DNA of 49,649 nt from Anaerolineae bacterium (GTDB lineage: Bacteria > Chloroflexota > Anaerolineae > B4-G1). Below the pieces are notes generated by a model. That model was not told where the DNA came from. It did not search any database and saw only the letters and a program-made list of their open reading frames with translations. The DNA is taken from the NCBI GenBank assembly GCA_016931785.1, contig JAFGED010000202.1, positions 1-49,649 of the forward strand. Reading direction: 5' to 3'. The position numbers and the translations under genes are program-made. Positions 1 to 49,649 of this stretch are shown one piece after another. Positions within the stretch are counted from its first letter, which is position 1. Every line of letters begins with the position of its first letter.

Positions 1-800
1 CGTTCGAGCTGTACCTCAAGCGGCTCCTGGTGGGAATGTACGACCGGGTTTACGAGATTGGCCACGACTTTCGGAACGAAGGCATCTCACAGAAACACAA
101 CCCAGAGTTCACCCAACTGGAATTCTACGCCGCTTACTGGGACTATAACGACGTCATGGCCTTCTGCGAACAGATGGTCGCTTACGTCGCCGAGCAAGTG
201 CTGGGCACTACTGTGATCCAATACCAAGGCCACGAGATCGACCTCAACCCGCCCTGGCGGCGGGTCACACTGCGCGAGGCCGCTATCGAGGTCACGGGCA
301 TTGACTATCTCGACCACCCCACCGCCGATGAGTTGGCTTCTGCGCTCAAGGCCAAGGGCCTCGAAGCAAAACCTGGCGCAACTTGGGGGCGCTTGATCGA
401 CAAGGTGCTCTTGGATGCAATGGACCCGACACTTATCCAACCGACATTTTTGATGGATTACCCCCGCGACATCTCCCCATTTGCCAAGGTCAAACCCGAC
501 GATCCGACTCACGTCGAACGCTTTGAGTTTTTTATCGCGGGAATGGAGATGGGAAACGCCTTCAGCGAGCTAAACGATCCTTTCGACCAGGAACAGCGCT
601 TCCTCGAAGCAGGCCGGCTCTACGTAGCAGAAGACGAGGAGGCACACCCAATGGATGAAGATTACCTGCGGGCGATGAAGTACGGTATGCCGCCTAATGG
701 GGGTTTTGGCATGGGAGTGGACCGACTGACCATGCTCCTCACGGACAAAGCGACGATCCGCGAGGTCATCCTCTTCCCGCATCTTCGGGCCAAGGAGTGA
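1..800 (+). CDS. lysS: Lysine--tRNA ligase (class II), 5'-truncated by window edge
   Basis: Motif 2 FRNEGISQKHNPEFTQLEFY, ERFEFFIAGMEMGNAFSELNDP and motif 3 YGMPPNGGFGMGVDRL...VILFP; the frame stays open to the window start. Confidence 0.97.
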   Translation, partial: FELYLKRLLVGMYDRVYEIGHDFRNEGISQKHNPEFTQLEFYAAYWDYNDVMAFCEQMVAYVAEQVLGTTVIQYQGHEIDLNPPWRRVTLREAAIEVTGIDYLDHPTADELASALKAKGLEAKPGATWGRLIDKVLLDAMDPTLIQPTFLMDYPRDISPFAKVKPDDPTHVERFEFFIAGMEMGNAFSELNDPFDQEQRFLEAGRLYVAEDEEAHPMDEDYLRAMKYGMPPNGGFGMGVDRLTMLLTDKATIREVILFPHLRAKE

Positions 801-939
801 TCCAATCCCTCGTATCCCCACAAACCCGAGGGCAAAAATCAGCGCTTGCCCTACAGATGATACGGCCAATCCGTGGCGTAAAAGGTTTGAATTCGGTTTG
901 AGCAAGATGCGGCTATCCCCTCTTGGTACTGCCATACTA

Positions 940-968
940 TTGACTGCCTATGTAAAGTAGTGTAAAAT
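940..968 (+). promoter_or_regulatory. Putative sigma70 promoter for the 1029 gene
   Basis: TTGACT (940-945), 17-bp spacer, TAAAAT (963-968). Confidence 0.55.
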
Positions 969-1028
969 GAAATAGGCTGGTAAAAAACGAAAGGCAGGTA
1001 ACAAAACCAGCACGAAAAAGGAAAGGGG

Positions 1029-2036
1029 ATGGAAAAAAGGGGGGCGGGAGTCGCGCGATCTCTCCCAATAATAGCCATAGTAGTTATCCTCCTTGTAGGA
1101 AACGTAGCTGCCACCCATCCACAAGAAACCCCTAGCGGGAAATGCGAATACTTCACTGAGACCGGTCACTACGTATGCAACGAGTTCCTTGATTTTTTCA
1201 AGACACGAGGCGAACGAGGGACCTTTGGCTATCCTCTCACGGAGGCATTCGACGACCCCGCACGCGGGCTACGGGTGCAGTACTTCCAGCGTTCCCGCAT
1301 GGAATGGCACCCATACAACCCCGACCCTTACAAGGTCCAGCTTGGATTGCTAATCGACGAGTTGGGCCACATCGATCCCCCGGTCGGCGAAGCAGAGCGC
1401 CCAGCCTTTAACAGCTCTGTCCACCATTATTTCCCAGAAACCGGCCACGTCGTATCCTATGCGTTCCTCAAGCACTTTCGTGAGCACGGCGGGCTAGATA
1501 TATTTGGTTATCCCCGCACCGAGTTTATGTATGAGGATGGATATATCGTCCAATATTTCCAACGGGCGAGGATGGAATGGCATCCCGAGGCGGCATCCGG
1601 GCCGGAAATGCGCCTGACCGATATGGGGGAAATTTACCTCGAGGAATTTGGCCTCCCTGGTGATTACGATCAACCTCTACCACCTCCCGCCGCACCGGGA
1701 GCCACTCCCGGTCCGCCAACAGGGCCGCATACCAAGCTAGACGTAAGTGCGTCAGTACGCTACGCCATTATGGGGCGTCAGGGCACCCAGACTGTTTTTA
1801 TCTACGTGAACGATCAGCGGCACGAGCCAGTCCAGGATGTCAACGCCCAAATCGTCATACACTACCAGTCAGGAGATCAAACACACACCTGCGACCCTAC
1901 CAACACCAGTGGTTTTACCAAGTGCAGCTTTGATATCCAACTGTCACCCCCGGGAGAAAAAGTGGTGATCGATGTGATGGCAGTCTATGGTGACCTGAGG
2001 GCTACGACCCAGACCTTTTTCTTGCCATGGTGGTAG
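1029..2036 (+). CDS. Secreted/surface protein with two YFxETGH...GYP...VQYFQR repeats, a Pro-rich linker and an Ig-like C-terminus
   Basis: N-terminal hydrophobic signal; internal duplication EYFTETGHYV...GYPLTE...VQYFQRSRMEWHP versus HYFPETGHVV...GYPRTE...VQYFQRARMEWHP, a repeat type I associate with Chloroflexota surface proteins. Confidence 0.8.
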   Translation: MEKRGAGVARSLPIIAIVVILLVGNVAATHPQETPSGKCEYFTETGHYVCNEFLDFFKTRGERGTFGYPLTEAFDDPARGLRVQYFQRSRMEWHPYNPDPYKVQLGLLIDELGHIDPPVGEAERPAFNSSVHHYFPETGHVVSYAFLKHFREHGGLDIFGYPRTEFMYEDGYIVQYFQRARMEWHPEAASGPEMRLTDMGEIYLEEFGLPGDYDQPLPPPAAPGATPGPPTGPHTKLDVSASVRYAIMGRQGTQTVFIYVNDQRHEPVQDVNAQIVIHYQSGDQTHTCDPTNTSGFTKCSFDIQLSPPGEKVVIDVMAVYGDLRATTQTFFLPWW

Positions 2037-2068
2037 CTCTTATCAACATGGTGGTAGCCCACCCACGA

Positions 2069-2103
2069 GAAAAAAAAGCCCGCCGCGTGCGGGCTTTTTT
2101 TTC
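2069..2103. terminator. Bidirectional intrinsic terminator
   Basis: gaaaaaaaagcccgc-cgcgt-gcgggcttttttttc between the convergent genes 1029..2036 and 2285..3139. Confidence 0.85.
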
Positions 2104-2119
2104 GAAAGCATCATATCGC

Positions 2120-2270
2120 GTAACTACTCAGGCTACTCGCCCGAGCAGTCTCTCTCGCTCGAAAAAGGGAGGGGGCGGGGGTTGGGAGAGCGGCGAAGCC
2201 GCTCTCCCAACCCCCGCCCCCTCCCTTTTCACACGCGAAAGGCAACTGCGAAGCAAGGCTGAGTAGTTAC
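2120..2270. mobile_element. MITE (151 bp) with 12-bp TIRs and an 8-bp target-site duplication
   Basis: GTAACTACTCAG...CTGAGTAGTTAC; CATATCGC flanks both sides (2112-2119, 2271-2278); internal 32-bp perfect stem 2163-2229 with a GAA loop; second copy at 49563. Confidence 0.9.
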
Positions 2271-2284
2271 CATATCGCTAAACT

Positions 2285-3139
2285 CTACGGAACCACATTG
2301 ACCGCGACCAGCGTGACATAGTCCACCCCAGCGCTGGTCGTTACGCGCTCACCAACCGCTTCCGGGTTGTACAGGCCGACAATGATCGTCGCCGGGCCGG
2401 TGTAGCCACGATACTCCTCGACAAACCCCATCGAATGCACGTCCACAACGGTCTCCCCAGAAGACCACTCCATCATAGGGCGATCCCCTCCACCAGGAAG
2501 CCCATCGTGCTGCGCGATGATGTTGCCGTCACTTGACCGAAGGTGGGTGAAAACGACATAGTTCACCGGGCTGCGCCCCTCCAAGGCCCGCCAGGTAAGG
2601 GTGAGCTGTATGGGCTGTGCAGTGGTGACCTCGACTGCCGACAGGCTATAGCTGACCAACTCCACAAAAGCGGGATTGCCGAATCGGACTCGCACGTCAC
2701 CCGACAAGGCCCCTACAGGCACCGAGGTCGCCGGAACAGCGGTCGACCGAGGCTGCGGCGTAGGAACCGAAACGGCAGAGGTCGGCGCAACAGTCGGCAC
2801 TGCAAAGGTCGGCGTAGGACTGGGAGTGAGATCAACGGTAGGAGTGACAGAGGCCAATGGGATTGGCGTAGGAGTGCCGATGGACATCTCGTCATAAAGG
2901 TCGGGCAGGATGAAATTCGCACTGATAAAGATAGCCGCGCCGATAAAGACGAGAATCAGAACCATCGCCCAAGCCCGAACCACACGCGATGTCGCGGTCT
3001 CACGCTCGAGCGTGAACAGAGCTAGACCCCGGTCCCGATGTGCAATCAACGCTCGTACCGTATAAAAAATGGCCCCAAAAATGCATCCAATGTAAAAGAT
3101 CCAGGCGTAATCTACCAACCAACGTAGAAGAATCGTCAT
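2285..3139 (-). CDS. Membrane protein: two TM helices, Pro/Thr-rich linker, C-terminal beta-sandwich domain
   Basis: Two hydrophobic segments, a TPTP/PTPT-rich linker, then LTLTWRA...VFTHL...AQHDG.P...W..GE; start overlaps the punA stop (ATGA). Confidence 0.8.
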   Translation of the reverse strand: MTILLRWLVDYAWIFYIGCIFGAIFYTVRALIAHRDRGLALFTLERETATSRVVRAWAMVLILVFIGAAIFISANFILPDLYDEMSIGTPTPIPLASVTPTVDLTPSPTPTFAVPTVAPTSAVSVPTPQPRSTAVPATSVPVGALSGDVRVRFGNPAFVELVSYSLSAVEVTTAQPIQLTLTWRALEGRSPVNYVVFTHLRSSDGNIIAQHDGLPGGGDRPMMEWSSGETVVDVHSMGFVEEYRGYTGPATIIVGLYNPEAVGERVTTSAGVDYVTLVAVNVVP

Positions 3140-3975
3140 AGCGCCCTCAACACCCCACGAATGATTGCTCCCAACCTTGGCACCAACACCCGGCCAGCTT
3201 CAAGCACCTCCTCGTGGGTTGTCTCCACCGCCGCACCCTCTACCGGTGCGATGTTGCTGATACCAGAGAGCCCCAGCACACGCGTACCGCCGTGGCGAGC
3301 AATCGCGACCTCGGGTACGGTCGACATGCCGACGGCGTCCGCACCAATCAAGCGCAGGAACCGCAGGTCGGCCCGCGTCTCGAAGCTGGGACCCGCCAGG
3401 CAAACATAAACCCCCTCGCGCAGAGGCACGTCCGCCTCAGCGGCTGCCCGCCCGGCAAGCTCCCGCAGGCGCAGGTCGTACGGTTCTGACATGTCCGGGA
3501 AACGCGGCCCGAAGGCGTCCAGGTTTGGACCACGCAGCGGGGTCAGCCCCCCCATTCCAATCAGGTTAATGTGATCGGTGATGAGCATCACGTCACCCGT
3601 GTTGAACCCTGGATTGAGACCCCCCGCCGCATTGGTGACGATCAGCGTCTCAATTCCCAAGACCTGCATCACACGAACGGGAAAGGTGACCTCAGCCATC
3701 GAATAGCCCTCATAGTAATGAGCGCGTCCCTGCATCACGGCCACCGCCTGCCCCTCCAATCGCCCGACGACCAAACGGCCTGCGTGTCCTTCTACAGTCG
3801 TGGTGAAAAAGTGAGGAATGTCTTCATAAGGAATGGCCACGCCATCCAAGACGGCATCCGCCAACGCGCTGAGACCAGAGCCAAGAATGAGGCCCACCCC
3901 AGGCTGTAGGGCAGTCCGCTCCCGCACCACGGCAGCAGCGGCTTCAAAATGCGACATCATGAAGGATTCAGGCAT
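3136..3975 (-). CDS. punA: Purine-nucleoside phosphorylase (trimeric, PNP I type)
   Basis: GLILGSGL, VEGHAGRL, QGRAHYYEGY, TNAAGG, GPSFET, GADAVGMSTVPE, HEEVL. Confidence 0.95.
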   Translation of the reverse strand: MPESFMMSHFEAAAAVVRERTALQPGVGLILGSGLSALADAVLDGVAIPYEDIPHFFTTTVEGHAGRLVVGRLEGQAVAVMQGRAHYYEGYSMAEVTFPVRVMQVLGIETLIVTNAAGGLNPGFNTGDVMLITDHINLIGMGGLTPLRGPNLDAFGPRFPDMSEPYDLRLRELAGRAAAEADVPLREGVYVCLAGPSFETRADLRFLRLIGADAVGMSTVPEVAIARHGGTRVLGLSGISNIAPVEGAAVETTHEEVLEAGRVLVPRLGAIIRGVLRAL

Positions 3976-3985
3976 CCGGGAATCT

Positions 3986-4630
3986 CTAGATCCTATCCAG
4001 CAGCTTGCGTCTCTTCTCCTGGAACTCGGCGTCCGTCAGCAGACCCTTCTTGCGCAACTCATCCAACTCCGCGATCAACTCCGGGATATCCGCTGCACTC
4101 GGCGCTCCGCTCTCCGCCTGCCACTTGGAGTCTTTGGACGCTCCTAGCTGATCAAGCCCGGTTTTCTGATCAAGCAAATCTTTCTTGAATTCGATCGGGT
4201 CGGCAAGGCGATAAAAGACATCGGCGCCGCTATCCGAGCCGGCGATGACCTTGACGTCGCCATACTTGAGGAGGCGTCCCATCGCGGTCTGCTCCGTCAC
4301 GATGTCGTTGATCTTTTCCAGCAGGGTGTCAGACACCCGCTTTTGGACCATCCCGCTGACCTGGATAATGCGACGATCGGTAATGACGTAGCGCTTGTTC
4401 CACCAAATCCACAAGCGGTATAGAAAATGACCAACGGGCACGAGCAGCAATAAGAGGCCCAATAACGGCACAGCCCATCCAGAAAATACGGCTCCCACTA
4501 TCGAAAGGGCAAGAATGATAAAGCTGACCACCCCGTCAACCAGAATCGTGGGCAGCAACACGATCCAGTGGTCACGAGAAGTCCTCACCACACGCTCGTT
4601 CTTCGCCAACAATTTCTCCACGTAACTCAT
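3986..4630 (-). CDS. Membrane protein with bacterial PH domain and C-terminal SHOCT domain
   Basis: Two TMs, YVITDRRII..SG...GRLLKYGDV (bPH_2-like), LDELRKKGLLTDAEFQEKRRKLL (SHOCT); ATG 4630 follows a GAAAGGGG RBS (alternative start 4657). Confidence 0.85.
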   Translation of the reverse strand: MSYVEKLLAKNERVVRTSRDHWIVLLPTILVDGVVSFIILALSIVGAVFSGWAVPLLGLLLLLVPVGHFLYRLWIWWNKRYVITDRRIIQVSGMVQKRVSDTLLEKINDIVTEQTAMGRLLKYGDVKVIAGSDSGADVFYRLADPIEFKKDLLDQKTGLDQLGASKDSKWQAESGAPSAADIPELIAELDELRKKGLLTDAEFQEKRRKLLDRI

Positions 4631-4653
4631 GATGCCCCTTTCAGCGCCCCAAC

Positions 4654-5544
4654 TCAAGCGCGTGGATGAGCCTTATCGTAGGCCTCTCGCTTGCGGCGGG
4701 TAGAGACCTTGGTGTAGATTTGTGTACTGGAAATATTGGTGTGACCCAGCAGTTGCTGAAGCTCGCGCAGTCCTGCGCCGCCATCCAGCATGTGAGTAGC
4801 AAAGGAGTGGCGCAGGGTATGAGGAGTGACATCTTGCTCGATACCAACGGCCGTGGCGTATTCTTTGACGATCAGCCAGAGGCCCTGCCTGGTCAAGGGA
4901 TATCCACGGCGATTGACAAACAAAGCCGTCTCCCTCCGCCCGTGCAACAACCTGGGCCTACCGCTCTCCAAGTAAGTTTCAAGTGCTCCACGAGCGCGTT
5001 CATGGATCGGCAGGATGCGCTCCCTGTTTCCCTTGCCCAGGCAACGCACCGTTTCATCCTTCAGATCGACTGCGCCTACGTCGAGCTGGATAACCTCGCT
5101 GGCCCGCATACCGGTTGCATACATTAACTCAAGCAGCGCCCGGTCTCGTAGCCCTTTGGGGGTATTGGACCGAGCCGGCTCCGCCAGCAACCGGGCCACT
5201 TCCTCCAGACTCAAGGGATGTGGAAGATGTCTGTCAACCGACGGAGAGTCCACCAAGACGGTGGGATCATCCCCCAGCACGCCGTCGGCGACCAGGAAGT
5301 GAAAAAAAGACTTGACAGCCGCGACCTTGCGTCCCACCGTCGAAGGGGCATACCCGCGCTGCTTAAGATACAGGACGTGGCTCCGAATGCGCTCTCGACC
5401 CACGTCCTGCCAAGAAAAGACCCCCTCACCTGCCAGGTAGGACAGGAACTGGGTTAGGTCGTTGCGATAAGCAGAAACAGTATGGCTAGAATAGCCCTTT
5501 TCTACCACCACAAAACGGAGAAATTCCTCAATTTGCGCTTGCAT
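4654..5544 (-). CDS. xerD: Site-specific tyrosine recombinase XerD
   Basis: YSSHTVSAYRNDL, RDRALLELMYATGMRASE, GKGNRER, TPHTLRHSFATHMLDGGA..RELQQLLGH..ISSTQIY. Confidence 0.9.
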   Translation of the reverse strand: MQAQIEEFLRFVVVEKGYSSHTVSAYRNDLTQFLSYLAGEGVFSWQDVGRERIRSHVLYLKQRGYAPSTVGRKVAAVKSFFHFLVADGVLGDDPTVLVDSPSVDRHLPHPLSLEEVARLLAEPARSNTPKGLRDRALLELMYATGMRASEVIQLDVGAVDLKDETVRCLGKGNRERILPIHERARGALETYLESGRPRLLHGRRETALFVNRRGYPLTRQGLWLIVKEYATAVGIEQDVTPHTLRHSFATHMLDGGAGLRELQQLLGHTNISSTQIYTKVSTRRKREAYDKAHPRA

Positions 5545-5576
5545 TCTATCCTCTCAAAAAACCCTCTGTCCCGTTC

Positions 5577-5585
5577 ATTATAGCA
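5577..5585 (-). promoter_or_regulatory. Extended -10 element (TGCTATAAT) upstream of xerD
   Basis: Reverse complement of attatagca, about 33 bp upstream of the xerD ATG. Confidence 0.55.
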
Positions 5586-5623
5586 TACTTTGCATAAACT
5601 CAAAAACGCAGGGGCCAAAAAAC

Positions 5624-5806
5624 GGGTGCATTTGCCCCCTGGGGCAGCGGACGCTCGGTTTCCAGTGAAATAGGCATAACACACGCTTTAGCGTTCATCA
5701 GACAGGAGCAAATGCCCCCCGGCAGCTTGGGCTTGCGCCCCAACTACACCTTGGTAACACCATTTCCTCACAAGCAGCGTATACGCCCCAAGGAACAAGC
5801 ACACCC
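5624..5806. repeat. Intergenic repeat module (GGGTGCATTT...AAATGCCCC family), copy 1
   Basis: 5624-5688 matches 9269-9332 at about 55/65 positions by hand alignment; 5785-5806 matches 9365-9386 at 19/22. Confidence 0.75.
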
Positions 5807-5901
5807 TAAAAAACAGCGCGCGGGACGTCCGCCAGCGAAACGAAAAAAGAGTGAGCCTTTCGACCCACTCTTTCCATCGCTGTTCGAGCTGGATTCAACC
5901 C

Positions 5902-6849
5902 CTACAACCGCAACACGTCCCCTCCAACAAGTCCGACCAGCAGTGGCGCGCCCGGCGCGAGGCCTTGCGGGGCAACCACAGTGGATACTCCCTGTGCCAG
6001 ATCTAGGTCCGCTTTCCAATCAGCCCAAGTTTGGCCCCCGTCGCGGGAAATAAGCAAGGTTGTGCCAAGCACCGCCAGGACGTCCGGAGTATCAGGAAAC
6101 TCGGGCGAGAGCACAATAGCATTCACAACATCCTTGATAACATCTTCCCCCAAACGTGACCAGGTTTTCCCCCGATCCTCAGAACGAAAAAGGCCAAACG
6201 CTTCTGTACCGGCAAACAAGACGCCGTCGTTGGCATAATCCGGCGACAGGGCGAGACTGATCACTGGCGCATAGTCGATGGGGAAACTCACCTCTCGCCA
6301 AGCGCGACCGCCGTTCGTGCTGCGGAAAACGCCTGTCTCCGTGCCTAGGAAAAGCGTCTCGTCGTTGGCAAAAGCAGGAGAAATAGCCATAGACAAGACG
6401 TTCAAATCTAGCAGCCCAAAGTTCCACCGCCGGAAACGTTTACCCCGATCGGATGAGAGAAAGACGCCGTCTTCCATCGTCCCCACGAATAGCGTGCCGT
6501 CTTGGACAAAATTCGGCGACACGGCGATGGCCGAGACAGCAGGGGGTGGCGACGCCAAAGAAGCCACTTGCCAATTCTCGCCGCTGTCCAATGAATACAG
6601 CACGCCCCCTAACGCACCTGCAAACACGCTCCTATCCGACTCAAAATCAGGCGAGACGGCGACTGCCATCGCCGCCAGTGCCTCCTCCAACTCTAGCGAA
6701 TTGTACGCATAACTCCAGCTAGCAGCCCCCCCATCCTCGGAGCGATAAAGGCCGCTTTGCCGCGCGGCAAAGCAAATACCATCCTGTGCAAAGTTGGGCG
6801 AGATGGCCAGGCCATAAACGATATCCCCAACCTCTGTTTCTTTGCTCAT
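5902..6849 (-). CDS. BNR/Asp-box repeat beta-propeller protein
   Basis: Six repeats of (A/L)(I/V)SP.F..D...F.G...G(V/L)(Y/F).S.D.G..W; AGGAGG RBS; no evident signal peptide. Confidence 0.85.
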   Translation of the reverse strand: MSKETEVGDIVYGLAISPNFAQDGICFAARQSGLYRSEDGGAASWSYAYNSLELEEALAAMAVAVSPDFESDRSVFAGALGGVLYSLDSGENWQVASLASPPPAVSAIAVSPNFVQDGTLFVGTMEDGVFLSSDRGKRFRRWNFGLLDLNVLSMAISPAFANDETLFLGTETGVFRSTNGGRAWREVSFPIDYAPVISLALSPDYANDGVLFAGTEAFGLFRSEDRGKTWSRLGEDVIKDVVNAIVLSPEFPDTPDVLAVLGTTLLISRDGGQTWADWKADLDLAQGVSTVVAPQGLAPGAPLLVGLVGGDVLRL

Positions 6850-6879
6850 CTTTGCCTCCTAATCGTTCTCAAGGGGCAA

Positions 6880-6908
6880 ATTATACAACGATCTCCAAAT
6901 TACGCCAA
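6880..6908 (-). promoter_or_regulatory. Putative sigma70 promoter for the BNR gene
   Basis: TTGGCG, 17-bp spacer, TATAAT on the minus strand. Confidence 0.55.
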
Positions 6909-6922
6909 GCCACAATGGTTTG

Positions 6923-7015
6923 AATCCCCCGCTTGGCGACAATCCCTTGGATCGCGCCTCACCCCCGCCGCAATTGCCAACCGCTTCGCGTTTGGACGCT
7001 CTCCGGCTTTTCCCC
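6923..7015 (-). mobile_element. IS200/IS605-like mini-element, left-end-only copy D
   Basis: Minus strand TTTAT|GGGGAAAAGCCGGAGAGCGTCCAAACGCGAAGCGGTTGGCAAT...AAGCGGGGGATT, collinear with the left part of copy C (26702-26929); no right-end hairpin. Confidence 0.7.
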
Positions 7016-7016
7016 A

Positions 7017-7053
7017 TAAAAAGAACAAGACCCCGCGATGCGGGGTCTTGTTC
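7017..7053 (-). terminator. Intrinsic terminator downstream of the Flp pilin gene
   Basis: gaacaagaccccgc-gat-gcggggtcttgttc 14-bp stem followed by a T-run on the minus strand. Confidence 0.85.
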
Positions 7054-7095
7054 GGCAGTGCGGTCCATTCGTGCAATACCACCGTCACTCTAGGC

Positions 7096-7242
7096 CTAGA
7101 TGGAATTCACGATATTGCTGAAGATGTTGCCAATGGCCGGGCCTAGCAGCGCCAGAATCACGATAACCACAATAGCCACTAGAACAAGAATCAACGCGTA
7201 CTCGACCAGTCCCTGCCCTTCCTCACGTGGTAAAAACAGCAT
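7096..7242 (-). CDS. Flp family type IVb pilin (48 aa; not in the ORF track)
   Basis: MLFLPREEGQGLVEYALILVLVAIVVIVILALLGPAIGNIFSNIVNSI*: prepilin G|QGLVEY motif plus hydrophobic helix; GGAGGT RBS. Confidence 0.95.
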   Translation of the reverse strand: MLFLPREEGQGLVEYALILVLVAIVVIVILALLGPAIGNIFSNIVNSI

Positions 7243-7304
7243 CCCTATCACCTCCCTTCAATAGAATGATGGACACTTAGACAATGCTTTATACCACTAA
7301 ACAA

Positions 7305-7369
7305 ATTATACTGGATTCACACATGTACGGCAATAGGACGTTGGTACTAATCCTTCTGGTACCAATCCT
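7305..7369 (-). promoter_or_regulatory. Flp pilin promoter with adjacent operator-like repeats
   Basis: TTGCCG (7333-7328), 17-bp spacer, TATAAT (7310-7305); TAGGAC-N4-GTACTA (7334-7349) abuts the -35; TGGTAC(T/C)AATCCT repeated at 7342-7354 and 7357-7369. Confidence 0.65.
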
Positions 7370-7381
7370 CATTTGGCTGCA

Positions 7382-8449
7382 CTATATGGGTAACTCGAGA
7401 CTGACCCTTGTACCACGGCCCACGCTGCTGTCGAAGTGGATCCGCCCTCCCAGCATCTCTACTCGCTCACGCGTCACCGCCAAGCCCAGCCGGTCCGCAT
7501 CGGGTGAGGTAAGCGCTTCGGTGAGCTCAAACCCGCTGCCATTGTCCTCGACCGACACCCGGGCCAGATCATCCCCCAGGTCGAGGCTGATCTGAATACT
7601 GCTGGCATGGGCATACTCAGCCGCATTGTTGAGCAGCTCCTGAATAAGCCGGAAGATGGCCACTTCCTTATGTGGTTCCAGTCGCCGTTCCTTACCCGTG
7701 ATAGTCAAATTGGTCACTATCTCGCTGTTTTCTGCAAAGCCGTCCACATAACGTCTCAGGGTAGGCACTACCCCAAGATCATCGAGCATCATCGGGCGTA
7801 GATTGAGGATGAATCCCTTCACTTTCTGGAAGGTACCCGCCACCGCATTCTTCAGATTGACCAGCTCGGTTCGTGCCCTATCGGCATCGGTATCGAAAAG
7901 ACGCTCGCAAATTTCTGCCTGAAGGATAAGGTTGGTCAAAGACTGTGCCGGGCCGTCATGCATCTGCCGGCTGAGCCGCTGCCTCTCACGCTCCTGTGCC
8001 TCAATGATGCGCACGGCAAGCGGCTGCAAGGGCCCGCCCGCACCCGCCGCCTCATCTCCATCCTCTCCAGCACCCCGAGATCCGTACTGTGCCTGATCGG
8101 CGACATCGAGCACGCTGTGTAGCCTGTCGAGATAGCGCGTTAGGCTGCGCTGGTTGCTCTGCAGTTTTTCCAACTGCCCGCGCATAGTAAAGAGCCGTTG
8201 CTGTGTATCCGAGACGGCCACGTACGCCTCACGAATATCCTCCCGCGGCACCGTGTCCAACGACGCTTCAACTTGCCGCAGCTTGTTGGTCACCTGCGTA
8301 TTGCGCTGCGAGAGTCGCTCCACCTCGGAAGTCGTCTGTTGAATGAGCAGGTCGACCTCCTTGAGCTCGCTCTGGGTCTGCTTGTAATCTTTGCCGATCT
8401 CGTCCAACAACTGCTCAAATGTTTTGCCGGTCTGCGCTGTAGTCACCAT
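7382..8449 (-). CDS. Soluble DegS-like sensor histidine kinase (coiled coil, HisKA_3, HATPase)
   Basis: QERERQRLSRQMHDGPAQSL, LRPMMLDDLG, FRLIQELLNN, VEDNGSGF, GL...RERV..LGG; no TM segment. Confidence 0.9.
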   Translation of the reverse strand: MVTTAQTGKTFEQLLDEIGKDYKQTQSELKEVDLLIQQTTSEVERLSQRNTQVTNKLRQVEASLDTVPREDIREAYVAVSDTQQRLFTMRGQLEKLQSNQRSLTRYLDRLHSVLDVADQAQYGSRGAGEDGDEAAGAGGPLQPLAVRIIEAQERERQRLSRQMHDGPAQSLTNLILQAEICERLFDTDADRARTELVNLKNAVAGTFQKVKGFILNLRPMMLDDLGVVPTLRRYVDGFAENSEIVTNLTITGKERRLEPHKEVAIFRLIQELLNNAAEYAHASSIQISLDLGDDLARVSVEDNGSGFELTEALTSPDADRLGLAVTRERVEMLGGRIHFDSSVGRGTRVSLELPI

Positions 8450-8469
8450 GTGTTCACTCCTGCGTTCGT

Positions 8470-9174
8470 CTAGTGTCGGCTATACCCCTTCTCGCGCAGG
8501 GGTACCCAGCCATGCCGAAGTGCATAGACAGCTGCCTGCGTCCGATCCGCCACCCCCAGCTTACCCAAGATAGCAGTCATGTGGTTCTTGACCGTCTGGT
8601 GGCTGATTCCCAAGTAATACGCGATTTCCTTATTGCTCATCCCCTGAATGACCAGCTCTAGAATTTCCATCTCGCGGGGAGAGAGCGGCGCAAAACACGA
8701 CTCATCCTCCTCAAACCCACCGCCGCCGAAACGCCGAAACTCCTCCAAGAGCCAATCGCCGATGCCATCTTCATCGAGCACCTTGCCGCCGATGACGTAT
8801 TGCCCCTGACTGACTTGACGGATGACGTCCACCAAACGCTCTGGGCTGACGTCCTTGGCGTGAAAAGCCGAAGCCCCTGCTCGAACCGCGTGATAGACCT
8901 GTTCTTCATCGTCGTAGGCGGTGAGCATGATGACGGTGATCTCGGGACAATTCGTCTTGACCTTGCGCGTGGCCTGCAGGCCATTCAGTTTCGGCAGATT
9001 GATGTCCATCACCACAACGTCAGGAAGAAGCTCCTGCGCCACCTCAACAGCCTCTTCGCCATCGCCAGCCTCACCAATGATATCCAGATCGCCGTGGGAA
9101 GCCAAGACGTTCCGCAAGCCTTGCCGGAAGACCGGATGGTCGTCCACAATCACTACCTTGATCTTGTCTGCCAT
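8470..9174 (-). CDS. NarL/FixJ (DegU-like) response regulator
   Basis: IVDDHPVFRQG, VVMDINLP, LTAYDD; LuxR HTH LSPREMEIL..GMSNKEIA..L.IS..TVKNH. Confidence 0.93.
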   Translation of the reverse strand: MADKIKVVIVDDHPVFRQGLRNVLASHGDLDIIGEAGDGEEAVEVAQELLPDVVVMDINLPKLNGLQATRKVKTNCPEITVIMLTAYDDEEQVYHAVRAGASAFHAKDVSPERLVDVIRQVSQGQYVIGGKVLDEDGIGDWLLEEFRRFGGGGFEEDESCFAPLSPREMEILELVIQGMSNKEIAYYLGISHQTVKNHMTAILGKLGVADRTQAAVYALRHGWVPLREKGYSRH

Positions 9175-9267
9175 GTGCCGCCTGCCCTCCCGCGCAAAAC
9201 ATCTCCTCGCTGTTCATCATAGAGTATACCACATGATGGGGAAGATGCGCAAACAAGGAAAAGGACC

Positions 9268-9386
9268 GGGGTGCATTTGCCCCTGGGGCGGCGGGCAATC
9301 GGCTTCCAGCAAAATAGGCGCAACACACGCTTGCGAATCTCGTTTTTGTGCAGCGGGCTTGGATGCCCCAAAGGACAAACACACCC
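9268..9386. repeat. Intergenic repeat module (GGGTGCATTT family), copy 2
   Basis: Similar to 5624-5688 and 5785-5806. Confidence 0.75.
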
Positions 9387-9424
9387 AAAGGACCGGGGCG
9401 CCTTTCGAATGGAGCAGCAACCCT

Positions 9425-9551
9425 GTGAAGATCCCCGGCGCTTTGCGCCGGGGATCTTCCTAAGGGAAAAGCCCTTGGGGACCGCCGCCCCAAAATCCCC
9501 CGCTTTGCCATTCACCCCCACCACAAGCAGTGGGGTTTCTAGCTTTTCCCC
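9425..9551 (-). mobile_element. IS200/IS605-like mini-element, copy A (127 bp, intergenic)
   Basis: Minus strand TTGAT|GGGGAAAAGC..hairpin..GTGAATGGC...GGAAGATCCCCGGCGCAAAGCGCCGGGGATCTTCAC; the target pentamer contains the stop codon of the upstream gene. Confidence 0.8.
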
Positions 9552-9552
9552 A

Positions 9553-11232
9553 TCAAGGCCAACAAGGCCGATCTTGCTCGACTAGATCAGCCACGTAGGC
9601 CAACACGGCCTCTGTTTCTCCCTCAGCAGGTTCTCCCCGCTCAAGCAGTAGAATGCGCCCAGCCCAGTACCGCACACGAAAGTCGCCAGTGCCCATAATC
9701 TGTGTAACGATCTCCCCGTAGCTTGCGCGCGGGTCTGGAGCCGGGACGACCCTGCAATCCACCAAGTCAAATAACACATAGTCCACCATCTCCAGGTGAT
9801 CCAGCCGAAGCGGGGCAGGATACTCCAAAGCCACCAACACGCGGCGGTCAGCGAGTTGCGGCCCCAAGCGATTGACCGTGGCGACACCTGCATCGGGAGG
9901 AATCTGCGCCAGCGCCTCCGCAATCTGATCGTGGTGGGGTTCAGGCTGGAACATCCCCTCTCGAGCGTAGAGACAGATCGGGTTGAGGGCAATGTTGATA
10001 CCCAGCGTACCAAACACCATAAACGCAAGCCCCAAACGGTAGAGGCGGAGTCTGCCAGGGCGATGCAGTCGCCGCAAACCCTCAGACACCGCCAAGAAAA
10101 ACCAGGGGATCAGCACCGCAGGGTACTGGTAACCGACAGAGTGGAACGCCGGGCGCTCCCCCAGCAAGAGATAGGCCAGTGAAGGCAACGCCACTAGAAA
10201 GGAAGTGAAGCTCCCCGGCGCTTTGCGCCGGGACTTCCTAAGGGAAAAGCCCTCGGGGGCTGCCGCCCCCAAATCTCTCGCCTTGCCATTCACCCCCACC
10301 TCTTGCGGTGGGGTTCTCTGGCTTTTCCCCGTAGACCCCAGAAAAGGAAGAAATCCCAAGGGTAGAAACAGGTGAATCAAGTAGAGGGCAATCGTCTCAA
10401 AAGACGCGCTTCCTATGGGCTGCGCGGTTCCTCCTTGATCAGAGCTTACTCCTCCCAACAGCTTGATCCATAGCTGCCAGAAGCGATACGGCTGCCCCTC
10501 GTTGAAGGTGGGGATAATCAAGCCAAAACACAAAATCGCCCAGACTCCAGCCAGGATCACGAGCCCCAGTCCAACCCGCCGTCTCTTTCCCCACAAAAGA
10601 TTGACCACTCCCCACACTGCTATGGGGATCACCAACTCCTCCTTGACAGACAGGGCCAGCAACACGGCAACCCAGAAAAGGGCCGTTCGCTCTTCATGCA
10701 AAGCCCAATAAGCCAAAAGTATCAGAGGGACGGAAAAAGCGACAGGATGAAAATCCACCAGGTTGAGAAAGCCCAACGCAGGATAGGCCAGATAGCAACA
10801 AGAGACGATGAACGCCGCCCACGCATCCCCCGTCTGCTTGTGGACGACACAATAGAGCGGGAAAGCCGCCAGACCGAGAGCCACGCTCTGCAGGATGAGC
10901 AGCAAACGCGGATCCGGCCACACCCGATAGAGGGGCGCCAAGAAAAGCAGGATCGGGCGAACGTGGTTGCCCAAATAGCTGCCGATGAGCCCTGCGTTTG
11001 TCGCCCGATCTATGGAGGTCTCGAACCAGCGCCCGTGGGCCGTGTTCCAGGTCACCTGGGCCATGATGCCCAGGTCGAAAGTTGAGGAATAGAAATTGTT
11101 GTGCCTGACGACAGACAGCGCGCTGAAAGCAACCACATAAACCAGAATCAGCGGCAAAAGCAAGAGCCAAACTCGAGCTTTATGGCGAAACACAGCACCC
11201 CTTTGCGATGAATCTACTAACCACAAAACCAT
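9553..11232 (-). CDS. DUF2079-like GT-C membrane protein carrying a 42-aa in-frame element insertion
   Basis: TFDLGIMAQVTWNT, GNHVRPIL, DFHPV, KEE; paralog of 32941..34473; start uncertain. Confidence 0.85.
   Translation of the reverse strand: MVLWLVDSSQRGAVFRHKARVWLLLLPLILVYVVAFSALSVVRHNNFYSSTFDLGIMAQVTWNTAHGRWFETSIDRATNAGLIGSYLGNHVRPILLFLAPLYRVWPDPRLLLILQSVALGLAAFPLYCVVHKQTGDAWAAFIVSCCYLAYPALGFLNLVDFHPVAFSVPLILLAYWALHEERTALFWVAVLLALSVKEELVIPIAVWGVVNLLWGKRRRVGLGLVILAGVWAILCFGLIIPTFNEGQPYRFWQLWIKLLGGVSSDQGGTAQPIGSASFETIALYLIHLFLPLGFLPFLGSTGKSQRTPPQEVGVNGKARDLGAAAPEGFSLRKSRRKAPGSFTSFLVALPSLAYLLLGERPAFHSVGYQYPAVLIPWFFLAVSEGLRRLHRPGRLRLYRLGLAFMVFGTLGINIALNPICLYAREGMFQPEPHHDQIAEALAQIPPDAGVATVNRLGPQLADRRVLVALEYPAPLRLDHLEMVDYVLFDLVDCRVVPAPDPRASYGEIVTQIMGTGDFRVRYWAGRILLLERGEPAEGETEAVLAYVADLVEQDRPCWP
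10205..10330 (-). mobile_element. IS200/IS605-like mini-element, copy B (126 bp), in frame within a CDS
   Basis: TCTAC|GGGGAAAAGC...GAGCTTCAC; removing it restores gap-free alignment with the paralog. Confidence 0.88.
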
Positions 11233-11261
11233 CGCGCTTGATTATCAGCCTTTAACAAATC

Positions 11262-11399
11262 CTAACAAGCTTTCTCAATCCTCATCCCCAGGTCGAAAGT
11301 AAACGAGTAGAAATTGTCGTGCTTCAAGACGGACAACGCACTGAAAGTCACGATGTAGATCAAAACCAGTGTCCAGAGCCAGCCCGGCGATTTGTTCAT
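11262..11399 (-). pseudogene. Truncated N-terminal fragment (45 aa) of a third DUF2079-like gene
   Basis: MNKSPGWLWTLVLIYIVTFSALSVLKHDNFYSFTFDLG|MRIEKAC*; matches the N-termini of 9553..11232 and 32941..34473 up to DLG. Confidence 0.85.
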
Positions 11400-11404
11400 A
11401 CGAC

Positions 11405-12973
11405 TCAATCGATACGGCGGTAGACTTCCTGTTCGTCAATAACGGTCTCTAAAGCGTACTTTCCCTCCAGTTCCGTGTAAAGCCAATCAGCCCTTGGAAT
11501 GTTATTGCTCTCTCCAAGAATAACGTACTTTGTTCGCGGTGAAAAGATACGTTGATACGGCCCAGTAGCATCCGCGTAAATAGGCCATAGTACATCAATA
11601 GCACAGCGACGATCCGCCAGGTAGTAAATCTGAGTGTCCCCAGACCAATAATAGATGTAGTCAGATGGCGAGGTGCGCGCCGCTACATAGTCGGCCAATT
11701 CTTGCACACGTATCAAGCCCTTTCCACCAATTGCCCCTTTAAGCACAAAGTCATGCCATGTGTCTGGGCCAAATTTATACGCAAGATAGCAATAGTAGTA
11801 GTTATAGTTCAACACCACGCTAAAGGACAACACCAACACCACCGACAGCATCAGAAACGCCAGCACAGCGAAGCGGGTCACCCGCGAGCGGCTTTTTCCA
11901 ACACGATACAACCTGAGCAAGAACCACGCTGCTAGCAGCACCAGGGGTGGAAGTACGAGCAAATAGTAATGGGAAAAGTAAGTGCGCGTAATACCTGCCT
12001 CTAGAAAAGAAATCGCATACCACGCCACGACGTAGAATTCAGTCAAACACTGCCTATACTGCTTATAACGCCCAAGAAGCAAATTAGCCGCCGCCATGAC
12101 CGAGCCGGTGATGCTGAATATCACAAGCGCGACGTTGTTTTCGGACAAGCCGACAAAGGGGAAAAGAAACATATACTCAGGCCCAGGGGAAGCGGCCGTG
12201 CGAAAACTGACATACCCCCTACCCAGCGTGAATACCGCCAGAAACCGGGGCAACAGCCCCACCAATCCAAAATAGATGACGACGGGCAACAGGCCAATCA
12301 CGGCCCCTCCCGCCACCCATAGACCACGCACCACGGTCTCCCGCCACACAGCCCGCTTCGACCTAGCCAACCAAAACTCTACAAACAACACGACGCCAGC
12401 CAGCGCCCAAGGCGAAACATAGACCGCCTTGAATAGGAAGGCTGCCGAACCCAACATGCCCACAAACATAAATTTCCAAGCGGCGGCACGCCGAGCTATC
12501 AGACGTAGCAGGACCAAGACTCCCGCAATTCGCGGCAGGTTGGCAAACAGCTCTATCTCGGCTGTATGTCCAAGCAGATGCACGTGAGAGGAAAGCAAAG
12601 CATAAACACCCGCTGCCAACGCCCCTGCGATCTTGTGCCCTGTCATCAAAAGTCCCAACCGATACAACAAATACACCGTGACGATGGTCCACAAAAGCAG
12701 AAAGAACTTGACAGACCACAGACTGTCCCCAAACAGAGAAAAGGCCAATGCATAGAGATAGTATGTAGCCGGCATGTGGTGGTTGGAATGATGTGTGCCG
12801 TAAAGGGGATCGCCCCGCACGATTTGCCGAGCGTGATAAGCAATCGCCCCGCTATCATTGTCAAACGGCTGTTCCAAAGACGGCGCTCTCAGCAAGGCGA
12901 CCAACAACGCCAACGCAACGACGATGATCCATTCCCTGCTATATCCTAACCTTCCGATCAATTTCTTTATCAT
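11405..12973 (-). CDS. ArnT/PMT-like (GT39/GT83-type) membrane glycosyltransferase
   Basis: TM1 followed by FDNDSGAIAY, ELFANLP, many TMs, HYYLL, soluble C-terminal domain. Confidence 0.75.
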   Translation of the reverse strand: MIKKLIGRLGYSREWIIVVALALLVALLRAPSLEQPFDNDSGAIAYHARQIVRGDPLYGTHHSNHHMPATYYLYALAFSLFGDSLWSVKFFLLLWTIVTVYLLYRLGLLMTGHKIAGALAAGVYALLSSHVHLLGHTAEIELFANLPRIAGVLVLLRLIARRAAAWKFMFVGMLGSAAFLFKAVYVSPWALAGVVLFVEFWLARSKRAVWRETVVRGLWVAGGAVIGLLPVVIYFGLVGLLPRFLAVFTLGRGYVSFRTAASPGPEYMFLFPFVGLSENNVALVIFSITGSVMAAANLLLGRYKQYRQCLTEFYVVAWYAISFLEAGITRTYFSHYYLLVLPPLVLLAAWFLLRLYRVGKSRSRVTRFAVLAFLMLSVVLVLSFSVVLNYNYYYCYLAYKFGPDTWHDFVLKGAIGGKGLIRVQELADYVAARTSPSDYIYYWSGDTQIYYLADRRCAIDVLWPIYADATGPYQRIFSPRTKYVILGESNNIPRADWLYTELEGKYALETVIDEQEVYRRID

Positions 12974-14028
12974 TTTCCCTCAGACTTGAGTGACTCGCCC
13001 ACAGACACATCCGGTGCAAAGCCCCCATGCCCGCGCCAGCTGTTCCGGTTGCGCCAGGACAAATTGATGATCTCCATACCGGCTTCATGAAACCATGCCT
13101 CGAACTCCTCTCGCCGTATGTAGAACGCCACCGGTGCGACGAGGTGATCGAAGACAACGTGATGGTTATGTCGAAACCCAAACTGGCCCAGCCAAGCCAA
13201 ATAATCGTTGTATGGCAAAAGCCTGTAAAGCCAATTATCCCTGCCTAAAGCACGCAACGGACGATAGATCAGCCGGACGATCGGATGCAATACGACAGTG
13301 ATAAACCAGGAAAGGGCATAGAGTACGCGGCGGGGCAAACGAGAGGTGAGGAAAACGCGAATCGGGTTGACCACGTTCACTAACCACCCATTCCTCTCAC
13401 GCCCATACACCCACACGAAAATCGTAGCGCCACGTCTCAAATGCCTGACGAGGGCATCGAACCCGGCTTGCGGGCTATCCAAGTGGTGCAGCACACCAAT
13501 GCTGAACGCAAAATCCACTTGAGCGTCTCGGCCAAGTCGCAGCGGCAACCGGTGAATATCCCCTTGGATAACGTGAACGTTGGAGAAATCCCGCGCGTTC
13601 TCACGCGCAGCCTCTACAGCATCACTCGCGTCAACGGCCAATACTTTCGCCCCGAACGCGCTGCTCACAAGTGAAAAGCGTCCCATCCCGCAGCCAGCGT
13701 CCAGAACCACTTTCCCATCAAAGAACTCGGGCTGTATGGGGTGGATCCAATCCAGGAACTGCGCTCGATAAGTCGCCAAATCGTGCAGCTCCCTAAACTT
13801 TTGCCACTCCCACCCAAAGGCGTCCGCCGTCTGCACATTCTTACCGCTCAATGGCTCATCAACGGTTACAAACCGTGGGATGCCACGCAAGATCGGATAA
13901 GACTTCTCACAACGGGAGCAGCGCAATGAACCCGTTTCTATCTCGTCATCCCTCTCAACTTCCACGTGGCATTCGAATGAGGCATAGCATTCCGGGCAGA
14001 CGATATACTCAAGCAGGGCTCGCTTCAC
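12970..14028 (-). CDS. SAM-dependent methyltransferase with N-terminal Trm112-like zinc-ribbon domain
   Basis: CPEC...G.LRCSRC...YPILRGIPRF; VLDAGCGMGRF; FSIGVLHH. Confidence 0.88.
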   Translation of the reverse strand: MKRALLEYIVCPECYASFECHVEVERDDEIETGSLRCSRCEKSYPILRGIPRFVTVDEPLSGKNVQTADAFGWEWQKFRELHDLATYRAQFLDWIHPIQPEFFDGKVVLDAGCGMGRFSLVSSAFGAKVLAVDASDAVEAARENARDFSNVHVIQGDIHRLPLRLGRDAQVDFAFSIGVLHHLDSPQAGFDALVRHLRRGATIFVWVYGRERNGWLVNVVNPIRVFLTSRLPRRVLYALSWFITVVLHPIVRLIYRPLRALGRDNWLYRLLPYNDYLAWLGQFGFRHNHHVVFDHLVAPVAFYIRREEFEAWFHEAGMEIINLSWRNRNSWRGHGGFAPDVSVGESLKSEGK

Positions 14029-14070
14029 GTTCTTCCTCTCCCATTGTGCACGTGTGCTTTTGGACTTGCG

Positions 14071-15648
14071 CTACTGCTTTCCCGCATACACATAAACAGG
14101 CCATTGCGCTTCCCCAATCCTTCGTTCCATTTCGTAATTGGCTTCCAAATATTCAAACACCTCTTCCATTTCTGGAAGTATGCCATAGTTCTCGTCAACC
14201 AAGCGCCAGTTACTCCTTTCGACAGAACTAATCGGTGGGATTAACTCGTTAGTCGGCGAGGTGTCAATGATCAAAACGGGCTTGTTTGTCACAATGTCAT
14301 CAAGAAACTCGCTAATCAAGGCCCCATTTTGATAACCAGATGTATACAAGGGGTATTGATAGACAAAGCGCGTAGGCGAGCGCCTGGAAGCCACAAAGTT
14401 GACGCCCGTTTCAGCTCCCCAAACCAAGACATAGTCTTGTGCAGTCGTACAACTCTTGACATATTGTGCTGTTTGATATGTCATAGTCTCACGATTGTTG
14501 GGTAACTCGATCATAATGCAAACGATCTCGAGCAGAAACGGCAAGATAAACACCAAGCTGAGCACGGAGAACACAAAGTTACTAAAGCTCGACCTCTTCC
14601 CTCGAGAAAAAGGATGCCTCGCAAAGCTGCTGCCTAAAAGCGCGTCAAGGATATATCGAAAGAAGCCCGCTAACACCCCAAGTATAGGCAAGCATGCTAT
14701 ATAGTAATGCCTATAAAGCCTGCCAGAAAAGGAACTCGACAAGAATTCAATGAAGAGACCGACGAGCAAAACATCTAGCAGAACTTTTTGTGCCCCGCCT
14801 ATTTTCCTGCCGCGCCATATGTAAAAAGCGACGAGAACATAGACCAAAAATGCCATGGCAGATAATCCAGGTAAGTAAATCAACCCCTCTATGGCAGCCC
14901 TGAATCTATCGGAGAGCGTCGTGCTAGCGTATGCAAAGTTATAGCGGAACACACTGTCCCAAAAATAACCCAGCGCGCCGTGAAGGGCAAAATAACCGAC
15001 GACCACAAGAATAACGCTCGACGCTCCTAGGGCTATCGCGGCGAAAGTCACGAACAAGTTGCGCCATCGACGTTCAAAAACCCGCGTCCACAACAGATAA
15101 ATCCCTACCACTAGCTGTATACCCAATAGATTAGGCTTCAAGAGGAAAGAGACGGCGGCCATTATCCCGATCAGGAATCCCCGCCAGGAGTAGCACCCCT
15201 GTTTCTCCGAAAGCCAGAATAAATAGAGCGTAGCAAATTGAAACGGCAATGCGAACTCTTCCGTGAAATTTCCCCCGCCCAAGACCAAGACCAAACTCGT
15301 CATCCACGCTATTGTCCCGAAAATCGCCGGCCCGAATCCAAGTACCTTTCTCATGAGAACGAATCCCAGCATGCCGGCCAGGTACAGTGACAAAAACTCC
15401 AAAAACCACACTCCCCAAAGAGAACCTCCTCCAATAAGCAACCCAAGCGCGTCGATGTAAAAGATAGCAGGCGGCTTGTGATCCCAGATGTCACGATAGG
15501 GAATTTCCCCCTCCAGGATTCGATCCGCTGTATAGAGAAATGCCCCTGAATCGCGACCCGGCATCACACCAGGTAGAGGCATACTTGGAGCCAAGACACC
15601 GGCGACCAGCACACCTAACATCACAAATAATATGGCTTGTCTGCCCAT
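14071..15648 (-). CDS. ArnT/PMT-like membrane glycosyltransferase
   Basis: GRDSGAFLY...PYRDIWDHKPP, TEEFALP, KPN, YRHYY; polytopic. Confidence 0.78.
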   Translation of the reverse strand: MGRQAILFVMLGVLVAGVLAPSMPLPGVMPGRDSGAFLYTADRILEGEIPYRDIWDHKPPAIFYIDALGLLIGGGSLWGVWFLEFLSLYLAGMLGFVLMRKVLGFGPAIFGTIAWMTSLVLVLGGGNFTEEFALPFQFATLYLFWLSEKQGCYSWRGFLIGIMAAVSFLLKPNLLGIQLVVGIYLLWTRVFERRWRNLFVTFAAIALGASSVILVVVGYFALHGALGYFWDSVFRYNFAYASTTLSDRFRAAIEGLIYLPGLSAMAFLVYVLVAFYIWRGRKIGGAQKVLLDVLLVGLFIEFLSSSFSGRLYRHYYIACLPILGVLAGFFRYILDALLGSSFARHPFSRGKRSSFSNFVFSVLSLVFILPFLLEIVCIMIELPNNRETMTYQTAQYVKSCTTAQDYVLVWGAETGVNFVASRRSPTRFVYQYPLYTSGYQNGALISEFLDDIVTNKPVLIIDTSPTNELIPPISSVERSNWRLVDENYGILPEMEEVFEYLEANYEMERRIGEAQWPVYVYAGKQ

Positions 15649-15731
15649 TTCTCGCTCAAACTAAGCCGCCACCCCGCCCTAATCATCATCTTCACAGCTC
15701 AGGCGCGGCCTACCCCTATCATCCGACCAAT

Positions 15732-17624
15732 CTAGCCCACATATGCATCATACCACAACTGGAAAACCAACAACGTCCAAAGTAGCTTGCGATTGTCCTG
15801 CCGATGGGCAAAGTGCTCGTCCAGCAAATGCTTCACGTAGTCGTATCTAAAGAACCCCTGCCGGTTGATGTGTTCCTCAGAAAGCATATCAAGCACCAAA
15901 TCGCGCAAATCGTCGGTCAACCAGCGCGCTACAGGCATGTTGAACCCCTTCTTGGGGCGCCTGATGATCTCTCGAGGCAGCGCGCGCTCCATGCTCTTTT
16001 TCAGCAGGTATTTTCCTGTGAACCAATGCAACTTGAGTTCCATGGGCAAAGCGGTGACGTATTCCACGACATCCCGGTTCAGCAAGGGCACCCTCACTTC
16101 CAGAGAAGTAGCCATGCTAGCCCGGTCCACCTTGAAAAGAATATCCCCCTCCAGGTACATTTTTATGTCATCGTAGAGCACCTGATTGAGCTCTTCGTGC
16201 GCATCACATTCGCGCGCGTGTGCGTAGGCCTGTGCATACGTCTCACGCAACACTGGCTTGATCCAATCCTGCAGCAGGAGATCTTTTTCCTTCTCAAAGA
16301 ACGACCCCAGCCAGCGGTGATGCCGGGCCTGCAGCGGTATCCCACGCCCCGCCAGGAAGCGACGCAGCCGGAAATCGAGACTGATGTTGCTGAAAGAGAC
16401 AGGCATCCAATCGAGCAGCTTGGGAGCTACATAAGCCCGCACACCCCAAGGGACGATCCGCTCGTAATACCCGATCAGCCGGTGAGCGACCAGCGTGGGG
16501 TATCCGGCGAACAGCTCGTCGCCGCCATCTCCACCCAACACCACCTTCACATGCTCCCTGGCAAACTTGGACAAAAGATAGGTTGGAATAAGCGAGGAAT
16601 CGCCAAAGGGCTCATCGAGAAAATCGGTGATTGAAGGTACCATCTCGGCAGCCATCCCACTGGTCAAGGTCAACGTGTGATGTCGAGTACCCAAGTACTC
16701 GGCCACCCTTCGGGCGTAGGGCGATTCGTCAAAGGACGCTTCTTCAAAACCGATGGAGAAGCTATCGACGGTTCCAGGATATGCCTGGACCATCATCGCC
16801 GTAACAGTGGAGGAATCAATCCCGCCGCTGAGCAACACGCCAACGGGCACATCGCTGACCAACTCCTGCCTGACGGTCTGCTTGAGCGTCTCGTAAAGTT
16901 CGGCCGAATAGTCGCGCCAATTCATAGGAGGCCGGCTCTCGCTACGCGCCAGACCGACGTTCCAGTACCGTTGTCGATAAAGTCCCTGGGCATCATAGCG
17001 AATGAAGTATCCCGGCTCCAGCCGGTACACGCCACTTATGATGGAACGGGGAGAAGGTACATATTCATACGAGAGATACTCATTCAATGAGATAGGATCG
17101 ATGTCGCGCTCTACATCAGGGTGGGCCAACAGGACCTTCAATTCAGACCCGAAAATGAGCTGGTTCGCGACTTGGGTGTAATACAACGGCTTTACGCCCA
17201 TCCTGTCGCGAGCGAGGAATACTGCGTTCTGCTTAGTATCCAATATTGCAAAGGCAAAGATGCCATTCAGGTGTTGGACACAATCCTCGTCAAACTCCTC
17301 GTACAGATGCAAGATCACCTCGGTGTCGGTATGTGTACGAAAAGTATGCCCCCTTTTCTGAAGGTACTCCCGCAATCCCTGGTAATTGTAGATTTCGCCG
17401 TTAAAGACGATCCACATCGATTCATCTTCATTGGAAATAGGTTGTCGTCCGCCAGCCAGGTCGATGATGGACAGACGGCACGACCCCAGTCCGACCCGTC
17501 CATCGTTGTAAATCCCCTGCTCGTCCGGCCCCCGGTGTTTCATCACCCGAACCATCTCGAGCAAAGTATCACGGCTGACCGGCTGCGTTGTATTGATCGC
17601 CACAATTCCACAAATGCCACACAT
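15732..17624 (-). CDS. asnB: Asparagine synthase (glutamine-hydrolysing) family amidotransferase
   Basis: MCGICG N-terminal nucleophile (start moved to 17624), HRGPD, FNGEIYN, RDRMGVKPLYY, LSGGIDSS, GDGGDELFAGY, KVDRASMA.SLEVRVP. Confidence 0.95.
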   Translation of the reverse strand: MCGICGIVAINTTQPVSRDTLLEMVRVMKHRGPDEQGIYNDGRVGLGSCRLSIIDLAGGRQPISNEDESMWIVFNGEIYNYQGLREYLQKRGHTFRTHTDTEVILHLYEEFDEDCVQHLNGIFAFAILDTKQNAVFLARDRMGVKPLYYTQVANQLIFGSELKVLLAHPDVERDIDPISLNEYLSYEYVPSPRSIISGVYRLEPGYFIRYDAQGLYRQRYWNVGLARSESRPPMNWRDYSAELYETLKQTVRQELVSDVPVGVLLSGGIDSSTVTAMMVQAYPGTVDSFSIGFEEASFDESPYARRVAEYLGTRHHTLTLTSGMAAEMVPSITDFLDEPFGDSSLIPTYLLSKFAREHVKVVLGGDGGDELFAGYPTLVAHRLIGYYERIVPWGVRAYVAPKLLDWMPVSFSNISLDFRLRRFLAGRGIPLQARHHRWLGSFFEKEKDLLLQDWIKPVLRETYAQAYAHARECDAHEELNQVLYDDIKMYLEGDILFKVDRASMATSLEVRVPLLNRDVVEYVTALPMELKLHWFTGKYLLKKSMERALPREIIRRPKKGFNMPVARWLTDDLRDLVLDMLSEEHINRQGFFRYDYVKHLLDEHFAHRQDNRKLLWTLLVFQLWYDAYVG

Positions 17625-17703
17625 GTGCACCACCTACATTTCAAGCACTGCCACATCAAATATGATACCAGAAACAATAGAATTGCCAAACTTGCCCCTT
17701 GTA

Positions 17704-19158
17704 CTAATCGTATCTGTATACACTCAAAAACTCCCACTCCCACGAATCACCCAGCTGCCGCTCTTGCTCAATCTGTCCCAGAAACCCCTCCCACGGCTGG
17801 CTGCTGCGGCCGGCGACCACCAACCACAGCCGCCCCTCCGCTTCCAGTGCCTCCTCCGGCGTGACCAGGCGCCCGCCGAGAACGCGGTACGTCTCCGGTC
17901 GCATCCTCCAGGCGTCAATGTGCCAAAGCGCCGGCCCAAGCACCGGCTCGTAGACCAACGCCGTGAGGTAAGTCTCGTCGACGTGCAGGCAGAGATCCCC
18001 CTCGCGAAAGTCCGCCGCCACAACCGCCATCGCCTCACGCACGGGCGGCTTGGCGATATCGGGCGCCGCAAAATGGACCCCGCCCCCGATTGCCAACAGT
18101 CCCGCCAGCAAGATCCCCAGCCAAGGGGTAGGAGAGACGCGGGATGGTGCCATCGCCGCCCCCTGCGCGATAAAGAGCACAAGGAACGGCGCGAGCATCG
18201 CAAACGACCGCTCCAGGTAAATCGGCGCGGCCAGCCACGAGATCGCGACGACGGCAAAGAGCGGGAAGAGCGTGGTCAGCAGCGGCAGCGCCCCCCATCG
18301 ACGCCTGGCCCGGTCCCGGCGACGCATCAGCTCCAGTGCGACGACGGCCGCCACGAGCAGCACCACCGCCACCCGCACGCCCCACCACCAGAGCGCCCCA
18401 CCCGCCGAGTGACCGAACAAAAGATACTCCAGCGTCGTCAAAGGCAACAGCGGATGAGGCCGCGCCTGCCAGGCCATCTCGCCGCCCAGGTAATCGTCCG
18501 TCTGCCCAATGAACTGCACCACCTGGGGCAAAAAAACCAACCCGACCAAAAGATCGGCGAACAGGATAGGCCGCCACGCGCCGCGAAACCGGCGGCCCGC
18601 CAGCAGCAACCACAGATGCAAGCTCAACACCACCCAGGCGACGAAATAGTGCGTGTAGAGACCGAGCGTGGTGCAAAGCACGTAACCCATGCAGGCCCCC
18701 ACAACGCTCGACTGTTTGACCATACGGATGAAACACCACGTCGATCCCAGCGTCAACGCAGTCGCCAGGGCGTACATCCGCGCCTCTTGGGCGTAATAGA
18801 CCTGAAACGGCGCCAGCGCCATCCCAAAAGCGGCCAACAACCCGGCCCGCCTATCAAACAGGAGGCTCCCCACCCGATAGACCAGCGCCACAGAAAGCAA
18901 GCTGGCAAAGACCGACGGGTAGCGCAAAAGCCAATCGTTGCTCCCCATCCCTGCCGCCTGCCAAGCGTGCAGAAGAAGATAGTAGCCCGGTGGATGGGAA
19001 CTGCCCGCCGCGCCGGTCAGCACCTGCCAGAGCCTCAAGCGTCCGATCAGGACGCTCAACGCCTCGTCGAACCACAGGCTACGCGCGCCGAGCCGGAAGA
19101 AACGCAGCCCCGCCGCCAGCAGGAGAATCAAGAGAAGCCACCATCCTTGACGCTTCAT
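17704..19158 (-). CDS. GT39/PMT-like membrane glycosyltransferase
   Basis: True start MKRQGWW at an ATGA overlap; SLWFDEA, HPPGYY, QEARMY, THYF. Confidence 0.85.
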   Translation of the reverse strand: MKRQGWWLLLILLLAAGLRFFRLGARSLWFDEALSVLIGRLRLWQVLTGAAGSSHPPGYYLLLHAWQAAGMGSNDWLLRYPSVFASLLSVALVYRVGSLLFDRRAGLLAAFGMALAPFQVYYAQEARMYALATALTLGSTWCFIRMVKQSSVVGACMGYVLCTTLGLYTHYFVAWVVLSLHLWLLLAGRRFRGAWRPILFADLLVGLVFLPQVVQFIGQTDDYLGGEMAWQARPHPLLPLTTLEYLLFGHSAGGALWWWGVRVAVVLLVAAVVALELMRRRDRARRRWGALPLLTTLFPLFAVVAISWLAAPIYLERSFAMLAPFLVLFIAQGAAMAPSRVSPTPWLGILLAGLLAIGGGVHFAAPDIAKPPVREAMAVVAADFREGDLCLHVDETYLTALVYEPVLGPALWHIDAWRMRPETYRVLGGRLVTPEEALEAEGRLWLVVAGRSSQPWEGFLGQIEQERQLGDSWEWEFLSVYRYD

Positions 19159-20318
19159 TGCGCTCCACCTCGCCGGTCCCGCCACCGTAGCGTCAGCAGA
19201 GCGCCCAACGCCAAGGGAATCACGATCTGCTCCAACCCCGTGGGCAACAGGCATCCGGTAAAGAAAAACCCCCAGGGAAGCGCCAGAACGACCAGTATCG
19301 GCAACCAAGATTGCCATCGCTCCCCACCCGCCCACAGCACGACCCAGGCGGGCAGTAGAGACGCGACCAGCGTATAGACGTTGGTCTGCGGCAAGACGAT
19401 CAACGCGACCAAGATGGCCGTGGAAAGCTCCCAGGGCAGCCGATCCCCGGCCGGCAGACGCCGAGAGCCGAGCCACACCCACACGCCCCACGTCAAAACG
19501 CCAGCAGTCACGAGTGCGGCCAGCCAGACGGGGCCGAGAACGAGCGGGGGCCAACGCAGGAAAGAAGTGCCCGCGTAATCCCCCACTCCACCCAGAAATC
19601 CCCCCACCCAGGGGCCAACGCGCAGCCGCGTCAGCAGCCACAGGCAGATCATCAGCCCCGCCCATACCAGCACCACTTCGCGCCGCCCCATGCGCCAGGC
19701 AGCCAGAAGCAGCACAAATAAAGGCAAGATCGCCATCTCTGGACGGATCGTCACGCCGAGCAGCGCCAGCGTCGCCACCAGCGGATGGCCCCGCGCCAAA
19801 CCCCACCAGGCGACGACCAGGCAGGCCAGCGTAAAGGGCGTGAACTGCCCCAGGATGTAGGACGTGATGGGGTAGCGATAGAAAAACACGGAGAAAAGAA
19901 GCGTCACCGCCAGGAGGATGGGAGGTATCCGCCACTCCAGCAAAGATACCAACAGCAGCGGCAGCGCCAGCAATATCAAGAGCTGCAGCCCGCACCACAG
20001 GCTGACCGCCAGGGGAAACGGCAAAAGCCAAAAGGGCAGCAACAGCCAGGTGATGAAAGCCGGATAGGCGAACCGCTGGTGAATCTCCTCCGCCCCTCCG
20101 AACCACTGGCCAAACATGCCCTCGTGGATGCGCCGGACGACCTCTGGCGAGTAGGGGCTCTCCCCGGCCAGCACCGCCCGAGCCCCCACCCAGCAGTGAT
20201 AAAAATCGAACCGGTTCTGGCGTGGAAGGGCCAGCAGAAAGTAGGACGCCGCCGAAAGCAGAGCCCACAGGAGCAGCATCAGCGCGACCAACTGCCAGCG
20301 GCGGGTCCTTCCAATCAT
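19155..20318 (-). CDS. GT87/DUF2029-like membrane glycosyltransferase
   Basis: Start MIGRTRR at an ATGA overlap; RFDFY..W.GAR, FAYP, GQF, RPE; related to 26955..28169. Confidence 0.78.
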   Translation of the reverse strand: MIGRTRRWQLVALMLLLWALLSAASYFLLALPRQNRFDFYHCWVGARAVLAGESPYSPEVVRRIHEGMFGQWFGGAEEIHQRFAYPAFITWLLLPFWLLPFPLAVSLWCGLQLLILLALPLLLVSLLEWRIPPILLAVTLLFSVFFYRYPITSYILGQFTPFTLACLVVAWWGLARGHPLVATLALLGVTIRPEMAILPLFVLLLAAWRMGRREVVLVWAGLMICLWLLTRLRVGPWVGGFLGGVGDYAGTSFLRWPPLVLGPVWLAALVTAGVLTWGVWVWLGSRRLPAGDRLPWELSTAILVALIVLPQTNVYTLVASLLPAWVVLWAGGERWQSWLPILVVLALPWGFFFTGCLLPTGLEQIVIPLALGALLTLRWRDRRGGAQ

Positions 20319-21883
20319 CGCACGATCACCTCGTACAAAACGACCTGCAACGCCCCCTCCCCCCACTCTGCAACCCGCTGCAGCCGGGGATGAACCAGCC
20401 CATCCGGCGGCAGCGGCCAATTGCGATCCAACACGACGTAGGTAACGCCGTATCGATCAGCCGCAGCCAGCAGCGCCTCCACACCTCCAGTGTGCGCGGG
20501 CACGGCGACGGCCGGGTGTCGGGTGTAATACCAGAAAGCGGGCGCGTTGTTTGCCATCACAACCGCTTCCTCCCCAATGCGCGCCTGCTCCATCCAATCG
20601 CCCACCCTCTCATAGGCCCGGTCAACCCCCTGCCAGGCGCGCACCTTTGCCCTGCCCGCATAGAGGCCGAACACGACCGCTCCAGCGACCACCGCCACGG
20701 TAAACACCGCCGTCGCTTGCCGGATCTTCCACCGCCGGCGCTGCCCCACCCACTTCACTGTCGCCTCCAGCCCGTCCATCGCTGCGGCGAAAAGGAACGG
20801 CAAGACAGCCGAGCTGGCGTGAAAAAAGCCGCCACGGACGCCCGGATACGTAAATGCCAACGAGTGGGCCAGGTAGACAAGGACCAAGTAGATGAGAGAG
20901 AGCGGAAAGGAGGGCTTGCGACGCAGGCGGTAGAACCCGATAACGGCCAGGGGCAATAAAAAGACCAGGCAGTTCTCCCCCAGAAACCGCTGCAGGTTCA
21001 CACTCAGCGCCGACAGCTTGGCCTGTAGAATGTTCCCCCAGCCCCAGGCGAGATAGGACTGGAGCGAAAGGTCGCACCCGTAGCAATACAGATCGTCGTA
21101 ATGGGTGAGCCACAGGGTCTTGGCGCCGCCGGGGGCAAGCGGCGATCCGACCGCGACACTATTGCGGATGAACCAGGGTCCCATCGCAAACAGATACCCC
21201 AGGACTACAAACAGACTATGATGAAGCGTAAGGCGTAAAACGTGAGATGTGATCCGTGAGGAATGATCCGTGATGCTCGGCTTTTGAAGAAATAAAGGCG
21301 CAAGGGCGACCACCGGCAGCAGCATGACGCCATCGGCGCGCGTGAGATGTGCCAGCCCAACCAACAGGCCAACAAGCAAACTCACCCACCCATTGCCGCC
21401 CGCCAGCCACAGCGCCAAACTCCCGAAAAGGGCAAACGGCGCAAACGTCTCGGGCAGCGTCCAGTGCGGGAAAAAGAAACCGCTGAACAGCGTGATCAGG
21501 CCCGCAGCCCAGGCAGACCGGCGCGAGCCTACAGCCCGCCGGGCAACGCCGTAGCCGACCAATGGCAGGAGGGCGGAGAGAAGGGCAAACGGAATCTGAA
21601 GGGCAAAGAAAGAACCCGGAAAGGACGCCGCAAAAGGCGCAGCCAAGAGAGAGGGCAACGGCATCCAATACAAAAAGCCCGGTTGGGGGATTTCCTCCGG
21701 CTCGCCCAAATAGTTCCAGATGTAAGGCTCGTCCAGACCGCCGCCCTCTGCCAGGTTCACCGCCCCGGCAGCGTAATAGGCCGGGTCCATATAGCCGGCG
21801 CGGGAGATGAACGCGGCGGTCGCCAACCGCACGACCAGAGATAGGAGAAACAAAACCAACAGGTCGCGTCGCTCACGGCTCAC
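20315..21883 (-). CDS. GT-C-type membrane glycosyltransferase
   Basis: YMDPAYY after TM1, YWMPLPS, TRADG, PWFIRN; contains a heptamer-repeat insertion. Confidence 0.75.
   Translation of the reverse strand: MSRERRDLLVLFLLSLVVRLATAAFISRAGYMDPAYYAAGAVNLAEGGGLDEPYIWNYLGEPEEIPQPGFLYWMPLPSLLAAPFAASFPGSFFALQIPFALLSALLPLVGYGVARRAVGSRRSAWAAGLITLFSGFFFPHWTLPETFAPFALFGSLALWLAGGNGWVSLLVGLLVGLAHLTRADGVMLLPVVALAPLFLQKPSITDHSSRITSHVLRLTLHHSLFVVLGYLFAMGPWFIRNSVAVGSPLAPGGAKTLWLTHYDDLYCYGCDLSLQSYLAWGWGNILQAKLSALSVNLQRFLGENCLVFLLPLAVIGFYRLRRKPSFPLSLIYLVLVYLAHSLAFTYPGVRGGFFHASSAVLPFLFAAAMDGLEATVKWVGQRRRWKIRQATAVFTVAVVAGAVVFGLYAGRAKVRAWQGVDRAYERVGDWMEQARIGEEAVVMANNAPAFWYYTRHPAVAVPAHTGGVEALLAAADRYGVTYVVLDRNWPLPPDGLVHPRLQRVAEWGEGALQVVLYEVIVR
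21220..21275. repeat. Degenerate heptamer tandem repeat (8 units) inside a CDS
   Basis: gatgaag cgtaagg cgtaaaa cgtgaga tgtgatc cgtgagg aatgatc cgtgatg. Confidence 0.7.
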
Positions 21884-23478
21884 GGCTCTTCCTCCAACAC
21901 CACCCGGTAGACCGCCACCTCGCCCGATTGAAAAGCCAGCTTCAGCCAGGCTACCGCGGCGGGGTCAAAGTCTCCCAAGGCGCGCTCCTCCGCGCTGTGA
22001 AACACATAGACCACGCCCCATTCCTCCAACAGCGCCCGCCGCTCTGTGTCGAGCGTCGCAGCATCGTAAAAGCGGGCGACCGCGGCCCGCTTCTCTTCGA
22101 AATCCACCGTCTCCATCCAATGCCCCAACACGACCCGGTGGCCGATGAGCGCCGGGATCAGATTGCCCGTCCCAAACCCCGATAGCACCGTCTCGTCCCA
22201 CTCGCCGTTCTCCCCCAGCCAATCCACCGCGGCGGACAAATCGGCCGATTGAAACATCGCCGGGGCGCGCTTCCCCGCCGCCAGCGTCAGGCCCGCCGTC
22301 ACGTAGAGATTGCTCGTCGAAGCCAGCGCCACGACCAACGCCATCGCCAGCCAACACCAACGGAGGCGCACCCGCCTGCAGCAAAAGGGCAGCAATCCCT
22401 CCGCCAGCCCGACCCCGGCCAGCAGCCCCATCGGCGCCTGCACGCCCTCCAGGAACCGCCGCTGCAAGTTCCACGGCAGATGAGCCAGCGCCGCCACCAG
22501 GCCAACCCAGAGCAGAGGAAAGGTAACTCTCCACTCCCTCCTGCGCGCATAGACCGCCGCGCCGACGCCCCCCAGCGCCAACAGCACGCCGTATCCCCAC
22601 AGGTACACCCCCGGCGGCGGAGAAAGGGTCACGTTCTGCGCCGACCATCCGGCAAAGACCGGCCGGCGAAACACCCACAGGTCATAGATCAGCAACGGAA
22701 GCTGCGCCGCTCCCATCGCCGCCGCCGCCGCCAGCCCGCGCCACACCACTCGCCGCGTCCGCAGCCACTCGATAGCCCAGTAGAGCACGGGCAAAAGATC
22801 GGCCAGAAGCATCGCATACGGATGGATAACGCCCAACGCCAGCGACACAACGACGACCAGCATCCCCTCAGCCAACGAAGGCCCATCGGGGCGGCACAGG
22901 AGCAGCAGAAAAACGACCAACAGCAAGCCGATGGCCGCGCAAAAGTGCGGGGACGTCAGCAGGGCCAGGTAGGTGAACCCATCCGACAGCCAAAAATCCA
23001 TCGGAGATACCCCCCCGGGCGGAGTGGGAGCAATGACCTCCGTGAGCCACCCCAGGCCAGAGGCCGCCGTCGCCAGCAAAAAAGCCACCTGCCGCGCCCG
23101 AACAGATGTGACAAAGTGAGCGATGAAGCGATACACGGCCAGCAACATCACAAAACCAAACCCCACCCGCGCGAGCTGGTAGGCCAGCGGCAGCCCCAAC
23201 CCGAACAAGCGCGCCAGGTGCCCCAGAGCGACGTAAAAGGTCTGCACAAAGACCCCCTCGTGCTCCTCGGAGGTAAAGAGCAGGCGATACCGCCACCCTC
23301 CCCGATATCCCTGCCACATCTTGGCCAGGTGGCTGTGGTAATCCACCGGGTTCATCACCACACCGCCAAAGCGCTCCTGCGGCGTCTGCGCCAGGCAGCC
23401 CGCCAGGTACGGCACTGTCGAAGCAAGTACGATCAAACCCGCCACGATCGAAACCCACACCCACTCCCTCCGCGTCAC
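21880..23478 (-). CDS. Polytopic membrane protein, putative GT-C glycosyltransferase
   Basis: GTG start 2 bp after the upstream stop; NPVDYHSHLAKM loop after TM1, about 12 TMs, soluble C-terminal domain. Confidence 0.65.
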   Translation of the reverse strand: MTRREWVWVSIVAGLIVLASTVPYLAGCLAQTPQERFGGVVMNPVDYHSHLAKMWQGYRGGWRYRLLFTSEEHEGVFVQTFYVALGHLARLFGLGLPLAYQLARVGFGFVMLLAVYRFIAHFVTSVRARQVAFLLATAASGLGWLTEVIAPTPPGGVSPMDFWLSDGFTYLALLTSPHFCAAIGLLLVVFLLLLCRPDGPSLAEGMLVVVVSLALGVIHPYAMLLADLLPVLYWAIEWLRTRRVVWRGLAAAAAMGAAQLPLLIYDLWVFRRPVFAGWSAQNVTLSPPPGVYLWGYGVLLALGGVGAAVYARRREWRVTFPLLWVGLVAALAHLPWNLQRRFLEGVQAPMGLLAGVGLAEGLLPFCCRRVRLRWCWLAMALVVALASTSNLYVTAGLTLAAGKRAPAMFQSADLSAAVDWLGENGEWDETVLSGFGTGNLIPALIGHRVVLGHWMETVDFEEKRAAVARFYDAATLDTERRALLEEWGVVYVFHSAEERALGDFDPAAVAWLKLAFQSGEVAVYRVVLEEEP

Positions 23479-23479
23479 G

Positions 23480-24988
23480 CTACTGCCCCTCCCGCAGGTA
23501 AAGCGCAACTGTTAGATCATTGAACTGCCCTTGCTCCGCCTCGATAAAGTGACTCTCCTCCAGCCAAGTCAGCGCCGGGTGCTCGCCCCCCATCTGCCCC
23601 ACCTCGCGGGGGAAATAGACCAACCAGACCCGCCCCGCCGTCCCCACCGCTTCCGCCATCGTGGGTGTGGCAAAAATATCCAACGCCTCCTGCGTCGGGC
23701 GCGCGAGGGTGTCCTCAGGCGAGCCGGGCCGGTCCGCCAGGAACTCGCCAGCCAGGTCGGGCGCGTAAACGCGCATCGGGAAACAGGTCAGCTTGTTGGT
23801 ATGGACCACAGCGTCGCCATCCTCAACCCGATCCTGCAAGTAAGTGACTACCTCCTGGAACGGCGGGCGGGGAAAGCGTGCGTAGGCATAGTGCCCCGCC
23901 AGCGACCCGACCACAGCCACCAGCAGCAACACGGCCAATCCCGCATTCAAGAACCGCGGCAGCCCGCCACGGGCCAGCAGCCACCCGGCCGCCACCAGGT
24001 AAAAGAGCGCCGAGGGCAGCAGCGCCCGCTCCAGGTAGACGGGCCGCCATTGAGCGACGGCGAACAGCGTCACCACCGGCACCCAGCACAGCAGGAGGAA
24101 CCAGGCCGCACGCGAGCGCGTGCGCCAGACCCGCAGAAGCAGCAGCACCAGCAAGAACAGGCTCACAAAGAGTCCCAACCCCAATAGCCAGGGCGCAAAG
24201 ACCTCCTCGTAGAACGTGAGCACCGGCAGCATCAGGGCGCGCACGGCCTCGCCAGCGCCCGGCGGTGCCAGCCAGTACGCCCGCTCGATAAAGCCCAGTT
24301 GGCCCGGCAGCACGCCGATCAGCCACGGGGCAAAGAGGGCCAAAGCGGCCAGGTCGGCCAGGGCGAGGGCGGGCAACCTGCGCCACCAGCGGCGGCGAGC
24401 GACGGCCAGCAGGTTGAAGGCCAACACGACGAACGCCCCCAGGTTGTGGGCATAGAGGGCGAGGGCCGCCCCCACCGCGTAGAGCGCCCACCAGCGCCAC
24501 CGCCCACCCTCCAGCGCGCGCAGCAGTCCCCAAGTCGCTATGACTGCCGCCAATCCCAACAGGGCATACATGCGCGCCTCCTGCGAGTAGGCCACGTGAA
24601 AGGGGTTGATCGCCGCGAGCAGTCCCACGGCCAGCCCAACCCGGCGGTCAAAGCACCAGGCCGCCATCCGCCACAGCAGCGCCACGGTGACCATCCCCAG
24701 GATCACAGAGAAAAAGCGCGCCGCGAGAGGGGACCGCCCCACCAACCCCATCCAGGCGTGGAGGAAAAAGTAGTAAAGCAAGGGATGCACGTCGGCCGCG
24801 CCCGCGCCCTCGACCGGCGTTACCGTCCCGTAGATCATCCCCTCGTGGTCGAGTGAGGCGTACAGCACCGCAAACGCCTCATCGTACCACAGGGCGCGTC
24901 CCTGGATGCGCGCCATCCGCAGGCCAAAGGCCAGCAGAAGGATCGACACCGACGCCCACAGCACAACCCGCTTGCTCACACGACGCAC
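23480..24988 (-). CDS. GT39/PMT-like membrane glycosyltransferase
   Basis: GTG start with GGAGGT RBS; LWYDEA, DVHPLLYY, QEARMY. Confidence 0.85.
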   Translation of the reverse strand: MRRVSKRVVLWASVSILLLAFGLRMARIQGRALWYDEAFAVLYASLDHEGMIYGTVTPVEGAGAADVHPLLYYFFLHAWMGLVGRSPLAARFFSVILGMVTVALLWRMAAWCFDRRVGLAVGLLAAINPFHVAYSQEARMYALLGLAAVIATWGLLRALEGGRWRWWALYAVGAALALYAHNLGAFVVLAFNLLAVARRRWWRRLPALALADLAALALFAPWLIGVLPGQLGFIERAYWLAPPGAGEAVRALMLPVLTFYEEVFAPWLLGLGLFVSLFLLVLLLLRVWRTRSRAAWFLLLCWVPVVTLFAVAQWRPVYLERALLPSALFYLVAAGWLLARGGLPRFLNAGLAVLLLVAVVGSLAGHYAYARFPRPPFQEVVTYLQDRVEDGDAVVHTNKLTCFPMRVYAPDLAGEFLADRPGSPEDTLARPTQEALDIFATPTMAEAVGTAGRVWLVYFPREVGQMGGEHPALTWLEESHFIEAEQGQFNDLTVALYLREGQ

Positions 24989-25008
24989 GATCCTACACCT
25001 CCAGGCCG

Positions 25009-26958
25009 TCAAGGCTCCCTCGGCACGTAATCGGCGATCACCAAGGGCGGTATGGTAGGCACCCTGGATACCGTCCCGGCTTCCACCTGCCAACCTGCAG
25101 AGATGCTTCTCACCAGCGGCGTCTCCTGATCGGCCAGCCGGGCCACTCGCACGCGCCCCACACCCTGCGCGGCCAGCCGCTCGTCCAACGCGCTCCATTC
25201 GTCCGGCGTGCGCACGACGAGGAACGGCACCTCGCCGTACACCTCCGGCGCGATCTGCGGCACGAACCAGAGATCGGTGACGACGACGGTCCTATCAGGC
25301 GCGCGAAGCAGCGTGCGCGCGAGCACGTCGTTCCCGGCACGGACGTGCCACAGCTTCATCACGCCCACCGCCTGTACCGCCGCTCCGGCCAGCAACAGCG
25401 TCACTAACGCCCCGCGCACCGCGTACCGCTCCATCGAGGAACGCGCGCCCCGTTCCAGACGATCCCAGCGCTCGACGGCCAACAGCACGAGCGGCCCCAG
25501 TAGCGGCGTCAAATAGCGCGGTCCCCACTGCCACCCGCCGGACTGGCGGCCCAGCACGACCGATAATACCACGACCCACACACACCAAACTGCCAGCTGC
25601 CGCCGCCAACGGCCCCGGGTCGCTACGCTCTCGGCTCGCTCTCCGAATCTCAAAAACGCCAGGCAGGCCACCGGCGCTCCGAACAACAGGTCAATCGGGT
25701 GGTAGCCGCGCGACACCAACACCACCGCGCCCACAGCCACCAGCACGAGGCCGAGACATTCGACCGTCGAACCCAATCGCCCGGCCAGGGCCGGACGCAG
25801 CCTGCGATAGGCATACGCCATCCCGAAAACCGCCAGCCCGCCGGCCAGGATCACCAGCACGCCCAGCTGCCGGCTCTCCACGACCATCTGGCTCATCTCG
25901 AACAAACGCCTGAACGACCACACGCGGGTCTCAAAAGCCGATGGGGCAAAGTTCATCGCGGCCTGGCCGCCGATCGCTTGGCCCACGACGGCGGCCTGAT
26001 ACGCCCAGCCTACCAGGCCTGCCAGGCCCAGTCCGGCCGTCACCCAACCCAGCGCCGGCCACATCGAACGCCGCACGACCAGCACGGCCAGCAAGGCCAA
26101 CACAGAAGTACCCGCCTCCGGACGGGTCGCCACCGCCGCTCCCAGGCACAACCCCGCCGCGATCCCCGACAGGACCCGCGACTGGCGCATGTCTGGAATC
26201 ACCAGCGTCAACGCCCCCCAGATCAGCACGCTGGCGAGCGTGTGCCCCCAAAACGTCACACTGTAAAACAGCCACGACGAGGCCAGTCCCAGCGCCAGCA
26301 CGACGAAAAAGGCGACCCGTCCAGAAAACCGGCGGCCCACCCAAGCCGCCAGGGCCAGCCCCCCCACCCCCGCGATCAGCGGCGGGGCGTAGAGCGCTGG
26401 CAGTCCCCCAGCCGACAGCAACAGGCTGGACAGAAATATGTAGGGCAGCGTATAGATCGTGAGAACGCGATCTCCCTCCCACACGGCAAAGGGCGCGCCC
26501 AGCGGGGCCAGAGCGTGATCCGGATCGAGGACGGCATTGGCCCCGGCGTAGGAAGCCCAGGGCGTGCGCCAGCCGTTGGCGATCCAGGCCTCCATCTGCC
26601 ACAGCTTGACGCCGGCATCTCCGCTCCAAAAGCCGCGACAGGGCGACAGCGCCAGCACGATCCCCACGTACAGCGCGCCAACGATCACGACCAGCACCCA
26701 CGTGAAGCTCCCCGGCGCAAAGCGCCGGGGCTTCCGGGAAGACTCCCCTTCGGGGAGCTTCCTAAGGGAAGAAGCCTGTGCGAGCTTCGCTCGCGCGGGG
26801 GCGGCCGCCCCCAAATCCCCCGCTTTACGGCAATCCTGCGGATTACGGCAATCCAAGGGATTGCACCTCATCCCCACCGCAATGCGATTGCCAACCGCAA
26901 AGCGGTTGGACGCTTTCTGGCTTTTCCCCGTCAAGCGCAGGAGATTTTCACGGTTCAT
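25009..26958 (-). CDS. GT-C-type membrane protein with a 76-aa in-frame element insertion near the N-terminus
   Basis: Start MNRENLL at an ATGA overlap; FWSGDAGVK, FWGH, TRPE, QWGPRYL. Confidence 0.75.
   Translation of the reverse strand: MNRENLLRLTGKSQKASNRFAVGNRIAVGMRCNPLDCRNPQDCRKAGDLGAAAPARAKLAQASSLRKLPEGESSRKPRRFAPGSFTWVLVVIVGALYVGIVLALSPCRGFWSGDAGVKLWQMEAWIANGWRTPWASYAGANAVLDPDHALAPLGAPFAVWEGDRVLTIYTLPYIFLSSLLLSAGGLPALYAPPLIAGVGGLALAAWVGRRFSGRVAFFVVLALGLASSWLFYSVTFWGHTLASVLIWGALTLVIPDMRQSRVLSGIAAGLCLGAAVATRPEAGTSVLALLAVLVVRRSMWPALGWVTAGLGLAGLVGWAYQAAVVGQAIGGQAAMNFAPSAFETRVWSFRRLFEMSQMVVESRQLGVLVILAGGLAVFGMAYAYRRLRPALAGRLGSTVECLGLVLVAVGAVVLVSRGYHPIDLLFGAPVACLAFLRFGERAESVATRGRWRRQLAVWCVWVVVLSVVLGRQSGGWQWGPRYLTPLLGPLVLLAVERWDRLERGARSSMERYAVRGALVTLLLAGAAVQAVGVMKLWHVRAGNDVLARTLLRAPDRTVVVTDLWFVPQIAPEVYGEVPFLVVRTPDEWSALDERLAAQGVGRVRVARLADQETPLVRSISAGWQVEAGTVSRVPTIPPLVIADYVPREP
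26702..26929 (-). mobile_element. IS200/IS605-like mini-element, copy C (228 bp), in frame within a CDS
   Basis: TTGAC|GGGGAAAAGC...GGAAGCCCCGGCGCTTTGCGCCGGGGAGCTTCAC with additional internal hairpins. Confidence 0.85.
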
Positions 26959-28169
26959 CGTTCGACCACGAGCCAGCGCCGCGCTAACACAAAGACAGCC
27001 AGCAGCCCAAAAGGCAGCGGCAGGTAGACGGACGGGTGCTCGAACTTGCCCTGCAACGTGGTCAGGAACAGCACCCACAGCCCCACCAGCAGCGCGACCT
27101 CGATCAGCAAAATCCACCACACGCCGACGCGCCTGCGTTGGAGGGCGCGAAACACCATCGCCAGGGGCAGGAGCAGGATCACGTAATTCGTCGTCGCGGT
27201 GCGCACCGCCACCAGGTTGGTGACGACCAGGCACAATCCCACCGCCCAGTCGAACCAGTTTGACTTGCCCTGTCGCAGCGCCCACCAGGACGCCCAAACC
27301 AGGCCGGCGACGGCCAGGCCGGAGAGCGCCCACTCACCCCAGGTCCCCAGGAACGGGAACGGGATGTGCGTTATGATCCACATCGGAGAGCCGATGGCCG
27401 TGTAGCTCGTGTAACGGCCCACCTGGCCCAAAAAGGCGCCAAGCCACCCCGGCTCGACGACCCACGAAGCCCCCAAAAACAATATCATCCAGCCCGCGGA
27501 ACTCGCCACAAAGCGCCAGCGCCGCTCACGCACTGCCCACCAAAGCAGCAAGGGGATGAGCAAAAAGATCATCTGCGGCTTGAAGGTGGAGAGTGCCATG
27601 CAGAACCCGGCCAGGACGTCCCTTTCCTCTTTCAGCGCCCACAGGGCCAGCGCGACCACGGCAAAGACAAAGATCGCAAACTGCCCCAGCAGCAGCGCGC
27701 GGGCGTGCGGGTAAAAGACAAACACCCAGACCGCCGTGCCGAGCAGCAGCCAACGCGGCGGCCGCCAATCGTAAAGACGCAGCGCCAGCAGCAGCCCTGC
27801 CAGCAGGCAGACCTCCAGCACCACCAGCCAGATCGCCTCCGCCCACGGGTACGGCATCCAGACGATCGGAAAGAGAAGAAACACGGTGTAGAACGGGTAC
27901 GCGAAAGGCCCGGGGTCGAACTCCTGCTCCTCCTCCGGCGGGATCGGGCGGCCGTAGATGAGCATCTGGATCTGGCGCGTCGCCTCGTCAGAGTAGGGGC
28001 TAACGCCATCGACCCAAAAGGCCCGCGCGCCGGCCCAGCGGGAGGCAAAGTCGTTAGCGCCAGGATAGCGGGAGGTGAAAAAGTGATAGGTCGCCACCAC
28101 GTCGGCGGCCAGCAGCAACACCACCAGGAACAGCAAAATCAAACGGCCTGAAAGCGAACGCGCGAACAC
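26955..28169 (-). CDS. GT87/DUF2029-like membrane glycosyltransferase
   Basis: ANDFASRW.GAR, FAYP, GQF, FKPQ. Confidence 0.82.
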   Translation of the reverse strand: MFARSLSGRLILLFLVVLLLAADVVATYHFFTSRYPGANDFASRWAGARAFWVDGVSPYSDEATRQIQMLIYGRPIPPEEEQEFDPGPFAYPFYTVFLLFPIVWMPYPWAEAIWLVVLEVCLLAGLLLALRLYDWRPPRWLLLGTAVWVFVFYPHARALLLGQFAIFVFAVVALALWALKEERDVLAGFCMALSTFKPQMIFLLIPLLLWWAVRERRWRFVASSAGWMILFLGASWVVEPGWLGAFLGQVGRYTSYTAIGSPMWIITHIPFPFLGTWGEWALSGLAVAGLVWASWWALRQGKSNWFDWAVGLCLVVTNLVAVRTATTNYVILLLPLAMVFRALQRRRVGVWWILLIEVALLVGLWVLFLTTLQGKFEHPSVYLPLPFGLLAVFVLARRWLVVER

Positions 28170-28171
28170 TG

Positions 28172-30220
28172 CTACGGCTCCCTCAGTCGATAGAGTATGT
28201 AGACGTCGCCGAAATTATGCACCACTTCCAGCTCGTCGCGCTGCAGCGCCTCCAGTGCGGCGGCGTCCTCTGGAGTGATCGGGTCGAACCCGCCCGTAAG
28301 AACGGCCTCGTACCCCGCCTGGTAGAACAGCACGTGCGTGATCCCCTCCGCGCGCCAGGCGTCGGCGATGGCTGCGGCAGCCCCATCGGGGCCCGCCGCA
28401 GTTTCGCGAGCGTAGAGCCGCTGCGTGGTGTGAAGCCAGCGGTCGAGCAGCGCGTCGGGCAGGCACTCGGGCTCGCAGTGATAGCTGCGCGGCTCCCACA
28501 GGAACAGGACGACGGCGTCCGGAGGCAGCTCCTGATTGATGGTATCCACGGCGGCTCGATACCATCCCAACTGGCGAGAGAGGAAATCCTCCTCGCCTTC
28601 AAATCCCAGCAACACGCGCAGCGGCCGTTCCTGTATGGTGAACAGGAACGTGCTGACGAGCGACAAGGCCAGCACCGCGATAGTGACCGCCCGCACCAAC
28701 CATCCCAAGTTGACGGGGTGCCGCGGCAACCTCCACAGCCCTTCCGCCGCCGCGCTTCCCAGCAGCGCCAGTAAGCCGAACGCAGGAAAGAGCAGACGCG
28801 TCTGGATCAACAACGCGCTGCGGGCCACGCCCCACAGCCAAAAAGCGTAGAGCACGCCGCAAAAGACCAACGCCGCCCGCAACCAGCGACGCTGCCCGAG
28901 CGACAGCCGCCGCCAGACGAAAGGCAAGAACGGCAGCAGCGCCAAGAGGAGCGGGCCAATGGTCGCGCCATAGCTCGGAAACCCCTCCAGGGCCGCCCCA
29001 TCGATGCTCCAGAGGGTCGCGTCCCACGGCGCGACGAGCAGCCGCCAGGGCTCGGTATAGGCCAGACCCGTGCCGGGACGGTCGTACCACGCAGCGCGGT
29101 AGCTATCCAAATAGACACCCTCGAAGAAGAAAGGATAGGTCGGGTTGCCGGTAAACGCCAGGTTCTTGAGCAGCCAGGGCGACCAAACAACCAGCGCGAT
29201 GAAGCCAAGCAGAAAGGCATCGCGGATCGCGGATCTCAGATTGCGGATTCGAGAGATCAGCAGGGCCAGGGCCAGGGCCGGCGGCAGCGCCAACGCGGTA
29301 TACTTGGTGGAGAGGGCCAGCCCGGCCAGCGCGCCGCTCAAGACCAACCACCGTTGCGCCTGCGGCCCGCTCCATAGAAAGTGGCCCAGCGCCCAAAAGG
29401 CCAGCGTCGCGTAGAGCAGCAGCGTCAGATCGACGTAGGGCTGGCCCGCCAGCACGACGACGGAATGGACCGAAAGCAGCACCGCCGCCGCAAGCCAACC
29501 CACCGCTCCCTCCAGCCAACGCCGCCCGACCACCACCAAAGAAAACGCCGCCAACGCCCCATAAAACCAATGGACCGGAGCAGCCGCCCGCTCCCCCGCC
29601 AGCCCCATCCCCCATGTGAAGATCATACCTGCGAGCTGTGGGAAACCCAGGTACGGCAGATCCAGCGGGTGAGAGACCCTCCCCGTCTCCAGGTAGAGCT
29701 TGGGGCCGGTCAGGTGATAGACCAAGCCATCCCAGGCGGTAGGCGGCGCCAGCGCCCAGAGCAGGGCGAGCACCAGCATGATCCCGCAATAGACGGCCAG
29801 GAATCCCTCAAACCGCCCCTGCGGCCGCCATGCAAAATCGGCCCAGGCCGCCGCCAGCGCCCGCCACAACGGCCCACTGGTCGCCAACAACCCCGCCAGC
29901 GTCAGCGCCCACAGCACCCACGGACACAGGAGCCCTGCCAGTCCCAATCCCAGCCCCACCAGCGACAGCACGCCCAGCCCCACCGCTGCCGCCAGGATCA
30001 GCCGGTCGGCGCGCGCCACCGTCAATCCCTGCAGCAGGCGCACCCCCACGCCGGTCCCCAGCGCCACCACCAGTGTCGCGCCGCCCAGGCCGGCCAGAGC
30101 CCGGCCTACAGCCAGAAGGTTAGCGGCTGTGAACGGCTTGTGGGCCACGTAGTAGAACGCGACGACGGCGAACAGCCAGACGACGAGGAGCCCTCCAAGC
30201 AGCAGTTTCCCGTGCTTCAC
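28172..30220 (-). CDS. ArnT-like GT-C membrane glycosyltransferase
   Basis: GTG start with GGAGG RBS; WDGLVYHL.GPK, YVDL, STKYT, PWLLKN..FTGNPTYPF. Confidence 0.8.
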   Translation of the reverse strand: MKHGKLLLGGLLVVWLFAVVAFYYVAHKPFTAANLLAVGRALAGLGGATLVVALGTGVGVRLLQGLTVARADRLILAAAVGLGVLSLVGLGLGLAGLLCPWVLWALTLAGLLATSGPLWRALAAAWADFAWRPQGRFEGFLAVYCGIMLVLALLWALAPPTAWDGLVYHLTGPKLYLETGRVSHPLDLPYLGFPQLAGMIFTWGMGLAGERAAAPVHWFYGALAAFSLVVVGRRWLEGAVGWLAAAVLLSVHSVVVLAGQPYVDLTLLLYATLAFWALGHFLWSGPQAQRWLVLSGALAGLALSTKYTALALPPALALALLISRIRNLRSAIRDAFLLGFIALVVWSPWLLKNLAFTGNPTYPFFFEGVYLDSYRAAWYDRPGTGLAYTEPWRLLVAPWDATLWSIDGAALEGFPSYGATIGPLLLALLPFLPFVWRRLSLGQRRWLRAALVFCGVLYAFWLWGVARSALLIQTRLLFPAFGLLALLGSAAAEGLWRLPRHPVNLGWLVRAVTIAVLALSLVSTFLFTIQERPLRVLLGFEGEEDFLSRQLGWYRAAVDTINQELPPDAVVLFLWEPRSYHCEPECLPDALLDRWLHTTQRLYARETAAGPDGAAAAIADAWRAEGITHVLFYQAGYEAVLTGGFDPITPEDAAALEALQRDELEVVHNFGDVYILYRLREP
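29221..29255. repeat. Heptamer tandem repeat inside a CDS
   Basis: cgcggat cgcggat ctcagat tgcggat tcgagag, encoding SRIRNLRSAIRD. Confidence 0.65.
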
Positions 30221-30290
30221 CGGGACGCCTCCTCTGGGCGGAGCAGACGCAGAGATAACCACCCGCAATTGGCGTTCCAGCTACCGATTC

Positions 30291-31439
30291 TCACCTTAGC
30301 CCTTTTCCCTTCAAAAAGCGCCACAGGTCGATCACCAGCAAAACGAATAACGCCGTCCGCACGGGCACCGTCAGATAGAGCCACCCGTTGAGGCCGCGGG
30401 AGAGCAGCACCGGCCACTCCGCTATATTGATAAATGTCAGCACGATCACGTACAACACGGCCCGTTCCAAGGGCAGCGAGAGCAGCAGCAACGGGACCAG
30501 TATCCCCAGCCACTGCGGGCTCCAGCCCCGCAACCAGAGGAAGAAAAGCATCACCACCAACGTGGCGAACCTGAGCACCCGTCGAGGCTCCGGTTCCGAT
30601 GGCATCTTCCACCACAGCCACAGGCCCAAGGCGCCAAAGAGAAGCGTCGTCAGCCAGGTTGGGATGACGGCCGGGTTGCCCAGGGAGAACGTGGCGGCGG
30701 CGGGATCAAACCGGTTCCCCTCGACTACTCCCGTCGACAGATTCCCGTCCAGCAGCGCCCACACCGTCTGCCAGGAGTTGCGGCTGGAAAGCGAGCGCAG
30801 CGAGGCCCAGGTGTACGTTGGACCGAGTGCCGCCAGTAGGCCCAGCACCGCCGCGACGACGGCCAGCGCCACCGCGACATAGATCGCGGCCTCCCGCCAG
30901 TTGCGGCGGAAGCGGACGGCCACGGGAAGAAAGAGCAGGGGGAACCACTTGACCAGCCCGCCCACCCCCAGGATCAGCGCCGACTGCACCCGGCGCCCCG
31001 CCAGCCAGCGCTCGACGGCCAGCAGCAGGAAAAAGGCGGTGATGGCATCGAAACTCAACCACCACATTGCAACCGGTGCAAACAACAGGGCATACACCCA
31101 CGCCACCCGCTCAGCCTGTGCTTCGCCCAGCAGTCGCTCGGCCAAACGGTAGAGCAGCAGCAGCACTCCGAGGTCAAAGAGTAATAGCACCAGCCCCAGC
31201 GCGCTTGCGTAGGCCACATAGTGTGGCGTGAGCAGATACAACAGCACCGATAGAAACGCAAACAGGGGCGGATATTCGACCCAGTAGTGGATGTAAGGAA
31301 GCTCCCCCTCGTCCACCCAGGAGGAGATCTTGTAGAAGTAGACATAGTCCTCCCACGCCAGTTGGTCGGCGGGCCAAAAGGCCAATAGGCTCAAGCGGAA
31401 AGCGATAAAGAGCAGTAGAAGCAATCGCAGCCGTTTCAT
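30291..31439 (-). CDS. GT87/PIG-M-like membrane glycosyltransferase
   Basis: WEDY, PYIHYWVEYPP, SFDA, VKWFP, WSPQW. Confidence 0.8.
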   Translation of the reverse strand: MKRLRLLLLLFIAFRLSLLAFWPADQLAWEDYVYFYKISSWVDEGELPYIHYWVEYPPLFAFLSVLLYLLTPHYVAYASALGLVLLLFDLGVLLLLYRLAERLLGEAQAERVAWVYALLFAPVAMWWLSFDAITAFFLLLAVERWLAGRRVQSALILGVGGLVKWFPLLFLPVAVRFRRNWREAAIYVAVALAVVAAVLGLLAALGPTYTWASLRSLSSRNSWQTVWALLDGNLSTGVVEGNRFDPAAATFSLGNPAVIPTWLTTLLFGALGLWLWWKMPSEPEPRRVLRFATLVVMLFFLWLRGWSPQWLGILVPLLLLSLPLERAVLYVIVLTFINIAEWPVLLSRGLNGWLYLTVPVRTALFVLLVIDLWRFLKGKGLR

Positions 31440-32953
31440 TCGCCGTCTACCTCCCGTAAGTCACACAGCAAGAGACTCACACCATACCACACTCTCGCAT
31501 CCTCGCAGTCGTAGCTCCTCGCGGCCCGTTCCACGATCCCGCGATGGCGCTCGGCAAGCTCCTGCGACATCTGCACGTCGGCGGTGACGAGCCACAACCG
31601 CTCCCGCCCGGCGATGGCCTCGTCGAGTGACTGGATCCGCTGCCCGGCCCAATCCCACGTATAGGGTGGCAGCCAGATTTCTGGGTCATTGTTCAGCAAA
31701 TAGCTCTCCGCCCCCGGCGCATAGTAGCGCAGCGGCAAGTAGGTGCTATCGTGCAGATGAAAGAGAACGTCCCCCTCCCGCCAGCCCTCCCGCACCCCCC
31801 CGCCAACCTCGCGAAACGGCGGCTTGGCCGGGTCGGGGTTGAGATAATAGTTCCCAAGCGAGATCGCTATCAAGACCGCCAGAACCCCGTAAAGAACCCG
31901 CACCGGAGAGCCCTTGGGCGGATGCGCCAATCCCCATCCCAGCAGCAGCACGTAAGCCGGCGCGACCAGGCTGAAGGAACGGTCCAGGTAAACGGGCTTG
32001 GCCAGCCAGGAGATCACCAGAGCGATCAAGTTTGGAGCCAGCACCAACGCCAGCAGCAAAAGCGCCCGCTGGCGCGCCTCGCCACGGGCGCGGACGCCAG
32101 CCCAAGCCACGAGTGTGATGATGGACAAAGCCATGAAAAGCGCCACCGGATTCAGGAACACGGGCGTCGTATGGCTAAAGAGCAGATAAACCAGCGTCTT
32201 GACGAGTTCCAGCGGGGAGGGCGTGGAGAGCCAAAAGCCGGTCGCCACCTGCTGAGTTTGCGCCAGCGCCGATGGCGCGTGCGGCCCCCACAACACCAGG
32301 GCCACCCCATCGGCCAGGAGCAGGCCCCACCAATAACGCCGGTCTTGCGGCCATTTCAGCAAAACAAAGGCGTGGAGCACCAGCAGCGTGAACGCGGTAA
32401 AATAGTGCGCGCAAAGATTCAGGGCGAACAGAAAACCCAGCACGACCCAGCGCCACCCACTCGCCTTCTCGCAAGCGCGGGCGAACCCCCACAGCAGCAA
32501 CGCCGATAGCAAGATGACGAGCGCGTACAATCGGGTCTCCTGGGCAAAGTAAACCTGGAAGGGCAGCACGGCCGTCAGCAGCGCGGCAGCCAGCCCGGTG
32601 GCGGGGGTAAACAGCTCGCGGCCGAGCGCGTATATCACAGGAACGGTCAGCAGCCCACACAGCGCCGAAAAGCCGCGCAGCACCGTTTCACTCTCGCCCA
32701 ACCGAATCCAGAAATGAAGCAGAAAGTGATAAAGCGGGGGTAGAATTGGCTCCAGCCGCTGGGCGAGAATAGCCCAGGCCGGTTGCCGCGCCACCAGCCA
32801 ACTGAATGCCTCGTCGGCCCACAGGCTGCTGGCGCCGATGTGAAGCAGGCGCAGGACGCAAGCCAACACCAGAACCGCCAGCAGCCAGACCGGGCTTTCC
32901 ACACGCGGGAGACGGCCCAGAAGAGAACGCAGACGAGAGCTTACGGCCAGCAC
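31436..32953 (-). CDS. GT39/PMT-like membrane glycosyltransferase
   Basis: SLWADEA, PPLYH, QETRLY, AHYF; related to 17704..19158 and 23480..24988. Confidence 0.85.
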   Translation of the reverse strand: MLAVSSRLRSLLGRLPRVESPVWLLAVLVLACVLRLLHIGASSLWADEAFSWLVARQPAWAILAQRLEPILPPLYHFLLHFWIRLGESETVLRGFSALCGLLTVPVIYALGRELFTPATGLAAALLTAVLPFQVYFAQETRLYALVILLSALLLWGFARACEKASGWRWVVLGFLFALNLCAHYFTAFTLLVLHAFVLLKWPQDRRYWWGLLLADGVALVLWGPHAPSALAQTQQVATGFWLSTPSPLELVKTLVYLLFSHTTPVFLNPVALFMALSIITLVAWAGVRARGEARQRALLLLALVLAPNLIALVISWLAKPVYLDRSFSLVAPAYVLLLGWGLAHPPKGSPVRVLYGVLAVLIAISLGNYYLNPDPAKPPFREVGGGVREGWREGDVLFHLHDSTYLPLRYYAPGAESYLLNNDPEIWLPPYTWDWAGQRIQSLDEAIAGRERLWLVTADVQMSQELAERHRGIVERAARSYDCEDARVWYGVSLLLCDLREVDGE

Positions 32954-34473
32954 GGTCGCCCTTCCTCCACCAGGTCGTCCACATAGGCCCGCACCTCGTC
33001 CACCTCTTCCCCTGGCGGAAGGCCGCGTTCCAAAAGAAGGATGCGATCAGACCAATAGCGCACGCCAAAATCCCGCGTGTCGAGAATCTCGTATGTCATT
33101 CGCCCATAGTCGCCTCTCGGGTCCTGCGTGTGAAACAGGCGACAATCCACCAGGTCCAACAAGACATAGTCCACTTCGGCCATGTGGTCCATATTCAAGC
33201 CGGTCGTGTATTTTTCAAGGCCAATCAAGCAGCGCCGATTGGCCAGGTGAGGTCCAAAAGGATTGACGGTGGCGACACCGGCCCGGGGAGGGATCAGCGC
33301 CATCGCCGCTTCGATCTGCTCGTGCTGAGGCATGTGCATAAAGTAACCGCTCAGCCAACTGGTTCGGACCGGGTTAAAGGGCAAGTTTGCGCCCAATGTC
33401 CCTATCAACAGCAAACTTACAGGCAGCCACTTTTTCAAATCGTGCCGCAGCCGCAAGCGTCTTTCCAGCCTGGACAATCCCTGGATGGTGGCTAGGAACA
33501 GCCAGGGAATCAACACGGCAGGATATTGAAAACCGACTTGGTGCAAAGCAGCTCGGTCGCTCAAAAGCAAATATGCAAACGAAGGCCAAGACACGGCGAA
33601 TAATTCGGGCCCGAACAGAGGCAAAAACCCCAAGGGTATTAAGAGATGGGCAACAAAGTAGGCCGAGTCAACGGAAAACAAAGCCCCTCCAGAGCCCCCA
33701 CCACTACTCCCCAATTCTCCCAAAAACGGCAACCGAGACCATAGATCAAAGAAACGATAGGCGCGTCCTTCGTTGGCAGCGGGGATGATCACGATGAAAC
33801 AAAGAAACGCCCAGGCGATGGCCGTTCCCAGCAACCACACCCCTCTCCTGCGCCACGCTGAAAAGAACAGACAATAAACACCAAAGGCTGCTACAGGAAC
33901 GACCAACTCCTCCTTGGTCGATAGGGTAAGCAAGATCATCGCCCAGAAGAGAATCTTACGCTCTTCCAACAAAGCCCAATAGGCAAAAAGCAATGCAGGG
34001 ACACAAAAAGCCACGGGGTGAAAATCAAACAGGTTGATAAAGCCCAAGGCCGGATACAACAAATACACAATAACCAGGACGTAATGCAAAATAGGGCGCT
34101 TTAAATTTCGCCGTGCAATCCAGTACAACGGTACAGCCCCCACTGCCAGCACAATCGATTGCATGCTCAACAACACGCGAGGGTCGGGCCACAGCCGGTA
34201 CAGCGGCGCCAGAAAGAGCAGCAGGGGCCGCACGTGATTGCCCATATAGCTGCCGATCAGTTCTGTATCCATCGCTCGATCCAGCGACGTCTCAAACAGC
34301 CGCCCATGTGCCGTATTCCAGGTGACCTGGGTCATGATGCCCAGATCGAGCGTAAAAGAATGAAAGTTGTCATGCTTGACTATCGACAAAGTCGCATATG
34401 TCGCCACGTAAACCAACATCAGCACACAGAGCCATATCGGCACAGCCTTACTCAGCTTCGGAACGAACGTCAT
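32941..34473 (-). CDS. DUF2079-like GT-C membrane protein
   Basis: TLDLGIMTQVTWNT, GNHVRPL, DFHPV, KEE; ends RPCWP like 9553..11232. Confidence 0.85.
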   Translation of the reverse strand: MTFVPKLSKAVPIWLCVLMLVYVATYATLSIVKHDNFHSFTLDLGIMTQVTWNTAHGRLFETSLDRAMDTELIGSYMGNHVRPLLLFLAPLYRLWPDPRVLLSMQSIVLAVGAVPLYWIARRNLKRPILHYVLVIVYLLYPALGFINLFDFHPVAFCVPALLFAYWALLEERKILFWAMILLTLSTKEELVVPVAAFGVYCLFFSAWRRRGVWLLGTAIAWAFLCFIVIIPAANEGRAYRFFDLWSRLPFLGELGSSGGGSGGALFSVDSAYFVAHLLIPLGFLPLFGPELFAVSWPSFAYLLLSDRAALHQVGFQYPAVLIPWLFLATIQGLSRLERRLRLRHDLKKWLPVSLLLIGTLGANLPFNPVRTSWLSGYFMHMPQHEQIEAAMALIPPRAGVATVNPFGPHLANRRCLIGLEKYTTGLNMDHMAEVDYVLLDLVDCRLFHTQDPRGDYGRMTYEILDTRDFGVRYWSDRILLLERGLPPGEEVDEVRAYVDDLVEEGRPCWP

Positions 34474-35951
34474 GGCCCCTCCCGCACCCAGATCACCGCC
34501 ACGTCATCCCGGTAGGCCTCCTCCCACTCACCCACGCACTCTAGTTGGAGAGAGAGCATGTCGTCCGGATAGGTGAGGACGAGATTGACGTCGTACTCGC
34601 CCAGCACCTCTTCAAAACCAGGCTGCCCCAGCTGCACCTCCAGGTACCGGCGCAGGAACGCATCCCCGTACAGATCCGTCCGTCCATCTGCAAACACGCG
34701 ATAATGGGGATACAGCGACCAGATGAGGTATCCCCCCCAGTTGTAGGGATTGAACATCTCCCCCTCGGGACGGTTCTCGAGAATCCAGGCCGCGGCATCC
34801 ACCGGCAGGCTCTCTCGCTGCTCCCGCTCGTTGAACGCGGGGGTCAGCGGCGTCCACACCCTCACGACCGCCAAGGCGAAAACGGCCCCCAGCAGCACCA
34901 AATTGACCACACCCGACACGGCGCGCAAGCGGCTGGCACGCCTCGCCCCGCCGCTCCATAGCCGCCTAAGGATCGCCGCCACGTGCCGGCTGAGCACCGG
35001 CGCGACCACCAACGCAAAGGGGGCCAGGTTGCGCCAGGCCAGTAGGGAGGCATAGGCGAACATGCCGACCAGCGCCAGATCGGTCCCATCCACCCGCCGC
35101 CCGGAAAGTCCCATCGCCGCCAGCGTCCCCAGCAGCAGCCAGATGAAGGGATGAGTGTACAAGAGATGAAAGTCGGGCGACCGCCACTCCTGGATGAAAT
35201 CACGCAAGGCGCCGATCCCCACCGTGTCCAGGTAATAGGTCCACATCCGCGCGCCATAGGGGTTGAGCACCAGTAGGACGGCGGAAAGCACCGCCACCCC
35301 AATCACCATGCCGATGCCCCGCCAGCTCGCCGCCGCGTCGTCGCCCTGAACAACCAACCCCAGCAAACGGTTGAACGCCTCCCCGATGACAAAAGCGACC
35401 AGCACCATAAACCCCAAGGCATATCCGGCGTGCAGGTTGGCCCACAGGATAAACAAGGGCGGCAGGAGCCACAGCCGGTTCACGCCGCGCCATTTGAACA
35501 GGTAAAGGATATAGGTCACCACGGCGGTCAGCAAGAAGGAGAACACCTGCGGGCGCGCCGCCCAAATCGCCGAAGACGTCGCCGCGGCCAGGACGACGAT
35601 GAACGCCCGGCTGAAGGGATCCCCCTCCATCTGCATATAGACGAAGGCGAAGGCAAACGCGACGATCACACCGATCAGCAGCCCTAACCCGGCGTAGGAA
35701 AATGTGCGGAACAGCCAATAGAGCACGACCTGGCTGAGCCAGCTGTGGTTGACCCAGGTAGAGGCATAGCGCGTGTGGGAGAACAGATCGGTTTGGAGGA
35801 CCTGGCCGCTCTCCAGCATCTCCTGGCCGGCGCGAAGGTGCCACCAGGTATCGGTGTCCGCCGGCGCGCGGACCGCCATGGCGAACAGCGCCACGAAGAG
35901 AATCGCCACCGCCAGGCGGCGCGCGTTGAACCACAGCAAAAACCGCCTCAC
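34470..35951 (-). CDS. GT-C-type membrane protein (tandem paralog B)
   Basis: GTG start at a GTGA overlap; DTDTWWHL.AG, RPQ, WANLHAGY, IQEW, YNWGGYL, DGRTDLY. Confidence 0.8.
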   Translation of the reverse strand: MRRFLLWFNARRLAVAILFVALFAMAVRAPADTDTWWHLRAGQEMLESGQVLQTDLFSHTRYASTWVNHSWLSQVVLYWLFRTFSYAGLGLLIGVIVAFAFAFVYMQMEGDPFSRAFIVVLAAATSSAIWAARPQVFSFLLTAVVTYILYLFKWRGVNRLWLLPPLFILWANLHAGYALGFMVLVAFVIGEAFNRLLGLVVQGDDAAASWRGIGMVIGVAVLSAVLLVLNPYGARMWTYYLDTVGIGALRDFIQEWRSPDFHLLYTHPFIWLLLGTLAAMGLSGRRVDGTDLALVGMFAYASLLAWRNLAPFALVVAPVLSRHVAAILRRLWSGGARRASRLRAVSGVVNLVLLGAVFALAVVRVWTPLTPAFNEREQRESLPVDAAAWILENRPEGEMFNPYNWGGYLIWSLYPHYRVFADGRTDLYGDAFLRRYLEVQLGQPGFEEVLGEYDVNLVLTYPDDMLSLQLECVGEWEEAYRDDVAVIWVREGP

Positions 35952-37438
35952 CGTCCCTCCCGCACCCAGATCACTGCCACGCCGTCTCGATAAACCTCGG
36001 CCCATCCCCCAGCGCACTCCAATCGGGCCGACAGGGCGTCATCGGGATACGTCACGATCAAGTTGACGTCATACGCCAGCAGTGTATCCTCAAAACCTGG
36101 CTGCCCCAACTGCACGCGCATGTGCTCGCGCAGGAAGGCGTCCCCGTACATGTCGGTCCGCCCGTCAACAAAAACACGATACTCGGGCCACAAGGCCCAC
36201 ATCAGATAGCCGCCCCAATTGTAGGGGTTGAACATCTCCCCCTCAGGACGGTTCTCGAGAATCCAGGCCGCTGCGTCCACCGGCAGGCTCTTTCGCTGCT
36301 CCTGCACGTTGAAATCCAAGTTCAGCGGCGTCCACACCTTGACGACCGCCAGGCCGATGACCAGCGCCAACAACGCCCCATTGATCGCACCGGCAATCGG
36401 CCGCCCACGCGCTAACTTGCGACTCAACCAACCGGATAGACCAAAGCGCTTCAGAGCCGCCGCCACGTGCCGGCTCAAAACCGGCGCGGCCACCAAGGCG
36501 AAAGGGCCAAAGTTGCGCCGGGCCACGAAAGAAGCGTAGGCGAACATCCCCACCAAGGCCAGATCGACGCCGTCCACCCGCCGTCCAGAAAGCCCCACCG
36601 CCGCCAGCGTCCCCAACAGCAGCCAGATGAAGGGCTGGACGTAAAGTGGGTGAAAATCCGGCGACTGCCACTCCTGAATAAAGTCCTGCAGGAAACCAAC
36701 ACGCACGGTGTCGACGTAATACGTCCACATGCGGACCGTATTGGGGTGGATCGCCAGAAGAAGAAAAGAGAGAACGGCCAGGCCAACGACGAGGCCGATC
36801 TTGCGCCACCCCAACACGGGATCGTCAGTCGGGGCGATCAATGCCAACAGGCGATTGAGCACCTCGCCAGCGACAAAGGCCGCCAAAACCATAAACCCCA
36901 GAGCGTACCCGGCGTGCAGATTGACCCACAGGACAAACAGGGGCGGCAGGAGCCACAGCCGGTTCACGCCCCGCCACTTGAAAAGATAGAGAATGTAAGC
37001 CAAAACAGATGTGAGCAGGAACGAGAACAAATGCGGGCGGGCGATCCACACCACCGCCGACGTCGCCGCCGCCAGGATGATGATGAACGCCCGGCTGAAC
37101 GGATCCCCCTCCATCTGCAGTGTGACAAAGGCAAAGGCGGCAGCGACCATCACGCCGATCATCACCCCCAGCCCGGCGTAGGAAAAGGTGCGAAACAGCC
37201 AATAGAGAATGACCTCACTGAGCCAGGAATAGGCGACCCACGGGGACCCATAGAAGGTGTGAGAGAAAGGGTCGCTGCGGATGATCTGGCCTCGCTCCAG
37301 CGTCACCTGGCCGGCTTTCAGGTGCCACCAGGTGTCGGTATCGACCGGGGCGCGGACGGCCATGGCAAACAGGGCTACGAAAAGGATCGCCACCACCAGA
37401 CGACGGGCGTTAAGCCAAATCAGAGCACGTCTCACCAT
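35948..37438 (-). CDS. GT-C-type membrane protein (tandem paralog A)
   Basis: Same motifs as 34470..35951, with long identical stretches. Confidence 0.8.
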   Translation of the reverse strand: MVRRALIWLNARRLVVAILFVALFAMAVRAPVDTDTWWHLKAGQVTLERGQIIRSDPFSHTFYGSPWVAYSWLSEVILYWLFRTFSYAGLGVMIGVMVAAAFAFVTLQMEGDPFSRAFIIILAAATSAVVWIARPHLFSFLLTSVLAYILYLFKWRGVNRLWLLPPLFVLWVNLHAGYALGFMVLAAFVAGEVLNRLLALIAPTDDPVLGWRKIGLVVGLAVLSFLLLAIHPNTVRMWTYYVDTVRVGFLQDFIQEWQSPDFHPLYVQPFIWLLLGTLAAVGLSGRRVDGVDLALVGMFAYASFVARRNFGPFALVAAPVLSRHVAAALKRFGLSGWLSRKLARGRPIAGAINGALLALVIGLAVVKVWTPLNLDFNVQEQRKSLPVDAAAWILENRPEGEMFNPYNWGGYLMWALWPEYRVFVDGRTDMYGDAFLREHMRVQLGQPGFEDTLLAYDVNLIVTYPDDALSARLECAGGWAEVYRDGVAVIWVREGR

Positions 37439-37582
37439 CTCAACTCTCTTTCGGCAGTTCGGAGGCAAAAACGACTACCACAGGTACTTTGCACAGGGTC
37501 TATTTCACTTTGGGAGAGCGGGCCTTTATTGTGCTTGACATTCTGCTTGGTCTGCGGAAAAATCGGCTTGCCGATTTTTCGA

Positions 37583-37677
37583 AGGGGCATTTCAGCCGTG
37601 CTTGACAAGAGTATGGCCTTTGGGCCCCAGATTTGTGAATCGAACGGCATCTTGCCCCCAGGCTGAAATGCGCCCCT
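37583..37677. repeat. Inverted-repeat module (GGGGC(GC)ATTT family), copy 3
   Basis: AGGGGCATTTCAGCC...GGCTGAAATGCGCCCCT; the reverse complement resembles the starts of 5624 and 9268. Confidence 0.6.
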
Positions 37678-37737
37678 TTGCACAGCCAATGGCGATTGCG
37701 CACCACTATAGCACAGATTTTACCTCTTGAGAAGCAT

Positions 37738-37833
37738 AGGGGCGTTTCGCTCATGGAGCGAATACGGCTCTGCAGGATTCGGCGCCTGGTTTACACGGTA
37801 CCACGCCTGTGCAGCTATCTGAAACGCGCCCCT
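37738..37833. repeat. Inverted-repeat module, copy 4
   Basis: AGGGGCGTTTC...GAAACGCGCCCCT; similar length (96 vs 95 bp) and end structure to copy 3. Confidence 0.55.
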
Positions 37834-37862
37834 GAAGAATAGGTCGGCTACGGCAGACGCAT

Positions 37863-39485
37863 TCACCTTCTCGCCGACTCCCACGTCTGTGGAGAAAGGC
37901 GGAACACCTTCAAGATAGGCGCACCATCCACCTCGATGACGTAAACAGGGGCCAGGTTTTCCTGGCAATACCCTTCTATAGCGCCGTACTCCGTGGGGCG
38001 GGTGGTATACATCACATAGACTGGCCCGCTGGCCGGCCGGGGCTCATCCGCCGAGATCACTATCACATCCGGGCGTATCCACAAACCGTGCACGGCTTCC
38101 GCCAAATGGCGCTGCCCCTCGGGCAGGTAAAGGGCCGCACCATCCGGCGCAGCCCCGTTCACCCATGCAAACCCCTGCCGGTAAGACGTTCCCCAGTAGT
38201 CGGTGGCATCCCTCACACCTGCCGCCTGCGCCCCCGGCAGCCCACCGATCAATCGATTGAAGAAGGCGATCTCGTAGGGCGCAAAACGCACGACGCAGAG
38301 AAAAGCGGGAAAGACGAGCAACACGGCCACGACATGCGCCAGCCAACGAGGCGCTCGAACGGCCTGCCTCACGAACCACGCGACCTCCCCTCCTCCTAGC
38401 GCGGCCAAGATCGCCGCCGCCGGCACGACTTCCATAAAGTGCCGGATGCCATCGTACACGTTCATCCCCGGCATGCTCGCCCGCATCACCGGAAGAACGA
38501 TCCACAACCACAGCAACAGCACAGAGCGATGTCCGTCGTGACGCCACAGGCGTATAGAGCCAACCGTTCCCCAGCACGCCAACAACAACGTCGAAAGGGG
38601 CGTCGTGAAGGCGATAGCCAGCACAGGGTACAGCGTCCATCCTGCCCGCCCGGAAATCCCGACCCAGCGCCAATACACCCACAGCCCCCTCACCGTATCC
38701 AACGGCCTCAACCACATCGCCGGCCAGGCCACGATAAAGCCAGCAAGCGCAGCTAGAGGAAAGGCTATGAGCGCCGGCCAGGCCCGCCGCTCATGCGCCG
38801 ACGCCGTCCGCCAATGGGGATGCCGCACCGCGACCCACAACGCGCCAGCAGCAGCGGCCAGCGCCAAATTGGGCCGCACGCTGAAACCCACGCCAAGCGC
38901 CAAACCGGCTCCGAGAATCCATCCGGGGCGGCGAAAAGTGACACCCCGCCAAAGTGCCCACAAGGTCACACAGAACATCAAGGTTTTTGGAATGTCCTTC
39001 AGGTTGTAATGGGCATGGCCCACAAAACGCGGGAAAGAAGCCAGGGCCAACGTCGCCAGCAACGCCGCCGACCGGCCAAAGGCCTCGCGCGCAAAGAGGT
39101 ACGTCACAGACAGGGTCGCTCCACCCATCATCACCACAGCCGCATGGCGGGCATCCACCGGGTCCATCCAACCCGTCCAACGCCCCAGCACCCGCCCGGT
39201 CAGCGCAGCTGCGATGTTGGGAAATGGAGGATGAACGTGACTGTCCAGGAGCCGCAGGTGGAGCCCATCAGGATTATCCACGCCAGGACACGGGCGACCA
39301 AAGTCCAAGAACGTGACATCACCCGTGGAGAAAAAAGCCAGGTACCGTTCCCCCACCACCAGGTTCTCCGGCTCATCCCACGTCAGGCCGTACCGGTCGC
39401 CGAAAAGCAAACCGATAACCACGAACAAAACCCCAACCAGTGCGGCTATCGCAACGTCCCTTCGAGAAGCGATGGTAGGCGTCAC
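37863..39485 (-). CDS. ArnT/GT39-like membrane glycosyltransferase
   Basis: GTG start at a GTGA overlap; TWDEPEN, HPPF, NLKDIP, YDGIRHF, DYWG.SY. Confidence 0.82.
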   Translation of the reverse strand: MTPTIASRRDVAIAALVGVLFVVIGLLFGDRYGLTWDEPENLVVGERYLAFFSTGDVTFLDFGRPCPGVDNPDGLHLRLLDSHVHPPFPNIAAALTGRVLGRWTGWMDPVDARHAAVVMMGGATLSVTYLFAREAFGRSAALLATLALASFPRFVGHAHYNLKDIPKTLMFCVTLWALWRGVTFRRPGWILGAGLALGVGFSVRPNLALAAAAGALWVAVRHPHWRTASAHERRAWPALIAFPLAALAGFIVAWPAMWLRPLDTVRGLWVYWRWVGISGRAGWTLYPVLAIAFTTPLSTLLLACWGTVGSIRLWRHDGHRSVLLLWLWIVLPVMRASMPGMNVYDGIRHFMEVVPAAAILAALGGGEVAWFVRQAVRAPRWLAHVVAVLLVFPAFLCVVRFAPYEIAFFNRLIGGLPGAQAAGVRDATDYWGTSYRQGFAWVNGAAPDGAALYLPEGQRHLAEAVHGLWIRPDVIVISADEPRPASGPVYVMYTTRPTEYGAIEGYCQENLAPVYVIEVDGAPILKVFRLSPQTWESARR

Positions 39486-41626
39486 GGCGATCTGCCTCTC
39501 TTCCCTGCGACCAAGAGTCCCAGCACCACGGCCACTGCCACCACCGTCAGTACGATGCCGACCGTCAAGCCGGACGGCCAGTAGGCAAACGTCACTTGAT
39601 GCCGCCCCTCCTCCAAATAAACGCCTCGCAGAGTTCCTGCGACGCGCACCAGCCCCGCGCCTTTCCCATCCACTCGCACCTGCCAGTCGGGGTCGTACAC
39701 CTCGCTCAGCACCAACAGCCCCGGCCCTTCCGCCTCCACCCGGATGCGATTGGGCGTCCATTCGATGACACGCACCTCAATCACACCTGGACTTTTCAAC
39801 GCATCCTCGCTTTCGACGACAAAAGCCCGCGGGAACGCGCGTTCGTTTCGATAGAGATACACCCCGCCCTTTTCCCCAATCGGCACCAAATCGCGTGCCT
39901 CGATCGGGTAGGCCGCCGCCACGTAGCGCACGTTCAAAAGCCCCAGCAGGCGCGGATCGGGCGCCACGTCCCGGTGGGCCAGCAGCATGTCCTCCCCTTG
40001 AGGCACATCTGGGAATGCGGGCACCGTGACGCTGTAACCCGGCAGGTCGACGCCCGTAGCGGCGCGCATGAAATCGACATAGTCGGCCAACTGGAACGGA
40101 TCGACGCCATCGACCATCTCGACGCCGCAAACCGCGCCGGTGTGCTGCGGGATCGAGTAACTGGGAGAGTAGACGCGGAAGCGGCCAGGCTGCTCCGCCA
40201 GCCACGCCGCAGCAGCCTCTCCTTCGGCCGACACCTCGTCCGCCGGTCGCACCCGGTAGAGGGTAGACCCGACGTAGAACAGATCCAGCAACGCCAAAGA
40301 GAACGTCAAGCCGGCAAAGAGCGCCGGCCTCAATCGCCCGCCTATCCGCAGCGCAACCAACACCCCCGCCAAGGGCCAGAGCACCGCCGCCGCCACGACG
40401 TTAGCAGGCAGCCGCAGGACAACGCCCCCAATTCCTCCGGCCAACGCCGCGCCGGCCAGCCCAACCGCCACGCGACCCGTCCAACCACGCCTGAGAACCC
40501 CGGTTTTTTGGAAAAACCGGGGTTCTTCCAATGCGGTCAGTCCCCACGCAGCCAACACCGCCGCCGCCAGCACGACCAGGAACCAGGCGCGCGCCGGTCC
40601 GCGCAGCCATCCCAGCGGTGGCAGCACGCGATACAGCAGACCGTAGATAGGCGTGTTGGTGCCCAGCGAGTAGATGGCCGCGACCAGCGCCAGACCACCC
40701 CACCACCATCGCTCCCGACCCCGCCACAGCCCCAAGCCGACCAGCGCCAGCAGCAGCCCCGCCACCCCCAGGTAGGTCATCGTCTCCTGGAACCCCCCGT
40801 GATCCGCCACCAGCAAGCCCACCAGATAGCTCGGCGGGAGGGAAGCGATGCCGCTCTCCTCCAGCGTCAATCCACCGCGATTCAGCCGTCCCGCCACCGC
40901 CGCCAAAGGCAGCACCTGCACGGCCACCAATGCCCCCACAAGCGACGCAGTGCCAATCGCTGCCGCCATTTGCCATTTGCGATTTGAGATTTGAGATTTG
41001 AGATTTACTGCCCAATATCCCATCGCTGCCAGCCCGCCGTAGAACCCCAGACGCACGTCGGCCAGGATCAGCATCGCCGCCGTCGCCGCGGTCATCGCCA
41101 CGTCACCCGGGCCGCCACGCCTCGCCAGCCGCCGCGACGCCCAGAGCACCCACGGCAGCCACGCCCAGGCACAGTACAATCCCACGTGCCCCGAGGCCAG
41201 ATGGGCCAGCGCCTTGGGCGTGAGCATGATGACGAGGGCCGCCAACAGACCGCCGGCCTGAGAGGCCCCAAGCGACCGCGCCAACCGATACCCTCCCCAT
41301 CCGGCCCAGGCGGTGTGTAGGACAAAGAGCAGGTTGAAGGCCAGTGTCAGCGGGAGAATCAGGAGCAGCAGATTAGGCGGATACCAGAGGCCAGAAAGCG
41401 GATTAGCAGCGAAAGGCTCCCCGCCCAGAATCAGGTGACGCCACAATGGAACCTGCCCCCAGGTCGCCAGGGAATGGCGGATAAAGAATGCGTTGGGCCA
41501 GTGGGTTATCGTCAAGTCAGAGTAATCGCCGGCGGGACGATAGAGGAAACCGCTGGGGGTAAACCACAGTCGCCAGAAAAGGGCTGCCGCCGGTACCAGC
41601 AGCAACAAATAACCCCATCGCCGCAT
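39482..41626 (-). CDS. YfhO-like GT-C membrane protein
   Basis: YSDL...GQVPLW...GGEPFAANP...YPPN; C-terminal LVLSEVYDPDW...G..RGV.L..G.H.V.F.Y.P plus terminal TM. Confidence 0.85.
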   Translation of the reverse strand: MRRWGYLLLLVPAAALFWRLWFTPSGFLYRPAGDYSDLTITHWPNAFFIRHSLATWGQVPLWRHLILGGEPFAANPLSGLWYPPNLLLLILPLTLAFNLLFVLHTAWAGWGGYRLARSLGASQAGGLLAALVIMLTPKALAHLASGHVGLYCAWAWLPWVLWASRRLARRGGPGDVAMTAATAAMLILADVRLGFYGGLAAMGYWAVNLKSQISNRKWQMAAAIGTASLVGALVAVQVLPLAAVAGRLNRGGLTLEESGIASLPPSYLVGLLVADHGGFQETMTYLGVAGLLLALVGLGLWRGRERWWWGGLALVAAIYSLGTNTPIYGLLYRVLPPLGWLRGPARAWFLVVLAAAVLAAWGLTALEEPRFFQKTGVLRRGWTGRVAVGLAGAALAGGIGGVVLRLPANVVAAAVLWPLAGVLVALRIGGRLRPALFAGLTFSLALLDLFYVGSTLYRVRPADEVSAEGEAAAAWLAEQPGRFRVYSPSYSIPQHTGAVCGVEMVDGVDPFQLADYVDFMRAATGVDLPGYSVTVPAFPDVPQGEDMLLAHRDVAPDPRLLGLLNVRYVAAAYPIEARDLVPIGEKGGVYLYRNERAFPRAFVVESEDALKSPGVIEVRVIEWTPNRIRVEAEGPGLLVLSEVYDPDWQVRVDGKGAGLVRVAGTLRGVYLEEGRHQVTFAYWPSGLTVGIVLTVVAVAVVLGLLVAGKRGRSP
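40494..40526. repeat. 33-bp palindrome (REP-like) inside a CDS
   Basis: agaaccccggttttt-tgg-aaaaaccggggttct, 15-bp perfect stem. Confidence 0.8.
40965..41006. repeat. Heptamer tandem repeat (6 x 7 = 42 bp) inside a CDS
   Basis: gccattt gccattt gcgattt gagattt gagattt gagattt. Confidence 0.9.
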
Positions 41627-41664
41627 CAATATCCGCCTCAAAACCACGCTAGGAAAAGCCAACA

Positions 41665-43275
41665 CTATCTTTGAGAAGACAGCGCTACCACCGTGATGTC
41701 ATTCGTGCCCTCGAACGTCTTGACCACGGTAGCGCTCAGACCGGCCTCGCTGAATTTGGCCCGATGGAAGAATATGGACCACTCGACGAAATAATCTACG
41801 TCCTCGTTTGCCAGATAGATGGCAGTATCTCCACTCACATTGTAAGGTATTGCAGCGTAGTTGACGACGCCATCCAGATTGACGACCTGACGGTCAGAAT
41901 AGTAACCAAGTATTCCAGACTGAAAAGCGCCGATACGGGCATCTACAGGCGTGTTGCCTTTGAGCCAAGCAGCAGCATTGTACTGCGTCTTTGTAAACCA
42001 ATCCGCCGGATGAGCCAGCAGCGGGTTGATATCCGCCGGCAATGAGAAAGGCAGAGTCACCACAAAACCTATGCACAACAGTGCATAGACAATCGAACCC
42101 AACGGGCGATTTGCAAGGAAAACATTTTGAAGACTGCTATAAATCGCCTCTACCCACACGCTTAGCAAAATCAAGCCAAGCATACCCAGAGGATAAAAGT
42201 AACGTGGCCAGTTCCACATCGTGAATTGATAAAAAACGTACGCCCCTAACAACCCGACCCCATAGAACCACAGAAATGCCGAATCCTTTATAAAGGCCAA
42301 TACTTCAAACTGTATCTTTCCAGTCCTGTAAGCTAACAAATACACGCCCACCAAGGCCAAGACAGAGATGACAAAATACCTGAAAGGCATCATCGCAGAC
42401 CAAGGCAAGAACGACGTAACGGTCCTCAACTGAAGATACGGAATAAGGCCAAAGAGATGCGTGATAAATATGTTATCGCCCGCAAAGTGCGCTCTAGAAT
42501 AGAGCCTGGTTGCAGCGCCGCTATCAAATGCCAATCGACCTGTGTGGCCCCAACTTGCAGCAAACCATGGAAGCTGAGCCACAAATACGACGATCCCAAC
42601 AAGCGCTACTCCCCATAAAACTCGAACCCGCGTCCTATCGTGACGCAGATACAATACAAACCTCAAGATCAGGTCAGCCAGCAACATGGCCACAAAAACC
42701 AGCGAATCAACACGCACCAGCACCAAGAGCCCAAGCAAGAGACCCAACCCAAAAGCAATCCAAGACCGCCTCTGCGTCGACGTGTCAGGGTCGATCAAGG
42801 CAAATCGCCAGGATTCGAGATACAGGGTCACTATCAGGATCAGGAGGAACGCCTGAATAGGCGTTTCCAAACCGTTGACACCGCTAATGATATACGGAGA
42901 CAGACTCCAAGCCATTAAACTCAGCAAAGCGCCACGAAATCCTATCCGAGAATCAATGAGGCGAAATAAAAGCCAACCCGTGGCGACGTTCAAAATCGCT
43001 TCCATCACGAGAGAGAGCGCTGGCACCAGGTGATCGCTTCCCGGGAGCCCAGCATAGAAGGGAACCATGATAAAGACATACAACGGCTGGAATCCATTGG
43101 TCACGTGAATGCCATCGTGAGTCCACCCCTTACCCAGAGCGATATTGCGCGCGATGCCCAAGGAATAAAAGGAGTCATCAAGCCAAAGCACCTCCGGTTT
43201 CACCAACACGATGCCAATCCTGACGACCAATCCAACGATCGACACTCCAAAAGCCAACTTCCGTCGCAAAGTCAT
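41665..43275 (-). CDS. GT-C-type membrane glycosyltransferase (lower GC)
   Basis: Start MTLRRKL at an ATGA overlap; LDDSFY...ARN, TNGFQPL, NGLET, RVD, GYYS...VVNLDGVVN. Confidence 0.8.
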   Translation of the reverse strand: MTLRRKLAFGVSIVGLVVRIGIVLVKPEVLWLDDSFYSLGIARNIALGKGWTHDGIHVTNGFQPLYVFIMVPFYAGLPGSDHLVPALSLVMEAILNVATGWLLFRLIDSRIGFRGALLSLMAWSLSPYIISGVNGLETPIQAFLLILIVTLYLESWRFALIDPDTSTQRRSWIAFGLGLLLGLLVLVRVDSLVFVAMLLADLILRFVLYLRHDRTRVRVLWGVALVGIVVFVAQLPWFAASWGHTGRLAFDSGAATRLYSRAHFAGDNIFITHLFGLIPYLQLRTVTSFLPWSAMMPFRYFVISVLALVGVYLLAYRTGKIQFEVLAFIKDSAFLWFYGVGLLGAYVFYQFTMWNWPRYFYPLGMLGLILLSVWVEAIYSSLQNVFLANRPLGSIVYALLCIGFVVTLPFSLPADINPLLAHPADWFTKTQYNAAAWLKGNTPVDARIGAFQSGILGYYSDRQVVNLDGVVNYAAIPYNVSGDTAIYLANEDVDYFVEWSIFFHRAKFSEAGLSATVVKTFEGTNDITVVALSSQR

Positions 43276-44891
43276 GACAGCTCCTTCCACAGCCTTGAGG
43301 CCGCCCAGCCTGCCAGTATCGCCAGCGCGCCCCACACGACCACGAGCAGGCCCGGCGGCGCGCCCAACAACAGCCAAATGACCAACCACAGGTTGAGTGC
43401 ATTGAACGAAAGCAGCCCGGCCGTCTCGGTCAACACGTCCCAAGGGACGAGTCCCTCGTCGACGTTCCGCGCCGCCTGGGCGCGCGCCGCATCCGCCACC
43501 GCCGCACGCAGCGCGGGATCCCGCATCAGCACCGAGACCTCCAACAGGCTGCGCCACTGGTTCCACAGCGGCGAGTCGGCGGGATGGTAGAGCATGCGCA
43601 GCGTGTAATCCGTCGGCGAGGCGGAGCGATTATAGAGCACGTTGAGCGTCCGCGCAGGCTGCACCAGAAAGGCGGGCACCTGCACCACGAACCCCAGCAC
43701 CACGATCAATGCCAGCGCCAACCGCCCCCAGGCTCGATGCGGAGATCGCTGGAACCACTCTGCGGCCGGCAGAATCAACAGAGGCAAGATCGGCAGGATC
43801 AGGCGCGGTCCCCACGCCCCGCTGCCGTGCCAATGATTGTAAACTGAATGAACCAGCAGGTAAAGGCCCGCCACGCCGCCCAGGAGAATCATCGCGCGCG
43901 GCCTGCGCCGCATCAGAGGCACAAATCCCGCCAGTCCCAGCAACACCGGCGGGCAGTACCACAGCAACCCCTTGCCGGGACTCCAGAGCAACCCCGCCAG
44001 TCCCACCCAGGGCGGCACGCCCCAGGCGGCGGTGCGATAGCCGGTATCGAAGGGGGAACCGAACCTGGCGACGTTGTAACACCCCACCCCGGCCAGCGCC
44101 AGCGCCAGCGGCGAGGCCAGAAGCGTCACCGCCCGCCAGCGTCCCTCCTTGCGCAAAGCGGCAAAGACGAGAAAGGCAGGCGCAGCGACCGCGGCCACCG
44201 GCTTGACCAACACCGCAACCCCCAGCGCCGCCCCACAGTTGATCCACGCGCTCGCGGCCCCCTCGCTCCCGGCCAACGCCGCCCAAACGGCCACAAGCAA
44301 GGCCAGCGCCACCAGCGGCTCGCTGAAAAATGTCTCGCCATAGACCAAAAGGGGGGTCGCCAAACCCGCCACCAAAGCGACGCCCACCGCCGCGCCCCCG
44401 CCGTAGCCCAGCCGCCGGGCCAGGCAGTAAAGCACGCCACCCGCCCCGGCTAGCGCCACGGGGTTGAGCAGCATGACCGCCGCCCGCGTGACGAAACCCT
44501 CCGTCCCCCAACCTGTCAGGCGGTGAATGCCCCGCCCCAACAGGTAAAACGGCACCGCCAGCAGCGACTGCCCCACGCCGTACTGGGCATAGTAGCGGCC
44601 GTCGCTCCCCCACGCCCCATAGGGACCGCCGCCCCGCAGCTTTTCGGGAGGGATCGGCTCGCCAAAGGGGTCAAGCACCACGGCGTCCGGCGATGGCGGT
44701 GGGATGGCAAAACCACGCCCCTCCACGAAGGAGCGAGTCGCCTGGTAGATCGTCTCACCGTCTCCACTGCCGATGCGCAGCGAGGTCAGAAGCAAATAGA
44801 TCAACAACAAGAACAGCCCGACGAGACAGGCCGTCCGGCGATCATCCCCCACTACACCTTCGCCGTGTCGAACACCGCAAGAGTTGGTCAT
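43272..44891 (-). CDS. Lipid-carrier-dependent (GT-C) membrane glycosyltransferase
   Basis: SGDGE, YGVGQS, FSEP, VKP, SPGKGL, WGPRL; start uncertain (44891 or 44852). Confidence 0.78.
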   Translation of the reverse strand: MTNSCGVRHGEGVVGDDRRTACLVGLFLLLIYLLLTSLRIGSGDGETIYQATRSFVEGRGFAIPPPSPDAVVLDPFGEPIPPEKLRGGGPYGAWGSDGRYYAQYGVGQSLLAVPFYLLGRGIHRLTGWGTEGFVTRAAVMLLNPVALAGAGGVLYCLARRLGYGGGAAVGVALVAGLATPLLVYGETFFSEPLVALALLVAVWAALAGSEGAASAWINCGAALGVAVLVKPVAAVAAPAFLVFAALRKEGRWRAVTLLASPLALALAGVGCYNVARFGSPFDTGYRTAAWGVPPWVGLAGLLWSPGKGLLWYCPPVLLGLAGFVPLMRRRPRAMILLGGVAGLYLLVHSVYNHWHGSGAWGPRLILPILPLLILPAAEWFQRSPHRAWGRLALALIVVLGFVVQVPAFLVQPARTLNVLYNRSASPTDYTLRMLYHPADSPLWNQWRSLLEVSVLMRDPALRAAVADAARAQAARNVDEGLVPWDVLTETAGLLSFNALNLWLVIWLLLGAPPGLLVVVWGALAILAGWAASRLWKELS

Positions 44892-44912
44892 TGTGCCATC
44901 CACGTGTATAAT
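44884..44912 (+). promoter_or_regulatory. Putative sigma70 promoter in the divergent junction
   Basis: TTGGTC, 17-bp spacer, TATAAT; AGGAGA RBS before the GTG at 44930. Confidence 0.6.
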
Positions 44913-44929
44913 CATATCAGGAGAGACAA

Positions 44930-46522
44930 GTGACGGAACGTGAAACACGTCGCAATCGCCTCGATTGGCTGCTGCTCGCCGGGCTGGTGATCATCGCCCT
45001 GCTGGCCCGCCTCGTGCCCGGCGAGCGCACGGTGGACGACGCCTACATCACCTTCCGCTACGCCCGTAACGCCGTCGAGGGAGCCGGATTCGTCTACAAT
45101 GTCCCTTCGACAGGCTCAGGGCATGGCGAACGCGTGCTGGGCACGACGACGCCGCTCTACACGCTGCTAATGGCGGGGCTCTCGCTGCTGACCGGATCCC
45201 GCGACTTTCCCGCCATAGCGCTGATCGCCAACGCGCTGGCAGGCGGCTTCTCCGTCGGGATGCTCTATGGCCTGGGCAAGCGATTCGCCGGCCACCCTTT
45301 CCCCGCCGCGACCGTGGCGCTCCTGTGGGCCCTGGCCCCTTTTAGCGTCTCCTTCGCCGTGGGCGGGATGGAGACCGACCTGACCATCGGCCTGCTCATC
45401 GCCGCCGCCTACACTTATCTGGCGGAGCGTCCCCGCGCGATGGCCGTCCTATCAGCGCTGGCGCTCCTGGCCCGCCCAGACACGGCCATCTTGTTAGGAC
45501 CGCTCTGGCTCGGCCTCATCCTGGCAGAGCGCCGCATCCCCTGGCGAGAGGGACTGATCGGGCTGGCCATCCTGGCCCCCTGGCTGATCTTTGGCACGCT
45601 GTATTTCGGCAGCCCGCTCACCAACTCCGTCTCCGCCAAATCCGTCGTCTACCTCCTCCCTCCCGGATCAGCCTTCCTGCGCCTGCTGCAACACTACGCC
45701 ACGCCCTTCATCGAACAGAACGTCCTGCCGCCTGCAGGCATCTTTGTCGCCCTCGTCGTGTACTGCGGCCTATGCGCCCTAGGCTCTATCAACGCGTTCC
45801 ACCGCGACCGCAAGGCATGGCCGCTGATCGCCTACCCCTTCGTCTACTTTGGGGTCTTTGCCCTGGCCAATCCCCTCATCTTTCGCTGGTACCTCTCCCC
45901 GCCGGTGCCGTTCTACTTTCTGCTGATCGTCACCGGCGTGTGGACGGTGAATCAGGATATTGGCAAATTGGTAAACTGGGAATCGCGGCGCTTTCCCATT
46001 TATCTATTTGCCAATTTACCATTCACCATCTTCACCGTCGCCGCGCTCGCCCTCACGCTCAACGCCTGGACGCTGCATCCCGACCACGGCCCCGACCGGC
46101 CCGCCCCGGAGATGGCCTGGTTCGGCGGCGAGATCGTCTACCGCCAGATCGCGCTCGACCTCAAGGACCAACTTGGGCCAGGCGATGTGGTCGCCATCGC
46201 CGATATCGGCGCCTTTGGCTACTACAGCGAGGCGTATATCCTGGACCCGGTCGGCCTGATCTCGCCGGACTCTAGCCGGTATTACCCCGTCCCGCCCGAG
46301 CAGCACGCCAACGCCCTGGCGGTATCCACGCAGTTGATCCTGGATCGGCAGCCCAGCTACGTGATCATGCTGGAAGCCTACATCCGGCACACCCTGCTCG
46401 AATCGGACGCGTTCAGTGTCCAGTACGAGCTACTCGATACCATCGAGACCGACATCCTGGAGAGCTCGGCCTTTATGGTCTTTTGCCGATCCGACCTAGA
46501 TGTGGACGAAAAAGGCCAGTAG
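44930..46522 (+). CDS. GT-C-type membrane glycosyltransferase (arabinosyl/mannosyltransferase-like)
   Basis: VDDAYITFRYARN...GERVLGTTTPLY, GGMET, ARPD, FRWY, DIGAFGYYS...D..GL. Confidence 0.82.
   Translation: MTERETRRNRLDWLLLAGLVIIALLARLVPGERTVDDAYITFRYARNAVEGAGFVYNVPSTGSGHGERVLGTTTPLYTLLMAGLSLLTGSRDFPAIALIANALAGGFSVGMLYGLGKRFAGHPFPAATVALLWALAPFSVSFAVGGMETDLTIGLLIAAAYTYLAERPRAMAVLSALALLARPDTAILLGPLWLGLILAERRIPWREGLIGLAILAPWLIFGTLYFGSPLTNSVSAKSVVYLLPPGSAFLRLLQHYATPFIEQNVLPPAGIFVALVVYCGLCALGSINAFHRDRKAWPLIAYPFVYFGVFALANPLIFRWYLSPPVPFYFLLIVTGVWTVNQDIGKLVNWESRRFPIYLFANLPFTIFTVAALALTLNAWTLHPDHGPDRPAPEMAWFGGEIVYRQIALDLKDQLGPGDVVAIADIGAFGYYSEAYILDPVGLISPDSSRYYPVPPEQHANALAVSTQLILDRQPSYVIMLEAYIRHTLLESDAFSVQYELLDTIETDILESSAFMVFCRSDLDVDEKGQ
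45103..45121. repeat. REP-like imperfect palindrome CCCTTCGACAGGCTCAGGG inside a CDS
   Basis: Encodes PSTGSG between FVYN and GERV. Confidence 0.6.
45959..46023. repeat. AT-rich inverted octamer-repeat insertion inside a CDS
   Basis: attggcaa attggtaa actgggaa ... tttcccat ttatctat ttgccaat ttaccatt. Confidence 0.6.
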
Positions 46523-47638
46523 CGCCAGAGAGAGAATCCACAACAGGCTGTAGTTGAGCACGCGCCCGCTGCGCCGCCATCCGCCGTACAGCACCATACT
46601 GTGCACCAGCCCGATCGAGAGACGCGTCGCGCCCGAAAGCTCGCGGTACGTCGAGTAGGGCAGCACGATCATCAGCAGAGCGTTCCCCAGCAGCATGAAC
46701 GCCAGCGGGTGCCACCGGCGCCGCCACAGCTCGCGCGCGCCCAGAATGACGGCAGCCAGCGACGGCACGACGGCCAGCGGCCCCATGATCAGCAGCCTGC
46801 CCAGCAGCAGATTCACGTCATCGCTGCCAGGCGCCATCAAGCCCCCAAAGGGGATCAGCGAGAAACTGGTCGTCGCCGCCCCGCCCGAGGCCAGGCCCAC
46901 CGATCCGAACCAACGATACAACAAAAGCCTGTAGGCGATAAAGGGCACGCCGTTCACCAGCAGCAGCCTTCCCACCTGCCTCCACTTTTTCCCCAGCACG
47001 TATGCCGCCAGGAACGCCCCGACGGCCAGTAGCGCCGTCTCTTTGGCAAACACGGCCAGCATCAGCATCGCGGCGCCGAGCCAGCTCCGCTCCTGCACGT
47101 AGAACCACATCCCCAGCAGGATCAGCGCGCAGGAGAGCGGCTCGTTGGTATCGAGGCGCAGCGCGATCAGCAAGCCGGCGTAGAGCCCGCACGGCAATGC
47201 GTACCAGGCGCTGACGCCATACCACGTCAGTATCCTTCCCGCGGCATAGGCGCACAAGCCAATAGAGACAAGGTTGACCAAGATGAGCGTGCAGGGGATC
47301 CAACCGGGTTGCCCCAATGCCGCCCAACGGGCCAGGAGGGGGTACAGCACACGCTGGTAGCGATAGGCCGGGTTATCCGTGTAGCGCCAGCCTTCCAGCG
47401 GGTCCAGAGCGATCTGATAGCTGTACTGGCCGTCGTACCCCCACTCGCCATGGGGGTCGCCTTCGGCAAAATAAGAGCCGAGGAGCACGAACCGCATCGG
47501 GTCCCATTCCTCGGCTCCCAGCGCGATCAGGACGTAGCACACGCACACGACAGCCGTCACCAGCGTCACGCCCCAAACGCCGCGCAGCCGTCTCAATGCG
47601 CCCGCTATGTCGTCCCAAGGTCGGCTGTTCCTTTGCAT
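46496..47638 (-). CDS. GT-C-like membrane protein (resembles the AZOBR_p60025 cell-surface glycopolymer family)
   Basis: GYDGQYSYQIALDP...YRYQRVLYPLLA, NEP, AKET; converges on and overlaps 44930..46522 by 27 bp. Confidence 0.75.
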   Translation of the reverse strand: MQRNSRPWDDIAGALRRLRGVWGVTLVTAVVCVCYVLIALGAEEWDPMRFVLLGSYFAEGDPHGEWGYDGQYSYQIALDPLEGWRYTDNPAYRYQRVLYPLLARWAALGQPGWIPCTLILVNLVSIGLCAYAAGRILTWYGVSAWYALPCGLYAGLLIALRLDTNEPLSCALILLGMWFYVQERSWLGAAMLMLAVFAKETALLAVGAFLAAYVLGKKWRQVGRLLLVNGVPFIAYRLLLYRWFGSVGLASGGAATTSFSLIPFGGLMAPGSDDVNLLLGRLLIMGPLAVVPSLAAVILGARELWRRRWHPLAFMLLGNALLMIVLPYSTYRELSGATRLSIGLVHSMVLYGGWRRSGRVLNYSLLWILSLALLAFFVHI

Positions 47639-47686
47639 ATACGGTGGAAAAAGTGACGATCGCTAGATGCGCTGGATGGAGCACGC

Positions 47687-48409
47687 CTACTTAATCGGTG
47701 ACTTGCGGGGCATGCCGGGCCGGCGGGGGTATTTATCCGGCGTCGCAGCCAGTTTGTCCAACACCACCAGGTAGCGCGTCTCGGCCAAACCGCGCAGCTC
47801 CACCGGCACCAACTGGCGCACCCGTCCTCCCAAGGTCGTGATGGCCGTCTCGGCGGTCTGCACCTCCGCAGCAGCGCCCTCCCCCTTCTGCGCCAACGCC
47901 GCCCCGCCCACGCGCACCAGCGGCAGGAGGTACTCTGCCAGCGTGGGCATCTCTGCCACGGCGCGGGCCAACGCCCAGTCATACCGCTCCCGGCGAGAGG
48001 AATCGCGTCCCAGCGCCTCTGCCCGCCCGTGCACGATCTCGACCTCCTCGAGCCCCAGCACGCGCACGATGTGCTCCAGAAAAGTCACCTTCTTGCGCGT
48101 CGCCTCCAGCAGCGTCAAGCGCATCCCCGGACAGACGACCTTGAGCACCAAGCCGGGGAAACCCGCCCCCGTGCCCACGTCGACCACGCGCGCCCCGGCG
48201 GCTAGCTCTTTGCGGGGCAGGGCCTTGAGACAGGAGAGGGAATCGAGAAAGTGGCGCACCAGCACCCCCTCCCAGTCGGTGATGGCGGTCAAATTAAAGC
48301 GCCGATTCCAGTCTACCAGCTCCCGATAGCAGGTCTCGAAAGCGGCCAGGTGGCTATCGGCGAGCGTGACCCCCAGTTCCCGAGTACCCGCGACCAGCGA
48401 TTCCATCAC
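47687..48409 (-). CDS. rsmG: 16S rRNA (guanine(527)-N7)-methyltransferase
   Basis: WNRRFNLTAI, HFLDSL, DVGTGAGFPG, GRAE, ARAVA, TPDKYPRRPG. Confidence 0.96.
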   Translation of the reverse strand: MMESLVAGTRELGVTLADSHLAAFETCYRELVDWNRRFNLTAITDWEGVLVRHFLDSLSCLKALPRKELAAGARVVDVGTGAGFPGLVLKVVCPGMRLTLLEATRKKVTFLEHIVRVLGLEEVEIVHGRAEALGRDSSRRERYDWALARAVAEMPTLAEYLLPLVRVGGAALAQKGEGAAAEVQTAETAITTLGGRVRQLVPVELRGLAETRYLVVLDKLAATPDKYPRRPGMPRKSPIK

Positions 48410-48411
48410 GC

Positions 48412-49548
48412 CTATCCTATGCGACGCTCGCTCTCGGCATCAAAGAAATAGAGTTGATCGGCGGGAAAGACGACCGACACCTCGGCTCCGATATCCAGCG
48501 CGGGATCGAGCGGCCCACTCGCCGCGCAGGCAAACGTCCCCGTGCGGACGTACACGGTCTGCAGGCGATGCCCAAAATCCGGCTCGACGATCTCCACCAC
48601 GCCGCGCAGGTGAATGCCTTCCGGCACAGGACGGCCGCCATACGCCAGGCTGGCCGCCTCGGGGCGCACGCCAAGGATCAGCTTTTGCCCCGCGCCGCAC
48701 CGCGCCCTGACCTCATCTGGCAAGGGGACGGCTATTCCCTCGAAGCGAAGCTCGCCATCGACGACCGTGCCGCCAGCGAACAGATTCATCGGGCGAGCGC
48801 CCAGGAAGCTGGCGACAAAGGCGTTAGCCGGATTTTGCCAGACCTCCTGGTACGGCCCCACCTGCTCAATCTTGCCCGCGCGCATGATGGCGATCTGGTC
48901 ACCAAGAGCGATGGCCTCTGCCTGGTCGTGCGTGACGTACAATGAGGTGATCTGAAAGCGGTGCAGCAATCGCTTGATCTCGACCCGGGTCTGAACGCGC
49001 AGCTTGGCATCCAGGTTCGAAAGCGGCTCGTCGAAGAGAAAGAGACGCGGCCTGCGCACGATCGCGCGGGCGATGGCCACCCGCTGCCGCTCCCCGCCGG
49101 AGAGCGTGCCCGGCTTGCGCTTTAGCAGCTCCTTGAACCCGATCCCCATCATCTCCGAGGTGATGCGGATGCGCTCCGCTTCTTCCTCGGCCGGCGCCTT
49201 GTGCATCCTGAAGAAAAAGCTCAGGTTCTCCTGGCTTTTGAAGTGAGGGTACAGCGCGTAATTCTGAAACACCATGCCGATGTAGCGGTCGCCCGGGGGC
49301 ACCTCCATCATATCCACGTCGTCGTAAAAGACACGCCCGGTAAAATCCGTCTCCAATCCGGCAGCCACGCGCAGGAGCGTCGACTTGCCACAGCCCGAAG
49401 GCCCGACGACGGCAATCGTCTGCCCGTCGGGGACGGTCAAATTCAGGTGATCGAGGGCTGTCACGGGGTCCTGGGAGGCGAACGAATCGCCCACTTTTCG
49501 AGGGGCGCGAAAGTTCTTGGTGACGTCTTCCAATCGGATTGTGGCCAT
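48412..49548 (-). CDS. Carbohydrate ABC transporter ATP-binding protein (MalK/UgpC family)
   Basis: GPSGCGKST, MVFQNYALYPH, LSGGERQRVA, FDEPLSNLDAKLR, YVTHDQ, C-terminal TOBE-like domain. Confidence 0.93.
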   Translation of the reverse strand: MATIRLEDVTKNFRAPRKVGDSFASQDPVTALDHLNLTVPDGQTIAVVGPSGCGKSTLLRVAAGLETDFTGRVFYDDVDMMEVPPGDRYIGMVFQNYALYPHFKSQENLSFFFRMHKAPAEEEAERIRITSEMMGIGFKELLKRKPGTLSGGERQRVAIARAIVRRPRLFLFDEPLSNLDAKLRVQTRVEIKRLLHRFQITSLYVTHDQAEAIALGDQIAIMRAGKIEQVGPYQEVWQNPANAFVASFLGARPMNLFAGGTVVDGELRFEGIAVPLPDEVRARCGAGQKLILGVRPEAASLAYGGRPVPEGIHLRGVVEIVEPDFGHRLQTVYVRTGTFACAASGPLDPALDIGAEVSVVFPADQLYFFDAESERRIG

Positions 49549-49562
49549 TGAGTTCCTCAAAC

Positions 49563-49649
49563 GTAACTACTCAGGCTATTCGCCTGAGCAGTCTCCCTCG
49601 CTCGAAAAGGGGAGAGATGGGGGGTTTGGAGAGCGGCTTCGCCGCTCTC
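49563..49649. mobile_element. Second copy of the GTAACTACTCAG MITE, truncated by the window end
   Basis: gtaactactcaggctattcgcctgagcagtctccctcgctcgaaaagggg...gagagcggcttcgccgctctc is collinear with 2120-2206. Confidence 0.88.

Follow-up and report, generated by a model that had tools for sequence, protein, structure and literature searches.

How a gene for a membrane protein can take up 126 bases in its interior and still remain open is the question raised by one locus of the window, the stretch of 49,649 nucleotides of the Anaerolineae contig JAFGED010000202.1 analysed here. The open reading frame at 9553-11232 belongs to the Pfam family DUF2079 (E 3.8e-62) and contains, on the minus strand at 10205-10330, a stop-free segment of 42 codons, just as the initial annotation had described (copy A in Table 1). 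It reads TCTAC/GGGGAAAAGCC...GGGGAGCTTCAC/TTCC, with slashes at the boundaries, and is translated as GKSQRTPPQEVGVNGKARDLGAAAPEGFSLRKSRRKAPGSFT; one of the three frames in the orientation of the host gene is open across it, and three of the six overall. The gene had been called a glycosyltransferase, a name that holds for the likely fold but not for the family, which Pfam gives only as DUF2079. The top 30 Foldseek matches listed for the AlphaFold model of the protein (pTM 0.81) are all GT-C enzymes or complexes containing one (best match E 8.6e-6, TM about 0.45), and this fold likeness suggests a multi-helix membrane protein resembling STT3, PglB, ArnT or ALG enzymes.

The segment is an addition to this protein. 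It is absent, with no further gaps, from the paralogue in the same window and from four orthologues of other genera, so the gap-free alignment claimed for the paralogue was reproduced. Of 20 homologues aligned from the database, 19 likewise lack the 42 residues, contrary to the refuting condition of the initial annotation that orthologues should all contain them; the nearest of these 19 reads LGS/TSF at the junction. One relative, P0001, is 93% identical to the host protein and retains an identical insert of 42 residues. In the AlphaFold model the insert is coil (mean pLDDT about 44-48) between the helices at 278-298 and 343-357, and is predicted to be a disordered, basic loop (net charge +6) that probably lies on the cytoplasmic side, in a turn joining two membrane helices; the longer protein presumably still works. 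Among the four sequencing runs examined, X1 left the flanks of the gene uncovered and the RNA run gave partial cover. One X3 contig skips exactly 10205-10330, a weak hint with only 28 bases on one side.

Table 1. Features of the window discussed in the text (coordinates are positions of the window).
Feature	Position	Strand	Remarks
Host gene, DUF2079 membrane protein, GT-C-like predicted fold, 559 aa including insert	9553..11232	-	Pfam DUF2079
Paralogous DUF2079 gene without insert	32941..34473	-	Comparison sequence; P0073
Copy A, putative non-autonomous element, 126 nt	10205..10330	-	In frame in DUF2079 gene; residues 301-342
Target pentamer TCTAC	10331..10335	-	Host DNA, codons Ser-Thr; kept at left flank
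Left terminus GGGGAAAAGCC	10320..10330	-	Forms 5' side of long-range stem P1; shared by every size variant
Left guide AGAA, element positions 14-17	10314..10317	-	Adjoins 5' side of left hairpin foot; covaries with flank -4, -3 and -1
Left subterminal hairpin IP_L (CCCCACCGC..GGTGGGG)	10294..10313	-	Helix 2, 85% of pair cells paired
Middle hairpin GGGGGCGGCAGCCCCC	10255..10270	-	Helix 3, 83.9% paired; two pairs changed on both sides
3' half of stem P1, GGCTTTTCCC	10242..10251	-	
Right guide GAAG	10234..10237	-	Adjoins 5' side of right hairpin foot
Right subterminal hairpin IP_R (TCCCGGCGC-AAA-GCGCCGGGG)	10213..10233	-	Helix 4, 98% of pair cells paired
Right tail AGCTTCAC	10205..10212	-	Terminal TCAC is the probable right cleavage site; boundary set by empty sites
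Copy B, 127 nt, intergenic	9425..9551	-	Target TTGAT overlaps TGA stop of DUF2079 gene
Copy C, 228 nt, extra nested hairpins	26702..26929	-	In frame after codon 10 of membrane-protein gene 25009-26958; +76 aa
Copy D, consisting of the left part, about 95 nt (approximate lower bound)	6921..7015	-	Behind TTTAT flank; without right module

The same sequence recurs elsewhere. The close intergenic copy reported next to the host gene is present (copy B, 87% identical to copy A), and a copy on contig C346 agrees with copy A at 113 of 126 bases. The BLASTN search of the genome suggested earlier gave 69 matches in 481 contigs, of which about 10 are full length and many are ended by contig ends; assemblies break at these repeats. 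They belong to a hairpin-rich family of 63-230 nt, present in the Anaerolineales-like source genome and in related metagenome contigs, whose members grow in size by nested extra hairpins; the 63-94 nt forms are devoid of the left hairpin and its guide. Complete copies in a pattern scan of metagenome contigs (42 loci) are all 63-158 nt long. A BLAST search across 145 genomes of the order found matches in five, all of them short elements, and the pattern scan of genome contigs found a single match, in a same-genus genome (G002, identical with G041). Copies lie mostly between genes, and their lengths include non-multiples of three (127, 128, 134). At least 18 listed left ends have no right module within 400 nt; each was a copy truncated at a contig end, a degenerate copy or a long variant.

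The architecture of the element is that of a structured, asymmetric unit. Terminal inverted repeats are lacking, as had been noticed, since the first 20 bases match the reverse complement of the last 20 at six positions only. The subterminal hairpins claimed for both ends are borne out by the alignment (helices 2 and 4); over all hairpins 93.4% of 971 pair cells are standard pairs, whereas sliding the partners against each other leaves no more than 58.7%. Left and right hairpins share a common design (CCCC...GGGG with a T-rich loop) but differ in sequence, and their feet stand 17 nt from the left cut and 8 nt from the right. The long-range stem P1 (helix 1, 99.6% paired in 26 distinct copies) encloses the left and middle hairpins and thereby forms a three-way junction; P1 and several single-stranded blocks are conserved beyond the apparent need of TnpA binding. 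The right end, first given as GGAAG-hairpin-TTCAC, reads GAAG-hairpin-AGCTTCAC, closing on TCAC. Three of the four GAAG bases are invariant in the 26 copies and the fourth is conserved in at least 90%. This arrangement fits an IS608-type guide rule, under which GAAG would predict a TCAC cleavage site; the same four bases also pair if the right stem is simply lengthened, which leaves the guide and stem readings undistinguished at this end.

The manner of insertion is seen at sites found both filled and empty. In three such DNA pairs (L079/C181, L078/C313 and L098/C202) the empty allele already carries TTTAC, TTTAT or TCTAC, the element lies exactly 3' of this pentamer, and the flanks join without gain or loss, that is, without target duplication; the protein-level empty sites give the same result. 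The claim of an insertion 3' of TCTAC can be made more general, the pentamer being host DNA and most of the 67 unique sites having TYTAY at the left flank. Next to the foot of the left hairpin, element positions 14-17 form an ARAR guide which covaries with the flanking YTAY. In the published work on IS608 (PMC5934647, PMC3201880), the first base of the guide pairs with target position -3, the second with -4 and the fourth with -1; the third is a flipped-out A, and the A at -2 of the target stays unpaired. Over the 67 unique sites, guide 2 against -4 gave A:T 30, G:C 18, G:T 8 and A:C 2 (Fisher 5.5e-7), guide 4 against -1 gave A:T 28, G:C 12, A:C 5 and G:T 3 (Fisher 2.6e-5), a signal that the mutual-information table does not confine to a single column, and guide 1 against -3 gave A:T 47, G:C 5, A:C 5 and G:T 1; A occupies guide 3 at 48 and target -2 at 58 of the 67 sites. 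The variant guide GATG is found at TCAC in four of four loci. The guide-target rule is a statistical one: copy A itself has the guide AGAA, which predicts CTAT, at CTAC, and five copies in which a spacer ATTCNNN replaces the guide still stand at TYTAY, against the rule.

Taken together, the absence of inverted ends and of duplication, the fixed target at the 3' side of which insertion occurs, the hairpins and the guide covariation support the initial reading as a non-autonomous IS200/IS605 derivative, and very probably the 126 bases are such a derivative, of the PATE kind, mobilised in trans by a TnpA and adding an in-frame loop of 42 residues. The enzyme and the route would then be as follows. 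The element would move as single-stranded DNA, with a Y1 (HUH) TnpA supplied in trans binding both subterminal hairpins. The left cut would fall 3' of the YTAY in the flank and the right cut 3' of TCAC, and the enzyme would re-insert the element 3' of a YTAY able to pair with the 4-nt guide next to the left hairpin. In the host gene the insertion follows the AC of a Thr codon; because the element ends in AC, is 126 bases long and has a stop-free frame, the gene stays open and gains 42 residues.

Candidate enzymes are encoded in the same genome, which carries two IS200-type tnpA genes (150-152 bits; contigs C111 and C173) as well as TnpB. The elements of both tnpA genes show, by reading, TCAT, 15 or 17 nt, GAAA and a CCCC hairpin, an order that fits the guide rule. 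A tnpB-only element on contig C316 ends in GAAG-CCCCTCAC..GTGAGGGG-AGTGTCAC, the same right-end design as that of the mini-element. The initial annotation would have taken the lack of any IS200/IS605 element with these ends as a refutation, and on this point the answer is partial: the right-end design is shared, but an autonomous element matching at both ends was not encountered in the source genome (90% complete, 481 contigs), where blastn with the element returned short copies only, or in the same-genus genome, the 42 metagenome loci or the 145 genomes of the order. The right-end pattern, searched in five related genomes, matched only in G002 and gave no autonomous parent; both pattern scans required the 3' half of P1 beside the right hairpin, and parents arranged otherwise would escape them. 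Head-to-tail or circle (right-left) junctions were absent from 32 loose matches in assembled contigs.

The presence of other hairpin-binding enzymes and the degree of structure invite different readings of the element. Recognition of the repeats by the RAYT of the genome, as REP/BIME-like palindromes and not by an IS200/IS605 TnpA, would account for hairpin-forming repeats tied to the Y1 family, since RAYTs are described in PMC3333891 as Y1 enzymes acting on hairpins. A RAYT gene does occur on contig C445 (NF047646, 130 bits against a cut-off of 80), and G002, which bears the element, gives weak Y1 matches only (best 36 bits). This gene is however flanked by palindromes of its own, CCTGCCCTAC...GTAGGGCAGG with a GTAG motif, which differ from the element, and by no element copy; a 10-mer from these flanks occurs 55 times in the genome. 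REPs have a GTAG head and a length of 20-40 nt. The element is not a short GTAG-headed palindrome beside a RAYT gene, and its asymmetric, distinct ends, fixed orientation, IS608-type flank-guide covariation and far greater length (63-230 nt) are none of them REP-like, which makes the RAYT reading very unlikely.

A structured RNA is the other product that such folding might serve. It has been considered that the element may also, or mainly, be an RNA gene, its product being, for example, the scaffold of a guide RNA that TnpB employs in trans, in line with the statement in PMC10055086 that PATEs often encode guide-type RNAs, with the TnpB genes of this genome, one having the same right-end design, with the conservation of P1 and several unpaired blocks above the apparent need of TnpA binding, and with X21 RNA-library contigs that cover element copies. 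The start, strand and level of a transcript are not readable from these contigs, though, and DNA carry-over may explain them; pairing is equally expected of single-stranded DNA, Rfam returned no family for 9000-11500 at E up to 1, and the sequence preceding the right end of the tnpB element on C316 has, by reading, no likeness to the mini-element and gives no blastn match. An RNA-gene role is accordingly rated as distinctly unlikely. Strong secondary structure together with an exact in-frame length would also suit an intron- or intein-like segment removed after transcription or translation, leaving the protein unchanged, and splicing had been mentioned in the initial annotation. Against this, the segment has only 126 nt and no ribozyme match, its 42 residues contain, by reading, no intein-like residues, the copies are mostly intergenic, lengths such as 127, 128 and 134 in other copies are not multiples of three, and no element-skipping joint occurs in the thinly covered RNA run; removal of this kind is thus extremely improbable.

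With the IS200/IS605 derivative as the preferred reading, the nearest relatives by features are the PATEs, reported as non-autonomous IS200/IS605 derivatives in Haloquadratum walsbyi (PMC3119063), with PATE-like elements in Geobacillus stearothermophilus (PMC10055086). They share with the present element the lack of inverted ends and of target duplication, near-terminal palindromes, a length too short for a transposase, a targeting sequence of 4-5 bases at the 5' end and an end-to-palindrome distance that is longer on the left. The present family differs from them in being bacterial (Anaerolineales-like), in the conserved long-range stem P1 that encloses the left hairpin, in growth from 63 to 230 nt by nested hairpins and in having three copies in frame inside genes. 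Similarly, IS608 (Helicobacter pylori) and ISDra2 (Deinococcus radiodurans) have a T-rich tetranucleotide (TTAC) or pentanucleotide (TTGAT) as the target 3' of which they insert; a 4-nt guide precedes each hairpin foot on its 5' side, with the pairings 1/-3, 2/-4 and 4/-1 and an unpaired A-2. A subfamily of the element with guide AAAG at TTTAC reproduces the guide/TTAC pair of IS608 itself, and its GAAG...TCAC right end parallels GAAT...TCAA. In contrast to both, the element carries neither tnpA nor tnpB and its hairpin sequences are unrelated; the distances from cut to foot, 17 nt on the left and 8 nt on the right, compare with 19 and 10 in IS608.

The lengthening of the host protein is not an isolated event, as three independent in-frame insertions were confirmed by homology, two of them in membrane proteins of the window. 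The second adds 76 residues (copy C) to the product of the gene at 25009-26958, for which no orthologues were found in 25 relatives at E 1e-30 and the empty state was settled through the protein database; the database protein, P0121, starts after the insert, an example of how gene callers can misplace starts near such inserts. The third adds 21 residues to a soluble protein from metagenome contigs and has been kept across about 12% divergence. Open reading frames with at least 60 codons on both sides of an element were found in 11 cases among the 69 elements, one of them on contig C335; seven read-through frames were judged spurious from their Arg/Pro-rich composition alone.

The analogy with Rickettsia palindromic elements drawn in the initial annotation is fair on the basis of these three insertions. 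As reviewed in PMC10969869, those elements and other intragenic MITEs are likewise short palindromic mobile DNA that enters genes in frame, adds a peptide and leaves the gene in place. The present element differs in its probable transposition chemistry, given the lack of inverted ends and of duplication, and in that only three in-frame events are confirmed and most copies lie between genes; without terminal inverted repeats and target-site duplication it does not fall among classical MITEs either. Coxiella MITEs (PMC5896051) have reportedly been studied among intragenic palindromic elements too.

These data leave the known mechanism unchanged. They add a clear case to a class of events already known, and with it the range of gene-less IS200/IS605 derivatives comes to include an Anaerolineales-like lineage that is uncultured. 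The 67 independent insertion sites constitute a clean natural data set in which small changes of a 4-base guide accompany matching changes of the insertion site, a natural counterpart of what has been engineered with IS608 in the laboratory. A bolder proposal, and a distinctly unlikely one, is that the P1 three-way junction serves as a guide-RNA scaffold for TnpB in trans and that the basic, disordered peptide of the element's single open sense frame repeatedly feeds protein loops, some being kept for function, as may be suggested by the 42 residues that remain identical despite a 7% difference elsewhere and by the persistence of the 21-residue insert. If true, the scaffold would give a gene-less element of 126 nt its own homing system, and the family would repeatedly supply membrane glycosyltransferases with cytoplasmic loops and N-terminal extensions. 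In each of the three independent cases the element lengthened a protein rather than breaking it, and the two lengthened genes of the window are neighbouring, cell-envelope glycosyltransferase-like genes.

The insertion of copy A, the element lying in the DUF2079 gene of the window (contig C172 of a source genome of 4.81 Mb in 481 contigs, 90% complete), has been examined by comparison with sequences that lack it. The 42-residue peptide quoted in the initial annotation is exactly what the 126 bases of copy A encode, and its expectation that the segment would be missing from orthologues was borne out in four of them, from other genera of the family, with no other gap; the paralogue in the window also lacks the segment, without a further gap. 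A search over 5.8 billion proteins gave 124 hits, and among the 20 that were aligned, namely the top hits and unusually long ones, the insert is absent from 19, while the database protein P0001 (93% identical) has an identical 42-aa insert. The closest insert-free homologue, P0002, with 91% identity in the aligned columns, has FLGS|TSFLVALPS and keeps Ser at the junction, so that the Ser codon completing the TCTAC target is older than the insertion. In addition, a 121-base contig of sequencing run X3 joins position 10204 exactly to 10331, which is taken as a hint of the empty site because one side spans only 28 bases.

The element boundaries were fixed by three filled/empty pairs, comparing metagenome contigs with the source genome (Table). 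The flanking pentamer is host DNA in these pairs, with neither duplication nor loss, in agreement with the initial claim of insertion 3' of a fixed pentamer without duplication; terminal inverted repeats are lacking, as had also been stated, the two ends matching at 6 of 20 bases. This signature is the one described for IS200/IS605 elements in PMC3201880 and PMC5934647.

Coordinates of element copies, junctions and associated features (C, contigs of the source genome G000; L, loci)
Feature	Position	Description
Copy A	window 10205-10330, minus strand	TCTAC|GGGGAAAAGCC...GGGGAGCTTCAC|TTCC
Copy B	window 9425-9551	intergenic
Copy C	window 26702-26929	long variant, 228 nt
Left-part remnant	window ~6921-7015	
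Copy A host ORF	window 9553-11232	559 aa; Pfam DUF2079, E 3.8e-62
Copy C host gene	window 25009-26958	second membrane-protein gene
Other cluster genes	window 11405-12973, 26955-28169	
Paralogue of copy A host	window 32941-34473	cluster gene
Copy B target	window 9552-9556, minus strand	TTGAT
RNA-library match	window 9800-9976	run X21
Second repeat family	window 49573-49649	GTAACTACTCAGGCTATTCGCCTGAG...
Long variants	C173:5976-6183, C101:1688-1914, C338	C338, 187 nt
Short variants	L066/L099, C359:1449-1539	63 nt, 91 nt
Altered-spacer copies	C149:35118-35243, C370:15967-16070, C241:1110-1237; L090, L095	
Filled L079, empty C181		gcgTTTAC|gttttacac
Filled L078, empty C313		cTTTAT|tcgtatagtc
Filled L098, empty C202		aaTCTAC|tttcccatacc
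L118	G097:C627:477-644	168 nt
tnpB element right end	C316:710-742	
RAYT locus (L033)	C445:1300-2000	

The source genome gave 69 blastn matches, about 10 of full length and many truncated at contig ends, four copies lying within the window; a pattern scan added one more genome, of the same genus, together with 42 loci in metagenomes, and the spread across the order is narrow and patchy (5 of 145 genomes). All copies follow a common order, in which the flanking TYTAY, GGGGAAAAGCC and a spacer of 6-7 nt precede a left hairpin (CCCCACCGC..GCGGTGGGG or a variant), a conserved block and a second hairpin; then come GGCTTTTCCC, pairing with the first 11 bases as the long-range stem P1, TTAG-GAAG, the right hairpin CCCCGGCGC-TTT/AAA-GCGCCGGGG and the terminal AGCTTCAC. 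In a set of 26 distinct copies, 118-132 nt long, standard pairs occupy 93.4% of 971 pair cells, whereas sliding the partners yields 58.7% at most; the young age of the copies keeps covariation in the stems modest. Size ranges from 63 to ~230 nt via nested extra hairpins, which occur at several points, some duplicating neighbouring stem halves. The 3-nt loop of the right hairpin (e.g. window 10222-10224) is TTT or AAA, exact complements, in copies otherwise near-identical, and the left hairpin has an analogous GCTTGC/GCAAGC alternation; these complementary variants suggest hairpin inversion through template switching. L118, a copy at a TCTAT site in a genome of another family of the same order, hints at between-lineage transfer or mis-binned contigs. 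A second repeat family occurs in the window and at many contig ends (C50, C86, C170, C277, C302 and others), its 26-mer having 10 exact matches in the genome.

The ends of the element would work like those of IS608 and ISDra2. In the accounts of IS608 in PMC3201880 and PMC5934647, a 4-nt guide directly 5' of the hairpin foot reads the cleavage/target tetranucleotide, through the pairs A+16:T-3, A+17:T-4 and, by implication, G+19:C-1, with A+18 flipped into the protein and A-2 unpaired. Element positions 14-17 adjoin the left hairpin foot, the foot-to-cut distance being 17 nt rather than the 19 of IS608. Over 67 unique insertion sites, guide 2 is associated with target -4 (A:T 30, G:C 18, G:T 8, A:C 2; Fisher p 5.5e-7) and guide 4 with target -1 (A:T 28, G:C 12, A:C 5, G:T 3; p 2.6e-5); guide 1 and target -3 give A:T 47, G:C 5, A:C 5 and G:T 1, guide 3 is A at 48 sites and target -2 is A at 58. 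Spacer AGAAAAC lies at TTTAT at 14 of 14 sites, AGAGAAC at TCTAY at 9 of 15, and the variant guide GATG at TCAC at all four of its loci. The association is not co-inheritance, because the flank is host DNA. At the right end, GAAG stands directly 5' of the hairpin and the element terminates in AGCTTCAC, 8 nt beyond the foot, which fits the same rule, GAAG predicting TCAC. Against the rule, the copy A guide AGAA sits at CTAC with a -1 mismatch, the same mismatch is found in L098, whose target is proven by its empty site, the -1 signal correlates with neighbouring columns too, five copies with an ATTCACC-type spacer are still at TYTAY, and a simple continuation of the right stem is another possible reading of GAAG. 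In each of these five copies, what stands in place of the guide-bearing spacer is exactly complementary to the sequence that follows the left hairpin on its 3' side in that copy, and the result is a 17-bp perfect palindrome.

As to the mobilising enzyme, the source genome encodes two IS200/IS605 TnpA proteins (C111 and C173; 150-152 bits, NF033573), TnpB on C173 and C316, and a REP-associated tyrosine transposase (RAYT) on C445, and blastn gave no match between the element and these loci. Both tnpA elements, their DNA read by eye, carry TCAT, 15 or 17 nt, GAAA and then a CCCC-footed hairpin; such ends conform to the guide rule, and are weighed lightly, the pattern having been deliberately sought. 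The initial annotation had called for a search for an autonomous element sharing the ends. The C316 element, an IS200/IS605 element with tnpB only, ends GAAG-CCCCTCAC-TGAAA-GTGAGGGG-AGTGTCAC, the right-end design of the short element, overlapping the 3' end of tnpB and being, bar two likely chance hits, the sole such right end outside the family among 33. An autonomous element with both ends was not found in the source genome, the pattern-scanned genome, the 42 metagenome loci or the 145 genomes of the order. The RAYT gene is present (130 bits), but it is flanked by a different palindrome, GTAGGGCAGG, a 10-mer with 55 occurrences in the genome, and it is most improbable that this protein handles the element. 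Ahead of the gene, a ~100-nt unit that contains CCTGCCCTAC...GTAGGGCAGG palindromes occurs twice in direct orientation. The best-supported inference is therefore that an IS200-type TnpA, as candidate cognate enzyme, mobilises the element in trans.

Only one of the three frames of copy A is open in gene orientation. Target and element both end in AC, so that insertion at an ACN codon preserves the frame and brings the sole open sense frame of the element into register. In the predicted structure (pTM 0.81) the insert is a low-confidence coil flanked by helices 278-298 and 343-357, and the solved structures best matching the host model are the GT-C glycosyltransferases STT3, ALG12, ALG9, DPY19, PglB and ArnT (best match E 8.6e-6, TM ~0.45); "glycosyltransferase-like" is a fold-level statement, because it rests on GT-C matches of a predicted model. 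The inserted peptide is basic (K+R 9 vs D+E 3). Four hydrophobic spans separate two charged loops, GKRRR (214-218) and RRLHRPGRLRLYR (386-398), and on this basis the insertion site is probably a cytoplasmic turn, which would tolerate a basic loop. Membrane glycosyltransferase-like genes are clustered in the window, matching PMT_2, GT87, two DUF2079 and, weakly and below cut-off, an Alg9-like family; two of them bear in-frame copies. The copy B target overlaps the TGA stop of the DUF2079 gene, the element beginning one base past the stop. RNA-library contigs, for which DNA carry-over is possible, are identical to part of this gene, and one extends from an element copy into sequence adjoining copy B.

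Two further in-frame insertions, in other proteins, were confirmed. Copy C adds 76 aa between MNRENLLRLT and WVLVVIVG and is absent from the homologues P0122 (86% identical) and P0123, which read MKRGNLLRLTWVLVA.. and MNRETLLRLTWALVV..; translation may bypass this insert, because the recorded gene call, P0121, starts downstream of it. The 63-nt form lengthens a conserved soluble protein by 21 aa (L066/L099 and P0134/P0135), an insert absent from all six further homologues aligned, of 281 hits. Judged by composition, the remaining read-through ORFs looked spurious. Insert frames are intact across 7% and ~12% protein divergence, which suggests that the inserts are at least tolerated.

By the structural definition in PMC3119063, the element is a PATE, and PMC10055086 reports PATE-like elements whose flank and internal motifs are clade-specific. 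Small mobile repeats inserted in frame within genes are described in PMC10969869 as "not unusual", the Rickettsia palindromic elements being the extreme case. The family documented here is a further case of a kind already described.

Follow-up and report, generated by a model that had tools for sequence, protein, structure and literature searches.

The open reading frame of a membrane protein in an uncultured member of the Anaerolineae carries, ten codons from its start, a 228-nt chain of hairpins, and the locus raises the question of how such a sequence came to lie inside a gene without breaking it and where the host protein now begins. The window referred to below is the whole stretch of DNA that was analysed, 49,649 nt long, and the features at the locus are as follows.

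26955 to 28169, minus strand: upstream gene of the GT87 family, whose TGA overlaps the ATG of the host gene
26930 to 26958, minus strand: 5' remnant of the host gene, from the ATG at 26958-26956 through the AC of Thr10, with an N-terminus matching homologues P0002-P0004
26702 to 26929, minus strand: copy C, a hairpin-chain repeat of 228 nt, or 76 codons in the host frame
26891 to 26909, minus strand: 5' proximal palindrome CCAACCGC-TTT-GCGGTTGG, 20 nt from the start of copy C
26827 to 26864, minus strand: tandem duplicated hairpin unit of copy C, NPLDCR / NPQDCR in the host frame
26710 to 26730, minus strand: 3' near-terminal palindrome CCCCGGCGC-TTT-GCGCCGGGG, 8 nt from the end of copy C (AGCTTCAC)
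26695 to 26697, minus strand: alternative in-frame GTG start, six bases past copy C, with GGGGAG in the last hairpin arm 10 nt upstream
25009 to 26701, minus strand: remainder of the host gene, encoding a GT-C-fold membrane glycosyltransferase-like protein without a Pfam match

Read on the minus strand, copy C begins GGGGAAAAGCCAG and ends GCGCCGGGGAGCTTCAC. It lies between codons 10 and 11 of the host gene, producing the open reading frame MNRENLLRLT[76 aa]WVLVVIVG, and its own translation in that frame (GKSQKASNRF...RRFAPGSFT) is stop-free. A sequence-only reading of the window had described a 228-nt in-frame copy beginning GKSQ and ending APGSFT like a second copy, B; sequence and translation confirm this. 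The short internal duplication that it reported (NPLDCR/NPQDCR) is real, with units at 26864-26845 and 26844-26827, and among 16 aligned copies both units are present only in copy C and in a 227-nt copy on contig C101. As single-stranded DNA copy C folds at -70.6 kcal/mol (z = -6.65), and none of 200 shuffles was equally stable. Its open frame is by itself unremarkable: about 21% of dinucleotide shuffles are open in the given frame, and three of the six frames of copy C are open.

That copy C is an insertion is documented by empty sites. Two related metagenome contigs (L018 and L019) read ...TTGAC|GTGGG... uninterrupted and keep the ATGA overlap; the difference from the window at this site is exactly 228 nt, and target duplication is absent. 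A contig of a relative about 92% identical also skips copy C, and was the only empty-site contig in the search of sequencing runs. The run in which the locus is best represented gave contigs that end within the repeat, neither crossing copy C nor skipping it, although contigs cannot show rare alleles; runs with a small share of the locus words gave matches to the repeat itself only. A DNA search of five related genomes for the orthologous locus matched the repeat and not its flanks. At the protein level, none of 12 homologues has the insert, and the three closest begin MKRGNLLRLTW, MNRETLLRLTW, and MNRRNLLHFTW. Removal of copy C had been proposed to give a normal N-terminus, and the result indeed matches the homologues and L018/L019 and restores the ATGA-coupled start. 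The proposal that the Thr codon is kept on either side also holds, through an AC ambiguity at both junctions. These comparisons support the view that copy C lies within ancestral coding sequence and that the gene originally started at the upstream ATG.

Two starts are available to the interrupted gene. Translation from the conserved, translationally coupled ATG, yielding a 649-aa protein, is the most likely outcome, and we lean modestly toward it. The host ATG (26958-26956) overlaps the TGA (26957-26955) that closes the upstream gene. Because this arrangement is undamaged and is kept in relatives, ribosomes that finish the upstream gene should still initiate anew at the ATG, and the 76 codons of the insert hold no stop. 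An account that remains credible, while falling somewhat short of probable, is that the insertion displaced the start to the GTG at 26697-26695, giving a 562-aa product and leaving the element as a structured 5' leader between two genes, so that the insert-bearing protein would be irrelevant. The public gene call at the locus (P0001, 562 aa, MLVVIVG...) starts at this GTG downstream of copy C, the GGGGAG stands 10 nt before it, the annotation of homologue P0008 likewise begins at the equivalent Val, and a stable hairpin chain 30 nt past the ATG could impede elongation. The 562-aa form, however, loses everything before the first membrane helix, including both arginines of the homologues, and three other copies of the family occupy sites, mid-gene or 29 codons before the stop, where read-through is unavoidable. 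One 178-nt contig, from an RNA library of the same study, matches 26816-26993 exactly and runs from the 5' part of copy C across the ATG into the end of the upstream gene, although RNA libraries can contain DNA. Gene callers may misplace starts at such insertions, here with 562 aa called versus 573-aa orthologs and a 649-aa open frame.

For the 649-aa protein, the best matches of the fold model were ArnT (5ezm, E 1.5e-6), ALG12, ALG9, and AglB. Residues 1-9 and 11-80 have pLDDT below 50, partly because the alignment has no homologous rows at the insert, while the remainder adopts the GT-C fold. The fold model was used for placing the insert, as crude hydropathy topology was too coarse. In the 649-aa form, the short cytoplasmic N-terminal tail is predicted to gain 76 disordered residues, with a net charge of +11, before the first membrane helix.

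Copy C belongs to a family dispersed through the metagenome-assembled genome (MAG), which was surveyed as 481 contigs at 90% completeness, many of them ending inside the repeat. A search with nhmmer gave 77 hits, with 31 full copies of 124-228 nt and about 20 further copies cut off at contig ends. Three other members lie in the window.

10205 to 10330, minus strand: copy B, 126 nt, reading GKSQ...APGSFT in the host frame midway through the DUF2079 gene (9553-11232)
9425 to 9551, minus strand: copy A, 127 nt, intergenic, following a TTGAT that contains the TGA stop of gene 9553-11232
6922 to 7015, minus strand: partial copy, 5' half only (profile positions 1-72)

The repeat is a chain of short GC-rich triloop hairpins, up to about nine, with a modular core; entire hairpin modules occur in some copies and are missing from others. 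The loop of the 3' near-terminal palindrome is TTT in 10 copies, AAA in eight, and TCT in two, and hairpin loops flip among copies between a sequence and its reverse complement. These flips, together with the freely varying module content, point to constraint at the DNA level rather than the RNA level. The ends are fixed and unlike (GGGGAAAAGCC and GAGCTTCAC), making the repeat a directional unit. No terminal inverted repeats were found, with 9 of 30 end-anchored identities and a local alignment score reached by 382 of 1000 shuffles. The near-terminal palindromes are asymmetrically spaced, with 20 nt between the 5' one and its end of the element and 8 nt at the 3' side. The element is immediately preceded by a pentamer with the consensus TTTAY (positions -5 to -1 in 31 copies: T 23/31, T 23/31, T 24/31, A 30/31, Y 31/31), which at copy C is TTGAC, ending at 26930. 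The 3' end of copy C, TTCAC, is a look-alike of this target. Most copies are extragenic and adjoin gene ends; copy A starts one base past the stop of the DUF2079 gene. Of 13 copies whose right-hand neighbour is a minus-strand gene, 12 have the stop of that gene (TGA or TAA) at positions 2-4 of the reverse-complemented element end. A full-text literature search, with subscription journals outside its coverage, found no description of such elements in Chloroflexota. The repeat is a previously undescribed family of uncultured Anaerolineae that resembles the palindrome-associated transposable elements (PATEs).

Copy C probably inserted recently, as a PATE-type mobile repeat that is non-autonomous and lacks a transposase; at 124-228 nt, the copies are too short for a transposase gene. 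Such a repeat would move as single-stranded DNA through a Y1 (HUH) transposase of the TnpA type supplied in trans. It inserts without target duplication directly 3' of a TTTAY-like pentamer, here TTGAC. Mimicry of the target by the element end rebuilds the interrupted Thr codon (ACN) on both sides, and at intergenic sites it likewise rebuilds the stop codon of convergent genes. Copy C landed 30 nt into the glycosyltransferase gene, which stays open because the insert measures 228 nt and is free of stops in the reading frame of the gene. A transposase with matching ends was not found in the MAG; Y1_Tnp matches on C111, C173, C445, and C52 and a TnpB-type match on C316 had no element terminus adjoining. 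With the MAG 90% complete and in 481 contigs, this does not establish absence of the enzyme. IS608-style guide/target pairing was sought by eye in the element ends and dropped when LE and RE guides could not be assigned, so the placement in IS200/IS605 is one of anatomy.

In REP/BIME systems, the REP units have a conserved GTAG-type head and flank their own RAYT (REP-associated tyrosine transposase) gene. It is unlikely that the element is instead a REP/BIME-type mosaic repeat spread by a RAYT rather than by an IS200/IS605 TnpA. Its short palindromes, variable module content, and mostly extragenic position adjoining gene ends are in keeping with this origin, and a RAYT-like Y1 gene is present on C445. 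That gene, however, is flanked by a different repeat (GTAGGGCAGGT... units), and the element differs from REP doublets in being directional, in its constant but dissimilar ends, in the fixed target pentamer on its 5' side, and in having a GTAG head at neither end.

Four copies are intragenic: B, C, a 126-nt copy on C58 (7008-7133), and one split over C154/C389 with an inferred length of 126 nt. All four were checked against homologues without the insert; the site of copy B, for example, is contiguous in the ortholog G007:C257 and in the window paralogue at 32944-34440. Every one of them is read in the sense direction and in one and the same frame. Each of the three complete copies has a length divisible by three, and three of the four interrupted genes encode membrane glycosyltransferase-like proteins. 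The sequence-only reading implied that genic copies elsewhere would not show random lengths modulo three; tabulated across the genome, they do not, the C58 and C154/C389 copies conforming as well. The 28 intergenic copies, so classified by a codon-usage model and ORF maps, without a gene caller or homology, divide 10/8/10 by length modulo three. Under a target-weighted model, about 20% of random coding insertions would be frame-keeping and stop-free, and 38% of those would be in sense frame 1, so that four of four gives p of about 0.02. The frame specificity of the intragenic copies is only marginal.

Selection for frame-preserving insertion had been proposed from the window. The part of this proposal concerning pattern stands, in that genic copies are co-oriented and share a frame while intergenic ones show no bias, but the pattern also fits purifying selection on random insertions: intragenic copies would all preserve the frame because disruptive ones were lost. 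Frame-keeping thus fits survivorship of tolerable insertions, not a device. It is quite improbable that the family was selected for residence in one frame and that precise excision switches host proteins between long and short forms, as a phase-variation device for envelope glycosyltransferases. Besides the shared frame and the recurrent host type, such a device could draw on TnpA-type excision, which is scarless according to a published account (PMC10055086). However, the intragenic copies are few (n = 4), only 18 of the 31 full copies are open in frame 1, and the intergenic copies are free of modulo-three bias. Frame 1 is also not special in composition, as all open frames encode similar basic, hydrophilic peptides rich in G, P, and S; peptide composition was considered as the reason for frame 1 and rejected, antisense open frames being equally basic and hydrophilic. 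The suggestion that precise excision toggles the protein found no support: the empty-site contig came only from the relative about 92% identical, none came from the run in which the locus is best represented (where contigs cannot exclude rare alleles), and the cognate transposase was not found in the MAG. A more elaborate version, which we regard as a long shot, goes beyond survivorship: the family would have evolved to be codon-neutral, its 3' end copying its own target and so rebuilding split codons and stops, frame 1 would serve as a tolerated basic linker, and TnpA-type cycles of scarless excision and re-insertion would extend, reversibly, the cytoplasmic tails and loops of GT-C glycosyltransferases of the envelope, forming a transposon-driven switch of protein length. 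It is most improbable that the element is an RNA, whether a structured RNA gene or a cis-regulatory one, or that it is a common MITE derived from a DDE transposon. The very stable fold and a weak Rfam match speak for an RNA, but module content varies freely and loops flip to their reverse complement. The Rfam match, the sole one (HgcC, 20 bits, E 0.023), falls far below the gathering score of 50 and was treated as chance on GC-rich hairpins, and the terminal inverted repeats and target duplication of a MITE are both absent.

In summary, copy C is a clear new example of an already known kind of event. A PATE-like family enters coding sequence without breaking genes, and an element end that mimics the target, rebuilding split codons and stops, explains how such repeats can adjoin genes precisely at their ends, or lie within them, without costing the host much. 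With this locus, envelope glycosyltransferases of a bacterium join the cases of the route known from Rickettsia palindromic elements (RPEs), in which proteins acquire disordered segments from selfish DNA.

Among known systems, PATEs provide the closest anatomical parallel. In their first description, from Haloquadratum walsbyi, they are gene-less IS200/IS605 derivatives with no inverted terminal repeats, no target duplication, a 4-6 bp target, and a 5' palindrome farther from the end (PMC3119063). A second source also notes PATEs for Geobacillus ISGst and describes TnpA transposition as free of duplication, target-adjacent, and scarless, excision included (PMC10055086). The Anaerolineae repeat is alike in lacking terminal inverted repeats and target duplication, in its near-end palindromes with the 5' one farther in, in its short fixed target directly 5', and in being too short for a transposase, present in dozens of copies, and heterogeneous in its core. 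It differs in that an IS200/IS605 element with the same ends was not found in the MAG, in the unusually long core, where as many as about nine triloop hairpins follow one another and individual modules may be missing, in a 3' end (TTCAC) that mimics TTTAY closely enough to rebuild split codons and stops, and in its host, an uncultured member of the Anaerolineae (Chloroflexota).

REP/BIME-RAYT systems, the subject of PMC3337134, share a mosaic of short GC-rich palindromes, a location mostly at gene ends, and a Y1/HUH enzyme as suspected mover. The present repeat, in contrast, is directional, with distinct ends, a fixed target, and no GTAG head at either end. RPEs, reportedly the subject of work by Ogata and colleagues in 2000, offer the functional parallel. 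They too are small palindromic repeats, of about 100-150 bp, lying in frame in unrelated coding genes with a peptide tolerated by the host protein. Nearly half of RPEs are intragenic, according to a review (PMC10969869), versus four of about 50 copies here, and the insertion chemistry inferred here, with no duplication and a fixed 5' target, does not define RPEs. The designation RPE-like describes a functional class and not a homology family, and a sequence relation is not expected; in keeping with that class, the four intragenic copies maintain the frame, contain no stops, and extend the host protein by a peptide where such an addition is tolerated.

The genome from which the window derives, a metagenome-assembled genome of 4.81 Mb in 481 contigs (62% G+C, 90% complete; the window is its contig C172), carries the following hairpin repeat ten codons into a coding sequence:

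26929 to 26702, minus strand: copy C, 228 nt, sequence GGGGAAAAGCCAG...GCGCCGGGGAGCTTCAC

The host open frame begins at an ATG (26958-26956) that shares bases with the TGA of an upstream GT87-family gene, and it reads MNRENLLRLT, then 76 residues (GKSQKASNRF...PRRFAPGSFT), then WVLVVIVGALYVG.... As single-stranded DNA, copy C folds up as a row of short stem-loops rich in G+C (-70.6 kcal/mol, z = -6.65), a stability equaled by none of 200 shuffles.

Comparison with relatives shows that copy C is an insertion into ancestral coding sequence. Apart from the product of the window itself, the protein collection yielded 12 full-length homologues and 2 remote ones; the genomes of relatives reached in this way are labeled as Anaerolineae or Thermoflexales assemblies. 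The 76-residue insert is present in none of the 12 aligned homologues, residues precede the first membrane helix in 11 of the 12, and the closest three (86, 82, and 78% identity in the alignment) start MKRGNLLRLTW, MNRETLLRLTW, and MNRRNLLHFTW. Two related metagenome contigs, L018 and L019, have empty sites (...CGCTTGAC/GTGGGT... and ...CGTTTGAC/GTGGGC...) and retain the overlapping ATGA; relative to them, the window has exactly 228 nt more, with no duplication of the target. The proposal that removal of the copy gives a normal N-terminus is borne out by the homologues and by both uninterrupted contigs. The only ambiguity at the copy C junction is an AC dinucleotide, the last two bases being the same in the target (TTGAC) and in the element end (TTCAC). 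The element is also skipped in a 2153-nt contig of a different study, with flanks about 92% identical to the window.

The host protein has no Pfam match. Its AlphaFold model (mean pLDDT 67.7, from an alignment of 13 rows) resembles GT-C glycosyltransferases, with ArnT (5ezm; E 1.5e-6, TM 0.40/0.46) as the best fold match, followed by ALG12, ALG9, and AglB. The insert is predicted to be disordered, with pLDDT below 50 at residues 1-9 and 11-80, a stretch with no homologous rows in the alignment. It lies ahead of the first membrane helix and carries 16 K+R and 5 D+E residues. Since the N-terminus is cytoplasmic in solved GT-C enzymes, a basic extension, if made, should be tolerated there. Both the ancestral ATG and the coupling to the upstream stop have been preserved, and 26816-26993 is spanned by an exactly matching 178-nt contig from an RNA library, a kind of library that can contain DNA; this library belongs to the study that gave the best-matching DNA run. 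In the collection, the gene is called from a GTG (26697-26695) that lies six bases beyond the element and has GGGGAG 10 nt before it. The homologue P0008 (559 aa) is annotated from a valine equivalent to this GTG and so has no N-terminal tail; a similar disruption or a mis-called start might be present on its contig.

A family profile built from 16 copies gave 77 matches in the genome, of which 31 are full length (124-228 nt) and about 20 more are truncated at contig ends; the remainder are fragments, including window 6922-7015. This last, a 5'-half fragment, is directly followed downstream of a gene end by a terminator-like hairpin (7027-7053; GACCCCGC-GATG-CGGGGTC plus a T-rich tail). Copies differ from one another by entire hairpin modules. 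The longest are copy C and a 227-nt copy on contig C101, and the internal duplication noticed in copy C in the sequence-only reading is real, a duplicated hairpin unit being found in both. Among copies, loops of 3 and 2 nt occur either as one sequence or as the reverse complement of it, on unchanged stems: the terminal-hairpin loop is TTT in ten copies, AAA in eight, and TCT in two (e.g., window 26710-26730 versus 10213-10233), while that of another hairpin is TTC in five and GAA in two. These flips look like hairpin inversion via template switching. Several loops form GCGAAGC-type mini-hairpins.

The family is nearly private to this genome, with element matches in 31 places here and in one or two places in 4 of 40 relatives. 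Allowing one mismatch, the 17-nt 3' end of the element occurs 37 times in this genome and zero to two times in each of 400 others of the same class (23 genomes matched, against 12 for the reversed control pattern); among the places listed, matches outside the genome always had the one mismatch. Far commoner is another repeat, unrelated to this one, of about 111 nt and centered on a perfect 32-bp hairpin; it occurs in the window at 2119-2229 and, at the contig end, at 49562-49649, and BLAST gives 399 matching pieces on 219 of the 481 contigs.

The pentamer to the left of the 31 full copies is T (23/31), T (23/31), T (24/31), A (30/31), Y (31/31), and the 3' end is TTCAC or TTTAC in nearly all copies. 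Terminal inverted repeats are absent (9 of 30 end-anchored identities, and a local score matched by 382 of 1000 shuffles); the outermost palindromes are set 20 nt inside the 5' end and 8 nt inside the 3' end. Palindrome-associated transposable elements (PATEs), gene-less derivatives of IS200/IS605 transposons, are defined in their description by the lack of inverted terminal repeats and of target duplication, with near-terminal palindromes farther from the 5' than from the 3' end, a 5' targeting sequence of 4-6 bp, and a length into which a transposase would not fit (PMC3119063). The family is like them in its ends, palindrome asymmetry, 5' target, lack of duplication, and size. TnpA is described as inserting downstream of a transposon-adjacent motif without duplication and excising scarlessly (PMC10055086), and the family's target position and seamless insertion fit this mechanism. 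Because of these shared features, the element is taken to be PATE-like and to derive from an IS200/IS605-type transposon; it would be mobilized by a TnpA-type enzyme. The genome has four Y1_Tnp matches and one TnpB-type match:

C173:9220-10456: IS605-type tnpA (140 aa), then a tnpB-like frame to the contig end; about 3 kb from a 208-nt family copy (C173:5976-6183)
C111: IS200-like tnpA, a Y1_Tnp match
C445:1449-2042: RAYT-like Y1 transposase gene, flanked by its own, different repeats
Fourth Y1_Tnp match: a fragment
C316: the one TnpB-type match

Family termini are absent beside all five loci in this 90% complete assembly, and the region upstream of the C173 tnpA has no similarity to the repeat's ends. 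In the 300 nt upstream of the RAYT-like gene, its own repeat occurs twice; this repeat is about 100 nt long, starts GTAGGGCAGGT, and is unrelated to the family of copy C.

Toggling between protein forms by precise excision, as had been suggested, is mechanistically possible, because TnpA-type enzymes excise scarlessly (PMC10055086). It is unsupported here: in the best-matching run, which contains 89% of the locus's sampled words, contigs break in the repeat and none joins across the site, contigs being prone to drop rare variants; the sole empty-site contig is from a diverged relative, and no matching transposase was found in the genome.

The element's end mimics its target. On the opposite strand TTTAY reads RTAAA, with a stop codon inside, and the element end reads GTGAA. 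The right flank is best read on the minus strand in 13 copies, and in 12 of these the minus-strand gene ends with a TGA or TAA formed by bases 2-4 of the element end in reverse complement (two of the 12 with short or contig-limited frames). The element therefore tends to enter convergent genes at their stop codon, which it replaces with one of its own. By the same mimicry, the Thr codon (ACN) is rebuilt on either side of copies B (10205-10330, in a DUF2079 gene) and C, as the sequence-only reading had it. The intergenic copy A (9425-9551) follows TTGAT, which contains the TGA of the DUF2079 gene.

Location was called with a custom classifier, a codon-usage log-odds model (1286 long training ORFs) combined with ORF maps rather than a gene caller, and 3 of the 31 full copies are genic: copy C, copy B, and the following.

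C58:7008-7133: 126-nt copy, 29 codons ahead of the stop of a secreted beta-helix protein, reading ...WYTITIT/GKSQ...VSFT/ATGGVTQTV...

The copy B site is contiguous in an ortholog (G007:C257) and in a window paralogue (32944-34440), both of which lack residues 301-343, and the C58 site is uninterrupted in four homologous C-terminal domains of other genomes. A fourth genic copy is split by the assembly: a PMT_2-like gene enters the element (...RKERKGFM/GKSQ...) and its contig, C154, ends after 59 nt, while C389 opens with the element's last 66 nt and continues into the matching C-terminal domain (...APGSFT/SSRPPTF...). Of 8 relatives searched, 4 have the two halves matching adjacent parts of a single open frame; the copy would be 126 nt long if of the common short form. 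All four intragenic copies are co-oriented with their hosts and read in the GKSQ...SFT frame (sense frame 1), and all three complete ones are multiples of three in length; the lengths of the remaining 28 copies, modulo 3, divide 10, 8, and 10.

Peptide composition is ruled out as the reason for frame 1, because the peptides from all open frames are similarly basic and rich in G, P, and S. Selection for frame-preserving insertions, proposed earlier, accords with genic copies that are all in frame, but the loss of disruptive insertions accounts for them. Stops are scarce in the GC-rich hairpins: of 31 copies, 8 are open in sense frame 0, 18 in sense frame 1, and 10 in sense frame 2, while antisense frames 0 and 2 are open in 18 and 19. 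Copy C is open in three of its six frames, and its dinucleotide shuffles are open in any given sense frame about 21% of the time. In a model weighting all coding positions by the target matrix of the 28 intergenic copies, a family member inserted at random into coding sequence keeps the frame and is stop-free in about 20% of cases, and 38% of those are in sense frame 1, so that the chance of frame 1 in four of four is about 0.02 (about 0.05 for three of three). We attribute the multiples of three to the loss of disruptive insertions and regard the common reading frame as suggestive at most.

A full-text literature search returned nothing relevant on such elements in Chloroflexi or Anaerolineae among the 10 matches listed out of 156. 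In a 2024 review (PMC10969869), small palindromic repeats in frame within genes are described for the Rickettsia palindromic elements, and intragenic ERIC elements are named among ORF-carrying MITEs; in-frame genic residence is shared by the Rickettsia elements and the present family. Since PATEs and in-frame palindromic repeats are already known, this is a known kind of element, and the repeat family itself is new; its long modular hairpin chain with flipping loops is worth recording, as is an element end that mimics the target, so that codons and stop codons are rebuilt.
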